DNA of 64,000 bases, taken from assembly GCA_047495785.1 (NCBI GenBank), contig JBLDXI010000019.1, positions 1,054,001 through 1,118,000 of the forward strand, written 5' to 3'. Made by a program: the position numbers and the translations under genes. Source of the stretch: Lepidodermella squamata (lineage: Eukaryota > Animalia > Gastrotricha). Of this stretch, positions 1 through 64,000 are shown piece by piece (positions within the stretch are counted from its first letter, which is position 1; every line of letters begins with the position of its first letter). The notes under the pieces are model-generated. The model saw only the letters and a program-made list of their open reading frames with translations. It searched no databases and was not told where the DNA came from.

Positions 1-253
1 AAATTAGATTGCTGATGTAATCGTGGACAGAGCAAATTGGGCCCACAATTTTCCGAAGATTTTCATTAAGGTGAGCTAATTTAAGGTCTGGAACTCTCTC
101 GACGGAAACCACTTGGGAAACCTTGGAAAACGTGAACTTTGATCTAAACCAGGCTTCAAATATCAAGATTTCGCGAACAAAAGCTGATCATAAGCTGATA
201 ACCCTCCGAAATATGGTTTCGTCCGAGAACTATATCGGAATTCATGGGTTAGA

Positions 254-2289
254 TTAAAGCTCACCTAGAATGTGATTCGATAAGATATTGCCGATTTCCA
301 AATTAGCATCATTGCAACCAAGCAGGGTCAGCAAGTGAATAGGAGTGCGGCCATGGGGGTCCTGTGATGTTATCATTCTAGCCAACATATCGTCGCTCAA
401 ATTCTCAACGAAAATTTTGATCGTTTGGGAAGCAAGGTTCCGTACGGCTAACGTAAGCGCTGTATCATTATGAGAATTCTTAATGAGCGCCAAGCTCGCA
501 TTTCGACTAAGCAAAAGCCAAACTATATTAGACTCGTTGCGGCTAGCAGCCATGTGAAGGGCGGTATCGTTTGTTTCCGGTATAGCTTCAGTCGCTAAGT
601 GTTCGAGTGGAAAATGGCTTTCCCGGCTTATCATTTTCGCCGCCTCTTCAATTCGATTCAGCTCGATCGCAAGCAACAAAGGCGTTCGGCCTTTGTCGTC
701 GCGAAGTCGGAAGATCTTGCTAGTCATGCCGTCGAGAAATGCGTCCAACGCCTCGTCATGGCTATACTCAACGGCTAAATGCGCCAGGCCCCTACCTTTA
801 GCGTCCTGAATCAGGACATTCGCGTTGTTTTTGATTAAATAGCTCACGATTTCCAACGACTTTCGCTCAATTAAGGCGACATGCAGTGGGGTCAATTTTT
901 CGGGATTTTCAGTCTTCACGTCGGCGTTACGGAATCCAGGTAGGGTTAGCAAATATTTGATTGCATTCGTAGTATCAGCCAGGTGAAGGGACGAATAACC
1001 CCTCGAATCTCGGGCCATAACATTGGCGCCAATATGCTCTAAAATCTCGGCGAATTCCAGTGAATTCGACTTGATAGCCACCATGAAAGGAGTCAATCCC
1101 TCGTTGTTCTTAGAGTCTAGGAGTCTACCATTCGTGAATTGAACAAATAACCGAACAATTTCCAGATCCAGTCGTAAATTTGATATTTCCGGTTCGGATA
1201 AGGCCATCGCGTGAAGGGCAGATCCGCCGTTGGAATCAACCGCCTCCAGCACATCGTCCTGATTAAGGAGCAGTTCAATATAGGCTTTCTGCCTATAATA
1301 AGCCGCAATGTGAAGAGGGGTTCCAATGATCCCGTTGTGATACACGCACTCGCCCTCAGCGATGGGTTTAGATAATTTCACGAGTTTTATTCCGAATTCA
1401 AAGCTGCCTCGCAACGCTGCGTAACACGCCGGAACTTGGCCTGACGAGTCAATCAATTTATGGTTGTAGTGATAAAACAAGGCCGGCGATAGGAAATCGG
1501 CCATATTTGTCTCAGCTGCCAGGTGACTGATAGTTCTGCCGCTATTTTCGACCGCGGCGTCTTCTAAGGATACGTTGTGTTTCAATAGCAATTTGACAAC
1601 GTCCAGCCTTGAATTCATCAGTGCAATATGAATAGCTAAATTTCCGTTCGAATCACGATGCGTGACATCAGCTTGTCCGAATTCTTCGTCGATAAGCAGT
1701 AGTACACTTTTGGCAAGATTCAAGTCACCGTGTGGTGCTTTTGAAGCAGCGGCGTAGAACAACGGAGTCCATGACATGAGTTTAGATTTCGACTCAACGA
1801 AAGCAGCGACTAAACCCGGCCCGCCATTTTCCCTAGCTTCGTCAATTAAAACTTGGATAACTCTGTGGTGAGCATTTGCAGCTGCTAGGTGAAGAGGAGT
1901 CTCATCCAATGCGTTGGCTGGGTTCAATTCGAGCTTTTCGTAACTCCGCAGCAAATCGTCGACTATGATTTGTTGGCCGTAATACGCGGCTACATGAAGC
2001 GGGGTCCATCCACTACCGTTTCGAACATTGACTTGCCCTGTGTGAAGTTGAAACTTTCAAAAAAACTATACGATTTCCTTTTCGAACCTGCAAATCTCCG
2101 GCCTAAAAAACTTCGAAATCGTTTCAGCTGGCCCTTTTGAATTGCTACGTGGAGCTGTTGATGCTTCAAGTCAACATCGGATGTTAAATCAACTTGGCCA
2201 AAATCATCGTCATCAATTTCGCATGAATTTTTCTCAACCCAACAATAGATGAGCAACAAAAACAACAACAGCCCATTAAGTCTACGCAT
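254..2289 (-). CDS. Multi-ankyrin-repeat protein with N-terminal signal-peptide-like sequence; may continue beyond the left window edge
   Basis: ORFs 1990-2289 and 254-1954 are joined by a 50-nt GT-AG intron (2087-2038), giving ...FAGQVNVRNGSGWTPLHVAAYYG. More than 12 TPLH/TALH ankyrin motifs. A GTGAGC donor at 264 suggests a further exon. Confidence 0.8.
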
Positions 2290-2491
2290 TATGACGAAAA
2301 ATAATGTAAACGCAGTTGCAATCTGTGAGTTGTTATGCTCATGTTACGCTGAATGAAAATTCGAGAGGCGCAATAAAAAAACAACAACGGCCTGAAATTC
2401 GGAAGTATTTTAATTTCAATCTATAGATTATTAGTACAAAAATAAACCTAACAAGTTATCAATTATTTTGAGAATGCCCCGTCATATAAAT

Positions 2492-3878
2492 TCAGTTTCC
2501 TTTGAAGCTCAAATCAGGACAGCCACGCCAGTCGCGTCGCCAGTACTTATCAGCATCAAACTGCCACAAACCAGAATCTGTAGGGTGAAACCACATCGCC
2601 TCCCAGGGATCACTCACTCGGCCTTTCATTCTTCCGTCACGGGCGTGCAACTGAACTTCTTCGATCTGAAACTTCGCATTCTCCGCCTCATCGACAAGGC
2701 CTTTCTCCAGCAGTCGCAAATCCTCGCGAAATCGAGAATCAGTCGGCGGTAAAATGCGCTCTAAATTCGGATTCAGTTCGTTCAGTTGCATCTGAAAATC
2801 ATTAAGGAAGAAGTACTCGGGGTTAGGATCGAGGGAAGACTTGGTACGCCACAGCAACTTTTGATCAGGAATTTCTTTCATCTTTTTACCCGGCTTCGGG
2901 ACTATATTAGCCCGGCTCCATGGCGCTGAGTAGAGTTCCTTGCGATAAGCGCCGTAAAACGAGACCAGCTCGTTGCGATTATCGTCTTCAATGTGCCCAT
3001 CCGCCCACGTTGGGTCACTGGCTTCATTCCACCCGCCGAGCCAGTTGAGGCCCTTCGACGGCGGGTGGAAATGTATCACACTTTTCAGTGTCGGACAGCT
3101 TTTCTCGTGCTTTCGCGTTTGTTCGACTGTCATTGAGCCCTCGAGACGGAACATGGCGTGGCTGAGGCCGCGAAGAAAATTGCTGACGATGAATTTGAAG
3201 GCGCTGTCATCGACGTGATACGTTTCATTGTGTTGACACAGCTCTAACGTCCAGTGAGCAGTTGGTTGAGCAACTACAGATTTTCCCGCAAAAGCCACAT
3301 GAGTTGTGCCTGCGATGTTTATTTTGAAAATATTGTTAGGCTTGCCATATCTATTTATAGATTAAGTATAAAAAATTAGGTTCAATCCGCAAAACTCACT
3401 TATCAACAGATTCGGCGAATGTAACATTCATAACTGGCTTGAATGAAACGCATTCGGAAACCATCCTGAAGCCGATATCAGGTCGATTAATCTCGTAAGT
3501 TTCGCCGAGAATGGCATGGTGGAACTGCATTTGATTGCATTGGCTCACCATGATAGAGCGAGTTGCGACGAAGTAGGCAGTGACGAACTCTAGCCGTTCG
3601 ACCGGGTCGTCGCAATGGTTGGCACGTATCAGCAGGTCGACATCGGTGAAATGCTCGGCTTCGCGTTGAAGCCAAGTTAGCGGGCTATGAAAGGACATTG
3701 GCAAGCTGAGGCGACTCACATCCTAATAAAATTTGATAAAATATTAGCCAATAATTGGTATAATCAAGCTTACCATTCCGATAAATATTTTCTTCAGAAT
3801 TCCCAATAACGATGATTGACTGGACTTTCCCCTCTGCGAAGTTTTCACGGGTAGCTTGGTACGCCTTCTACAATACAT
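2492..3878 (-). CDS. Short oxysterol-binding-protein-related protein (ORD only), divergent
   Basis: Spliced exons read RRRTKLP...LLGILKKIFIGM|DVSRLSLPMSFHSPLTWLQR, ILGETYE, and LPPTDSRFREDLRLLEKG..AENAKFQIEEVQ. Start position approximate. Confidence 0.85.
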
Positions 3879-4613
3879 CGGCTGAAAATATCAAGAGACA
3901 TTTCAGGTGAGAATAACTTACCTGAACTCGATAATATCACCGGATTCTGTTATGTCAATGTGATTCATTTCTCGTTCAATGCACTCAAAGACTAAAGAAT
4001 AAATCATTTTTGCAACGAGATTGAACACAATGGCTTTGCGAATAATGGCATACAGTTAAGGTGGATTTTTTTAGGTTAACCGTTATTTGCACTGAATTTT
4101 TGTTAGCAGCGGGCAGTATTGGTCCAAATTAGGACAGACAATTTTCATCCGTGTCAGAAGCGTCATCACAGCACGCAAGATGTTTCGAAGATGCGCCCAG
4201 TGCTATCAGGCCACTCTCTTACGATGTGCGTGAACTTCTTGAATAGCCCTTATACAGAGTGAATAATAATGGCGCAGTGCTATTCAATATCCCATTATGG
4301 GCTGATCGTGCATAGCAAGCCTAATCCTAGGTAAACAACCTTAAGAATAAGACAAAGCGTCCCTTCATGCCAGTACTCGGAAACGCGTCACCGCTAATAG
4401 CTACCTGTGTTTCATAAATACGAGTAATTAACGGAAGAAATAACTGCATCTTCACGGATCTTGGCGGTTATACGCAACTGGAGCACGATTTTTTATAAAT
4501 AAACAAAATTGTCCACCATTTTGCTACCCCTATATCAAAATGATAAAAACAGATAAATTGAGTGCATTTTTTATTTGTCAAGAAGCGCCCGTAGATTAAA
4601 TCATGAAATAAAG

Positions 4614-6629
4614 TTAGAATAACTTAGGCAAGTTGTCAACGCTCAGATCACCGAGGATTTGTCCGTACGATTTGCCCTGTGGGTCCGGCCTCAGCGAGGC
4701 GACTCCACCGCCGCCCAAGCTCGATTTCAGCACGAAGTTAAACCCGTCGATGCCCGGTAAGAAGTAGCGAGTGACGTATTGATCAGCATCCGAAGCGTCA
4801 GCTGGAAAAACGTGGCGGAAATAGTTGAAAACAACCTGAGGCGTGAGTTCTCGCGCGAGGAATGGAACAAATTCCGGCTTGCGGGCGATAACGCCAATGT
4901 TGCACGAGTCACCCTTGTCGCCAGACCGCAACCTGGCCAGTTCGACCAGTTTGTAGCTGTTTGAGCCTGTTTCTTTCGTTGTAGGCGGTTCGTGCGGCTT
5001 TGGAGGCGAATCTTGCGGTTTTGAAGCTGCTGGATCAGTGTATTTTTCATAGCTATCAGGGCTCAGGGTGAGAGATATCGGGTTGACCTTCGATTTCGGG
5101 TACATGAAGGATACCAATCGGAAGACTGGGGTCGGAGCTGGTCGGCCACCAACTAAAATCAATATGAATTTGAGCATTAAATCGGCGTAAATTCGAAAAA
5201 AATGAGGCGTAAAAAGACATTGCCGAAAGATGAACTAGAAGTATTTTCCCAGGCGGGGTAGTATTTATGAAAACCAACCTAAATAGCTGAAACCGGGGGC
5301 CATTGAAGTTCCAGCTGAAGCCAGTTCTCGGCTGAAAATGCCCAACGCGCGTTTGTCCTTGTGCGAAACGGCGACCCAAAGACACGCGTCACGTGACTTC
5401 TCCGCCAGTTCCGTGTTCGCATGCGCACCGAATTGCGCCTCGCTCGGAATCACATGCACATGCGCTCCAGTGAAATCTTCCAAGCCAGCGAGGCGGAAAA
5501 CGAAGCGACAGCGCGCCAAAATCGCCTCGGCTGTTTTCTTCGCCTTCGCAATAGCCCGCCCGCCGCCTAGCATGCAAACCGCAGTCGCTCGGTAGCCATC
5601 AGCAGCCGTCGCGCAAACCTTGTACGTCTCACTCGGAGCGCGGCCGGCTGCACCCGAAACCGCGACAACATTGTTGCCAACCTCCGTAAAATTTACCTTG
5701 CTAAAGTCGCAGATAACATCAGGCAATTGATACGACTGAGGATCGGCGATTTCATAGACGAGTTGCTCAGCGGCTGTATCGGCACTAACCAAACCACCGG
5801 AGCCAGGCAGCTTCGTCAGAATAAACGAGCCGTCATTTTTGCACTCAACAATCGGGTAGCCAATATTTTCCCAACCCTGAACTTTTTCCCAATCAGTAAA
5901 AATGCCGCCGGTACACTGCGCCCCACATTCAATCAAATGGCCAGCTAAACTGCCAGATGCCAACATGTTGTAGTCACTCGGCTTCCAGCCAAATGTGTGG
6001 ATCAACGGACCAAGGGTCAGCGCGCTGTCAACACAACGGCCCGTGATTACGATATCAGCGCCTCGGTTCAACGCCTCGGCAATAGGAAATGCGCCTAAAT
6101 AGGCTGTGGCGCTGCTGATAGATTCCGGCAGGAGATTTCCGTTGATGTCTCTAACGTTATCAGCGCGAATCGCAGCCATTTTACCGCTCAAATCATCGCC
6201 TACAACACCAGCCACCTTAACATCTGGATGGCCGGCTTTTGCGCAGTATTCGCGAATAGCTTTCACAGCACTTTCAACGTTAATTCCGCCAGCATTAGCA
6301 ACAATTCTTGTTTTCTGCTTCCGAATCGTGTCCAGGCTACCCGAGCCGAGGGCATATTCGACAAAGTCCGGAACCCAGCCAAGATCAGGCTTTTTCATTT
6401 TAGCAGCGTAAAGCAACGACATGGTAATTTCTGACAGAAAATCCATGCATAGAAAATCGATTTTACGACTGCTGATGAGCATTTTTGAGGCGAACGCCGA
6501 GTCGCCCCAGAACCCGGACGAACATCCAATCCGAACAGAATCCTTTCTATCAAATACAGCGCTGCTTGAATGAAAATTTGAGGCAAGCAATCTAATGCTG
6601 CCCAGTTTTTTAACCCGAAGTGAAAACAT
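4614..6629 (-). CDS. AtuA-like (DUF1446, acyclic terpene utilization family) protein with mitochondrial-type presequence
   Basis: VRIGCSSGFWGDS, DFLSEITMS, ADIVITGRCVDSA, AGHLIECGAQCTGG, then C-terminal ARLRSGDKGD and SLGGGGVASLRPDPQGKSYGQ. Intron 5278-5153. Confidence 0.85.
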
Positions 6630-7070
6630 TCGGTATAACCTACGATGAAAACAGGTATAACCATAGTAAAATTTGCAACTTTACTCTTTCAAAGTTCAAA
6701 GTTCGCTGGTAAAATGTGCGTTTTGCCAAGTGAGAACAAGTATTTTCGTGACGCTTTTCATAAAATAAAATAAAAAACAGTGAACTAAACAATAAATGCA
6801 TCTATACATCGGATCACAATGAGTCGAGATCTCAATAAATATTCATAGATATACGAATATAGGAATATGTAAGCATATTTTTGGAAATCAATCACAATAA
6901 AACTCATAGAGGAAAAATGAAAATTAGTTTGGTAGGCGAATTTTCAGCATTATGCAGGCAAATATCTTTTCAAAGTTATAAATATCACCAAAATGCATAA
7001 CATATATAACAAAATTTTGACAAATCGATTGATTAACCATTAGATTGATTTATTCTGTAGTAATTAGCAG

Positions 7071-9011
7071 CTATTGCGATGGTTTAGCGGAGACGAACTG
7101 AATTTTCGATGACATTCTCGAGCCTGGCGCCGGCGTCGTTGATTTCGAGGAGGTAATCGGACGAAGGGATGCACCAATAGCAGGTAACGGCAGGGGCGGG
7201 GCGAGGATAGTCGGCGGTTGCTGGGATGTTCTTGCCGGGCTCGGCGATTCCAGAGTGAAATTTCGCCGATTCGAGGCAGCAGCTAACCGCCTGGTCACTG
7301 GCGACTTCCGATCAGCTGGTGGCCGTGGTGACATGGGGCTTGTAACAGCTGAGAAGGGGAACAAATTACATTTTCTTTAAATTCCTCCTTGACTTTAGTA
7401 CATACCTCTATCGTCGTCGTCCGAGGCACCAACATCTAGCTCTTCGTCCGATCCTGATTCGTCAAAAACTTCGCCTTGTTGCACAACCAGCACATCAGGC
7501 TGCTTTTTGTCACTAAGCCGCTTCACAGCACTGATTTGATAGTCAGAGCGCCATTTATCGACATCTTGCAACAAAGAGCCTACATCGCCGCTACTTTGCC
7601 GCTCCCCAAGTGACGCAACGGAACTTATTCGCTCGCTGTTTCGATAACCAGCCGCCGCCGTGGCCGCGTTTTCAGGGCCGATTACAACGCGCGAGCCAGG
7701 TAGCTCGTTGTTCGGTGAGGCGGTGTTGGAGCTTCGATTTGACGAGTTGGTACCCTCGCGGCTGAAACGCTCTGTCGCTGAGGTGACAAACTCTCTCCGT
7801 CTACGAAGAGCTCGCGATGGGTTGCCACACAAAACCGGCCCTTTGGTGAGAAGACTAGACGCAGATTCCGCCGCGGAGGCTTCGTCTAATATCAGCGAAG
7901 ATGGCGTTGGCGATGCGCTTGAAGCGTTACCTCGCGATGTTGTTGGTCGAGACGAGCCCGATGAACCTAGTCTATTCGATGAAGATGTTGAGGCAAGTGA
8001 AGTTAGCGGTCTAAATGGCGTAGCAGCAGCGGTTAGGGGGCGAGCCGATCGAGGGCGGGCTGTGGCCGAGCGGCCACTAGCACTCATGGTAGCAGCAGTT
8101 GTAGCCGGACTAGTCAAACTCGAATAACCAGAATCAGTCAAGACAGAGTCTGTTCCAATCGTTCCTTCACGAACAAACTGATTAATCAAATTCCAATCAT
8201 CTGTAAACGGATTACTGGCAGAAGGAAGTGTTGCGGTCGATTCTTTAGCCGGCGGCGTTTTCGGTGGCGGTGACACCGCTTGAGGAGTTTTAGGTGACGA
8301 GATTCCCACGTTAAATTTAGACTCGGAAGCAAGTGCCGCGTCCTTATCGTCCAAATTTTTTAAATTGGGCAAAATGGAGAAAACTTTTTCGCGATATTGT
8401 TCCACCGTCATTTTCTCGCAAAACGGATTGCCCCTGAGGGTCAGATCAGCTAGTTTAGTGCAAAGGGATAGGAATTCCACCTGGCTGATATCATCTAACT
8501 GATTGCCCTCCAGGTCTAAAATTCGCAAATCGTCGAGCATTGAGCACGGACTGAGATCGCTAATATCGTTGAAGGCTAGGTAAAGTTCACGCAAATTACA
8601 CATCGAAGAAAGACCGTCGATGTCGTGAAGGCCGGTAGTTGCCATCCAAAGCGTTTGTAAATTATCCAAAGATGAGCCGAGATCTCGAACTGATTGAATC
8701 GAACTACCGGTGAGTTTAAGATGTTTCAAATTAGGCACAAGAATCCCAAAATTTCCTAGGGTCGTCTCTGACGTGTCAACGCGAAGTTCTAAATACTCTA
8801 CCTCTTCCAAGTTGTCCACGCCAGTCAATTCACGAAGCCTCCGAGGCGATAAATACTCCTCCAACATGAGATCCTGTATATTATCTGGAGCTATCGGGTC
8901 TGGATTCACATTTCCGTCTGACGCTAGTCCTGCGTCCATCATATCGACGGGAATTCCAGTTCCAGACTTCGATTTGGGCCGAGGAATGTCAACGGGAGCG
9001 GAGAATGCCAT
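7071..9011 (-). CDS. LRRC56: Leucine-rich repeat protein, LRRC56-like
   Basis: EEYLSPRRLRELTG...LELRVDT..TLGNFG.LVPNLKHLKL followed by LRRs and a low-complexity tail. Intron 7405-7349. Confidence 0.75.
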
Positions 9012-9149
9012 GATTCTTCGATTAAAAATATTACATTCCCTATGATTCAATGGCAAAATGAAATATGCATTAAACGCTTATAATATTACATGTAAAACGA
9101 TTGAAAGAATCATTAAAAGCACCAGTGAACAAAACAATTAAAATTTTAG

Positions 9150-9935
9150 TCATTGTGATTTTTCTCCGCCATCGACGATTGATTTCAGGCGTTTCAATTC
9201 CCTCTCTAAATGCACATGGGCTCTTTGAAAACGAAGCATCGGCACAATAAGATTTAGCCTATCTATCCGCCGATTAATTTCAGCTATTGTTGACTGAAGA
9301 CGATTTTTCAATCTTTCATCGATAGCACTTATCGCCATTTCGGAAGTTACAAGTGTTTTACCGAACCGAGTAGCAAGTTCTTTTCTCAAATCTGCTATTT
9401 CGGCAGCAATTTCTTTTTCAGATTCAACCCACTCAGGTACAAAGCCCTGGTTATGAATCATTCGCGTGATCAATCGTTCAGTGATATCTCCTTTGCCAGG
9501 TGGTGAAAGATCGTCAGGTGTCAGAGGTTTTCCAGCGCCTTTCAGGTTCTCGAAATATCCGTTTTGCATTGCTTCGGCGATTTGTTCCTCGGCAAGTAGC
9601 ATAAGAACATCTGATGGAGGTAAGCGATTGCGTTTCTTCCATACCGAGGAGCGCTCCAAATGCGATTGGTTAACAGTTTCCGGCTCACCATGCTGTGTAA
9701 TTGATTCCTCGACTGGATCTAACTTTGAGCGGCCTTTCTTGCTTTGAAGCATCTGCCAGTCAACAACGCGTTCCTTGGCTGTGAATGCTCGTTGTCCAGG
9801 GGTCCTTGCGACTTTTTCCTCTTTTTGTGGCTCTTTTGGGACTTCTGTTTTAGACGAAATAGATGCGAAACCATCACGCCTGCCAATTTGGCAAAAGCGA
9901 TTGAATAATCTAACAGAACGAATGGCAACAATCAT
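9150..9935 (-). CDS. DNAJC28: DNAJC28-like (DUF1992) protein; no J-domain visible
   Basis: EEQIAEAMQNGYFENLKGAGKPL and NQGFVPEWV motifs. AG acceptor directly before the ATG. Confidence 0.7.
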   Translation of the reverse strand: MIVAIRSVRLFNRFCQIGRRDGFASISSKTEVPKEPQKEEKVARTPGQRAFTAKERVVDWQMLQSKKGRSKLDPVEESITQHGEPETVNQSHLERSSVWKKRNRLPPSDVLMLLAEEQIAEAMQNGYFENLKGAGKPLTPDDLSPPGKGDITERLITRMIHNQGFVPEWVESEKEIAAEIADLRKELATRFGKTLVTSEMAISAIDERLKNRLQSTIAEINRRIDRLNLIVPMLRFQRAHVHLERELKRLKSIVDGGEKSQ

Positions 9936-10013
9936 CTAAATAAGATTAAACAAAAAATTGAGCTGAATATTGCTTATAAACTTCACAGATCGCTAAAAAA
10001 CCTAATGGCAGAG

Positions 10014-10445
10014 CTAAGACAACGGAAAGTTTTCAGTCGATTTGAGGCCCACAATCAATTTGTAGGCAGCCTTTGCAGCTGCTATTTCATCGCTATACAT
10101 AGCCTCGATAGCTTTCAAGAGCGTTAGCTTTCGAGATACAAATGCTTTCGCCTCTTTAATTGACATTTCTGCGTAAATACTTCGCCCCAAATGAACTACG
10201 ACATTCTTGTTATCGGATATAACAGCCTCCGTATAGAAATTGCAGCCCAAATCCATCATGACTTTGACAGCATTGCTCGCGTTCTCCAGCTCACTTTCAA
10301 TTTTCAGAAGGGCATCTTGGAATTGAAGATACTCAGCCTGTTCAGCCAAGTTATTGTCCCGATGATAAAACACAAGGTTCTGCTTTTGATATAACTCTCG
10401 AATGACACATTCTTCATAAGAACTCAAGGGTTCACTTGGCTCCAT
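10014..10445 (-). CDS. UXT: Prefoldin-alpha-like protein UXT
   Basis: MDLGCNFYTEAVI..VVVHLGRSIYAEMSIKEAKAFV is the UXT/prefoldin-alpha hairpin signature. Confidence 0.8.
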   Translation of the reverse strand: MEPSEPLSSYEECVIRELYQKQNLVFYHRDNNLAEQAEYLQFQDALLKIESELENASNAVKVMMDLGCNFYTEAVISDNKNVVVHLGRSIYAEMSIKEAKAFVSRKLTLLKAIEAMYSDEIAAAKAAYKLIVGLKSTENFPLS

Positions 10446-10893
10446 TTGTTAAAAGCTAAGCAACGTAAAATCATAAAAATCAGGTACTCATCACAATCTG
10501 TAAGAGCGGTAATAGATTAATCGAGAAGACCACGCAAAATAAAGACTGACAAGGGACAAGAATAAAGAATACACTTTGAAGGCTATACTCAGCGTTTTCA
10601 TATCAAAGTGGACGATGGTAACTTGACTTGCAGACATTCCATTTATCATGATTTGCAGGCAAAACCCTTGCGTAAGAATAAATGAACGGATCTAAGGGAC
10701 ACGGATCCCAGATTCACAGATTCATTTTCGATGTAGCCTCAATGTTAGCCCCAAGCCGCCCCGCAGCAGGTTCCTTTCGCGATGCATCGACAATCGTTAG
10801 CAACCATTGACAAATTACTGGAAAATTGTGTTTAGCAAATAAAATAAATGTTTTTGTTTTATTAATATATAAAGTTGAATGCTTTTTACAGCG

Positions 10894-10917
10894 CACGTGA
10901 CGTCACCTGATCACGTG
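10894..10917. promoter_or_regulatory. Palindromic motif cluster (E-box, CRE, E-box) in the divergent UXT/FNTB promoter
   Basis: CACGTG at 10894, TGACGTCA at 10898 and CACGTG at 10912, between head-to-head gene runs. Confidence 0.5.
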
Positions 10918-11227
10918 CTCCCCTGTTCGCTTATTATCCCGCTGTCTTAATCTTAGTCTTTGTCTCTGGTACCCGGTACCCTTTGGGCTAGTTCAAGAGG
11001 TTTCTAGGTTCCTTGCAATCTTTTCAGATTTCAGGGCTTATTCGACAGGCGCGGAATAACAGACGCGATGACTTACCTCTTTATTTTTGCGATGACGAGT
11101 TGAGCTTTGACGACGCTCTTTGTAATGCAACGAAGAAATGGAGATGCAATGAAGAATAGTTGTCTTACTAGCCAAAAATAAATTATTCTTATCCTTCATT
11201 TGGTTAGGTTAACCTTTATTCTCTACA

Positions 11228-12310
11228 ATGAGTGACAAACCATTGATGTCGTATGATTACGGCTTGCCAACCTTATCTTCGCGAGAACAGCGTGCCGTCG
11301 AAAGATCAGTGGATGCTAAATTCAGCAATCCTGGCCCTGAAAAACTTCTAGTCGATGAGCATCTTAATTTTTTGTTCAAGGGCTTACAAACTCTCTCCAG
11401 CGGTTATGAATGTCTTGATGCATCGCGACCATGGCTATGTTACTGGATTTTACATGGTATCGACGTCATCGGGGCGACATCTCGAATCACCCATCAACAG
11501 CGCCTTTCAATTGCTGAGTTTTTGCGGAGGTGCTGGGATGACAGCCGCGGGGGATTCGGCGGTGGACCTGGCCAGGACGCTCATTTAGCTACGACGTATG
11601 CCGCGGTTAATGCTTTGTCGATTCTTGGCCCGGCTTATGCTCAGTCGGTTGTTGATCGAGAGGGACTTAAAAGGTTTCTTCGCCTGGTCCATAAACCAGA
11701 CGGGTCTTTTGTTATGCACGAGGGAGGAGAAACTGATGTTCGAGGGGCATATTGTGCTCTATCAAGCGCAACGCTCGTCAACGCCGTTGCCCCAGATCTA
11801 ACTTACAATACAGTTGAGTACCTGAAATCATGCCAAACATATGAAGGAGGGTTCACGTCGGAACCTGGCGGTGAAGCTCATGGAGGTTACACATTTTGTG
11901 CAACGGCGGGTCTGGCCATTCTTAATAGGCTCGATGCTATCGACCAAAAAAACCTCCTTAACCATGTGGCACGGCGCCAAATGTCATTCGAAGGAGGATT
12001 TCAAGGTCGCACAAACAAGTTAGTTGACGGCTGCTACTCATTCTGGCAAGCCGCTGCTGTTTGCCAGCTCTTTCCTGAACATCGTTATTTTGACACGGCT
12101 GCCCTTCGCCGCTACGTTTTGCTTTGCTGCCAAAATCCGAAAGGAGGCCTTCTCGATAAGCCTGGAAAGTCACCTGACTTCTATCACACTTGCTACTGCC
12201 TTTCTGGCCTTTCTTTAACGGGCTATCCCGGGTTGGCGGCGATCGATGCCCGGTTTAACCTGACCAAAGACGTAGCCAATGCCATGTTAGATCATTTCAG
12301 CGCACTGTGA
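11228..12310 (+). CDS. FNTB: Protein farnesyltransferase beta subunit
   Basis: LDASRPWLCYW, GGFGGGPGQ, EAHGGYTFC, GRTNKLVDGCYSFW, DKPGKSPDFYHTCYCLSGLS. Intronless. Confidence 0.95.
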   Translation: MSDKPLMSYDYGLPTLSSREQRAVERSVDAKFSNPGPEKLLVDEHLNFLFKGLQTLSSGYECLDASRPWLCYWILHGIDVIGATSRITHQQRLSIAEFLRRCWDDSRGGFGGGPGQDAHLATTYAAVNALSILGPAYAQSVVDREGLKRFLRLVHKPDGSFVMHEGGETDVRGAYCALSSATLVNAVAPDLTYNTVEYLKSCQTYEGGFTSEPGGEAHGGYTFCATAGLAILNRLDAIDQKNLLNHVARRQMSFEGGFQGRTNKLVDGCYSFWQAAAVCQLFPEHRYFDTAALRRYVLLCCQNPKGGLLDKPGKSPDFYHTCYCLSGLSLTGYPGLAAIDARFNLTKDVANAMLDHFSAL

Positions 12311-12414
12311 AGCGTATTTTCATGTTGGTATCTTTCAATTCTTTTATTTCTATGGTAATCAGAAAAACGTATTCCATGCAAGCTTTGTTGCCAATTATGT
12401 AGAGCTTTTACAAA

Positions 12415-13276
12415 ATGCTGTCTTCCGAAATTTCAATTTCGCGATTGGTGCCTAAATTTGTCAACCTATACGCTCAACGAAGGGTAAGTGTATTTCGTAT
12501 ATTTTGTCAACATATTTTCATGTTTTCTGTTTCAGACCACGGTTGTTGTGAAGCGGAAGTATGACTTGCCGGCGTTAGGTGAAATGGAGGCTAAATTGAA
12601 GACGACAGCAAATGAGCCATGGTATAATTCAAAATACAATATGCTCGAGGTGGTTGAAAACACTTCGCTGAAAAAGCTGCCAAAGATGCAGGTTTTGCTC
12701 ACAACCTATGTCGAAGGAATCGGAGATCGTGGCGAAGTAGTCACAGTTAAACGGAAAATTGCTCGTCAGCATTTGCTCCCTATCGGCCTGGCAGTTTATC
12801 CAACTGAGGATAATTTGAAGAAGTACACCTCTGACAGCACTTCTTCGATTCCACGGCAAAAGCTTTCGCCCTTCGTGTCAAAAACTATCCGTTGTCTGCG
12901 ATCGATGAAACTTAGAATTCCGATGAATCATGCTGTGTCCTGGGAAATCGACAAAACACACGTGAAAGCGGCATTTCGTAAATATGGCGTGGAATTGAGT
13001 GAAGACTGCCTGGAGATACCTGAGGGCGAATCTGCTATCAAGTTCGACCCTGCTACAGATCAACCTAAATTCATCGAATTTCCCGTCAAAGTTACTGTTG
13101 TCGGTCTGGAGACCGTCGAAGTTCAAGCTCGCATCGAATGGGCTCAATTAACAGCCGAATCACGCCCGTCTGAACCTACACCATTCCATATATGGAGCAA
13201 GGATGCGACTGACATCAAAAGCGTCATTTTAGAGGCTTATGACCGCATGGTGAAAGAAAAAGCTAGCTCAAGTTGA
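12415..13276 (+). CDS. MRPL9: Mitochondrial ribosomal protein bL9m
   Basis: Exon 12415-12483, intron 12484-12535. VLLTTYVEGIGDRGEVVTVKRKIARQHLLPIGLAVY is the L9 N-terminal motif. Confidence 0.85.
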
Positions 13277-14109
13277 TTTATCAATAAAACTCGTGATATG
13301 TTTCGAATAAAACGGAAAATTTATTAATCATTCACATTAAAAAATCAATAATTTAAAATCGGAGAAGCGGCACAACACAAGCTGAAACAATAAAATAGGT
13401 AAAGCAAGATTCACAATAGAAAATTAATTCGTCGTTGAATTTTTCACTCGATTTTGGTGTAATCGACGGACTATAGATTCACAATGATGCATAGATTGGT
13501 TAGTGTGCGATGGAAAAATTGCGGCAGAAAGCAACAATATCATACGAAAGAGGCGATAACGTGTTGCGGAATAATCATCAAGGTTAACAACCATTTGTAT
13601 CGGTGTGCTCGCGATAACAGGGAACGCAAAATGAGGCAGTACAGTGAAGCATTCGGGCGGGAAAATCATCAAAAGACATCGATAAATTACTACATAGATG
13701 CGGTATTACCCTGTATATGTGAGCAAGGACGCACATCATGCGTGAAAACACGACTTCAAAAAGATATTTATGATGATCACAAGCACGCTACCTGATTTTG
13801 TGTATATATCCATCGTCAGTAAACATAGCTTTTGTTACACATAAAAGATCAGAGCAGGGTGCATCGAAAATTTCACAGGGGCTTTTGCTGACAATTTGTT
13901 TTTGATGACAAGGCGCGTTCTCGGGTCGAATAAACATCGACTACACCAGGCTCGTAATGAATTTAGATGAACTGCATACAGAAGGGAGTAGACAATAAAA
14001 ACAATGCATAGGCAGTCACCCGCTCTCCAGTAAACAATAAATACCTCAAGCGATCGATCTACTTCTTTTGATATATCAGTCATTGCACTGAGTAGAAAAA
14101 TAAATAATA

Positions 14110-16142
14110 TTATGCAACAATGCCGAGACTAGCGAGTTTTGATGACAGAAAAGAGTGAAGCGCAAAAACTATCGGTTTAGGAGAGGCGACTATAATGAGA
14201 CCATGGGCACGTCTATTCAGGTGAAGGGGTGATTCTTTCGAGCACGCTAGAACGTCAGCTTCCGTCGCCATTTCGAGATCGACAGTGCCCACGCCGTGTA
14301 GATCAAAGTAAAGCATTCGAGTGCCGTCGTCGGACGAGCTTGACAACGCACTGAGGGGTTTGGACCAGTAGTAAGGTTGTGCAGTTTCTTCGAGGTCACT
14401 CAGAGAAATTCGGTCCTCGCTGATTTCCAACGCACACAGTCGACCAGAAAATAAGACAGCAAAACGGAGAACACTAACCAGCGTTACAGCACGGTGACAA
14501 CCTGCGACAACAGCTCGGCACCAAATCGACAAAGATTGCGATGAATCACATCGAAAGGTTCGCCACTCAACAGGTACAACCGGTGTATCACGATTCGTAA
14601 CTACGGGCGACGTAAGTCGCGGTGGTAATCTCGCAATTCGAATACCGAATATCAGATGCCGACAGCTGGCTTCGACAGTTGCTGCCATTTCGCCAAAACT
14701 TCCGGAATTCGGACTTTCCGACGGGCCACACACCAAGCGGGAAAATACAAGGGGTATGCGAACAATTTCGTGTTTTGATAGCCAAGTTCCAAGTGCAGCT
14801 TTAAATGCAGCCTCTGAGTGATCGAGTGAAAGCGACGGGGCTCGATCAAATAACAGCATTTCTTTATCTGTAACTACGCCGAAGACTCGCTGCCACGAAT
14901 TGGATCCAGAACCGAAAGTAGGCTCTGTGAAAGGTGATTGGGCCAGAGAGTCTAGCCAGCCAACTTGCCAAAACTGGCCTGGGAACGAAAACGGCATTTG
15001 CGAATTGAGTGCAATCGTGTTTGATGGGTTGGCAAAAAAAGCATTTGCTCGATCGCGAAATCGATCAGCTGAAATATAAAATGCAAATGTTAACAAATCC
15101 TTCTCAAAATTTACTGAGCCACTGAGAAACTAACTCCAAGGTCATAACTAGACAATTTTTATCAGGTAGACTAACCTAATCTATCAATTATAGAGCTGAT
15201 CCAAGATAGCCAGCATCCAGCGATCGGCGGTGACGAAAATCGCAAAAAGATAGAGCGCGTATAGTCTGATGAATGGATTCTGATAACACGATTTCCGTAT
15301 TCTTCGAAGCTTGCCCCAGATTGATGGCTGATCATAGAATTGCGGGACGAAACGCGAGAAGACAATGAAGCACTCTGGGCCAGGTGAACGCCAGCCAATC
15401 GGAGCGAACAGACTCGCCGCCACCACGAGTTTCTCGGCTGGGACGTCTCATTGCCTTCTTCTTCGACGGTTTCTACGGATTTCGCCGGACTCAATGTGGT
15501 TAAAACGCCCCAGCCAATCTCGCCGAGAGGTGGAATAGTTTCAGTGCTAGATTTCAGGTAGTCCTGGCCCATTCTTGAGGGTGATGAAGTTGCAGAAGCC
15601 GATGGTAAATATTGCACTTCAATAACAACTTTTTGACCAGTTGAACGTAAAGCTCGAACAGCTTCTTCATGTGCGGCGTGTCGCAAATCAACTCCATTAA
15701 CCGAAATAATAGTATCACCAACGAAAAGTTGCCGTGACCGGTCAGCAGCCATACCTCGAAAAATTTTGGTAATTGTAATAGGCATTCTATGATCGGCTCC
15801 ACCTTTGATAGAAATTCCGAGTCCTTCTTCGCCTTTGTTAATCTCAATCCGACGAACCGAGCTCTCCAATTCTTCAGCTTGGACATTCAGCCTGTCAGGT
15901 TCACTTTCACATTGTCCAGTGTTTAGACTCGGTGGTCGCCGATGAGGCGTCGATGATTGTGAAACACAGTCGGTTTCATAGCCTGGCGACGATCTCTTTG
16001 ACAACGATGAGACAGGAGCGGAGCAATTACATTCTATCACAAGATCACCGGCTTCTTCACGTAAATCAACAACTACAGGTAGCCATTGTCCATTTGGTAG
16101 TTGAGCCTCCGCATCTGTTCTGAAGTGGCTAGTAACTGGCAT
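14110..16142 (-). CDS. Syntrophin (split PH, PDZ, PH2, SU domains)
   Basis: PDZ GLGISIKGGADHRMPITITKIFRGMAAD; SSDDGTRMLYFD; C-terminal PKPIVFALHSFLSSKLASLG. Intron 15175-15069. Confidence 0.9.
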
Positions 16143-16318
16143 CAAGCAAATTTCTAACAGCCTAAAGTAAAACAAAAAAATAGTCAATATCATATTTACT
16201 GATTAAAAAACATATAAGAATGCCAAACAAATCAATCTTACTATAGACGTCGATACACATAAACATTCAACAATTAATTGCGCAAATTGATAAAATTAGC
16301 AACACATTCTGATAGCGA

Positions 16319-17320
16319 TCATTCCATAGCTGAGGATGAGGACGACAGAATATTTGGCTGCAAATCACCCGGCCCTGCTACCAAACTTCCGAGTTCAATA
16401 CTCGACGTTTGGGCAAGGTCAGCGCTTAGAACTCCAGGTTCTACGAGAAGCGCGTGCTCATGTGAGAAATCAGAGAGCAAATCTCCAGAGGGAAACGAGG
16501 AAGCAAGGTTAGCATTGTCCGATTGGGACACAAGGCCTGAACTCTGCTGGAGAATATCGTTCACGGATAACGAGGAAGTCACAGGAAGTGAAGAGCTTGA
16601 CTGTACAGGTTGCTTTTTCTTTTTCGGTCTCCGTGGTGAAACTTTCGGAGGGTTAGGATTTCCCATATAGTTATTACCGCCACTGGATCCGGGCAGATCG
16701 AATTGAGGGTAAGATGCAACAGGTGTCGCCCGCTTTCCGCCTCCATTAACAGCTCTGCCGTTGTTGGTCTTTTGAGGAGGGATAACTGGCATACTGGGAC
16801 GAGGATCCATGATTTCGTTATTGGTGACAATCAAACCGGCGCCATAATACTTGAAGCGACGAAGTTTGGGTTTCTGATAAAACCTTTCCAAGCAGCGGAG
16901 CCTGACTTTGTGGAGACGAATCATGTCGTCGACTTTGGGATTTGACTCGTCCTCAGATGAGCTTTCAGCAAGTAATATATTTTGTAACCATTTTCGATTC
17001 TTCTTCACTTTTTTGCCGTTCAAACATTTTTCGCGAGCAGCTTTCCGATCGGCAGCAGTAAATTCGATATTATTGATGATCTTCGTAGTTCCTTTCTCGC
17101 CAACTTTTCTGACTTTGAGCAGCTCTGAAAGCTCCTTCTCAGCATCATTTATTCTAGACAGTTATAAAAGGTGTTAATATCAATTAACAACAACAAAATG
17201 CGAAGTGTTTGCTCACCTTCTCCGTACATCGCCTGTCAGAACGCGCTGACATTCTCCAACATATATATTCAGCTGAAGCGCCTCGTCCAGGTTTTGGACG
17301 TGCGGAGCAACGAACGACAT
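16319..17320 (-). CDS. Stand-alone INO80 N-terminal-domain-like protein (~312 aa), no HSA or ATPase domain
   Basis: Exon 17320-17217, intron 17216-17154. Motifs PHVQNLDEALQL, KKNRKWLQNILLAESS, DDMIRLHK and FKYYGAGLI match the metazoan INO80 N-terminus as recalled. Stop at 16319. Confidence 0.65.
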
Positions 17321-18133
17321 TTATAAAGCACCCTAAATATTAATAACACAATAATTAAAAGCGGTGAAAGTAATAACCACCAAAAAATTCTATAGCCAAG
17401 AGCCTAGAACGTTTAATAGCAAATAGTGAAGTCAAAAAATAAAGCTTTCGGGCTTGAATTTTGAATGTTGATTCACTCAGATTAAGAATGAAGCATGATA
17501 AATCTCACATGAAGTGGCGATGGGAGCGCAATAATTGATTCGCATTAAAGCATAACACATGGGCAGGCTATATGAGCAATCCACACTCCACGCAAAAGTA
17601 GCGATTAACAATCGCCATGGACATTCGCTATTCAGGCGGAGCGAGCATCTGTGTGTGAGCAATAGCAAGGAGTTTGGAATTTGACAGCATTCATCATAAA
17701 TTGACGTCAATAAACAGTTATGGATTAATACCAAATTGTTTAAATATGACATTTGGACAATCGCCAGATCACGCGCACACTCGCACTCGAGGATTTTTCG
17801 GAAAGTTTTTTGCGTATTTTCAAAAAATCGTCGTCTCTAAAAACTGATAAAAGTTTTGTTTTCACCGTTTCTTATGATTCATATAAAAACCTAACATTGA
17901 AATAACTTTAATTAAAATGAGCAACATTTACATAAAGTCACGTGATTTGAGGCGCGCAACTTTTTCGAGCAAGGGCCAACTCTTTTAGTTTTTTTTACGT
18001 CAGCTCTCATCTGGTCCTTGGTCTGTCGCATTAGGGCGTTAGGGCTTTTTATTCCCGTCTCCTGTCCTAACGCCTGATTTGTAATTTTACTCCGCCTCAG
18101 CATGTTAGAATGTTGTTTTTTGCTAATTACTAG

Positions 18134-18189
18134 ACCCAAGCGACTTCTTGCGATTTATTGTACCCAAGCGACTTCTTGCGATTTATTGT
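18134..18189. repeat. Perfect 28-bp tandem duplication
   Basis: acccaagcgacttcttgcgatttattgt x2. Confidence 0.9.
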
Positions 18190-18505
18190 TAAGTACACTG
18201 GTCACTGGTTGATTTTTCACAAATCGGCCGGTGTAACTTTCAAAAATGACAGCAATGAAATAAATAATGTCTCCACCCATCATGAACCCTGGCGTTGTAT
18301 ATTTGCTAGAAGATTCAATTTAGACTTTGGATCGGGGATCGGGGACCGTGGCACTCAGTCGCTGTTTCGATCTTATCCTCTATAAGACCATTGACGGCGT
18401 GTTAAGCTACCATGATGTTTTAGCAGTTGATCGGAGCATGAACTTTGAGCTTATGCAATTGAATTGTAAATATTTATTTATTCAATAGTATATTAGTAAC
18501 AGTCT

Positions 18506-20514
18506 ATGGCGAAGTCAAAAGTTGGGGCAGGATTTGATGCGCTATCGAACTCCAATGCGATAGACCCTGATGCCTTAAAAATGGCTGAGAAACTGGCAAA
18601 AGAGGAAGCTATTAAACACGCTAGTATGCTGAATAGATTGTATTAGCAGGACTTTTCCGAACGGTGATGTCGTTTCAGGATCTGGAAGGCAGTATTACGA
18701 GAAGGGCAGGCTGTGTGCGATGGGTGAGGCTGGGCGTCTGTTCAATGACGCAATATCGGAATTCACTGCCGCCATACGTCATCATCCGAAAGGCCACTCC
18801 TTTTATAGTAGCCGAGCTCAGTGTTACCTCGAGTTGGCTGAGTATCAAAAGTACGTTCACATTGCCTTGAATTATGGGCAATTATTCCTAATTTTTCCAG
18901 CGCCCTGAAGGACAGCGATATGGCTCTGAAGTTGATAAAAGAGGAAAATACTATTGATGTTGTTAAAGGTCTTCTGCGAAAAGGCAAAGCGCTGCATGGC
19001 TTACAGGTACGGGCCCATTTCTTGCTATGTTTCGTATATCGACTGTCATTTCTTTTCTTGCGCAGCGATTTGTCGATGCACTAACTACTGTTCAAAAAGC
19101 TGATGCATTAATGCCCAATCAAGCAGAGCTATTGGAAGAAATTGAAATATTGAGGCGGCTGGTTTCAGACAATGAAACTGTTGGCTTGGCAAAAGAGGAA
19201 CCAGCCTCAATACACGCTCTTGCTTCAAAGTCAACCCATTCTAATACCGGCTCAATTAAATCAGAGCCCGTTATCAAAGTCATAGCTACAGATCCGAAAA
19301 TAGAGTATGAATCGTATTTCGAATTGTAATTGGTAGCTATTTGATACTTTTTCTTAGCCCTGCGAATCCTCATCACGCCGTTACACTATGGGTTGGTAAT
19401 TTTCAAGGCAAAAAAGCAACGAATCAGGCTTTTTTAAATATATTTAAAAAGTAAGCGCATTTTAAGTCCAGCTCCTCAATATTTTCGACCAATTTTTAAG
19501 ATATGGCCCAGTCAAATCATACATCGTGCGTCCAGACAAGAATTACGGAATAATCACGTTCAATGACTGGAAAAAAACAGCCTCTGCCCTCGGCGAGCTC
19601 CAAGGCCACGTTTTTGACGGTGTGGCTCTAAAATTGAAGTACAAAAGTGAACATGACGTAGCAGAAAACCGACCTCGGTCAGTTGCGGCCGATGCTCTTC
19701 AAGATCATGCGATTTCTAACGGGAAATCCCCTCAGCGACCAGTGTATAGTTTTTTCAGCGTTTGTTGCCTTGAATAATATAACGACTTTTATGCAGAAGT
19801 ACAATGGCCGGGGCTTCAAAAGAATTTTCTCAAAATAACGCCATTTGGGTTGGATTTGGAAAATTACCGGATGGAATGGTCGATAAAGACCTTTATGATC
19901 TATTCATATGGTTAATACCGATTATACGCTATTCAGCTCTTCCTATAACATTACATGTTTTAGCTGTGGGGCCATCAAATCTTACTCGCTGTTGCCGAAA
20001 TCTAATTGCGGCTTTGTTAATTTTTGCCGACCGGAACATGTTTCAACAGCTATTCACACCTTTAACGTAATCTTTTTCGGTCTTCCACTCAGAAGTAATT
20101 GCATATGTTTATTCTCAGGGTCAAATGTACAAGGATCGCCAGCTGCGCGTCGAGCTTAAAAGTGAGAATGAAAATGTCAACTCGGAATATTACAGCAGCG
20201 ACTCCTGCGGTGGGAGTGTCCATTATCGTGATGAGGAGGAAGTTTACGAAGATGATGAGAGTGATGAATGCGAGGAAACCGCACTTTGGATCGGCAATCT
20301 TTACGATCCCTCTGTTCAAAAGCACCATTTGGAAGAAATATTTCGTCCTTACAAGCCTTTGAGTATTTTCATGTTAACCGAACGCAGCAAATGCGCCTTC
20401 GTCAACTTCAAAAGTCGAGCCGAAGCGCAGAGAGCACGAGATGCAACTCATGGTGCGCTGGTCGGACCGAATTCAATCAAAATTGTTGTTCAGCTCAAAG
20501 CTGAACGCACGTGA
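18506..20514 (+). CDS. Multi-exon TPR plus RRM protein (three TPRs, about three RRMs)
   Basis: Spliced TPRs (AISEFTAAIRHHP..FYSSRAQCYLELAEYQ|ALKDSDMAL..KGLLRKGKALHGLQ|RFVDAL). RNP motifs LWVGNF/NYGIITF, IWVGFG/NCGFVNF, LWIGNL/KCAFVNF. Confidence 0.75.
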
Positions 20515-20749
20515 TATTCTGTGAGCTCACTGAATTGCAAACTGCTGACAACGACTTGTTATGACAAACAAAAACTTGCCTGATCTGAACTTCATTGCCA
20601 TTTTTTCGCTTGATATTATCTCCATCGCATAATAATTGCAACAGGATTACTTTGGTGTATAACCACATCTTCCGACAAAACTTTGTTACCAGTGACGTTT
20701 TTCGCATTACAATAAATTTTCCCGGCTAGATTTTTATTGAAAATTGGAA

Positions 20750-22096
20750 ATGGCGCAACATTTCGAAGATACCCTAACATTCGCTCGTTCAATGGACGAA
20801 AAGGACGAGCTGCGCCGCTTCCGGCAGGAATTTTTCATCCCGACGGTCAAGGACATCAAAGAGCAGCGAAAGGAAGAATTTGAGGAGAAAGACAACCAAG
20901 AAGCTGTTTACGTATGCGGTCAATCGCTTGGATTGCTGGCAAAGCGCGGTGCTACTTACGTCAATCGAGAGCTGACGAAATGGGCCAAGGTTGGAGTTAT
21001 GGGCCACAAAAATGGCGAATTACCCTGGGAATCGTGCGAAGATTACCCCGTTGAGACGTTATCTCACCTTCTCGGCTGTCGAAAAGACGAAGTTGTTGTT
21101 CAAAACAACTTGACATCGAATATACATTTGCTGCTGTCTTCATTCTACCGCCCGACTCAATCGCGGTTCAAACTCGCAATTGAAGGCGATGCTTTCCCGT
21201 CTGATCATTACGCGCTTGAAGGCCACGCTCAGTTACATGGCTTCGATAAAAACGAGGCCTTGGTCGTTTTTCGACCGCGTCAAGGCGAGGACTTGATTAG
21301 AACGGAAGATATTCTAGCTAGGATTGAACAAGAGGGCGATAAGTTGGCGGTTATTTTTATGTCGGCCGTTCATTTTCGAACTGGCCAATTGTTCGAGTTG
21401 GACCGAATTGTCGAGGCCGGGCATAAAGTAGGCGCCCTGGTCGGCTTTGACCTGGCTCATGCGATCGGAAATATTCCTTTGCGGTTGGATGAGTGGAACG
21501 TTGACTTTGCATGTGCGTGTTCTTACAAATATTTGAACGCGGGCGCTGGCTCTATCGGCATTTGTTACATCAACAAGGCGCATTTCGAGCGGCCTTATCG
21601 CCTGATCGGCTGGTGGGCTCACAAAATGGACACGCGTTTTGTCATGAATAATCAGCTGGAGTTGGAGGACGGCGCCGCCGGGTTTAAAACCGGTAATCAG
21701 TCGCCATTTTTGTGTGCGCCGCTTATCGCGAGTCTTGAGGTGTTCCACGAGGCGGGCGGCATTGACCGCCTCCGAAAGAAGAGCCTCGTTTTAACCGCCT
21801 ATCTCGAATGGCTCCTTACGAAATCGGACTTATACGCTGACGTGGTTAACACTAAAATGCGCCCCCGAATTATTACCCCGACAGACCCAGCTAGACGCGG
21901 TTGTCAACTTTCGGTACGAATTCCGGACCCACCTGGTGCAAGCCATGTCGGGGAGGAATTGGAGAAGCGTGGCGTAGTTTGCGATATCCGACGACCGGAT
22001 ATTATTCGCGTTGCTCCTACGCCGTTGTACAACTCATTTGAAGACGTTTACCGTTTCGCAGTTATTTTTCGCGAAATTCTCCTCAAGTTTGTGTGA
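20750..22096 (+). CDS. KYNU: Kynureninase
   Basis: YVCGQSLGL, AFPSDHYA, GFDLAHAIGN, CSYKYLNAGAG (PLP lysine), RGCQLS, IRVAPTPLYNSFEDV. Confidence 0.95.
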   Translation: MAQHFEDTLTFARSMDEKDELRRFRQEFFIPTVKDIKEQRKEEFEEKDNQEAVYVCGQSLGLLAKRGATYVNRELTKWAKVGVMGHKNGELPWESCEDYPVETLSHLLGCRKDEVVVQNNLTSNIHLLLSSFYRPTQSRFKLAIEGDAFPSDHYALEGHAQLHGFDKNEALVVFRPRQGEDLIRTEDILARIEQEGDKLAVIFMSAVHFRTGQLFELDRIVEAGHKVGALVGFDLAHAIGNIPLRLDEWNVDFACACSYKYLNAGAGSIGICYINKAHFERPYRLIGWWAHKMDTRFVMNNQLELEDGAAGFKTGNQSPFLCAPLIASLEVFHEAGGIDRLRKKSLVLTAYLEWLLTKSDLYADVVNTKMRPRIITPTDPARRGCQLSVRIPDPPGASHVGEELEKRGVVCDIRRPDIIRVAPTPLYNSFEDVYRFAVIFREILLKFV

Positions 22097-22396
22097 TGTC
22101 GGGTTTTTCTCGCAAGGAATAACGGCTTCTGAATCTTCCGAATTGTTTATCGAATCTTCCGAACTCAGGACATATGCCACAAAAACACTAGGATAGGCTG
22201 AGCATATTTTTATTCTGTTGAACATTCCAAAAAGTGCCATAATATAGCTTTCAACTTTCAAGTATTTTTTTGCTGAGATTGAAACAGTATTTTCTTGATT
22301 CTATATACAAGGATCTGTAGCCAATTTAAATTCTGATGTTTTTAACGTTTTCTTTGTTTTCTTCTTTTTAGGCGCTAGTTTTTAAGTGGTTGTACG

Positions 22397-23590
22397 ATGG
22401 ATCACGGCAAAACTATGGAAGAAGACGATTATGAAGCTCTGCCGGATACCGCGCCTTTCATCGTTCAAATAGCAGCTGGAAGCATGGCGGGTGTTGCCGA
22501 ACACTCGATCATGTACCCGTTCGACTGTGTGAAAACCCGGCTGCAAACCGGTGCTAGCGGCGTGCCACCTTCCACAGCCCCGCCCGTCATCAAGCACCAC
22601 TGCGGTGCGCATCGAAGCGTCCCGTTGTTGCCGAAAACTGTGAATAGCGGATCTGTTAAGGTGGCTTCTGAATCGCTGGTTTCAATTTTGGTGCGCATGT
22701 GGAGGGTCGAGGGCCCGTGGGCGATGACCCGGGGCCTGTCGGCTGCTGCGGCCGGGGCAGCGCCGGCGCACGCCCTCTACTACACGACGTATGAGCGCGC
22801 GAAGATATTCTTCGCGAATCAAATGCGGTCGAACTCGGCGTTGGCGGCGCCCCTCGCCCAGGCGGCGGCTGGGTGCTGCGCGACTGTGGTGCACGACGCG
22901 GTGATGAACCCGGCAGAGGTCATCAAGCAGCGCATGCAGCTGTCCGGCCCGGCCAAAGTAAGTGTGGCCCCTCTAGCTAGTACGAAATGCCACCAATTTG
23001 CGGGCCCGCAGTCGCCGGCCGCGCCTAATTTTCAGCAACTGCGCCTCAGCCACCACTTGCCGCCGACGCAGAACCAGCCGCCGCCGCCGACCACGTACAC
23101 GGGCTGCATCGACTGCGCTGTGAAAACGCTGCGAAATGAAGGCATTGTCGCTTTCTACCGATCTTACCCGACCCAATTGACAATGAACGTGCCATTCCAA
23201 GCCGCGCATTTCGTCATTTACGAATCCACGTTAAAATGGTTGAACCCGACGAAGCAGTACAACCCGTTCTACCACTCGATTGCCGGCGCGATCGGCGGGG
23301 CGTGTGCTGCCGCTTTGACAACGCCGCTCGACGTCTGCAAAACCCTGCTCAACACGCAGTGGTGCGTGAAATTGCACCCGGAGTTGATGAAACAGAACCA
23401 CATTTCCCCGAATGCGCCCTTGCCCGGTTTTAAGGCGGCTGCCCGTGCCATTTACGACTGCTTCGGCATGCGAGGCTTCTTCCGCGGCGCCACCGCCCGC
23501 ATGGTCATCCAAGCGCCGTCGACCGCAATATCGTGGACGGTGTACGAATTCTTCAAGCACCACCTCGTCCCGGCCGAAGCGGAGAATTGA
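22397..23590 (+). CDS. Mitoferrin (SLC25A37/28-like mitochondrial iron carrier)
   Basis: DDYEALP, EHSIMYPFDCVKTRLQ, HDAVMNPAEVIKQRMQ, AFYRSYPTQLTMNVPFQ, TTPLDVCKTLLN. Confidence 0.93.
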   Translation: MDHGKTMEEDDYEALPDTAPFIVQIAAGSMAGVAEHSIMYPFDCVKTRLQTGASGVPPSTAPPVIKHHCGAHRSVPLLPKTVNSGSVKVASESLVSILVRMWRVEGPWAMTRGLSAAAAGAAPAHALYYTTYERAKIFFANQMRSNSALAAPLAQAAAGCCATVVHDAVMNPAEVIKQRMQLSGPAKVSVAPLASTKCHQFAGPQSPAAPNFQQLRLSHHLPPTQNQPPPPTTYTGCIDCAVKTLRNEGIVAFYRSYPTQLTMNVPFQAAHFVIYESTLKWLNPTKQYNPFYHSIAGAIGGACAAALTTPLDVCKTLLNTQWCVKLHPELMKQNHISPNAPLPGFKAAARAIYDCFGMRGFFRGATARMVIQAPSTAISWTVYEFFKHHLVPAEAEN

Positions 23591-24272
23591 CCTCGCCATA
23601 ATATACATAGCTTATTATAGTCAAAACTATATAAATCATTGTTACGGTTTAGCCCGTGTCCGTTTTTTGTTGAAAAGGGCGTTAAAATGAGCTAAGTCTT
23701 ACCGCACCATTATTTGTGTAAAATAATGCTATTTTTCCTGTTCTACTAGCGCCTTGTTATTATAGCTCACCCTGTGATTCTGCTGCTGTCAATTATATAA
23801 GAATTAAATATCAACTACCGATGATTTTTTTGCCTCTGCGTGTGAACAATGCACCAATCATACTATGTATATCATCCTCATGTAAATGAAGTCAACTCGA
23901 CAATTTGTTTTCTACGTGATCGATGTTGAAACGTTGACATGATAATATTAAGGTAGTTTTTTTAATCACGGCAGTGTGAATTGCGAATGAATGATGCGAG
24001 GTGGCTGCGTTGTGTGCAAAGGGGAAGATACGAAAATACAACATATAATGTTATTATTTACTGAGACAAAATTGGAAATATATGATGTCGATGATTGAAG
24101 GTTGGAAATAAATTGAATATTTTCTAAGCCGCGGTGTTTTTTTATGAGTGGAATGGGAAAAGTAATCAGTCCAATCCGAGTGTGTGTGTTTTAACCCTTT
24201 TATGACGAGTGGGAAAAAAGTTACTCCGGACTTGTAGATATAGAAATGGGGCGATTATCGAAGTATCGAATA

Positions 24273-24473
24273 TTCCGTATGAATTCGAATAAAGGCCGCA
24301 GCGACTATTTTCCTGATTTTTTGAAACGCGGCGATGATTCGGATGCAGCCTTTATCCCCGCTCTGTAATTGTCTCTTATTAAACTGATCAATGATGAGCT
24401 TTCCAAGTGTCATAGGCGCCTTCGCTAGTTATTTGCTACAAGTTTAGCGGCGTTGATTCAAGAAAATACAGTA
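24273..24473. mobile_element. Possible degenerate MITE (~200 bp)
   Basis: Left end ttccgtatgaattcgaataaaggccgc versus reverse complement of right end tactgtattttcttgaatcaacgccgc (18/27 identical). Confidence 0.3.
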
Positions 24474-25348
24474 GTACATCGAAAGTCTAGGATAGAATAT
24501 GGTGGAGACACTTCATAAAATGGGGTACCGTTCGAAAACTGAGACTAAAACAAAGTAGACTACAACATCGGAAACACAAGTGGGATTCATTGGCTCATGA
24601 GAAGTTTTAGCGATGGCAACCAGTTACGATCAAATTTAGCAAACGCTTCATCACAGGATCTCATAGCTTCGTAGAGATCAGATTTAAAGCTGGTTAATCT
24701 GATCTCTACGAATAGCTGTTATCAACCAGCTTTCGAACGACACCCCACACATGGAGCCTCCACCCTCCGCACCCAACTATTATATTTACTTATGCTATGG
24801 CGAAGTAGTCTCAAAGATGGAATGGTAATCCAAAGTCTAAGCACCTATATGTCCCAATATTCCGAAGCTCGTCTGTAAGCTGAAATTTTCCATGATGCTT
24901 GTGCATTCACAGTGCATTCAAAGCTTTTGCCATGCCTCCAAAACTGTTGATAGGATAAATAGCAGGTCAAATGGCCAGAAAAAACGGGGGACATCACGTG
25001 ACTCCATTCACGACACATGAGTCAAAAAGTCAACTTTGTCATTTTATAACAATATTTGGCGAAGGAGATTGGAATAGAAGCGGATGCATAAGATGCAATA
25101 GAACAATCTAAACCGCAAGAAGATGATATTTTTTTCATAATCCATAATGATCAAGTAAAGTGCGCAATAAAAAATAAGCATGGATATTTACGCCGGATTT
25201 CCTTTGTTCAGAACTCGGTAAATACCGCTGCATAGGCTCATGTCGTGCTCATCAGATTTGTCCGATTAAGGTCAGGAAGCCAATGGAGACGTTAGGTTGC
25301 TCATCTCGCATTCAACCGATTTTCTTCCTGGAATAAACTACCTGAATT

Positions 25349-26761
25349 ATGAAGACTATTGCCCTTTGCGCAATCTTGTTCTTGGCTGGAGGTATTATTT
25401 CTATTCAACTAATTTGAGGTGCATTATACTCTGTTTTATTACAGCTAACGCCTTCCCACCCCATGGAGATCGCTCTGGCGGTCCCGGTCATCGCATGGGC
25501 TTCATGAATGAGATGGGGCATTGTAAGAGCAAATTTGACAACAAAATCGACACCTGCCTTGCTAACAGTGACGAAAAAGCCACCGTCGCCATCATCTTTG
25601 CATACAACTCCGATGTCACTAAAGACGTTCAGGAGCGCCTTGCAAACTGCAAGCCTCCAGCTGATCAACAGGACAAAGCTGCCGAGAAAGGCTGGCAACA
25701 GCGCGACAAGTTCTTACAGGTTTTGAAGGAAGGCCAGGCTTCAGGAATCAATACCATGTTCGGCTTGAAGAGGGCCCAACTCGCTGCTGAATTAGTCGAT
25801 TATATCTCTGAAGGCTTTATTGATAGACAGGTCTCTGTCGCTCTCGTCACTGAGAAGGACGGTTATTACTGCAACGGCGGCGACAAGTTAGACGCAGACT
25901 GGACCTCTAAGACTGAAGATCAAACTGAAGAGGCAAACAAAGCCAATAAGGAAAAGTTCCGCGCGCTGTTCGGTGATCGTTCTCGCGAAGAACGAAACAA
26001 CAGAACCCAAGGTTACGCGCGGTTTCGTCGTGACGTCAAGAAGCCTAGCAACATAACCAAGCCCGATGGCGATCATAAGTCTGGTAACTTCAGCAAGCCC
26101 GATGGCGATCACAAGTCTGGTCCTCCGAAGGCTGGTGCCCCTCCGAAGCTTGGTGCTCCTCCGAAAGCTGGTGCCCCTCCGAAAGCCGATGGCGCTTCGA
26201 TGCCAAAGCCACCTCCAGGCAAGCCTCCAGGCAAGCCTCCAGGCAAGCCCCCAGGCATGCCGCCAGGCCGCGACGACGAACATAGCAGCGAAGAGGGTCA
26301 TAGCGGAGAAGAGGGTCATCGAGGACCTAAGCCATTGAGGTCTAACATTGCTAATATCACCAAGTTTGGCCTGAGTGCCCAGGCTCTCGGTCAGGCTCTT
26401 CCTTCACGTGAGCTTTTTCCTGGAATTATAAATTAAAAAATCCATTTTCTGTTTTATAGCCTGCTCGAAGAATAAACCAAAGGCTGCTACTTGTACCATT
26501 TTAATCGCCGCAGGCGGTAAGTTCGACGGGAAGGCTGACATTACCATTGATGTTGATGGCCGTATCTCTGCTGAGAGTACCACCTATGATGGTAGCGTGC
26601 TCGTTGCCGAGCCCCCGCAGGCTATCCGCGCTTTGATGCCGATCGTCCGTCAGCGCCTGTGCGAGTGCCTTCGCGCAAAGGCCTCAACCAACAAATCTAA
26701 CGTTGCCCCGGCTGCCGCCAAGCAGGCTGCACCCCCAAAGAAGAATGATAAGAACAACTGA
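25349..26761 (+). CDS. Orphan secreted protein with RFRR site and Pro/Lys/Gly repeats
   Basis: MKTIALCAILFLAG|ANA signal peptide (intron 25392-25444), intron 26408-26459, last exon ends ...KKNDKNN*. AATAAA downstream. Confidence 0.75.
26058..26270 (+). repeat. Coding tandem repeats: KPDGDHKSG x2, PPK(A/L)GA x3-4, KPPG x4
   Basis: DNA units caagcccgatggcgatcayaagtctggt, cctccgaargctggtgcy and aagcctccaggc. Confidence 0.85.
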
Positions 26762-26994
26762 AATCAAGCAGGCTCTTCATCTTCCGTCTCTTATCTTCTA
26801 TGACTAGTGACTAGCTTGATGCTGAAAGACTGGTTTAAATCCCCGAACTTATCAACTTGATCATCAATCTTTTGAAATGGTTTTATTCACATTTAATTTG
26901 AATAAATACTGTTGACCAGTGAACCACATGACGATTATCACTTTAAAATCCAATAAAGACCTTCTAACCACGGCAAACGCCGCCGAGTCATCTC

Positions 26995-29649
26995 TCAACT
27001 CGTCTCGTCTTGTTCAGAAAGACTATCAAGCGCTGCAGTGAATTGCATGGCTTCCACGAGAGAATCCTTAAACAGTCGGAGAACCTGCTCGTAGTAGATT
27101 TTAGGGGCCTACAATGGTTATAATATAAGTCATCATAAATATTCATATATTAGAAAATTATTTACCGAAGCTTTCATCTGGGCTAGGCCATAGATTGATT
27201 TCCCATCTAACCGTGACAACTGAGGGTCAGAAATCAAATGCCCGAGACCTTCAGATTGCATCCATTTCTGGACTATTTGAGAGGACCAGGATCTTATCCT
27301 TACAAAATGTGCTGGCACTCCTCTTTGGTTTTTCTCAGTGCCAGACGAGAGGGTAAGATGCAGCAATTGTGACAGTTGACTGATTGCTTGAAGCGAAACA
27401 CTAGATGTATTTGAAGAAACTTCGAAATCTACTGATGTTTGAGTTTTCGACCGGGAAGTCAAGGCAGAAGCGCTGGAGACAGTACTTTTCCGATTGATTG
27501 CAGAATTACCAGAGACGACAGAAAACGCGCCTGAATCTGCAACATCACTTGACTGCTCGACTACTGCAGCTTTACTTGGGCAGAGGGAATCGATTTCACA
27601 TAGTACTTTCGGAAGCACAGCGTCGAATTGCATCTCCTCCATCGAGAAATCAACGTAAAGTTTCGAGCCAATGATAATTCCCAACCAACCAGTTGGCTGA
27701 TATCGGTATTGAAAGTTCAGCGGAACGAATGGTTTCCTTAAATTGAACACGTATTCAGCTTCCGCCCGGCAGTTATTCGATTGTTTATAAGCCTCGCTGT
27801 AACAAATCAGCACGCAACTCGCGTCTTCTACAGCCCTAGCCATCGCCTCAAGGGTAGAGCCATGCATTCTGTCTACGTCTATCCAAACGTTGTGGCCATT
27901 GGCGACAAGATAATCTTTTATACGCAAGACAAGCTCTTGATGTTTCCAACAATAACTGATGAAAATGTGGCCCTTCGAACGCTCGGCATCCTCCTCAACC
28001 GCCTCTTCGACGTCACTGCCATCCTCAGAATGATGAGCAGTTACAACAAGCGACGGATTAGCAACGGATGGTTTCCTTTTCGGCTTTAACGTGCAAGTCT
28101 GAAGCCCGACTCGGCCCATTTGGATGTATTCTAAAGCTCGGCGACTTTTATCGCGATTTTCTTCGTTCGTCGACGTCTCGGCAATTTTTTTCAACGCATC
28201 TATGCAGCCCTCGGTTTCTATAATTCTCTGACGAATCAGCTCACAGAAGGACAAAGCCCATATGCAATCGATTGCTCTTTGCTGTTCTAGGTCAATCCAG
28301 GAATTCGCCAATTTAACGAGAATTGGCAGGGCGCCGCTATCAACAATCTATTAAAGAGATATATAGCTTGAAAATATCGCGATTAAGAACCGTAATACCG
28401 CCTGCTTATTGTAATCGCAAACTGCCAAGTAGGTCAAACTCTCGACAAGCTCCTCTGTAGAAAATCCCATGTAAGTGCGAAAATGGCTATCCAAGGCCTT
28501 TTCCAAGCATTTAATCAACTTGGAAATCACCCCTGTATAAATTAAAATTATTTAAAAAAGTTGAATTAAAGTTGATGCATCGGATACCAAATTTGTCCAA
28601 GTAAGTTTGCGCTACGGCTGATTCGTCCAGAATGCAAGCTACAGAAGCCAGGGCGCTGATTTGAAGCTTCTCGTCTATCTCACCACCGAGGTAAAATTTC
28701 AGAGCGAACACGGCGCCGGCCTTGTCGAATTGCTCTTGTGATTCAGGCAACTTGGCAATATTGTGAATGATGCATAACGCGGTTTCAACCAAATGTTTCA
28801 TGTATTTTTCCGTCTGATATTATTTAACAAGGTAAAATAAATCATCCATTTGAAATTGGGACAAGGCATTATACCTTTGAAGATGGTGGGTGAAGGACAG
28901 AATTTTGGAATTTTTCATCAGCGACAATTCTCGTCAATTGTACGACGATGCCTTTATCCATTAGAATCTTTCAATCGAAACAGTTATTTTCATACGTTTT
29001 TGAGAATAAGAATTATTAAGCGGCCTTACATAACATGCTCTGGAGTTGCAATCGGTTATCGTTGTTAAAATGTTGTTTAGTATCAGGTTCGCTGGAGCGA
29101 CACTGTCGCAGCCATTAAATTCGATAGCTTCCACGAACAAATCTATCAAAAATTCCAATAAAAATCCAGTGGTTTTTACAATCTTTGGAAATTATTTTTA
29201 CCCAGCAAACCAGCGTCAATAAGTTGATCAACAATTTTTCGCCGAGACGGCGGGCAGATCATGTTGATCGAATCCTCGAAATTTATAACGTGCCTCAGTG
29301 ACTCAATCTCCAGTAGCTTTGAGATCTGATACTCGCGGACATTTCCATCGATTGGGGCTTCATCGGGGTCGACAGCAAGCCTAAGCTTTTCAATATAATC
29401 CAAAGTTTCAGCTGTATATTCCTCCTGTGATTTCTCTGGAGCGTTGTTTTCCGATGCTTCCTTAGAATCACCCTGCGGCGATTCAGATTGTTGAGATGAT
29501 TCCGATTCATAACCTGATTGGTTTTCATCCGTAAGTGGATCAGCATGCTCAACAGTAGAGCCTATCTCATCATTTGTTGCAGATATATCTCTCTCGCTGG
29601 TGTTCAATTCAGCGGAATTACTATCTTCTCGAAGATCCGTCGCAGACAT
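26995..29649 (-). CDS. ARM-TIR-SAM protein (copy 1)
   Basis: Acidic N-terminus, ARM-like helices, TIR (HIFISYCW..VWIDVDRMHGSTLEAMARAVE..SNNCRAEAEY), SAM-like WSSQIVQKWMQSEGL..LDGKSI. Last exon 27108-26995 reads APKIYY...ETS*. Confidence 0.85.
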
Positions 29650-30553
29650 TAAGCTGGAAAAACCAAAACTCAGAGTGAAAAAATGAGAACAAGTAAATTG
29701 TGAACCGTTTTTATCATTTTTATTGCCCAAAATATAGAAAGATAATAATTCCGCCCACTCGACTTTTGACTTGTTCTCGCCTTTTCTCGAAAACTTCTTT
29801 TCTGAAAAGATAAGCCCGAGTATAAGACGCACTTGAAGCTTTACTGTTCAGCTGCACCCAATCGCAAGTTTCGCGAAACATTCTTTTTATCCTCCGAATT
29901 AGGTCACGGAGGCAAAAATGATAGAAAACAGTGATTCATTCGCCTATCCCGAACGCTCGTCCAAGTGACATAGTTGAGATTGAGTTAATATTTACACGGG
30001 TTTTTTTTGTCTGAAATCATCCCTAGGATTCTAGTTCCGACACGTTCCAGGTCCCAGAAATAATCCGGATTCGGTATTTTTTAGCTTTATAATCCGAATT
30101 ATGTTGACAATAGGCTACGTATGGCCTCTAAAATAATGATAAAAATAATAAAGCTTTGCCATTTTGTCTTGATTAACTCATTGCACAATTTCATTGCTTG
30201 CAGGAATAGCTGAAAGATGAAAACAGGCAGTTGAAAGTAGAACTCAAATGCTAATCGACTTGGATGACATCAATATAATGGCTGGGGTTGTGGAGCGTGT
30301 TCCTATATTTGGCTGCCAATTGTTTAACGCCCGCTACCTTTTCGACCGGAACCATCGATTTATACCCGTTTTAACAGTTGAGGACATCCCGCAAATATTG
30401 CCTATAAACAAAGAGGAAAACTTCCTATTTTCTGATTGATTCAGTAATGTTTTCAGAGTAAATATTTTGAACAGTATCTTGTATCATTTTGGCAAATAAA
30501 ATCTTACTGATGCCCCAGTTTTCATATTAACTAAAAATTGATGAGAATTTTGA

Positions 30554-32335
30554 ATGTTGCTGGGATCCATTAGTGTCCTATTCGCCTTGATCAATGGCGC
30601 CAATGGTCGTTACGACCTCGGAGATTGCGCTGGCGTTGGTAAAATTAACCACCCCATGTTAATTCCCATGATGCTATACACATCGAATTCACAGGAATGT
30701 CAGAGCATGACGTTTTTTCCTACATACTGAAAAACTACTCCAAAGAAGTAAGGCCACGTGTCAGCTTTCGTGATCCCGTCACAGTTTCAATTCAATACGC
30801 ACTCAATCGCATAACTGATTTCGTACGACTACAACTTTTTGTGCCTCGTATTTTAGAATCTCCTTTATTTCAATTCCAGGCAGAAAATGACAATATTCTT
30901 ATTTTAACCGGCTACTTCGTACTGGTTTGAAATGCATAAATCTATCAAATTTTCGGCACACAGGTGTTGTTTTAATTAGTCTTGGAAGGATGAATATTTG
31001 TCGTGGCATACGTCATTTCCGCACAATTGTGTCACTGAACTGGCAGTTCATCCGAGTTTTGTCTGGCTGCCAGATTTGGTTATCTTGAACGATGCCGTAA
31101 ATCTTTAAAATAACATTGGTAACTGCCTCAATTCAAGTTTTGCAATATAGGGTACTCGCGACGCATTCCTAACCGTTGCGCATCAGCAATCTATTAGAGT
31201 CACATTGACTAGTAAAGGAGAGGCTTCTTACGACCCTTTCGGCTCTATGGCTGTCACTTGTGAAGTCGACCTACGATACTTCCCTTTCGACAAACAAGTA
31301 AATCTACTGTTACTTCAATCCGCCAACGCTTATTTTTTCTGATAAGATCTGCAATATTAGGGTGGAAAGTAGCAGCTATACGGAAAATCTGCAACATTTC
31401 GTATTGACTAGCGTTCCCTTCGTCCTAGTTGAAAAGCTGTGGGCAGAAAATATGCGCTGGAGAGTGGTTAACAACTTCACTTATTTGGAATCCGTTATCT
31501 ACCCAAGTTTCGAGGATCAGTCATTCTCAAACGTAACTCAAGCTTCAAAAAAATAATCAACTATTATTTTACGGTTTTTGAAATATTCAGGTAGTGTTTT
31601 CTTTGGTGCTGAAGAGGAAAACACTGTACTATTGGGTTACAATGATAGCCCCAAGTCTTACTATTGCACTAATGGAATTCGTCACATTCTCTATGCCGTT
31701 GGCTGATACTAACAAGTTCCTATTTTCCATAACGTGTCTCCTAGCTTATTCGGTTTTCGAGGTTTGTGACATCGGCTGTTTTGACGTCACCTTGGAATTT
31801 ATATTTTTTTCCGGTAGATGATGATCAATGATAGTATGCCGCGTAACTCGAGCGACCACGTTCCGTTATTGGCGATTTTCATCTCATTGCAGGTAAATCT
31901 AATTTTTAAAGAAGTGCTACCTTTACCTGATTTGTTTAGATGTTGTACATTGCTGTCATTCCTCTGATTGGAGAAGGTCTAGTTTTTGTCTTCATTTGTT
32001 ACGGTCGACATTCACAGGTAATCTATTGAAGTACATGCGCTTTTGAATATTATTTCTTTCTATTCCTATAGGATCCGCCATCTCTCTGCCTATTTAAGGT
32101 GGCTCAGTGTATAGGGCTATTAATAGGCCTGAAATTTAACAGTGACGTCATGCCAATGTGTTACGGTTCATACATTCCATCCATTGGATCGGCCAGTAAT
32201 ATCGCTGATTTTTCGAACGCGTTCAATTCAAAAAAGTGGCTCTTCATCGCCCGAGTTTTGGAACGATTCAACTTTTTCCTCTACGCCTTTTTAGTTTTCG
32301 CAACTCCTGTCATCATGTTTCTCGTGTACAATTAG
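30554..32335 (+). CDS. Cys-loop ligand-gated ion channel subunit (nAChR-like, non-alpha)
   Basis: Signal peptide, NYSKEVRP, VWLPDLVILN, Cys-loop CEVDLRYFPFDKQ|IC, LKRKTLYY, four TM segments. Nine introns reconstructed. No vicinal CC in loop C. Confidence 0.85.
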
Positions 32336-32577
32336 ATGAAAAACTTTGATTGCAATGTATTTATTTCATCGGTTGTAATGTTATGAGTAAATATCAAGTA
32401 ATTGTATAATATTGTATGAAAAACTGAATTGAGCGTTGCACTGGATTGAAGATTTTGATCAAATCGTAGATTCACCGGCTTTGAGTAAATATTAAGAAAT
32501 CGAATACAACCAAATGTCATGGCACGTAGGGAAAAAACATAACAAAAAATCATCAAGTCCATGCTACAAGCAAATAT

Positions 32578-35500
32578 TCAAACGTCAGGCGAATACTCTA
32601 TGTCGTCCTCCGGGTCAAAATTCTCGTCGGATTCGTCGCCGTCGTCTTCTTCGGTTGAAGGATACTCTTCAAGGGCGTCGGTTGGGTCCATTTCTTGTTC
32701 CTCATCGACGCTTTTTTCATCGTCATCATCTTCGACGTTCCAGCGAGTGGTATCGTCATCGTCGCTCAACCCCCCGATAGTTGCCTGAGACTCCGGAGCA
32801 TCAGGCGATAAAGGCTCGAATCCCTCGTGGTCGCTATCGTTGTCAACCGGTGCCTAGAAAAAAGTTTGCGTCGGTAAAATAGTCAAGGTGGAACTTTCAA
32901 TTTTAAACGAATTATTAGTGCGTCGAGTTCAAATTTCAGGTGGATTCCGTGAAAAGCTTGAGAAAAATACCACACCAACCTGTTTTCCAACATTGTCCGC
33001 TAATTGTCCCAGGTTAACCATACACGTTTCAAATATGGCCAAACATGGGGTAAAAATTAAAAAAATCTCAAAATTTACAATAAAATCAGTAATGGCCTGT
33101 AAAATGCTCAAATTTCGGAAGTTTTGAGCTAAACCTGGTTTTTAATCCCAAGTTACCCCAAGTTATCGTTAAAGTGAATTATAAATAAACTGAATAATTG
33201 AAGAATAAAACTGATTTTTCTCTCATACTGCAACGCAGTCCTTTTTCGTGCCTTTTTCGGACAGGGTAATGTCGGACACTCTTGGCTTTGAGCTTGAGTT
33301 ACTCCACAACCCTGGTAGATAGAAATATCGTTCGAAATGCAGGAGATAGCCCATAGTCTTGTCTTTCAAATGACACCTGAAACATGAGAAACCTATTTTT
33401 TTACGTAGAATGGTTGCACTTCTTCGCAGGTGAGCGCCGAGGTAAAAAATTGCTAACTTTTTCAAATGGCAGTATTTTTTGCCGGATAGAAGCGCAAAAG
33501 AAAGAGGGCGTCGAATTCAGTTAGGCTGGCATGTTTGGAACAAATTTAAACCAGGCATTTTGCCTGAAATTCCGCCAGAAAACCGATATCCCTCGGCTTA
33601 TTTCGGACAGCCTCCAACTACAGAGAATTCAATCGACCTTGACAGTTTTTAAACTTTAATATTTTAGTGAGAATAGCACTGAACTGCGTTGAGAGCACCA
33701 ATTCGCTATCGGGGGTTCAAATCCCTCAACATGCAATTTCTTTTTTTCTTTTTAAATCTGCTCACAAATTTTATCTCGCTTTGATGTGAACTTCGGCCCT
33801 AATATAAATATTCACACTGAGATGTCCGAAATTACCCCAGTTCTGTCCGAAATTAGCCGAGTCAGTTACCCGTGAATACCTATGCAGAAGAAGGTATAGT
33901 TTTACCGTGATAAACACTAGGATATGCAGTTTTTTAAGGTGCATCTTTCGGCGCAAAGTACGTCAAAAAATGCATTCATCTCACAAAATTAAGCCCGAAA
34001 AACAGGTTTTTGTCCGAAATAAGACCACGTTACAGTCTGTTCGTATGTTCACTCATGCTCTGAAAATTTCATATTTTAAATGTATTACCTCATCTACAAT
34101 GGCCCTGCGTCGCGAGCGCGTGACCGGCGAGTTGACCTGCATATTCCCGAGCGCAACTTTCAGCGGCGTAATTCTGCTGCTCGATTCACTCTTGCGCCGT
34201 TTAGCCGGGGAAGCGCGGGCCGGTTGTTCTTCAGGTTCCAACTCAGCATTATTCTGCTCTTCCTCGATTTCTTCTTCCACTTCTGTCTCCTCCAGATCAT
34301 GCACCTTTTTACGGCTCGGGCGAACTACGGTTGATGTCAGAGCTGGGGTCGACCAGTTTGACGCCGAGGCCAAGCTGCGACGAGATGAACCCGATCGGGT
34401 GCTTCTCATCGTCGGCTTTCGCTTTTTAGCCGTACTACCTTCCTCTTCGAAATCTGGCTGGCGTTGCGGTCCTATCGGCGAAGCGCTGGACAACATACTC
34501 GGCGAAGATGGAATATCGGAAAAACTGATCGGCTTTTCAACGTCATCCTTTGGATTCAACCCATCGTCGTAAAGCTTCATCGCCGAAAACGCGTGATCAT
34601 TCGTTATTTTGAAGGGTTGAATCGATTTCTTCGCCGTATCAAACGTTTTCTTCATCAATTTTCGGTCAACCATCAACAACTTGGGAGTGAAGTAGCGCAA
34701 CAAATCGAAATACGGCATGTCAGGCAGTTCGTTGCCGTCGTTCTTGCTACCGAAAGCGAACTCGATGCCGCATTTGTGAACGGTTTTCACGCAATCTCGG
34801 ACCTTTTTAACGTCCACCCCGAATGACTGGGCCAGGGATAGAGCCAACTTTCGGGCTGGGACCAATTCAGGAGCATCACTCGAGTAGGGTTCGTTTCGCA
34901 AATCTCGCATACAACTCAAATAAACGCCAGCCAAGCCGTTGTGGATCGCTTTTCCAGCCTCTTCCGGTTCAAGGGTGCGGCATTTAGCCAGCGTCTCTTT
35001 GAACAAATCGCCGAAATCAGCCTGACATCGGTAGTAGTGGCGAATAACAGGCGTCAGCGAGCGAATTTCGAGTTGTTTCAGAAACAAAAGGCGCATAAAA
35101 CACGCGAAATTGAATCGATGTTTTTCCAGGGCAGAGTACTGACCGTGATTAGACACCTGGCTGCTGCTGCCCTGTGACAAACTTGAAGGCGATTCAGTCA
35201 CAGATGCAGAATCGCTATCTTTCGAATTCCACTTTTTCAACATATCGCTGATGAATCGCACAATCACGTCCTGGACTCGAGCGTTTGGTCGGTAGATTAG
35301 ATTTTCCATCATGAGTTTACCCTCGGGAATGATCGGCGAGAAAAGAGTCAGCAGGTCGCAGAGACATTTGAAGACAGATTCGAAAGCTGCTTTGTAGTCG
35401 TCAGTATCGAGAATCATAGCCAGCGAATCGATGATTTTCTCGCGGAAAACTTCAAGATTTTCAGCCGACTCTTGAGAATTTGAAATGTGGTTGAACGTGA

Positions 35501-38112
35501 GCCAAACAATTGAACCATATCCGCACCTGATTTCGACTTGAAATTTTAAAAATGTTGGATGAATTAGACTGAGATTTTACCTAGCAGCTGCTTCGATTAG
35601 ATCTGGCATTTCGGGCGTCAAGCGCCGCTCGGCTGCAGCTTTCAAAATTAGAGCCGCTAAACGGTAGAGTCGAAGCTTTGAAAGATCGTTGAAACAACCG
35701 AGTGCCGCTAATTTTTTCATGCAACTCGAAAGTAGCGGGTATAGATCACGATTGGTTTCGTCATAAGCCCATTCGCTATCGACGATCTCGCGAGCCGCGA
35801 CTGAGGCTGACTGCGAAATGGACAAAACCAAGTTTTGAATCACAGAAGAACAGCGAATGGACAAGGTATCATTCGATTTATGCAAAGCCTGTTGGAATAA
35901 AAATATGAAGAATTCGAGAAAAATGTCTCTTAATCTTACAGCAAAAGCTTGAGATGCGGGAAGCAAGGCTTTGTCAGCATGTCGTTGAACAATGTCAGTC
36001 AAAATTCGCAATGTATCGTTGAAAATGACTTCGAGTCGATTGCTGGTGTAGACTGAATTGTCGAAATACTGGGCAAGTCTCAAAATATGTTCCAAATGGT
36101 CGGCCTCGGCTACGTAACGTTCGAGTAGCGAAGGGTAGATCGGAATCAAAATTTCACTCAATTTTCTGCGCTCCGCTTGCATTTTCGAATCGCAATCGGG
36201 TTTGCACGAATTTTCGCGGCGATTCGCGGCTGGTCGGCCCGTTACAGCTCGTTCAGCCGAGCAGGCCAACAACTCGGCGACAGCCAGAGATGTGGAACTC
36301 GTCGAACTTGCCGAAGAACCCAATAGCACGAGGTCATTTTCATCATTATCATCAAGGTCACTCGACCCAAGCAGAAGATGTACGAAAGCCGCCCAATCGC
36401 AAAGCATTGGCGAGGTTTCCCACAGGCTTTCGACAACATAATCAACTTCGCCAAGCCATTGGTTCGAGACAATCAGTCTGCCTAGAATTCGCAGACATTT
36501 CGAGTTTGCTTTCGTCGACGGACTTTTTTCATTATTTCTCTTCGGCTTCGACGTATTTTTAGCTCGGGATGTTTTCTTTCTGCCAGCCGGTGATGAGGCG
36601 GGGGACGAATCAGCTAAACTCAACCTCGATAAGTCCAGCTCCACATTTTCAGGGTCCGTCGAAGTTGAAAAGTAACAAGCGTGCATAAACTTTCCAGCTT
36701 CGATTGCGACTGAAACGGAATTAGAAAGAACAAGACCGAAAACCACAGATTTATCCTCGTTTTTCAGAAACTCAGGGTAGAGCTTCAGGAATTTTGTCAA
36801 AATCCTCGTGCAATAGACACGAACTTCGCCCTCAGACCATCCGCTCAGCAAACGTATCAGGTGCGGCTTCGCTCTACAAAAAAATTCATTCAGATTCGCA
36901 AATTGAAACAAATAGTCAATACTTCTCTGTAAAAAGCTGAAGCTTGTGTTTGAAATCTTCGTTTTCGTACAATGTATCCATGAGTTTGAGAGCAGCCAAT
37001 CTCACCACGAAAGTTGTCTCGTAAATGAAAGCGTACAAGACGTATTTCAGATTCGAATCGATCAGATATTTTTGAGGATACTTTATCATGCATGCACCAA
37101 TCTAAAAATGACGACTTTTGCGAATAAAATATCACAGCAATAAAATAATTACGTTCTCAATACAGAGCAATCGAATTTCCTGACATGTATCGGTCAAACG
37201 ATGAGCGATAACAATTCGGAAAATGGTATCGACAAAATCATTCAACTGATCGATTTGACGTCGCAACTGTAAAATCGTACTTTGGAAAATGTATTTAGCG
37301 AATAAAAAACCGCAAACCTGTCCAGATTTAGTCTTCAAAGCCTTGTAGCGATCCGATTTAGGGCCAGCACGTGCTTTTTCGGCGTCCAAAGATCGTTCCA
37401 AGCTTTCCAGCGTATCATGAAATAGAGGAGCGAGTGTCACAGTGGCAGTCATAAATTTTAATGCTGAAAATTTTGGATTAATTCAGCGATCAACTTGATC
37501 CACTAGAACTTTACCTGCAAAGACTCCAGTATGTCGAAGAGCGCGCACATTTGAACTTGCCAAGCATCCGAAAAAGCAAGCTAAATCTTCCAGCAACACG
37601 TTGTCAAACAAAATGGAATACTTGCTCTTGTCGACAAGTTTCTCCAGGAACACAACAAGGCTGAGCTTCAACTTTTTAGACTGGGCATCGCGCTTAGCTA
37701 ATGGATAAGGGCCTTGAGGAGCATGTTCTGCAACAGCACCAATCAGATCTGCCAATTCGCTATCCCACACATCGTCCGCTATTTCAACCGCACAGCCACT
37801 CGCATCAAACAACATAACTTTCAACTGACGAAGGGCAGAAGTATAGTCTTCTTGATATTGACTTATCCAGTCGTCAACAATTTTGCTGATATTAGACTTG
37901 GGCGCAGTCAACTGATTCAGCAACGACAACACAACGTTGTCGTTTTCATCATCAGCGCCGCAAATGCTCGCACTTGCAATCTGGGCACCAGACCCCAGTG
38001 TTGAGTTGTCATCTGATACTGGTTCAGAGCCCACTTCCATCAAATCATCTCGCTCAGCCTCTTCCAACGCATCCTGCAGCTGCTTGACGGCTGAACCTCT
38101 GGTCCTGCTCAT
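32578..38112 (-). CDS. Cohesin subunit SA/stromalin (STAG/Scc3), divergent
   Basis: VRALRHTG, HRLTDTCQEIRLLCIE, DWCMHDK, YFDNSVYTSNRLE. An acidic last exon (32853-32578) follows a 1.2-kb intron (34088-32854). Confidence 0.8.
33227..34036. mobile_element. Probable non-autonomous TIR element (MITE-like) in the last STAG intron
   Basis: actgcaacgcagtcctttttcg versus reverse complement of right end actgtaacgtggtcttatttcg (17/22 identical). Internal ttcggaca/tgtccgaa motifs at about 33256, 33602, 33823, 33844 and 34011. Confidence 0.5.
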
Positions 38113-38970
38113 TAATAACCTCAGCCAATTTAAAAAAACCACGAGCAGTTGGAAAAACTATGGCGAAGAATGCACTGAGTAAAAAATCTCATCAGAGCAG
38201 GACAATAACTTATTCAAACTGCTCGCACTATAGCGTAATCGGCATAAAGCGTTGACCCTACTACCCTCACCCTCTGTCAGAAAGAGCTGATTCAATAGCC
38301 GTCAGAAGCCATTACAATACAATACAATGTGTTTTATTGCTGATTGCTGTTTACCCAGCTGAATTAATGATCAACTAACTAATAGTAATCGGTTATCATG
38401 TCCATCTCAGAGGAGACAATATTATAACAGCATGGGACGCAAAGAGACTACCTAATAATATGTACCCAGGAAGAAAGATAGCACATCACAATTTATACGA
38501 GCGAAATTATACAGAATTGATCATATAGTTGACTAGAATATCGGCATGATTATCAAGCAGCATTTTGAATAGATCCAAGTCATGAACGTTCATAAAGAGG
38601 CAAGTAGTTCGATATGGTAACTATTCTACAGCTAAAGAAAGATTTCCTAACAGCAGTAACAGTAGCCAACTCAGTTCACGAGGATGCAGTCAGCAGGATG
38701 GAAAGAATCCCCAACGCTAAAGAAATAAAACTGGTAGTAAAACTGCTCCTGTTTTTAATTGCGAATGTGACAATGCATTCTAGTGTTTCTTCATACTTCA
38801 GAGACAAACGTGTTTGCTTGGTGTTTCGGATAAAATTCTGATTTATACTCCCATTTTTGCTGCTTTGATTGTAATTTGTATTTGGCAAATATTCAAACAT
38901 CTGATTTTGAACAAGACAGAGGATAACAATAAGAAAAGAAACAAGACATGATTGATACCTAAAACCTAAT

Positions 38971-39186
38971 TTATTGGACAATTTTGTCTGTAAAATCGGA
39001 GGCAGATAAATCGACGCCACAGGCCACAGGTTTGCCACTCTCATCGATATTCGGGCCAGTGCCTAATAGCAAACGTTTGACGACTTTGCGCCAGGTCTTG
39101 AAGAAGTACTTATTTGAAGAATATTGATACTTTTTGCTCTCGAAGATGGTGCGTCGTGTTGCTCCAGGTCTCCCAAACCGATCCAT
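38971..39186 (-). CDS. Candidate small orphan ORF (71 aa)
   Basis: AAAATG start preceded by a ttctatag acceptor. Reads MDRFGRPGATRRTIFESKKY... No recognised family. Confidence 0.35.
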   Translation of the reverse strand: MDRFGRPGATRRTIFESKKYQYSSNKYFFKTWRKVVKRLLLGTGPNIDESGKPVACGVDLSASDFTDKIVQ

Positions 39187-39899
39187 TTTCCACCGTTGTT
39201 TTGTTTTTCGCGCTATAGAATATGTCAAGGTCAATGCGCAATTAATTTTGATAAATTATGTTAAATTGATGTGGACATTAGCATTATTAGAATAACTCTA
39301 AAATTATCAAAAATAAGTAATTCGAATTTTTCGCAAGGTTGAATGATCATTTTGCGCTATTCAAGTTTTGGCGTCGGTTTTGAACCGAGTCAACAAGTGG
39401 TTTGAGGAAAGGAACTTCATGTAATATACACTCGCGCATTGGATTGCCCGCCCTTCTAACCTTTTTACCCTGTAAATTCGAATTTGCAAATTTGGTATTA
39501 AAATGGCGATACTATTGGCTATATTTACAATGCATTTAAAATTCGATAATGCTTAGCTCCATCTGCGTGATCTACGCTATTGCGAAACAAAATGCATCCG
39601 GTTTAGCGGCTCCGATGATCTTGTACCGGTTCTCGTTGGATGTGTCTGATTTAGACACCCGACGTCTGAAAATTTAGTGGCTCTTAGATTAGCACCGGTT
39701 ACACCAAAGGTTTGCTCCCTCGTCCTTGCGGGAAATTGTTCACTGCTCACTGCTCAAAGCGACGCGTAATGTTTATTTTTGTGCAACATCGAAGATGAGT
39801 CTTTCTTTTATTGCTCCAAGTTGAAAGCAATTTTGTAGTTGATACCTATTATTGATTCTTTGTCTAAATATAGGTACGAAAGCAGCTGTGCCCTTTAAA

Positions 39900-41722
39900 A
39901 TGCACGGCAGGCTGTCAAAGTATGAGCTTACCTTTTATTTTTGTTACTGGGCGGCTCTCTTTGGAAAGATGGTTTATCACCTGTATCTATTCTGCCGAGG
40001 TATGAATTTTATTGCATCTGGAAGTTGGTATAGATTTTTCTTTATTTTCTGCAGAGATAGAACAGGACGAGAGATTTGCAGGTTGGGGACTGACTCGAGG
40101 CTTTTTTATGAATTACCAGTTTCGTGTATGTGTTTAACTTATCTGTTAAGCGTATGATATATTTGCGTTCGTTCCTTAGGAAAAACTCGACATTGATATT
40201 TCGGTTATGTTCGGCCATGGTCTATCCTATCTAGCTCTTGGGCTTGGCCATGCCATCTTACGGCACATAATTTTCAGGATCATAATTCGGCCGGGAGTGA
40301 AAAATCGTGAAGAAATATTTCTGATCTTTTGTATCATCTACGGCGTTCTGGCGATTAGCTATATAACCGGACGCTACTACGGCGCACTACATTTTTTTAT
40401 TGCCGTAGCCGATTGGTTTATTGTTCGGTGGTTGTTTGATATAATTCCGCTGACCAATAGACTTTCACCTCTTAGCCGAGCATGGATAATCGCTATCGCG
40501 CAAACGATAACTGTTCACCGCTCAATCTCGTATTTGGATCCATTCAAATATTCTGATTCATCTCAAACCGCATTTATCTGGGCTATTGGATGGTATCAGT
40601 TGAAGTTTATTAGCTTCACTGATTCTAATTCGAAATTTCAAACTGGTTTTCTTCATTACATGGCTTACATGTTTTACTATCCTGTAATTCATGCACCTTT
40701 CGTATCATATACTCGATTTCTGGTTCATAATGACTTGAAACATGCTGGCGACACCGGAAGTTTGACTTTCACTTCACTGAAAAAACCGTTCGCTGAAACT
40801 GTGAAGGTGTTTTTCAAAAAGCTTCTGATAGTGTCGTTGTGGATGCTTGCTCTTATTTTTGGAAATCATGCCTTCTTCCCAACTGGCTTGGCGTACTATC
40901 AACCAGCTTATCTTCAAGCTGACATTTGGACTCGAGCTGGCCATGCTTGGATTATGGGTCAATGGTTCCAGATTAAATACATGATTTTGTACGGAGCTCC
41001 TTGGATCATCACTTATTTGGATACGGGAGTGCCTTTACCCGAGTTGCCAATTTTCATCTCCAGAGTATATCGTTATTCTGTGATGTGGCGGAAATTCGAC
41101 ACCGGTCTGTATGAGTTCATGCGAGATCATTTATACGGCCCAACTTTGGCTACGATCGAAGCAACGATTGCCTGGTCAGGAGGTCAGACGTTTTTTCATC
41201 GTAGCGTTATCTTCCGCCGAATGTTCGCTCTTGCAATTACTTACGGCTTCGTTGGAATTTGGCATGGTTTAGGCAGTGGCTGCTTGATTTTTGCTGCAAT
41301 GAATTATATCTGCCTTATTGTTGAATTTACGGCTGCTGGTATAAGTGACTACTTCAAGCTAGCCAAGAGAATGGGTCCGCAATGGTATCGTCGATTTACC
41401 GCATTTTTCTGCTCATTCAGCGTGCAATGGTCCTGGATTTCGTTTTTCTTTTTCAGTAAGTTGAAAACCATAACATCACAATTTTCCTAAAATATTGCTT
41501 TAAATCATAGTGACCGACTGGGAAGAAGGTTGGTTCATCGTGGAAAATTTATTCTATCATGAGTTATGGAAGTATTCCATCGCCTTCGTTGGATTCTACT
41601 GTTGGGTTAATTTGTCAATGGAGCTAGAGATTCTACTGGACCAACCGCGAGAAAAGCCGGCTATCGAAAAGCCAGCACAATCAACCGACACTAAGCAACT
41701 GTCGTCGAAAAAGAAGAAATGA
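39900..41722 (+). CDS. HHAT: MBOAT protein-cysteine N-palmitoyltransferase, HHAT/Rasp-like
   Basis: YMAYMFYYP, GQWFQIKYMILYG, MWRKFDTGLYEF, FVGIWHG (catalytic His). Multi-exon. Confidence 0.85.
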
Positions 41723-42324
41723 CCTTAATACGTGATATTCACTCTTTACTCAACATTTTAGCGGGATTTCAGTTTTTATTGCGTTTTAGTTGTGCTAATC
41801 TCATTATGCACCAGCTTTAAGCTGATTTTACTCAGCCAATTTTTGTGCCCGAAGTATTCTTTCACATTATTCTGCTTTAAATTGTGCCTTATTTACTCAT
41901 TTTCAGTGACTGCAACGACATTTTTATTTATGAATTTTATTTATTTATTTATTTATGGTTGTTTATTTGAACGAATGACATTCCACCTCAGTTTCAGTGC
42001 CTTACTTGTGTTTGATTTTGTTCAGCTGCTGACGATGAGCCTTGAGATAACTGTCGATAACATGATATTTAACATGTAATTACACGGTATTTTTTAATAA
42101 AACAAAATGGTTTTGGGAAAAGAAGCCTAATAATGTGGTTTATTTCAAGTGCGTAACGCGAACACAGATAATGGACACCAAAGTAATTTGATTACAACTC
42201 GCAAACAAGTATTGGAGATCTGGCATTATCACAGATTAGCGCCGAATTAATAACACAAAACGCTGAATTTCGTGTTAGTTGAGTAATACTAGAGTTGCCG
42301 AGCCGAAATACAAAAATTGCAGTT

Positions 42325-43424
42325 TTAGCCAGGTTTCCATTTAATATCGCTTCGAATTCCTTGAAATTCTCGGCTAAGTTGCTTGCCATCAGCCCATTTC
42401 GTGTTTAAATAAGCATCCTCTTCATCTTGCGCCAGCTTCTTCATCTCCTCTTGTTTGCGGTGCCAGTGAAGCATCATTTGCTTTTGCTCGGCTTCGCTCA
42501 TTACAGGCTCACGGGCCGGTGCGCCTTGACCTTTCTGTAAATAAGTAAGGTATGAGTAAATAAGCCGCAGACTTGACAAATTAACCCACCTTAGCCAACT
42601 TGACAACAAGTTTCGTTTTGTCATTTTTACCACAAAAATCAGACAATTTCTTGCCGTTGCCTGGCTGAATTTCTTTACCAGCCCACCATAATGTGGACTG
42701 GGTATCGTCTAGAACATCTTGGGAGGCCTGCGTCCCGCCAAGATCCTCCTGGTTGTTCAGTTCAAGATGAACGGGGTCATGAGGCGGCAATCCCATTGGG
42801 TAAACAATCATGAGAAGACCTTTCAACATGTCCATAGCTTCCTTAACGACCGCATAAGTTAGCGGTTCGTTGGTATCGATTTTTTTCTGAAAACATCAAA
42901 ACAACTTATTGACGAAATATTCACACGTCTCATACCCACCTTTGTTACCAAGGCTTTAGCCTCGCCAGTAGTTTTCTTGATAAGATCTCTCATTTGCTGA
43001 TTTGGAGCTGAAAAATGAATTCATCAATCATACACAAAAAATTCAGGCGATTGTGTGAGAACATGCCTCGCCCATTCCGTCTCCCAATTTTGTCCTTATT
43101 TTCGACCCACCCTCCGCTCGGGACACATCGGTCCTCCCATTCATCCCTCAAGCGCAATTCTTGAATTTGTTCATCGGTCAGGCCCTGCATTTGAGGCGGC
43201 AATGTGATGCCATGCTCGCCTAGGTCCTCGAATTCTGTAATAAAAATGTAGTAACTCGATAGACTTTGTTATTTTCCGGACAAACCTGCACACAATCGGT
43301 CTATTTTGAGCCTTCCGTTGTAAATAATTACAAGCTCTCGAACAAGCGTCTCTACGTCGACGTCAATATGCGTATCAAAGAGAAACTGGTTCTCGTCACC
43401 TTTCTTAACATGCAGCCGGACCAT
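42325..43424 (-). CDS. CFAP298: Cilia- and flagella-associated protein 298 (C21orf59)
   Basis: MVRLHVKKGDENQFL, LPPQMQGLTDEQIQEL, IVYPMGLPPHDP, LWWAGKE, KGQGAPAREP, C-terminal IKWKPG. Confidence 0.92.
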
Positions 43425-43753
43425 TTCAAGTAGGCTATAATAATAGTCTAAAGAGTAAATGCGAAGGTATTAAACAACACAATAGTTCTTTTTTTTTACG
43501 GCAGAGACTGAACAACAAAACGTTAGTTACAAACAGTCGCCGAAACAGTATATGGGAAGAACAGCAAAATAGCATAGAGATTGGTTTGCATTTTTGCCAG
43601 AGAAAGAGTGCAGCGTGATGGTAGCGTAATAATAATAAATAATACAAAATAACAAGCGAAATTAATATTTTTAATACTAAATGCGCAATTTTAATCGTTC
43701 ACGAAAATTTGACCTAATAGAAAGAATGAATAATGAGACATGGTATAACGGCA

Positions 43754-45913
43754 TCATCGCTCATCGCCGTACAGTTTGCTAAGACCGCCGAAAAACACTA
43801 CAACGTTGTCGAGATCCGAGTCGAGTTTGCTGCTGACTGACTGGCAGAAAAATTCAGGCGCAGAGTAACGCATCGAGTATAAGTTGTCCAACATTTGCCC
43901 GTTATACCGCGCAAATCTCTCGGAATACGCGCCTAGGCCTATTTCCAGCAACCACTTTTGCACGTCTTCACATGTCATTTTGAGAACTTGACGGGAGTTG
44001 CGTTTAATCGGAACACGACTTGCTAATTCAGCTAATTCTATTCTAGCGTTTTGTTTCAATTTCGAAGAAGATTCCGGTGAAGCAACAGAATCGTCCGTGC
44101 TATCGTTTGAAATCCGTCTCGAAACATTTGACTTGATCGGCGGAAGTTTTTTCTTCTTCTTCATCAATAGCGGAGGAGTTTTGGGTGTTTTAATAGCCAA
44201 CTCTGATAGAAGAATTTCGTCACGTGATGGCGAGTCATCTTGAGGTAGATTTAACATGTCCACAGGGTGGTGATCCGGGCTTTCTCGAGGGCGGCTAGGT
44301 GCTAGAATAATTTCCTCCTCTTCCTCAGCTACGATGATAGGGGAGGGCGCCGATGGCTTTTGGTCACGCGGTAGCATTTTCCGAATATTCGGGTCATTGC
44401 ACTCCTCGGCGAAACGTCGCGCCCTAGCTAGGTCTCCGATTTTTTCGAGTAAAACTCGCATAGCTGACTTGTTGTCACCGAATTTTTTGTAAATAGCGAA
44501 AGCTTCTTCGTACAGGTCATGGCTTTCGGCCATATCAGCAACATCCGCGCCGTCATAGCCGCCCAGGCGCATAGCGTAGTCCATTACTCGACTGTCAGCG
44601 TTGCTGGAACCAGCCATTTTTATAGCAGTAAGAAGCAGCAAATTTTTCAGCGATCTACTATCCAATTTCAACTCAAGTAATAAATGTTCTAAAATGGCGA
44701 GCAAATCCGACGAAAGGCTTGCGCTCATCATCGATTTCACCAGACAGCTCAACGCATCTTGATCAGACTGCGGGCCATTAGCAATCGCGGAAACTTCGTC
44801 GATAAATAATTGATCGGTCGAAATGCCTGAGGTTAGCAAGCTAGACCAGATGTGCGAATTTTTGAGCCTCAGCGCATATTGAAATCGTTCTTTCAAACGC
44901 TCCTCAGCTTCGCACTGCTGGATTATCTCGCGATCTATGTTGAGATCTTGCAAAGACTCGACTATTTCGCGCTTATGAAAATTTTCGCCAAATAAATCGA
45001 CAACAAGTTTAGCGATTGTTGTTCGATCGACCTTCTCAACAGAGCTAAGGGCCTGAAGACATTGAACTGCATCGTTTAGCTTCAATTCTCGCAGGTAACT
45101 AAGAATCCAATCATAATCAGTTTCAAGCAGCTTTGATCCGAGGTCGGATCCGAATAGCCTCTTTTTATCACCAATCGATTGGTAATTTTTCAATGCGAGC
45201 TTAGGGTAGCCGTGTTTTTCGCACAATTGAGCGATTTTCTTTGCATCATAATGCGTAAATTTGTTAGATTCTAAAACTGAAACAGCATCTTCCGATTTGT
45301 ATGAGAAGCAGACCTCGAAAAACTTGGTTTGAAGAGCACCATCACTTTCCTTATCCGATTGGAGAATTTCTTTCAAAAATTCCACGCAATGCTCAAGCAG
45401 GTTAGACTTCACGAAAACGTCGACAATCGCCGTTGAGCTTACAACAAATTTGCCTTTTTCACTATTAATCGACGCTAGTTTGCTGGCAAGTTTAACACCC
45501 TGCTCGATAGTCTCGCCACTGAGAATTGACTGAAGCAGATACAAATAATCCTCCTCTTTATACCCGATGGACAGCGAATGGTGAACAATTTTATCGAACT
45601 GACCGGACTCGGCGTAGGTGCGAATAATTTTGTGGGGCGCCTGAGCTCGTAAATAAATTGCCAGAGCTAATTCGCCGTCAAACGGCCGAACAGCATCGCC
45701 CATCTCCTCGGTGCACGCCAGTTTCCCAGGTTCGCCCAGCCATCGTCGCACTAAATCATTTTGGCCTTTTTGTAGGGCTAAAACACAGGCATCGATCGAT
45801 TCGCGAGTATTCAATGGATCAGTTCTCTAAAACAAAGCATAAAATCAGCAATCAATTCATGGCTGAATAATTAATCAGTTCACCTCCAGTAGATATTCGA
45901 AATTTGTCGGCAT
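43754..45913 (-). CDS. Chimeric clathrin-heavy-chain-repeat plus SAM-like protein (~700 aa)
   Basis: Exon 45913-45884, intron 45883-45827. CHC motifs CTEEMGDAV..LALAIYLRA, FTHYDAKKIAQLCEK, LKNLLLLTAIK, LYEEAFAIYKKF, IGDLARARRFAEECN. C-terminal SAM-like domain paralogous to that of the neighbouring gene. Confidence 0.85.
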
Positions 45914-46382
45914 GGCTATGGTTTATGTTTGCACCATTGGCAACAGCAATAATTTCGGAGCATAGTTTCAATAAAAGCTCCTAAAAATAAACAAAATATT
46001 CAACAAACTTCAATTTTTTATTCAAGCTTTGCATGCCCAAACACAACAGCTAGAAAACGGTTAACAACAGGCATATTTAAAAATAAAAAAATGTATATCA
46101 CAGTATTACGAAAAAATCAAACTCGATCACAAAAATATAACCATACAAATCTGGCAAGCCCTTGTCAATATATCGCAGGAGATATGAGTATGTTTTGCTG
46201 AATATTTCGTGCATAGTTTTTTCAGTTTTCAGTTATAACAGGCGTCAAGTTAATTTAAGAAACTACAACGCTTGCATCTGTTCACTAAAGGGAAGAACCG
46301 ACATTGACAAGGGCAAAAATTATTATCAAAATAATTTCTCAAGCCTATAGCTAGAATTCGTCTCGAATCATTAAATCATTGG

Positions 46383-49300
46383 CTAATTGTCATAAAGCTT
46401 GTTGAGTGCGGTAAAAAATAAAATAACGTTGTCAAGATCACCGTCCAGTTTGGCACTCAGCGACTGGCAAACAAATTCCGGAGCTGAATGATGCAGAACA
46501 TAAAGGTTATCAACCATTTGACCGTCGTAACGTGAGAAGCGTTCGGTAAAATCACTTAAGCCAATGTCACTGATCCATCGCTGAACGTCGTCACGGTTCA
46601 TCGCAAGCACGCGCGTACTGCGCCGTGGTAGTTTTACGTTCGAACTATCGGGCGCTTTCGCAGGCTGTGAATTATCGCGCTTGGGCCGGCGTTTCAGCAG
46701 TACCCTGTCCGTGCTTCTCACCTCTTGGCTGCCGAGGCCCATTAACCGCATCAATCTTTTCATGCCCTCTTCAAAGCTGTAACGCCGTCCTGAGACATCA
46801 ACTGTGTCCCTCGAGCCTAATAGAGCAGATATCCAACTCGTGAAATTAAGATGGAAATCCATTCTCAAGTAAATCGTCGGCCGGCGAATGTGATTAGCTA
46901 ACTCAGCTTCGGTTCGGCATCGGGGGTCGATTTTATAACGCTCGGAGCAGCAAATCAACACGATATTAGAAGATTCAATTGCGGCTACCGAAGCGGAGAG
47001 AGGCAGCGAATCAGGACCAGCTGCAGGATCGGGCTGAACCATGAAACCGCATGCGCGAAGTTTTTTCGCAATTTTTCCAACCGTTTCCGAGGAAGTGCTA
47101 GCGTAACTAATATAAACTTGACCGCCGGGAGGATTGCCACCTGAAATGGATTAAGCGTTAAATTCACGAAGGAAGAAAAATCAACACAGGCAAAAGTTCA
47201 AAGTTTCAGCTTGAAAAATTGAATTTGAAGCAACACGAGAAAACAACCCAATGGGAACAAGTTCAAAGATTTAGTCAACTCAATAACCTGAATTAAACTC
47301 CGTCAAGAAAAATCCTATCGTTACGCAAATTCATGCACATTAAAAGCATGCAAACGCTTTTTACTCAAAAATTACCCGTATGATTGTGCATAGCTGATTT
47401 TGAGCCGTTGTAGTCGCGATTCTCCAGCAGCCATATCAGCGATTGGCAGTTGAACCTCACAGATGCATTCGAGCTCCGTTCACCCAACTTTCGAATGACA
47501 GTAACGGCATCCTCCATTGCAACTAGCTCCTTTAAAGCCGTCGCAGCAGCTCCGAAGTTGGAGCCAGCAATCAAGGACCACAGAGCATGAGCAGCCATTG
47601 CCTGCTCAGCGTGTGAATGCGAGCTGAGAAAGGAGGCGAAAAGATTGAGTACACCCAGTTTAACTAGCTCGTTTTTGTGTCCGTCGTGCATCGCTAATCG
47701 CGCGAGAGTCCTCAGAAGTTCGAGGGCATCAAGATTAACACCTTGTTGACTGGGTTGGCCATCAGTGAAAATGTTTCCTTCGTTTGTTGAATCGGCTTCT
47801 CGAGGCGATTGCGATATGCTATCAGCTGCAGATCTTGAGGTCGAAAGTCCATCGTCGGGGTTATGGCGATGCCTCTTCTTCTTCGAGTGGATATTCCTTG
47901 AAAATTCTTGCAGTGCTTCGATCAAATATCTCACTGAGCCGGTTTCATCAAGAATTCGCATCGGATCGTGGTCGAACAATATGTTTGCCATCGTCATTGT
48001 TGCCATCAGACGCATGGCATTGCTAGGCGAGGAGGCGAGGAGCGTTCGCAGAATTTTCGGCACTTTAACTTTGTCGAAATGATGATCTGTTTCTGGAACG
48101 CAACTCATGCTATATAACGTGGCCACGCAAAGAACGACGAGATCGTTCACATTCTAAAAAGATACAGCAGGTGATCAGGTTACGATGTCAAAATAAAGCG
48201 ATTTACCTTGCTTGGACCGGTCATACTCATCGCAGGCTTGTGTTGCAAATTGAACAATAACACGGGAATAGCACCAGCATCAGCCAGCTCGCGAGCAAAA
48301 ACGATGTGTTTGTGCGAATAATCGGACATAATGACGAGGATACCCGATGTAACCGCCCAAGTAAGGTCTGTCATGAAAACATTCGAACTGGTCAACTTCT
48401 TCAGCATATTCACTAGGATTTCGGCACTCTTTTCCTCGACCATAATTGTACCGATTTCTGACGACAATTGACGAGTTGCGGAGAACACCAACATGTAAAC
48501 CGCTTGGTGAGCTTCAAGGCTGTCGTAATGCCGGAGATATCGCAACTTCTTGATAGCATTTCGTATGGTTTGTAAATACAATCCCTTGTTTCGCTCGTTT
48601 TGTTGAACTGCGCGATATAAAAATTATATGTGCTATCGTATACATATCACGTGGAAACTTACTATTATGAATAGCCTCGATTGAATCGCTCAATTTGTTC
48701 GAATTTAGCTGAGGCAAATTCTGTTGATTTCGATCGTTCGTGAAGTAGTAATTCGCGTATTTCTTAGTAATCAATCCCTGTCGCTGTGCATTCAATGGAG
48801 GTAGCCTCTCATCCAAAGGTTGCCTAGGCGTAAAGGCAGGTTCGGGCGCTCTCAGAGGTTTCAAATGAGGCTGTTGCTGAGATGGATAGCTAATTGGCTC
48901 GTAACCCTTAGGCCTAGATTTTGTGTCAAATTGCTGAGCGGTGGTGTAAGTTGGGCCTTGCTTGGTTCGTTGAGTTTTTTGTGGCTTTCTCTGGTTCTCA
49001 TCGTGGGGCCCGTTGTCTTCGGGAATCAATTCTTCGTCCCATCCTTGACCTGGTGGCGGTAAGAATTTCGATTCATTGCCCAAAGCAATCTCCTCTTCAA
49101 TGTCTTTATCTTTGCGCTTGCGGTGTTTGTGCTTGGCAGGTCCGCTGAATTCAGGAGGTGTAGCCACATTATCTGCATTGGATTCTCGAGAATGAGGTAC
49201 TGAGCCTTCACCAAGGACTTGCTTAGGTTGAGGCCGAACCGGATGAGTGAAAGGTTCATGGTCAGGGTCCAACGCCGACGTTGTTCGCTTATTTTTTGTG

Positions 49301-50103
49301 GCCTCATCCCGAGCTGGAGATGACTTCCGAGATTTGCTAGGCTTCGATGCCTTTTCTGACTCCTTGCTACTAACTTTGGGGTGGCTCTCCTTTGGTTCCT
49401 CGACCTGGGCCTCAGAGCGTACCGATTTCTCAGGAGAGCGTGATTTTGACTTTTCCTTCGGAGCTACGTCACCATTTAGAGACGATACGTCGGAGTGATC
49501 TCCTCTGCTCCGCCCTCCAGATTTTTTAGAATCGCCGGCTTCGCCATGAGCGTGATCCTTCTTAGACTCCTTATCGTCCGCATTGCTTTTTGAATGTGAT
49601 TCAATCACGATTTCTTCCGCATTTCCAGTGTCGTTTTGTTCTTCCTTGGATTTCTCATCTCTTGGGGAATGCCCTTCTTTATGCCTCGGACTATGCGGAG
49701 GGCTGACCACTTCATCGTCGTTAATCACCTGCGTGCCATCACGAGAAGAACGCTCATCTTTGTGATGACTCTTGTCGTCTTCTCCATCCTTCTCACCATC
49801 CTTCTCACCTTCGTCCCCGCTACCCTTCTTGCTGCTTCCACTGCTACTGCTGCTACTGCTGCTACTACTCTTGCTCTTACTCCTCCGCCCACTTTTCTCG
49901 TCGTTTGATTTCTTGCTCTTTTTACTTGACTTGCTTTGCGCGCTGTTGCCGTGTTTCTCAACAGTAGCAGGAGATTCAGGGTCATGACGCGATATCTCAT
50001 CCATTTGAACATCACCGGTATCACGACCTTCAGCGTCCGGGGAAGGCGAAGCCTTGCTGCGATGTTTCACTTCATGTGAGCCATCGGGAGCTTCCGATTC
50101 CAT
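46383..50103 (-). CDS. ARM-TIR-SAM protein (copy 2) with long disordered N-terminus
   Basis: Introns 48662-48608, 48206-48154 and 47375-47141. TIR VYISYAS...CSERYKIDPRCRTEAEL; SAM-like MNRDDVQRWISDIGL..YDGQM. Confidence 0.85.
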
Positions 50104-50853
50104 AAGTAGTGTTTCTCAAAACAAACAGACTACATGTAACTATTCTAGAATCAGAAAACATTATAGAGCAATAATCAAGGCGTGGTTTAGCTGAGATACA
50201 GTTTAGTTTAGTTTAGTTTAGTTTTATTTTGCTCCATAGCTCCATATAGTGGAAAAGGCTGGCTATTAAACGTTGAGTGAGCCGCAAAATTGGCCTAAAA
50301 ACTAAAGATTAAGGATCTGTATGTGAGCCGACTCGATTGATACCGAGCCGCGCCACGAGAGGAAAAGTAAAGTTAACTTTAGACCAAAGCAGGATAAAGA
50401 AGGGATACCGTTGCTAAGAATGCACGCGTCGCTATGAAAAATCAAATTAATAAAAAATGTATTTTCTCAAATTAATATTGGTTATTGAAATATGTCATAT
50501 TAATCTGTCGACGCGAATTGATTCGGATGTAAATTTATTGATTTTTCTGATTAGAGAAAAAGAAGGCGAACAAAAAAGTTCGTCGACTGAGAATAAGCTG
50601 GCTTAAAGGGGTGCTAAGCAGAAACCTACTACCCACCTGTATGCTAACTGCCATATAAACAATTTTACAGTGACTTATGTTGGATGGATATGTCGGGGCA
50701 TCAGTTTAATTATTATGTTGCTGATCATGACTCACGACCCTTCGCTTGCTGAATGTTGAACCTGACCCTTTGCTCTGCTCAATAGCGCAATAGTCATTTT
50801 TTCACTATTCTCGCAACTAGTAACATTCTTCCTTCGTATTTTGTTGTAGAAAA

Positions 50854-52183
50854 ATGTTTCTTCGCCGATCGATTATCACCAATCGCGCCTTGGGGCGTAG
50901 CCTTCATTCGTCAGCATCGCGCCTGACATTTCCTGTCGCTGAAAAGCAAGTGCAACCAACACCCTTTAATTCTGAGCACGACGCTCTTCGGGCGACTGTT
51001 CGGAAAATTATTGATACTGACATTAACCCTTACGTCGACCAGTGGGAGAAAAACAAGTGTTTCCCAGCTCACGAGTTGTTTCCAAAACTCGGCAAAGCTG
51101 GGCTTCTTGGCATATCAAAACCTGTGGAATTCGGTGGATCGGGGTTAGATTTCAGTTTTAGCGTTGCTTTCGCGGAAGAATTGGCGCATATAAATGCTGC
51201 TGCAATCGGCATGGCCATTGGTGTTCAAACGGACATGGCAACGCCCGCGCTGACGCGATTCGGCTCTGATAGACTCAGAAAAGAGTTCCTAACTCCTGCA
51301 ATTAAAGGGGACTATGTCGCCTGCATTGGCGTTTCAGAGCAAGGTGGTGGATCAGATGTCGCAGCCATCCGAACTACTGCAAAGAAAACAGCTGGCGGAG
51401 ACTACATTATTAATGGCAGTAAGATGTGGATCACCAACAGTGTTCAAGCTGATTGGATGTGTCTGCTTGCTAACACATCGGACGGACCACCGCATCAGAA
51501 CAAGTCTCTAATTATTGTGCCGATGAAAACTAAAGGCGTTCACGTTGCTCGAGCCATTGACAAAATTGGAAATCATGCATCTGATACCGGTGAGATTTTC
51601 TTCGACGATGTCCATGTTCCTGGCTGGCATTTAATTGGCGAGGAAGGGATGGGCTTCATGTACCAGATGATGCAGTTTGAGCAAGAGCGACTCTTTGCTG
51701 CGGCTACTACACCAGTTAATCTTGACCGTATCATTCAAATGACTATTGAATATTGCAAGAACCGGAAAACCTTCGGACAACCGCTTATCGATAACCAATA
51801 TATTCATTTCCGTCTCGCCGAGCTGCAAACCGAAGTTGAATGCCTCCGAGCTCTTGTTTATCGTTGTTTGCAGATGATGCTAGGCGGTGAAAATATTACG
51901 CTCCAAGTTTCAATGGCCAAGGTTTGATTATTCTTGGTTCTCTGTCGAATCCGAAATTTCGATGATTCTTTCGATCTAGATCAAGGCCGGCAGGCTGGCT
52001 CGTGAAGTCACAGATTCCTGCTTGCAGTTCTGGGGAGGTATGGGCTATTCAAATGATACTTTGATAAGCCGTGCTTACCGTGATGCTCGGTTGCTTTCGA
52101 TTGGCGGCGGTGCTGATGAGATTATGCTTGGTGTCGTTTGCAAGTTGATGGGCATTTTGCCCAAAGCTAAGAAGGCTAAGTAA
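50854..52183 (+). CDS. Mitochondrial acyl-CoA dehydrogenase, AtuD (citronellyl-CoA dehydrogenase)/acdh-6-like
   Basis: IGVQTDMATPAL, CIGVSEQGGGSDVA, INGSKMWITN, LQFWGGMGY, SIGGGADEIML. Intron 51922-51979. Confidence 0.9.
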
Positions 52184-52360
52184 AACATTAGCCCAGGAAA
52201 TGACAAACGAAACTTGCGATCAAGATTTGTATTTATTTCGCTGTTAAAAGTTACCACATAATATCAAGCACGTACAACGGGCTCTTTCGGACGGAATTTA
52301 TTAAAATTATATTTATTATGTATTTTTTCCGCCATAGATCTTTGAATTTTAAACTTGAAA

Positions 52361-52763
52361 ATGTCCTCGTATGCCAAAGGTCCTCAAAAAGTTCAGAAAG
52401 TGCTTGTGCAGCCAATCGTAAGTTCATTCAAATCTAACTTGTTCAGTGTTGAATCTGATTTCTTTTCAGAACCTGATTTTCCGATTTCTTCAAAGCGTGA
52501 GTTCACGTGAACATTTTTTATTTTTGAAGTTATTTTTGAACATTTTTTTCTTTTAGCGTACTCGCGTTCAAATTTGGCTGTATGAGAACTGCAATTATCG
52601 AGTCGAGGGTCGTATTTTGGGATTCGACGAGTACATGAATCTTGTTCTTGACGAAGCCGAGGAAGTGAATATGAAGAACCATCAACGAAAATCGCTCGGT
52701 CGCATTTTGCTCAAAGGAGACAACATCACGCTGATGCAGGAAGCATCTTCCGGTTCTTCGTAA
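52361..52763 (+). CDS. SNRPE: snRNP protein SmE
   Basis: Three exons: [10 protein letters not shown]|NLIFRFLQS|[42 protein letters not shown]. Not in the ORF track. Confidence 0.95.
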
Positions 52764-52970
52764 TTCTAAATTGCGAAATAATAGCTCCCTTGTACATCTG
52801 CTGTTAGAGGCCACTCTCACCTCATAACATGACATTCCGAGTGTTGCGTTCTTTCAGCGCAGCAAGTTTCCAATCTTGTCATTTTTTAGTTGCGAAGCCG
52901 CGTCGCGCATAAAGTCTTTGGAGCGTTTATAACCTTGTCTCAATTTATTTTAGATCAATTTTAATCAATA

Positions 52971-54614
52971 ATGTTTGGTGCTAATACTACTTTCAATTTT
53001 GGCGCTCCGAAGACGAGTGCCCCAGCTGCACCCAGTGCCTTTTCGTTTGGCACGACTACAGCAACCCCTGCTGCTCCTGCTCCCACTTCGGCATTTAGTT
53101 TTGGCCAACCATCCGCGCCTGCCGCTCCTGCGTTTGGAACTAGTGGTTCAGCATTTTCGTTTCCAACACCAGGTGCTACGAACCAGCCAGCCCAACAAGC
53201 GCCTGGTCCTTTCGGCGCGTTCGGTACTCCTAACCAACAACCAGCTGCTCAGGCCCCGTCATCTGGTTTCAGCTTTAGCCAACCTGCTCAGCCTGCTCAG
53301 AATATGGTATTTCAACAGCAGCAACAACAGCAGAATGCCCAGCAAATGGCCGCCCAAAATGCAGCACAGTCCGGTGCCATCATTTACCAGGCGGTCACAA
53401 AACCGCAAATCTACGGTGATGACCGCGATCAGATAATTGCGAGTTGGAACGGCGTTCAAGCCGCCTGGGGCAAAGGTCGCTGTTTTGCGGGGCAGAATAT
53501 GTTTGTGGAAATTCAGCCGAATGACGAATGGTCCATTTTCAAATCCGTCCGCTACATTGAAATCCCGAGCTACAAGTAAGAAATATTGCGACCTTTCGAT
53601 TGAAACTTATTTTTGCTATTTAGAAACGATGATGGTGTCGTCTGTTTGAAGCTATCCAAATCGAAAAGCGAAGTTTTGAACATGCAGAAGCAGTTTTGCG
53701 ACACTTTGCACCGTATTTTGGGCGGCCAGCCGACCACCCAGGTCGTTATTGATGGAATCAGCGTTGCTAATCAGTCCAGCGGAGGCCCTACTGCTGCTGA
53801 TAAGGCCGGCAGTGCTGCGCCAAAAGTTGAATGTCACGTCATGCTACATGTGATTAATAGCATGAACCACGTACCTGCGTCTGATTTATTCCAGTTTTTA
53901 CAATCGCCGAATATTGCGAACCAGCTCGCCTCTCAATTGGCTGTCGTTGATATCAGCTCTTTAGCTGCCCCGACCAGGGAGGAACGCGATTATTACGCGT
54001 CTCACCCTCCTTCCGGCATTGCGCCGTTAATTTGGCTGCAAGCCCACCGCGACAACCCGGATCCGGATCGGTTGTTGCCAGCCCCGGTTGTCGGGTTTCC
54101 TGACCTTTTGGTTTGGGCTAATGAGCAGCAAGTTAGCATGGCTGCTCAGCGAGATGTCGTCACTTCGTTGACGCATCGCCAGGAGGAAGCGCTTGGTAGG
54201 GCTCGACAACAGGCGCAGAGGGTGGATGAATTGCGGCAACGAATTGGTGCGGTCAGTCACCGCCTCCTCAACGCAGCCGTCCGACTTGAAATCGCTGATC
54301 GTGGCGCGGCGCCTTTGACAAACGAAGAGTACGCAATGAGGTCATTCCTCGAGCAAATCGACGTTAATGTCCAGCAGCTGAATCAACGCCTTTCCGAATT
54401 TTCTGATCGTCTTTCGTTGCAAAGTGTTGCCCCGCAACAAAAAACTGGCTCTGGGGCGGAACGTTTACCGCCATCTTTTGTCGCTGATGTCACTGATCAG
54501 CTGCGGAATCAAATGAAAGCGACTGAGAAATTGGTTGCGATTCTTAAGGAGGATCTGTCTACTGTTAATTCGATTGATCGCTCGGTCGTTGCTCAAGAGA
54601 ATATTAGTCCTTGA
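52971..54614 (+). CDS. NUP54: Nucleoporin Nup54
   Basis: FG-rich N-terminus, IYGDDRDQII..WN.VQAAWGKG, W.QAHRDNPDPDRLLPAPVVGF, coiled coil. One intron at about 53576-53623. Confidence 0.9.
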
Positions 54615-54727
54615 TCGTTTTCTCAATTTTTTTCTCGGTGAATTTTCTTTTGCGGAAATTTGACATTTGCTATTACACCGGTTTCAAAGAAATTTCGTTT
54701 CTATTTTTAGGCATATTTAACTGAAAA

Positions 54728-55030
54728 ATGAGCAAACAAGGCGCTAATATTAAAATGCACGTCGAATACTGCGGCAAATGAGGTTACGCCCCTCGCTTCC
54801 AGGATCTCAAGAAGCAAATTCTTGCCGAGTATCCGGAGGCGAGTATTTCCGGCGACGTGGGTCGCCGGACTTCTTTCGAAGTCACACTGAACGACAAGCT
54901 TATCTTCTCCAAGCTGGAAAAGGGCGGCTTTCCCGATTTCAAGGAAGTCATTGCCCAGGTTGCCAAAGTCGCGTCTGGCGAGGAGCCGGGGCAGGTCGTC
55001 AAATCGCACAGTGAATGCTCACTGATGTAA
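54728..55030 (+). CDS. Selenoprotein, MIEN1/SelW2-like paralog A (100 aa, CGKU, C-terminal CSLM)
   Basis: In-frame TGA at 54779 in HVEYCGKUGY. Rdx motif SFEV..NDKLIFSKLEKGGFP. No intron in the CDS. SECIS downstream. Confidence 0.93.
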
Positions 55031-55102
55031 TTTCGCGACAGCTCGGAATCAAGACATGAGTATCAAAGCGATGGGCTGAACTAATTGGAACATGCGAGTT
55101 GA

Positions 55103-55173
55103 GCTGACGCTTGTGACGTTACTTTCGAAAATGCTCGTTTGAGCACCGAATGTGGCCGATGTGTGCGTCCGGC
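55103..55173 (+). promoter_or_regulatory. SECIS element (type II, GUGA core) of paralog A
   Basis: gacgc tt GTGAC gttactttcg AAAA tgctc-gttt-gagca c cgaatgtggc CGAT gtgt gcgtc. Confidence 0.9.
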
Positions 55174-55487
55174 TTGATTCGCTGTTCTGTTAGGTCGCCC
55201 GTATGCTACATTGTGACTTCATTGTTTTAGTTATTAGATGATAATTGATCTGTTGCTTTTGATAGAAATCTGAAATGCTCTATATTATGTCCATCTTGAA
55301 CAAAATCTGAATCTATGCTTTGAAAACCTAAGTCCCATTTGCAATAGTTTACACGAGATATATTTTACACATGGAAATATTTTGTTGGCAGTAATAATTT
55401 ACGTCGCAAGTAAATATTGTTTTGATTAAAAAAAATCCGCTATTATTGTTGCCTTTTTAGCTAGTTTTAGTCACTTTTATTTTAACT

Positions 55488-55795
55488 ATGAGTGACGGCG
55501 GGAGGAACATCAACGTTTTTATTGAATACTGGTGAGTTATAAATTTGTGATAATGTAATTATGTTCATTTTGGATTACTTTCAGTGATGCATGAGGCTAC
55601 TCATCGCGCTACAACGGCCTTCGTGAGATGATTCTTGAAATCCTCCCTAATGCTACAATTTCGGGATCCGAGGGTCGATACGGCGCTTTCGAAGTCTCGG
55701 TTAATGGTCAACTGATCTACTCTAAACTTGAAACTCGCCGTTTTCCCAAAGACAACCAGTTAGTTGACCAAATCGAGGCCATTGCGAGCCAATAA
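55488..55795 (+). CDS. Selenoprotein, MIEN1/SelW2-like paralog B (84 aa, CDAU, no CaaX)
   Basis: Intron 55532-55584 splits the Cys codon. TGA at 55592. GAFEVSVNGQLIYSKLETRRFP. Confidence 0.9.
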
Positions 55796-55830
55796 TATTT
55801 TCAACGCTTCGAATCGCAAAATGCAGTTAG

Positions 55831-55895
55831 AGCTTTTGATGACGCGACTTTCGGAAATGTCAGCAGGCAACGATTGCCGCCGATTTTATTAAGCT
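55831..55895 (+). promoter_or_regulatory. SECIS element (type II, AUGA core) of paralog B
   Basis: agctt..ATGAC gcgactttcg GAAA tgtc-agca-ggca a cgattgccgc CGAT..aagct. Helix II has three mismatches. Confidence 0.75.
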
Positions 55896-56069
55896 AGAAC
55901 TACGATTTGCGTTCGAAACAATGAGTGCTGTGCTAGTCAAATCATGACCTCCCTTCAGGTGCTTCCGTTATTTTGCCGACCAAATACTCATTTGATACGC
56001 TTTTTTACTCCTGAGAATTTAAAAAAAGAATAACTTGATAATATTTTTAATTGATTTTAGAGCTTTGAT

Positions 56070-56383
56070 ATGAATATGACTGGAGGAAAAAATCTTAAAA
56101 TTCACGTCGAATATTGGTTAGTAGCTAGCAAAATTTTCTAGTGATTATTTTTATATTTTGTCATCTTAATAGTAATGGGTGAGGGTACTATGCTCGATTC
56201 AGCACTCTCAAGTACGCGGTCATGCATGCTCTACCTGAGGCCACCGTCACCGGCCATATTGGGCGAGGCGGCGCTTTCGAAGTTTCAGTCAACGATAATC
56301 TTATTTTCTCGAAATTCGGCAGCGGTTTCTTCCCCAATAACCAGGAACTTATAGAGCAGATGAAAAAGATCGCCAGAAAATAG
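56070..56383 (+). CDS. Selenoprotein, MIEN1/SelW2-like paralog C (85 aa, CNGU, no CaaX)
   Basis: Intron 56117-56172 splits the Cys codon. TGA at 56180. GAFEVSVNDNLIFSKFGSGFFP. Confidence 0.9.
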
Positions 56384-56423
56384 CACTTCTAGTATTTCTC
56401 GTAGTCTTCGTGGCTAAATTTTC

Positions 56424-56483
56424 TGTGATGACGTGGTTTTTGCAAAGGCTTGAATCAAAAGCACCGAAAACTGCCGATGACAT
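56424..56483 (+). promoter_or_regulatory. SECIS element (type II, AUGA core) of paralog C
   Basis: ATGAC gtggtttttg cAAA ..gctt/aagc.. cgaaaactgc CGAT. Helix II pairs 10/10 including G-U. Confidence 0.85.
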
Positions 56484-56733
56484 TAAGGTGGATGAAGCTA
56501 CGAAGCAAAAAATATAGTTTTTTCCAATTCGGAGCTGCATGATTCGTTTGTAGCAAAGATCTCACCCTTTCATATCTTTCATATCAATCAAAAATTTTGC
56601 ACCTTTCATCTGAGAAGCAATATAGTCGAGCAATGTGATACTTGTTACTGGTTCTTCCTTTTATCGTGATTAAATTTTGTCTCACGTTTGTTTAATTTGA
56701 TTTTTATTGATTGTAGAGTGTTTAACTGCTAAA

Positions 56734-57135
56734 ATGAGCCAAAAGGGTGAAGTCACTGTCAACATCGAATATTGGTATTCTATTTAGCCATTTAATTGAA
56801 CATTTTTGATAGATTTTTCTCTCTCAGTGGTGCCTGAGGTTACGACTCTCGCTTTGAGGACCTGCGGGACGCGATTCTCGCTGCTGTCCCCAAGGTATTG
56901 ATGAATTTTGATTTTTATAAATTAACGTAATTGATTTTTCAAGGCGAGAGTAGCCGGCTTTGTTGGTCGGTCTTCGTCGTTCGAAGTCACCGTCAACGGC
57001 AAGGTGATCTTTTCCAAGCTCAAGCAGGGCGGTTTTCCCGTCTATGACAGCGTCTGCAAACAAGTCGCTGCCGCTGCTGAGGGCGAATTGCCGGGCGAAG
57101 TAACCGAAACGACTTGGAGTTGCACGATTCTGTAA
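56734..57135 (+). CDS. Selenoprotein, MIEN1/SelW2-like paralog D (99 aa, CGAU, C-terminal CTIL)
   Basis: Introns 56775-56827 and 56895-56943. TGA at 56835. SFEVTVNGKVIFSKLKQGGFP. Confidence 0.92.
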
Positions 57136-57198
57136 ATCCAAGCTGCTGAGCAGATGCTTTGAGTCGCGATTTCTTGCTTGATGTGCCGCGTTTTCGTC

Positions 57199-57266
57199 TC
57201 CCACTGTGTGACGAGCTACCTTAAAGTTCTCTAGAACACCGGTAGATTCCGAAGTTAGGGGTGGGC
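57199..57266 (+). promoter_or_regulatory. SECIS element (type II, GUGA core) of paralog D
   Basis: cccac..GTGAC gagctacc ttAAA gttc-tcta-gaac acc ggtagattc CGAA..gtggg. Confidence 0.8.
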
Positions 57267-57363
57267 GGAGGAACTCGTGTTATTTCTGGCCGGGATTAGT
57301 GACTTGGCTCTGTCGAATAAACTAAATTATTGATCAAAATTTAATTTTGTTTAGATTTTAATT

Positions 57364-58113
57364 ATGGAGGGTGAAGCGCCTAATTTGAAAAAATTCGTCT
57401 CGGAGAAGGACGTGGAAGAAGCGCGTAAAAAGCGCCAGGAGGAGTGGGAGAAAGCGCGTCAATCTCGACCGAACTTGCCGAACCCGGAAGATGCCGAAGC
57501 CGCGGCTGCTAGTGGTAAAACGCTGTACGAACAACTTCACCAGCAGAAAATGGCCAAGGATGAGGAGTTCGCCGAGGCTCGAAAGTTCAAAAACATGATT
57601 CGAGGCCTAGATGACGAAGAATCAGCGTATTTAGACCAAGTTTCGCGTAAACAGCTCGATGCTGAGCGACAGCGCCTGAAGGAACAGGAGGAACTGATCA
57701 ACGAATTGAGAAAGCAACAAACCGTTGCTCCACCTGTCGAACCGGTTAAAAAAGAAACGAGTGACAAACCGAAGCTGCCACCGCCTCCGAATTCTATTTC
57801 CTCCCTGGTGAAACAGGCCGTGAAGAGAAAAGCGCCTGATTCAAACGAACCAGAGAAGGACGAAAAATGCAACCATCACCCGATCGTTCGAGTTGTCGGC
57901 GTTTTGCCGTCGATTGTTTCCGCCTATGCTGATTCTGACCAGGAACAGTCAGACAGCAGCGATTCTGACAATTCTTCGGATTCTTCGGATTGCGATGTTA
58001 CCTGCAGTGGCAAGGCTGGTACTGGTGATGATTTAGCCTCATTCCGCCCGTCAGTCACGCCCGCGTTGATGCGACGACTGCGTCGCGAGTTGCAGGGCCA
58101 TGATGACGAATAG
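57364..58113 (+). CDS. PSME3IP1: PSME3-interacting protein (FAM192A/NIP30)
   Basis: KKFVSEKDVEEARKKRQEEWEK, TLYEQL, KFKNMIRGLDDEE, VVGVLP. Confidence 0.88.
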   Translation: MEGEAPNLKKFVSEKDVEEARKKRQEEWEKARQSRPNLPNPEDAEAAAASGKTLYEQLHQQKMAKDEEFAEARKFKNMIRGLDDEESAYLDQVSRKQLDAERQRLKEQEELINELRKQQTVAPPVEPVKKETSDKPKLPPPPNSISSLVKQAVKRKAPDSNEPEKDEKCNHHPIVRVVGVLPSIVSAYADSDQEQSDSSDSDNSSDSSDCDVTCSGKAGTGDDLASFRPSVTPALMRRLRRELQGHDDE

Positions 58114-58218
58114 GTTGCTGGTTAAACTAAAGTTCTTTCTGCAATCTTTTTTCTAGTAATAAATTTGAATCAGTTTCATTTCCTCCCTAATTTCTAGATT
58201 TTTTGTGTTAATTATTTT

Positions 58219-60563
58219 ATGGAATCTGGATCTAGTGATAGCCCTACAAATCCCACTGTCAGCAATCTTCTCGACGATGTGATTAAATTTTCTCTTCCGG
58301 CGATAATCGCACTAGCTGGGGACAGTTTATTCGCCTCAGAAATTGATCGGAAATGCTGTCGCGCCTACCTGGACGCTGTTATGAGTCAGCTGCAGTTGGA
58401 TGATGCGACGAGAAAGTCGATCATGCTATTTCTCAAGCGAAGCTCAAGCAGTCCTACTACCGAGCGAAGTAATGGCACTCAAATAGAGCCATTAGTCCAA
58501 GCGATTCGCTCAAAAATTTGGATGCCAAAATCACCCAGAGCGAATGACCTAGAACCGAAATCGTCACCTCTCATTAGCCGATCTGAGACGAAAGTGGATT
58601 CGAAAACGAAAATTGACTCGGATTCTATAACGCAATCGGACGAGAAAACGGAAGACCTCACTGAATTGACTCAAATCGAGGCAAAACTAGACAGTGAAAG
58701 CGTGCCCGTTGACAAAAAGGAGGACGCTATAGCCGATCTCAGCGTTTCAACTACCCCGGACGCAGTTCCTGAGAAGGTTAAGGTGGAAACTCAATTCTAT
58801 TTGACACCTTCAGGCAGCAATCAGAGCTTGAAGGTAAACGAAGGTGGATCTGAATACCCGTCTCGAGCGCCGTCTCCATCCCCGCTCAATTCCGAGCTCA
58901 ATGAGGAGGTAGCAATTGCTATTATATCCTGCTTAATTGTTGCTGCTCTAATTCGAGGGCGGTATGACGCTAGAATTCGAATTGTTGTGCGGTATCTAGT
59001 CCATAAATTACGTCTGAAGTGGGATCTTGTCGAAGACATTGAAGATTCGCTAGTAGAACATTTCAAAGAGGCCAAGGTAGTGCAAACTGAGTAAGTTACC
59101 TCATACTTATCAGATCTCAGGAATTGAAATTCATTTTTATAGGGAGGAGAAAAAGGCACTGGATAAGAAGCATAAAATGGCGAAAATCAAACGGATAGCT
59201 GCAATAAGTGTCGCAACTGTCCTTGGGGGTGTTGCAATCGGTGTAACTGGTGGCCTGGCCGCCCCTGCCGTTTTTGGTGCTATCGGTGGCGCTGCAGCTG
59301 CCGGCGGGTTTGCCGCTTTTATGGCTTCAACTGGAGGCGCCGCTCTTGTTGGTTCGCTTTTCGGTGCAGTAGGAGCTGGGTTGTCTGGTTACAAAATGAA
59401 TCGTCGCGTCGGAGCTGTTGAAGAATTCGAATTTGTACCACTGACTGACGGCCAGCAACTTCATATAGCCGTCGCTTTACCTGGCTGGTTGAGCAGTGAG
59501 CAGCCGGATTGCCGAAACGCTTACTACACACTGTCAATCGCTAGGGAGCAATATTGCTTGAAATTTGAGAGTAAATACTTGATCGAGCTCGGAAATGCTC
59601 TCGATTATTTCTTGAATATCGCGACTTCATCAGCGGCCACAAGTTTCGCCCAAGAAATTGCGAAGCAAAGCGCTATGGGTACAATGCAGTTCATGATCGC
59701 GTGGCCGTCTCTGTTGTTGTCAGCTGCCAATGTCATCGACAATCCATGGTCAGTTTGTCTGAGGAGATCTGCCAAAGCCGGCGAACAGTTGGCTGAAGTC
59801 CTATTGAAACGGCAACAAGGTCATCGCCCTGTTACATTGATTGGTTTCAGTCTTGGGGCTAGAGCTATTTTCTACTGTTTGCGAGAGATGTCTCGAGATA
59901 AGCATGCATCGTACGCTGGAGGGATTATTCAAAACGTAATATTGCTTGGCGCACCTGTTAGTGCGACCCCGAAAGACTGGAGTCAGTTCTCGCGAGTTGT
60001 ATCAGGTGAAATTATCAATGGCTACTCGCGATCTGATTGGCTATTGAAATTTCTGTACCGGACCACAAATGCAAAGAGCCAAATTGCGGGATTGGGCCAA
60101 GTCGAGTGGAACGACCGAAGAATGTTCAATATCGATTTGTCTCATATCGTAAGTTTCAAGCTTGAATTCAAGAATATGATCTAGCTCTCTGCTATCCATT
60201 CTTTAGATTTCAGGTCATGGTGATTATTTGCACAAAATGGATCTGGTGCTGGCTGAGTTGGGCATAGGCGGTCGTCGGAAAGCCACCTTAATGTCGCTAG
60301 CCGCATCTCGTCGTGAAATCGCCGCCTCGTCATCGCACGGCCAACTCGCCTCTAGTCGCAATGTTGAAGGCCCGAAAAGATCTGCCACCACTTCTCTCGC
60401 CATAGAGCAGCTTCACATAGCCGAGAAATTAATATCAACTGAGTCCCTTCCCGAGCAGCCGGACGTTAATGTATCGTTTGACGACGAAAGTGCGCAAGAA
60501 GCTGAGTCTCTGGATGACGAGGCTGCAGAACTTGTACACGCAAAAACAGTTGACAAGAACTGA
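58219..60563 (+). CDS. TMCO4: TMCO4 / DUF726 alpha-beta hydrolase-like membrane protein
   Basis: YDARIR, GGVAIGVTGGLAAP, IDNPWSVC, GHRPVTLIGFSLGAR, DWLLKFLYR, SGHGDY. Two introns. Confidence 0.9.
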
Positions 60564-61000
60564 GAATGACCATGAAAAAGCACTGAAATCCTACTGACAT
60601 GTAAACAAACTTTCACAATTTTTGGAGACCAAATAGCTGTTTTCTTTGAGTGCTTCCATGCTTGACGACTTTCAACTTGAGTGAGAGTTTCTGTATAACA
60701 AAACAGTGAATATTTATAAATTGCACTAACGGTCTCGGTTGTAAAGAAACATTTCCTGACTGATATATGCGGCACAATCGCCTACTTAGTAAATGTCCCA
60801 ATTCCTTCATTAGCGCTCTGTTTTAAATTTCTTCCACGGCTCCGCTGTTCGATGATTTTTTTTATCGGTGAAATTTATTTTTATTTGAGAGTAACAATGT
60901 GCTAATGCTTATTTTAAATCTCTTTCATATAGAAATGTTCTTCTTAACTTGATAACCTGTATTCGATACACCTTCAAGGTCGTTATCTGTTGTTGGCGAA

Positions 61001-63903
61001 ATGCATTTGGGTGCATTTTTGCTTTTACTGGCGAGTATTTCGAATTTTTGCCCGCCCATCATAGCCGGAAAATGGCTTGACAACTTCGTTTCTTACTACG
61101 AAGTCACCAATAACCATGAATATATGTCGCGGTCTAAGCGTTCAGCTAGTCTGGACGTCGAGGATTCAATAGTCTACCCTGTTCGAGCTTTCAATAGGTA
61201 TGCTTGATTTAGTCAAGATGAATTATGGAAATTTATTTATGATTTTTTCAGAACCTTTGTGCTGTTGCTTCACCAGGACCATTCTATTTTTTCTACCGAA
61301 CACGAAGTTGAGTCTGGCGGAAAAATCTACAAAGTGAAGTCGCCAATCCTAGTCACGGGCCATGTTCAAGGAGCGCTGGACTCCCACGTTCATGGCAGTT
61401 TGATAAATGACAGGTTCGAAGGCGAAATCGTCATCGGGCCAGAAACCTTCATGGTGGAAAATGCTGAAAAATTCTTGGAGCCGAACAGCGGCAAGAAAAC
61501 ATCCGTAGTTTACCGCGCCTCTGATATTTCTATGAATGCTCACAAGTCTGACAACTTCCTTAACCGGCGAAAACGGTCGGCTGATGACGACAAAGACCGC
61601 GAATACTCAATATGCGGCTGGTCTCACGATCACATCAGAAGTAGTATGGCCGATCACCAACATTCCGCTTTGCATAGTGGACATGATCACGATTATCATA
61701 ACCATAAAGCGGAAGGAGAGTCGATTTACTCCAAAGCCGCTAATATGCCGCATAAAATTGCGAAAAGAGCGGCTATCAATTCGGAAACTCGCCAACCCGG
61801 CTTGTTATCTGAATCTTCTCTGCTCAATAAGCCGAAAGTATGCGGCCTCTTCATGCAAGTGGACCATTTGCTGTACGACAAATACTACAAACAAGCTAAT
61901 TCTGACGTTAGTATTTTTAAATATTGTTTTAAGGAGGATTTTTAATTTCTGTCATTTTCAGCATGACGCTGTAGCAAATATAATCGCTTATCTTGGCTTC
62001 GTTGCTCAAAAAGCCAATTATATCTACAACTCGACAGAATTCCACACCCGAGACGGCAGTGTTGGACCATACCGAAATATTCATATAACAATCATGCGGA
62101 CTAAGGTATGGCAATCAAATTTTTTACTTGAACCGTCAACAAAATATTAATTTTTCAGATCTATAAAACCGAGTCTGAATTCGCGCAAGCTTTCGATCTG
62201 CGACCAAATGAAGTTATCACTAATCTCGATGCAACCAATTTTCTCAATTTGATATCCCGGGCGAATAATGATAAATACTGCGCAGCTTACGTTTTCACCC
62301 TACGCGATTTTTCGAGCGGTATTCTCGGCCTGGCCTGGATTGGCTATCCCGACGCTGTGCAAAGAGGTGGTGTTTGTGATCAGTACGGCGCTACGAGAAC
62401 CGGCCGGCAGTCTTTGAACACTGGCATAGTCACCTTGTTGAACTACGGCCAGCAGGTGAACCGGCTTGTTTCTGCGATTACTTTCGCCCATGAATTGGGT
62501 CACAATTTCGGCGCACAGCACGATAATACGCCCCTGGAACCCGGCCGTGAGCCGGATCCAACGTGTTTCCCTGGTGGCGATGAGGGCAATTACATTATGT
62601 ATTCCTCTGCCACTTCTGGTTTGAAGGTGAATAACGAGAAATTCTCGGAATGCAGTCGCGACTCCATCACGCGGAATATCAATGCGATTTTCAAGAATCA
62701 AGTCTCGAAAACGAACTGTTTCCGCGATTCTGACCAACCTTTCTGTGGCAACTCAGTTGTCGATCCGGGTGAAGAGTGCGATTGCGGTTTCAAGGACGAT
62801 TGTGGCCTTGACTCGAACTGCTGCGGGGCTGCCGATGAGCCTCAGAATAGGTGTCGCTTCAAAAAAGTAGCGGCTACTAGCAAGCGAGCCCAATGCAGCT
62901 TGAGTAACGGCGTTTGTTGTGACGTCGATACTTGCGAGTTTATTCCAAGGTCCAGAAGCTATGTTTGCAGGCTTTCAGATGAATGCAACAAGGATGCCGT
63001 GTGCAAGTAAGTAGAGAAAATTTCTATTAAGATGGGCTTCTAATGCATTTGTTTTATTTCAGTGGGGCTAGTGCTCAATGTCCTCGAGGAGTGCCAGAAC
63101 CGGACGGAAAATTGTGTGCAAACCGGACCAAAATCTGTCAATCAGGCGATTGCAGTATATCGAGCTGTGAAATCATTGCCGAAGGCCAATCAACCGGTAG
63201 CAACAAGGGTCCCAAATTCTTCGGCTGTCAATCTGAACGTCCAGCTCATCAGACCAAATACAACAGATCTGAGCTGTGCTATCTTTCATGCAAATCTCCA
63301 TCGACGGGAAAGTGCTATAATTCTATCAATTTGAACTCGCCCGATTTCGACCCGGATTTCTTGAGGTTCCTGCAAGATCACAGCAATAACCAGCCGATTC
63401 AATTGCTGGCCGGTTCGCCGTGTGATAACGACCGTGGCTATTGCGATGTCTTCCACCGATGCCGCCCTGTTAACGCGGATGGTCCGCTTGCGAGATTGAA
63501 AGACATGCTATTCTCCGAGCAAACTATCAGCACTCTTCGGTCGTGGGTTGAAAAGTACTGGTGGGCAGTTGCGTTGATCGGTGTTGGTATTATTGCGTTT
63601 ATGATTGCTTTCGTGAAAATTTGCTCCGTCCACACGCCGTCTGACAATCGCAATCTCCCGCCAGCGAGATCCATCGCTGATACCCTGCGTCGAACTTCGA
63701 TGAAACCAATCGTCTATTTGGTGAATCGAGGCGGTCCTGCGCACGGCCGCGGGCCCGGGCACCGGAGGATGGCGCCCGGTCACCTCGAGGGCGACTTAGT
63801 GCGTCCTCACCGGGCCAGCCAGCCTTCCGCCCCGCCCCTGCCCGCCAATGTTCAAGTCTCTCGGTCTAGTCGGCCTCCAACTTATCAAGAAACGTTCGCT
63901 TAA
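61001..63903 (+). CDS. ADAM10: ADAM10/Kuzbanian metalloprotease
   Basis: Signal peptide, prodomain, HELGHNFGAQH, Met-turn GNYIMY, disintegrin CGNSVVDPGEECDCG, GYCDVFHRCRPVNADGPLARLK, TM segment, CSVHTPS. Confidence 0.95.
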
Positions 63904-64000
63904 TATAGCAATCTTTATTGTAGTCTTCTTCTATTTCTTTCAACGCGTTGTACATTACGATATACCATAATTTATACTGTTATACCATCGTTTCTTATTG

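Follow-up and report, generated by a model that had tools for sequence, protein, structure and literature searches.

A clathrin-leg/SAM chimera beside an ARM-TIR-SAM gene in the gastrotrich Lepidodermella squamata

Clathrin heavy chain (CHC) is an essential and very slowly evolving coat protein, and TIR NADases are activated by clustering. In SARM1 and C. elegans TIR-1 the domains are ordered ARM-SAM-SAM-TIR, and the tandem SAMs build the SARM1 octamer. The order ARM-TIR-SAM occurs in invertebrate proteins of Branchiostoma (XP_066300443.1), Antedon (XP_071952404.1), Owenia (CAH1775998.1) and Saccoglossus (XP_006816972.2), whose C-terminal SAM belongs to a subtype marked by a W..V..WL start and an APEF(F/Y) motif. 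Two further arrangements are pertinent here: the pairs Drosophila Mae-Yan (1SV0), Scm-Sfmbt (5J8Y) and CNK-HYP (3BS5), in which a SAM protein without its partner's effector domain could cap or join the SAM assembly of that partner, and the plant paired NLRs of the RRS1/RPS4 type, linked genes of which one carries a TIR domain and the other a copied domain of unrelated host origin.

We have analysed a 64,000-nt stretch of the Lepidodermella squamata genome (contig JBLDXI010000019.1, positions 1,054,001 to 1,118,000; hereafter the window), in which a gene that joins pieces of the clathrin leg to a SAM tail lies next to an ARM-TIR-SAM gene. This clathrin-leg/SAM architecture is real and apparently undescribed. 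A word-indexed protein search with the whole chimera returned only partial CHCs of other organisms and no second chimera, and the same type of search with the tail only (residues 590-686) gave no match. None of 38 tail-profile matches, judged by hit lengths and by a Pfam scan of ten, was chimera-like except the orthologue described below. Peptide patterns specific to the chimera, scanned twice against JGI metagenome contigs, gave pattern matches and no confirmed relative, and a feature search of the ESM Atlas gave no usable match. Our literature search found no paper that combines clathrin heavy chain, a SAM domain and a TIR domain, and the Lepidodermella genome paper mentions neither TIR, clathrin nor SARM. 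The initial annotation of this DNA had likewise known of no protein with such an architecture, and there is none in the protein collections and papers we searched.

The chimeric gene and its clathrin-derived part

The chimeric gene (43754-45913, minus strand, as are all parts of the two genes given below) has 2 exons and a 700-aa product. Exon 1 (45884..45913), which supplies the ATG at 45913 and 10 codons, is the sole GT..AG solution that preserves the frame; it presumably still resembles CHC ~418-427, as read by eye against the CHC sequence. RNA contigs of run X1 show the 57-nt GT..AG intron that follows (45827..45883) spliced out at the joint 45826>45884, and the related species has no intron at this position.

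Homology of the chimera to the CHC leg is specific and collinear. By phmmer against PDB, segment 1 (44951..45826; ORF residues 2-288) aligns to CHC 428-702 with E 2e-46, spanning the end of the linker, the ankle, CHCR1 and the start of CHCR2, and segment 2 (44360..44938; ORF residues 293-485) aligns to CHC 926-1115 with E 4e-33, which covers the last part of CHCR3 and all of its successor, CHCR4. The ranges first proposed for these segments were ~420-700 and ~940-1110, and the internal deletion noted at the same time amounts to a loss of ~223 residues. The Pfam Clathrin model scores 127.8 bits on the chimera (cut-off 29.6), with its best stretch at 351-477. Homology begins at CHC ~418-428, which leaves out the N-terminal seven-bladed beta-propeller terminal domain, and phmmer against PDB detected nothing past CHC residue 1115; the product does not have the full leg of seven CHCR repeats, nor the proximal leg with its light-chain site, nor the C-terminal trimerisation domain. 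A tblastn search with propeller-bearing CHC fragments found no beta-propeller, proximal-leg or trimerisation sequence elsewhere in the window, so that the initial annotation was also correct in describing these parts as missing. The low-complexity linker that it had placed before the C-terminal tail was found at 43994..44359; this linker is 31% identical between species, and a Lys run plus an LPPI motif (44132-44161) is conserved within it. The SAM domain and stop codon occupy 43754..43993.

Within the CHC part, conservation is highest in the ankle, around CHC 445-500. TACC3 binds at a site in the CHC ankle, close to the auxilin site and within the stretch homologous to segment 1 (PMC5897774). 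When the phmmer alignment was read against that report, L476, L480 and R481 of the TACC3-binding site were seen to be retained in the chimera, and D455 was seen to be altered to G and L503/Y504 to H-H. In the clathrin lattice the ankles pass beneath every vertex, next to the site of auxilin (PMC2830701; PMC5897774). This placement of the ankle, and the retention of L476, L480 and R481 in a well-kept ankle region, favour a reading in which the chimera is a trafficking protein that acts independently of the TIR gene. Its SAM domain would replace the lost trimerisation hub for self-oligomerisation, yielding a multi-legged ankle/distal-leg assembly that modulates or competes with lattice contacts or with auxilin/GAK and TACC3, and the neighbouring gene would have been the donor of the SAM exon only. 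Against this, the terminal domain, light-chain site and proximal leg are all missing, and lattice contacts are doubtful for a distal leg shortened by 223 residues. Also, identity between species is no more than 41-51% in the CHC parts, compared with 79% for a housekeeping enzyme encoded next to them. We consider this role unlikely, though a serious alternative.

The ARM-TIR-SAM neighbour and the common SAM tail

The gene upstream of the chimera (46383-50103) is adjacent, co-oriented and of the ARM-TIR-SAM type, in agreement with the initial annotation. Its four exons (50103-48663, 48607-48207, 48153-47376 and 47140-46383) encode 1125 aa, laid out as a disordered N-terminus, ARM repeats, TIR and a single C-terminal SAM. 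Exon 1 (48663..50103), on which an RNA contig covers 48663-49399, encodes a 480-aa Ser/Lys/Glu-rich N-terminal extension that is probably disordered; exons 2-3 (47376..48607) encode the ARM-repeat region with an inserted disordered loop; and the last exon (46383..47140) encodes the TIR domain (~46752-47117), a linker, the SAM tail (~46386-46622) and the stop codon. Introns 48154-48206 and 47141-47375 were observed as spliced joints in RNA contigs; intron 48608-48662, and hence the exon boundary at 48607, we infer from paired loose RNA-contig ends and GT..AG dinucleotides.

The ARM region matches the amphioxus ARM-TIR-SAM protein P0028, residues 138-335 (BLASTP, E 3e-08), and Pfam TIR_2 scores 46.2 bits (cut-off 28). 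A phmmer search of PDB with the last exon gave no match, and a family profile was used instead. The Glu at the catalytic position is invariant in a 10-sequence family alignment, and in the profile alignment it falls on the Glu of the C..E motif of the RPS4 and Cat1 TIRs. From these alignments, the neighbour has the catalytic glutamate of TIR NADases and is a putative enzyme; its activity is uncertain because, in the stretch that follows the first strand and helix, its TIR does not conform to the family consensus.

The C-terminal tails of the two products are 51/96 identical (E 4e-37), with 45/73 identities (62%) in the core; the likeness was first counted by hand as 47/78. Taken singly, the tail falls just below the Pfam cut-off (SAM_1, 19.8-22.4 bits against 23); of the Pfam assignments anticipated by the initial annotation, Clathrin and TIR_2 were obtained and the single-sequence SAM match was narrowly missed. 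The chimera tail is assigned to the SAM family through its family profile. This profile, built from 33 members, matches the SAM domains of Liprin-beta (1e-10), SARM1 (1e-5) and SMS1 in PDB, and 12-14 members of the tail family match SAM_1 or SAM_3.

A single-sequence AlphaFold model of the tail had a pLDDT of 45 and was therefore dropped for an AlphaFold2 model made with the 33-sequence alignment (pLDDT 87.7). The top Foldseek rows for this model are nearly all SAM domains, and its top structural matches by VIA-align are all SAM domains, with Z 10.0 to the Sfmbt SAM. Superposition on SARM1 SAM1 gave Z 9.6 with an rmsd of 1.8 A over 67 residues; the alignments to the SAMs of Sfmbt, SARM1, Shank2 and DGK-delta together ranged over Z 8-10, rmsd 1.6-2.2 A and 63-68 residues. 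The tail is accordingly modelled as a compact five-helix SAM fold. SAM heterodimers of the Mae-Yan, Scm-Sfmbt and CNK-HYP type are among its structural matches.

Orthology, expression and selection

An exhaustive tail-profile search, which served also as the ortholog search suggested at the outset, identified an orthologue of the chimera (P0006) in a related species, with 43% identity by BLASTP and 48% over a spliced MAFFT alignment. It has the same CHC deletion junction, with no gap. Three independent ENA metagenome assemblies of the related species show the gene order ACAD / ARM-TIR-SAM / chimera / CFAP298, and in all three a single clean intron is the only interruption of the CHC-linker-SAM frame.

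The four tails (two genes, two species) form a single clade with support of 100/98, within which orthologues pair (98/94 and 99/91), and therefore the duplication is older than the species split. Both tails of the related species contain a phase-0 intron at an identical codon boundary, which fits a duplication at the DNA level. The local duplication proposed in the initial annotation is consistent with the clade, the adjacency, the co-orientation and the common intron position, and these observations support the view that the chimera's SAM tail derives from a copy of the exon region that encodes the C-terminal SAM in the ARM-TIR-SAM gene beside it. Judged from sequence comparison, a partial CHC copy (the ankle and CHCR1, immediately followed by the last part of CHCR3 and by CHCR4) is fused to this SAM duplicate, and was so before the two species diverged. 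We are highly confident that the anatomy and the evolutionary history of the chimera, as given here, are correct. Among the four tails, 37/73 positions are invariant and 11 are fixed differently between the two paralogues; the latter would fit a specificity of the chimera's own, as expected of a trafficking protein that does not depend on the TIR gene.

Between the two species the SAM tail is 72% identical (79% in its core) and the CHC parts are 51% (segment 1) and 41% identical; the adjacent ACAD gene is 79% identical. Since synonymous sites are saturated between species (pS ~0.83), the dN/dS comparison first envisaged was uninformative at that level, and within-species differences were used in its place. 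These gave a clear excess of synonymous changes: 13 synonymous to 2 non-synonymous differences between the chimera and runs X1 and X2 (two other samples), and 8 to 1 among haplotypes of the related species (combined P ~3e-10, assuming 25% synonymous by chance).

Spliced RNA contigs lie on both genes; in the RNA-type contigs of run X1, the chimera intron and 2/3 of the neighbour's introns are seen as spliced joints. A loose end of an RNA contig at 46094 was considered as a possible spliced-leader site and rejected, there being no AG acceptor at that position. The chimera is a protein-coding gene restricted to this lineage; its reading frame is intact, its transcript is expressed and spliced, and it evolves under purifying selection.

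Errors of assembly, wrongly joined gene models and pseudogene decay had also to be weighed. RNA contig 44171-44588 bridges the CHC/linker border; no single RNA contig listed for runs X1 and X2 spans the whole coding sequence, and in each run the Logan contigs are interrupted at 44140-44170. However, this break coincides with the Lys-codon run, the same CHC-linker-SAM frame is present in three independent assemblies of another species, and the ORF, described as intact in the initial annotation, is intact in all four sequences, with synonymous changes strongly dominant. An artefact is thus effectively refuted, including the misassembly that the initial annotation had named as a possible objection.

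The same data bear on a decoy arrangement, in which the clathrin-leg fragment would mimic a host protein targeted by pathogen effectors, and effector binding would alter SAM co-assembly and activate the TIR domain of the neighbour. The conserved adjacency of the two genes and the retention of Glu at the catalytic position of the neighbour's TIR are as such a sensor-executor pair might have them, and the clathrin part evolves faster than the SAM tail, as a target mimic should. Yet the polymorphism (13:2 and 8:1) is purifying rather than diversifying, and the genes stand head-to-tail, whereas plant pairs stand head-to-head. By analogy with plants such a pair is conceivable, and we consider it improbable.

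Possible role of the chimera and comparison with known systems

The role that we consider the most likely, and propose tentatively, is that the chimera serves as a TIR-less SAM partner of its neighbour, with the clathrin ankle and distal leg as a scaffold. It probably acts through its SAM domain, since this is its best-conserved part. The chimera SAM would co-oligomerise with the closely related SAM of the neighbour, and possibly with itself, so that a subunit without TIR would bring a rigid clathrin-leg solenoid into the TIR assembly of the neighbour. Given that clustering activates TIR NADases, such a subunit would regulate or recruit the TIR array: as a regulator it might space out or cap the array, and as an adaptor it might recruit the array to binders of the clathrin ankle and distal leg. 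By the latter route the chimera may provide the link to coated membranes that the initial annotation had suggested for a possible adaptor or decoy. The rapid evolution of the CHC parts argues against this SAM-partner mechanism, as do the three changed residues of the TACC3-binding site, the divergence of the neighbour's TIR from its family consensus, and the single C-terminal SAM, unlike the tandem SAMs of the SARM1 octamer. The adjacency of the two genes may be a mere trace of the chimera's birth.

The locus provides a clean, datable case of a new protein architecture arising by domain shuffling, from a coat-protein fragment and the oligomerisation module of a TIR gene, with the two genes kept as a linked pair in two species under purifying selection. 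If the two SAMs pair, the chimera would represent a naturally occurring subunit, without TIR, of an assembly of TIR-SAM proteins. It would then offer a way into the question of what adjusts or directs the clustering of animal TIR NADases other than SARM1, and would hint that membrane-coat machinery and TIR signalling are connected. Without such pairing, the chimera would remain an unusual case, a piece of the clathrin leg whose oligomerisation hub has been substituted.

Compared with clathrin heavy chain (CLTC; PDB 1XI4, 6SCT), the chimera likewise matches the leg at 428-702 and 926-1115 and has Pfam Clathrin repeats, its CHC parts being ~38-40% identical to partial CHCs. In contrast to CLTC, it is without the terminal beta-propeller, residues 703-925, the knee, the proximal leg, the light-chain site and the trimerisation domain, it ends in a SAM domain, and it has diverged far beyond what an orthologous CHC would show. 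The neighbour has the same domain set as SARM1 and TIR-1, namely ARM, TIR with Glu at the catalytic position, and SAM, but it does not have their order or their tandem SAMs, its single SAM being C-terminal; the chimera has neither ARM nor TIR. With the invertebrate ARM-TIR-SAM proteins the agreement is closer, in that the neighbour has the full layout of ARM repeats, TIR_2 and a C-terminal APEF-type SAM. The chimera has the same SAM subtype, with clathrin-leg pieces replacing the ARM-TIR body, and is a derivative rather than a member of that family because only the SAM tail is present.

The likeness to plant paired NLRs lies in a linked pair with TIR on one side and a copied host domain on the other; the pair described here is without NB-ARC or LRR and runs head-to-tail, and SAM domains would couple its products. 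That we see here an animal version of the integrated-decoy pairs of plants, in which a mimic of the clathrin ankle and distal leg monitored through SAM co-assembly would switch a TIR NADase on or off in response to a clathrin-hijacking pathogen factor or to the state of the clathrin lattice, strikes us as a long shot. Our preferred reading, that of a TIR-less SAM partner, has its nearest parallels in Mae-Yan, Scm-Sfmbt and CNK-HYP; the likeness to these is in logic only, as the non-SAM part of the chimera is a clathrin fragment.

Clathrin and SAM portions of the chimera

The window is eukaryotic, with introns of ~55 nt (GT..AG) and a G+C content of about 44%, the published Lepidodermella squamata assembly being 43%. 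The chimera lies on the minus strand. In the sequence model its ATG is at 45913 and begins an exon of 10 codons, which is followed by intron 1 (45883-45827, 57 nt, GT..AG) and by a single long exon that runs down to the stop at 43754. The whole product is 700 aa, and its clathrin heavy-chain (CHC) part is followed by a low-complexity linker of ~120 aa and a C-terminal tail of ~80 aa.

By phmmer against all PDB chains, ORF residues 2-288 aligned to CHC 428-702 (E 2e-46) and residues 293-485 to CHC 926-1115 (E 4e-33); Pfam Clathrin scored 127.8 bits. These HMMER results agree with the initial annotation, which had placed the matches at ~420-700 and ~940-1110 and had proposed an internal deletion. 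Just four residues separate the two matches, and ~223 CHC residues have therefore been lost internally. Propeller-bearing CHC fragments, used as queries, found no other match in the window. The chimera truly lacks the CHC terminal domain, knee, proximal leg and trimerisation domain, as had been claimed for the beta-propeller, proximal leg and trimerisation domain. The CHC ankle is kept. This region crosses under lattice vertices next to the auxilin site (PMC2830701) and binds TACC3 through named contact residues (PMC5897774), of which L476, L480 and R481 are kept in the chimera, D455 is changed to Gly, and His-His takes the place of L503/Y504 in both L. squamata and the related species discussed below. 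This pattern points to a predicted binding surface that is retained but altered.

The tail alone scores slightly below the Pfam SAM_1 cut-off. We searched a profile of two window tails, those of the chimera and its neighbour, against 1.84 billion representative proteins and matched 38, with named matches from amphioxus, crinoid, annelid and hemichordate; matches of at least 500 aa were mostly ARM-TIR-SAM proteins. Tails of this family align as a SAM subtype of their own, which begins with W..V..WL and carries an APEF(F/Y) motif, and the family profile matches the solved SAM domains of Liprin-beta (1e-10) and SARM1 (1e-5). AlphaFold2 with the family alignment gave a model of pLDDT 87.7 whose top structural matches were all SAM domains, among them Sfmbt SAM (Z 10.0) and SARM1 SAM1 (Z 9.6, rmsd 1.8 Å over 67 residues). 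By profile and predicted fold the tail is thus a SAM domain, in keeping with its earlier description as SAM-like.

Transcription, constraint and an orthologue

Sequencing run X1 behaves as RNA: its contigs skip introns, namely the chimera intron and two of those in the co-oriented ARM-TIR-SAM neighbour (46383-50103, minus strand). One X1 contig bridges the CHC/linker border, and contigs of X1 and of a second run, X2, break only at 44140-44170, a run of Lys codons. Between the window and these runs we counted 13 synonymous and 2 non-synonymous differences in the chimera, and 19 and 1 in the neighbour; chimera haplotypes of the related species differ at 8 synonymous codons and 1 non-synonymous. 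The pooled haplotype and window differences for the chimera (13:2 and 8:1) give P ~3e-10 against neutrality, taking 25% of changes as synonymous by chance. The chimera is a real gene, and its ORF is intact, as first described.

Contigs of both runs leave the window sequence at 43669-43680, a CATAA-repeat stretch in the chimera 3' region, and these shared loose ends suggest that samples and assembly differ by an indel or an insertion. In X2 a back-joint also leads from 48999 to 45977 across 9 intervening letters, and the loose ends at these places (45977-45997, 48979-48999) are long; a structural variant, or a short repeat common to both places, may be the cause.

The tail profile search also recovered P0006, a 690-aa orthologue from the related species. 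It shares 43% identity with the chimera, starts at the same point and joins its CHC parts at the same deletion junction; a linker and SAM tail are likewise present. Its gene is found on three ENA metagenome assemblies, L001-L003, which are independent of one another, and the gene order there, ACAD / ARM-TIR-SAM / chimera / CFAP298, corresponds to that of the window. The two species share 79% identity in ACAD; the chimera therefore evolves faster than this housekeeping gene. Identity by region is 51% for CHC segment 1, 41% for segment 2, 31% for the linker and 72% for the SAM tail (79% over its core). The sole linker motif kept is a Lys-run followed by LPPI(K/R) (44132-44161, minus strand), which may serve in nuclear localisation or docking.

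The neighbour, the chimera and CFAP298 all point the same way (42300-50103, minus strand) and lie close together, the spacers measuring just 469 and ~330 nt; in the related species they are arranged alike (L001 5898-13251). Their intergenic bins show RNA-contig depth, which cannot prove a single transcript; the three could form an operon-like unit if the animal trans-splices.

Origin of the SAM tail

The neighbour encodes 1125 aa (N-terminus, ARM, TIR_2, SAM tail) in a four-exon model that is based on two spliced joints in RNA contigs and a third intron deduced from paired loose ends and sequence. Its identification as ARM-TIR-SAM was upheld by an ARM region with homology to that of family members in amphioxus (E 3e-08), a TIR_2 match of 46.2 bits and the tail itself. 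The neighbour and chimera tails share 53% identity over 96 aa, or 62% if the 73-aa core is taken alone, against the ~60% (47/78) estimated by hand.

In a tree of 36 tails built by maximum likelihood, in which this genome is represented by tails from the window alone, the four tails of the pair from the two species form one clade (100/98), consistent with the proposed duplication. Within it chimera orthologues pair (98/94), as do neighbour orthologues (99/91), so the tail duplication is older than the divergence of the two species, and no homogenisation has followed it.

In the related species a phase-0 intron splits both tails between Ser and the APEF motif (L001 11951-12012 in the chimera, ~9420-9478 in the neighbour); it is 62 or 64 nt by assembly, hence the read-through ENA gene calls of 690 or 680 aa. 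A third window ARM-TIR-SAM gene (26998-29832, minus strand; TIR_2 83.5 bits on ORF 27133-28311; last exon ending near 26998) has a phase-0 intron of 57 nt (27109-27165) at the same place, exactly between Ser and AP... This common position supports the idea that the SAM region was copied at the DNA level. The SAM intron is ancestral, and is absent from both window genes of the pair (43754-43993, 46383-46622), having been either lost twice in parallel or removed by a short gene-conversion tract between adjacent paralogues. Intron 1 of the window chimera is lacking in the related species.

Possible function and comparison with known proteins

We tentatively favour, with confidence a little short of even, a role in which the chimera, itself without a TIR, partners the neighbour through SAM, because its SAM tail is the part most protected by selection, because that tail is most closely related to the one carried by the conserved neighbour, and because TIR enzymes act through clustering. 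It is rather doubtful that the chimera is an independent, self-oligomerising clathrin-leg protein, and improbable that the two form a decoy/executor pair. For the SAM-partner role, the neighbour TIR keeps the Glu that is invariant in the family alignment and whose position corresponds to the Glu of the catalytic motif in RPS4 and Cat1. This TIR departs from the family consensus directly behind its first strand and helix (46950-47050, minus strand), where V-Q-P-D with a Pro/Ala-rich loop replaces V-W-x-D with a Gly-Ser loop; the departure is common to both species, with the catalytic-position Glu kept.

No protein combining Clathrin repeats and SAM was found besides P0006 in protein collections, JGI metagenome contigs and the ESM Atlas, which is in keeping with the view that the architecture is undescribed; our literature search found no paper combining clathrin heavy chain, SAM domain and TIR domain, and the Lepidodermella squamata genome paper mentions neither TIR, clathrin nor SARM. 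The neighbour, too, differs from known relatives. Its N-terminus is a Ser/Lys/Glu-rich extension of 480 aa (48663-50103, minus strand), and an 881-aa upstream gene call suggests that the related species has one too, whereas the ARM-TIR-SAM proteins of other phyla, of ~600-700 aa, lack it.

Follow-up and report, generated by a model that had tools for sequence, protein, structure and literature searches.

In Lepidodermella squamata, four small genes with an in-frame TGA codon lie head to tail between Nup54 and FAM192A. They fall within the window analyzed here, a 64,000-nucleotide stretch of DNA from whose first letter the positions below are counted. The arrangement raises the questions of whether all four genes encode selenoproteins and why so many copies have been kept side by side.

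Four UGA-containing genes and their SECIS elements

The four Rdx-family genes, designated g1 to g4, occupy positions 54728-57135 of the + strand, with Nup54 (52952-54614, +) upstream and FAM192A/PSME3IP1 (57364-58113, +) downstream; an SmE-like LSM gene lies immediately 5' of Nup54. After removal of GT..AG introns of 49 to 56 nt, the frames of g1, g2, g3 and g4 have 100, 84, 85 and 99 codons, respectively (proteins of as many aa), and the sole internal stop in each is a TGA within EYC-x-x-U-GY. The first gene, g1 (54728-55030, +), is intronless and has the motif CGKU (TGA, 54779-54781) and a C-terminal CaaX box, CSLM. The two middle genes, g2 (55488-55795, +; exons 55488-55531 and 55585-55795; CDAU with TGA at 55592-55594) and g3 (56070-56383, +; exons 56070-56116 and 56173-56383; CNGU with TGA at 56180-56182), are without a CaaX box, and g4 (56734-57135, +; exons 56734-56774, 56828-56894 and 56944-57135; CGAU with TGA at 56835-56837) ends in the CaaX box CTIL. 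A phase-2 intron lies within the Cys codon of g2, g3 and g4, and g4 has another intron. Pairwise identity among the four copies is 40 to 51%. The initial annotation had proposed four tandem + strand genes with a TGA at CxxU, and these are indeed present, in otherwise open frames.

Scored alone, the post-UGA pieces of all four genes exceeded the gathering score of the Pfam Rdx family (PF10262), reaching 31.6 to 53.7 bits (44 to 52 bits for g2 and g3) against a cut-off of 22.6, in agreement with the intact Rdx-family body annotated after the TGA. The top PDB match of every copy was MIEN1 (2ljk; E values from 1e-10 to 8e-8), as the MIEN1/SelW2-type identity originally assigned would predict. SELENOW1 (PDB 2npb), which shares the Pfam family and CxxU, was matched far more weakly by g1 (E 0.03) and g4 (E 0.65), and no match to it was obtained for g2 and g3 in the solved-structure search. 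The nearest Atlas clusters of the array copies are named MIEN1 family (score 0.91). By PDB ranks and Atlas clusters, rather than by a tree with named SELENOW1 sequences, g1 to g4 are all closer to MIEN1 than to SELENOW1, and on sequence grounds they are of the SELENOW2/MIEN1 type. Since the invertebrate members of this group have been assigned to the SELENOW2 branch (PMC13134290), SELENOW2 is the right name for them. Human MIEN1 (C17orf37, Rdx12; PDB 2ljk), the closest solved structure, has a CaaX box with a terminal Leu, as does g4, but it is a vertebrate-derived duplicate with Cys in place of selenocysteine (Sec) and without a SECIS. When the array proteins were aligned with U replaced by C, the TGA fell into the identical column in all seven copies from two species (see below) and in three outside transcripts.

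Each 3' untranslated region (UTR) contains one type II SECIS hairpin (RUGAN, helix II, AA(A), mini-stem and NGAN), located 44 to 83 nt past the stop codon on the + strand. The g1 element (55098-55178) has the core GUGAC at 55113 and CGAU at 55160, the g2 element (55834-55890) AUGAC at 55839 and CGAU at 55884, the g3 element (56423-56484) AUGAC at 56428 and CGAU at 56478, and the g4 element (57195-57268) GUGAC at 57208 and CGAA at 57253. Helix II is paired at 9 of 10 positions in g1, 7 of 10 in g2 and 10 of 10 in g3; in g4, whose helix II is bulged as in its counterpart r3 from a related species, 8 of 9 positions pair if a one-base bulge is allowed. With thresholds set afterwards, the SECIS pattern found the four array elements and only three more sites in the remaining ∼125 kb (both strands), and shuffled UTRs matched it in 3 to 20 of 1,000 trials (0.3 to 2%; thresholds chosen with the elements known). 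Across seven elements from the two species, 79.6% of cells were paired and 9 of 14 pairs had changed on both sides, a covariation score reached by none of 500 shuffles.

No match was obtained with the Rfam SECIS models at either gathering or E-value thresholds. The folding-energy z-score was significant for g1 alone (-3.4) among g1 to g4 and weak for five of the seven hairpins from both species, as expected for SECIS cores with their non-standard pairs. A model built from the hairpins of the array and the relative recovered, weakly, the 3' UTR hairpins of two unrelated SELENOW2 transcripts, L003 (E 0.003) and L002 (E 0.03). The SECIS-like hairpin of L003 (399-449) is without the usual AA motif at the position given by the model. 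The UGA and the SECIS are found on the same RNA contig for g1, g2 and g4. The claim that each gene has a SECIS of its own is thus upheld by one covarying type II hairpin per gene that performs better than shuffled sequence.

An operon-like run with a spliced leader

Two sequencing runs, X2 and X3, were recognized as RNA-like not from their records but from the splice joints they contain, together with A tails and adaptors from the library. All four predicted introns (one each in g2 and g3, two in g4) are joined in the contigs of these runs, bearing out the junctions predicted initially. The joints of g2 and of both g4 introns appear in X2 and X3 and that of g3 in X3 only; none of the g2 to g4 joints was seen in the DNA run. 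In Nup54 (52971-54614), two ORFs are separated by a 48-nt intron (53576-53623), whose joint is present in both RNA runs.

A non-genomic leader ending in TTTGTGTCTA precedes the acceptor AG of Nup54 (52952), g1 (54709) and g4 (56715). It is 22 to 24 nt long on these genes, with an 8-nt remnant on g2 (55459), and a sequence scan did not find it encoded in the window; no leader was seen on g3 or FAM192A in the X2/X3 contigs. At the g1 acceptor (54709-54710, +), 24 nt of leader are joined in an X2 contig of 535 nt, which consists exactly of leader and positions 54709-55219. The g2 contig (486 nt) comprises exactly the leader remnant, both exons and the SECIS, and the g4 contig (564 nt) runs from 22 nt of leader, joined in X2 at 56715-56716 (+), through the exons to the poly(A) tail. 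For g3, the RNA consists only of a read-through splice form and a 3' UTR contig, with little X2 coverage of the coding sequence (CDS).

Poly(A) sites are followed closely by acceptors along the run. The SmE-like gene is polyadenylated at 52932, 20 nt before the Nup54 leader acceptor. The g1 poly(A) site (∼55435, from an X3 A tail that sits at a genomic A run) precedes by 24 nt the g2 acceptor AG at 55459-55460 (+), where the leader remnant is joined in X2. The AATAAA and poly(A) site of g4 (57316-57339, +) end ∼15 nt 5' of an acceptor-like AG of FAM192A. A GT..AG stretch from the g2 3' UTR to the g3 acceptor AG at 56059-56060 (55959-56060, +) is spliced out in one X3 contig with 25 letters on its short side, so that an RNA spanning g2 and g3 exists. 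The donor of this joint lies 3' of the g2 SECIS, and the splice, seen in this single contig, would yield an RNA that covers two genes and contains two SECIS elements. Near exon 1 of g4, one X3 contig shows three opposite-strand joints (56674-56842) and is probably a library chimera.

These observations fit a spliced leader (SL) trans-spliced, operon-like run comprising SmE, Nup54, g1 to g4 and FAM192A. In the SL-resolved operons of nematodes and Oikopleura, too, a common leader is joined to an unpaired acceptor lying closely behind a poly(A) site. The run described here resembles them in this layout and differs in its leader; nothing relevant on this leader sequence or on gastrotrich trans-splicing was found in the literature. 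Trypanosome selenoprotein genes reportedly also have a poly(A) site and then an unpaired acceptor with a common leader. Most likely, the housekeeping genes and g1 to g4 are transcribed as one precursor, presumably from a single promoter; polyadenylation, followed 15 to 25 nt downstream by SL trans-splicing, would resolve this precursor into separate mRNAs for the individual genes. With each array mRNA separate, each copy would need, and so keep, its own SECIS, which would recode UGA to Sec via the standard SBP2/eEFSec route. The products would be small thioredoxin-like CxxU oxidoreductases.

Copies shared with a related species

Searching with FAM192A uncovered four contigs from metagenomes (L005 to L008) that belong to one related species, in which gene order is as in the window and the flanking proteins are mostly 63 to 83% identical. 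A Nup54 search gave the same relative again, and no obvious second relative emerged from the JGI metagenome search with FAM192A, where other matches were weak or short. Between window positions 43754 and 63903, ∼20 kb of gene order is kept in L008 (ACAD, LSM, Nup54, FAM192A, a DUF726/TMCO4-like gene, an ADAM-type protease and others); this region is intron-poor.

Three UGA copies, each with a SECIS-like hairpin, lie between Nup54 and FAM192A in the relative: r1 (CGTU, intronless, CaaX box CVIM), r2 (GNGU, without CaaX; L005 5578-5838 and the same in L006 to L008) and r3 (CGAU, CaaX box CNIL). The gene finder called none of them, as anticipated by the initial annotation, according to which standard gene calling would miss such copies.

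The copies g4 and r3 pair in the tree (support 94/95), share 62% identity and both have a bulged SECIS. The clade of g2, g3 and r2 is also well supported (100/97), on long branches. Grouping of g1 with r1 is compatible with the tree (AU p of 0.25) but not demanded by it, and their presumed orthology is drawn from position, intron loss and CaaX box. A clade of g1 to g4 alone was rejected (AU p = 0.0008). Together with the three UGA copies at the relative's locus, this overturns the proposal of a lineage-specific four-fold expansion and eliminates a recent species-specific one; judged from these sequences, at least three copy lineages are older than the split from the relative. The difference in copy number, four against three, may reflect either a split of g2 and g3 after the species split or the loss of a copy in the relative. 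An intron interrupting the Cys codon was present ancestrally and has disappeared from g1, r1 and r2. Two Cys homologs that group near the array copies, P0216 and P0157, come from other genomes with different neighbors and inform only the ancestry of this intron.

Downstream of the UGA, pS is saturated in all pairs (0.64 to 0.84) compared with a pN of 0.25 to 0.54, which indicates purifying selection and confirms the constraint after the TGA that had been suggested. Among the coding variants listed, g1 has three, all synonymous, and the haplotypes of the relative have six synonymous ones and one K-to-R change; the listed indels fall only outside CDS and SECIS. As the TGA is present in seven of seven copies, it is plausible that every copy has been under selection for its selenium chemistry.

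CaaX tails and the retention of four copies

The operon setting and the CaaX differences are additions to what was initially annotated. A CaaX box is found in 18 of 24 full-length homologs, mostly with a terminal Leu, and is thus ancestral. In both species its last residue follows gene position: Met in g1 and r1, no box in the middle copies and Leu in g4 and r3. As a general rule, a terminal Met of the CaaX box favors farnesyl, and a terminal Leu geranylgeranyl. In human MIEN1, the CVIL box carries a geranylgeranyl group (PMC6738349). We thus predict that g1 (CSLM) is farnesylated, that g4 (CTIL) is geranylgeranylated like human MIEN1 and that g2 and g3 are soluble; both this prenylation and Sec insertion are inferred from sequence.

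The order of Met, none and Leu common to both species is the best hint that the copies have been retained by working in different places. We favor, with a probability of about 0.7, an ancient tandem array in which all four SELENOW2 selenoprotein genes are functional, set in an operon-like housekeeping run and probably retained through division of location or substrates. On our best reading, it is location that was divided, rather than new chemistry that was gained.

It appears rather unlikely that the four are real but largely redundant selenoprotein genes, kept for dosage, with the CaaX losses representing tolerated drift. A place in the operon may give a new copy free expression, the two species differ in copy number, the g2/g3/r2 branches are long, and SELENOW2/MIEN1 duplicates arise repeatedly (PMC3316567, PMC13134290). 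Nevertheless, the copies predate the species split and are only about half identical, whereas repeats kept for dosage tend to resemble each other much more closely, and the anchor pattern has been held by position despite saturated synonymous distance.

The failure to see a leader on g3, its sparse X2 coverage, the three mismatches in helix II of g2, and, in the relative, the loss of the first Cys from the middle copy and the AUGG core of the r3 SECIS would all suit decay or poor translation of g2 and/or g3, such that not every copy yields a selenoprotein. This is improbable, however, given that the g2 and g3 frames are intact, score well above the Pfam cut-off and have a pN far below pS, that helix II of g3 is perfect and that g2 is represented by a complete spliced contig with a leader remnant. 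Although the assembly may derive from amplified DNA (PMC11660948) and the DNA run may be its own source, an assembly or amplification artefact, or TGAs that are true stops in pseudogenes, is highly improbable and is refuted by synteny and constraint downstream of the UGA, the copies being only half identical, represented in two RNA data sets of earlier date and matched by three orthologous copies between the same neighbors on four metagenome contigs.

SELENOW2 (SelW2), which forms the branch of SELENOW2/MIEN1 found in invertebrates and fish (PMC13134290, PMC3316567), has the same Rdx fold, CxxU, 3' SECIS and MIEN1-like C-terminal half as the array copies, and a CaaX box is present in most homologs; the array differs in its four tandem copies, two of them without CaaX, and in its SL trans-spliced run. 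Zebrafish has a tandem pair, SelW2a/SelW2b, Cyprinoidei and Salmonidae have three Sec-MIEN1 copies, and Schmidtea mediterranea has three SelW2 and three SelW1 (PMC3316567, PMC13134290, PMC3828610). These duplicates are likewise lineage-restricted and Sec retaining, and the zebrafish pair is also tandem, but the array has more tandem copies (in 2.5 kb), an operon context and an anchor pattern conserved by position. No comparable operon-embedded array with such a pattern was described in the literature searched.

The gene family, Sec recoding and SELENOW2/MIEN1 duplication are thus already known, which limits the surprise; what is new is that four copies stand in tandem, in an operon-like setting and with an anchor pattern that is conserved. 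The analysis brings to light four genes that escape standard annotation and provides early selenoproteome and trans-splicing data for Gastrotricha, a phylum for which we found no selenoprotein study or trans-splicing data in the literature searched. We know of no settled substrate for SELENOW2/MIEN1. Paralogs with a common redox motif and transcription unit but a different lipid anchor make location separable from chemistry.

More tentatively, one operon may deliver SELENOW2 proteins of three kinds, one farnesylated, another geranylgeranylated and the third, in one or two copies, soluble, with the GxxU copy of the relative, which lacks the resolving Cys, and the relative's AUGG SECIS both working. 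If true, such a sub-functionalized set would be a natural experiment on SELENOW2/MIEN1 at membranes versus cytosol and on the extent to which a SECIS core may vary. In r2, the first Cys codon is GGT, and the UGA and a perfect SECIS remain; among the 32 homologs whose motif is readable, not one has Gly at this position. The r3 SECIS core (L005 6448-6494) is AUGGC, not AUGAN, in all four contigs; either this departure from the canonical core is tolerated or the element has been weakened by it, and a literature search on AUGG cores found nothing relevant. Helix II, bulge, AAA and mini-stem of r3 match those of g4, and a haplotype change leaves one pair as G-U.
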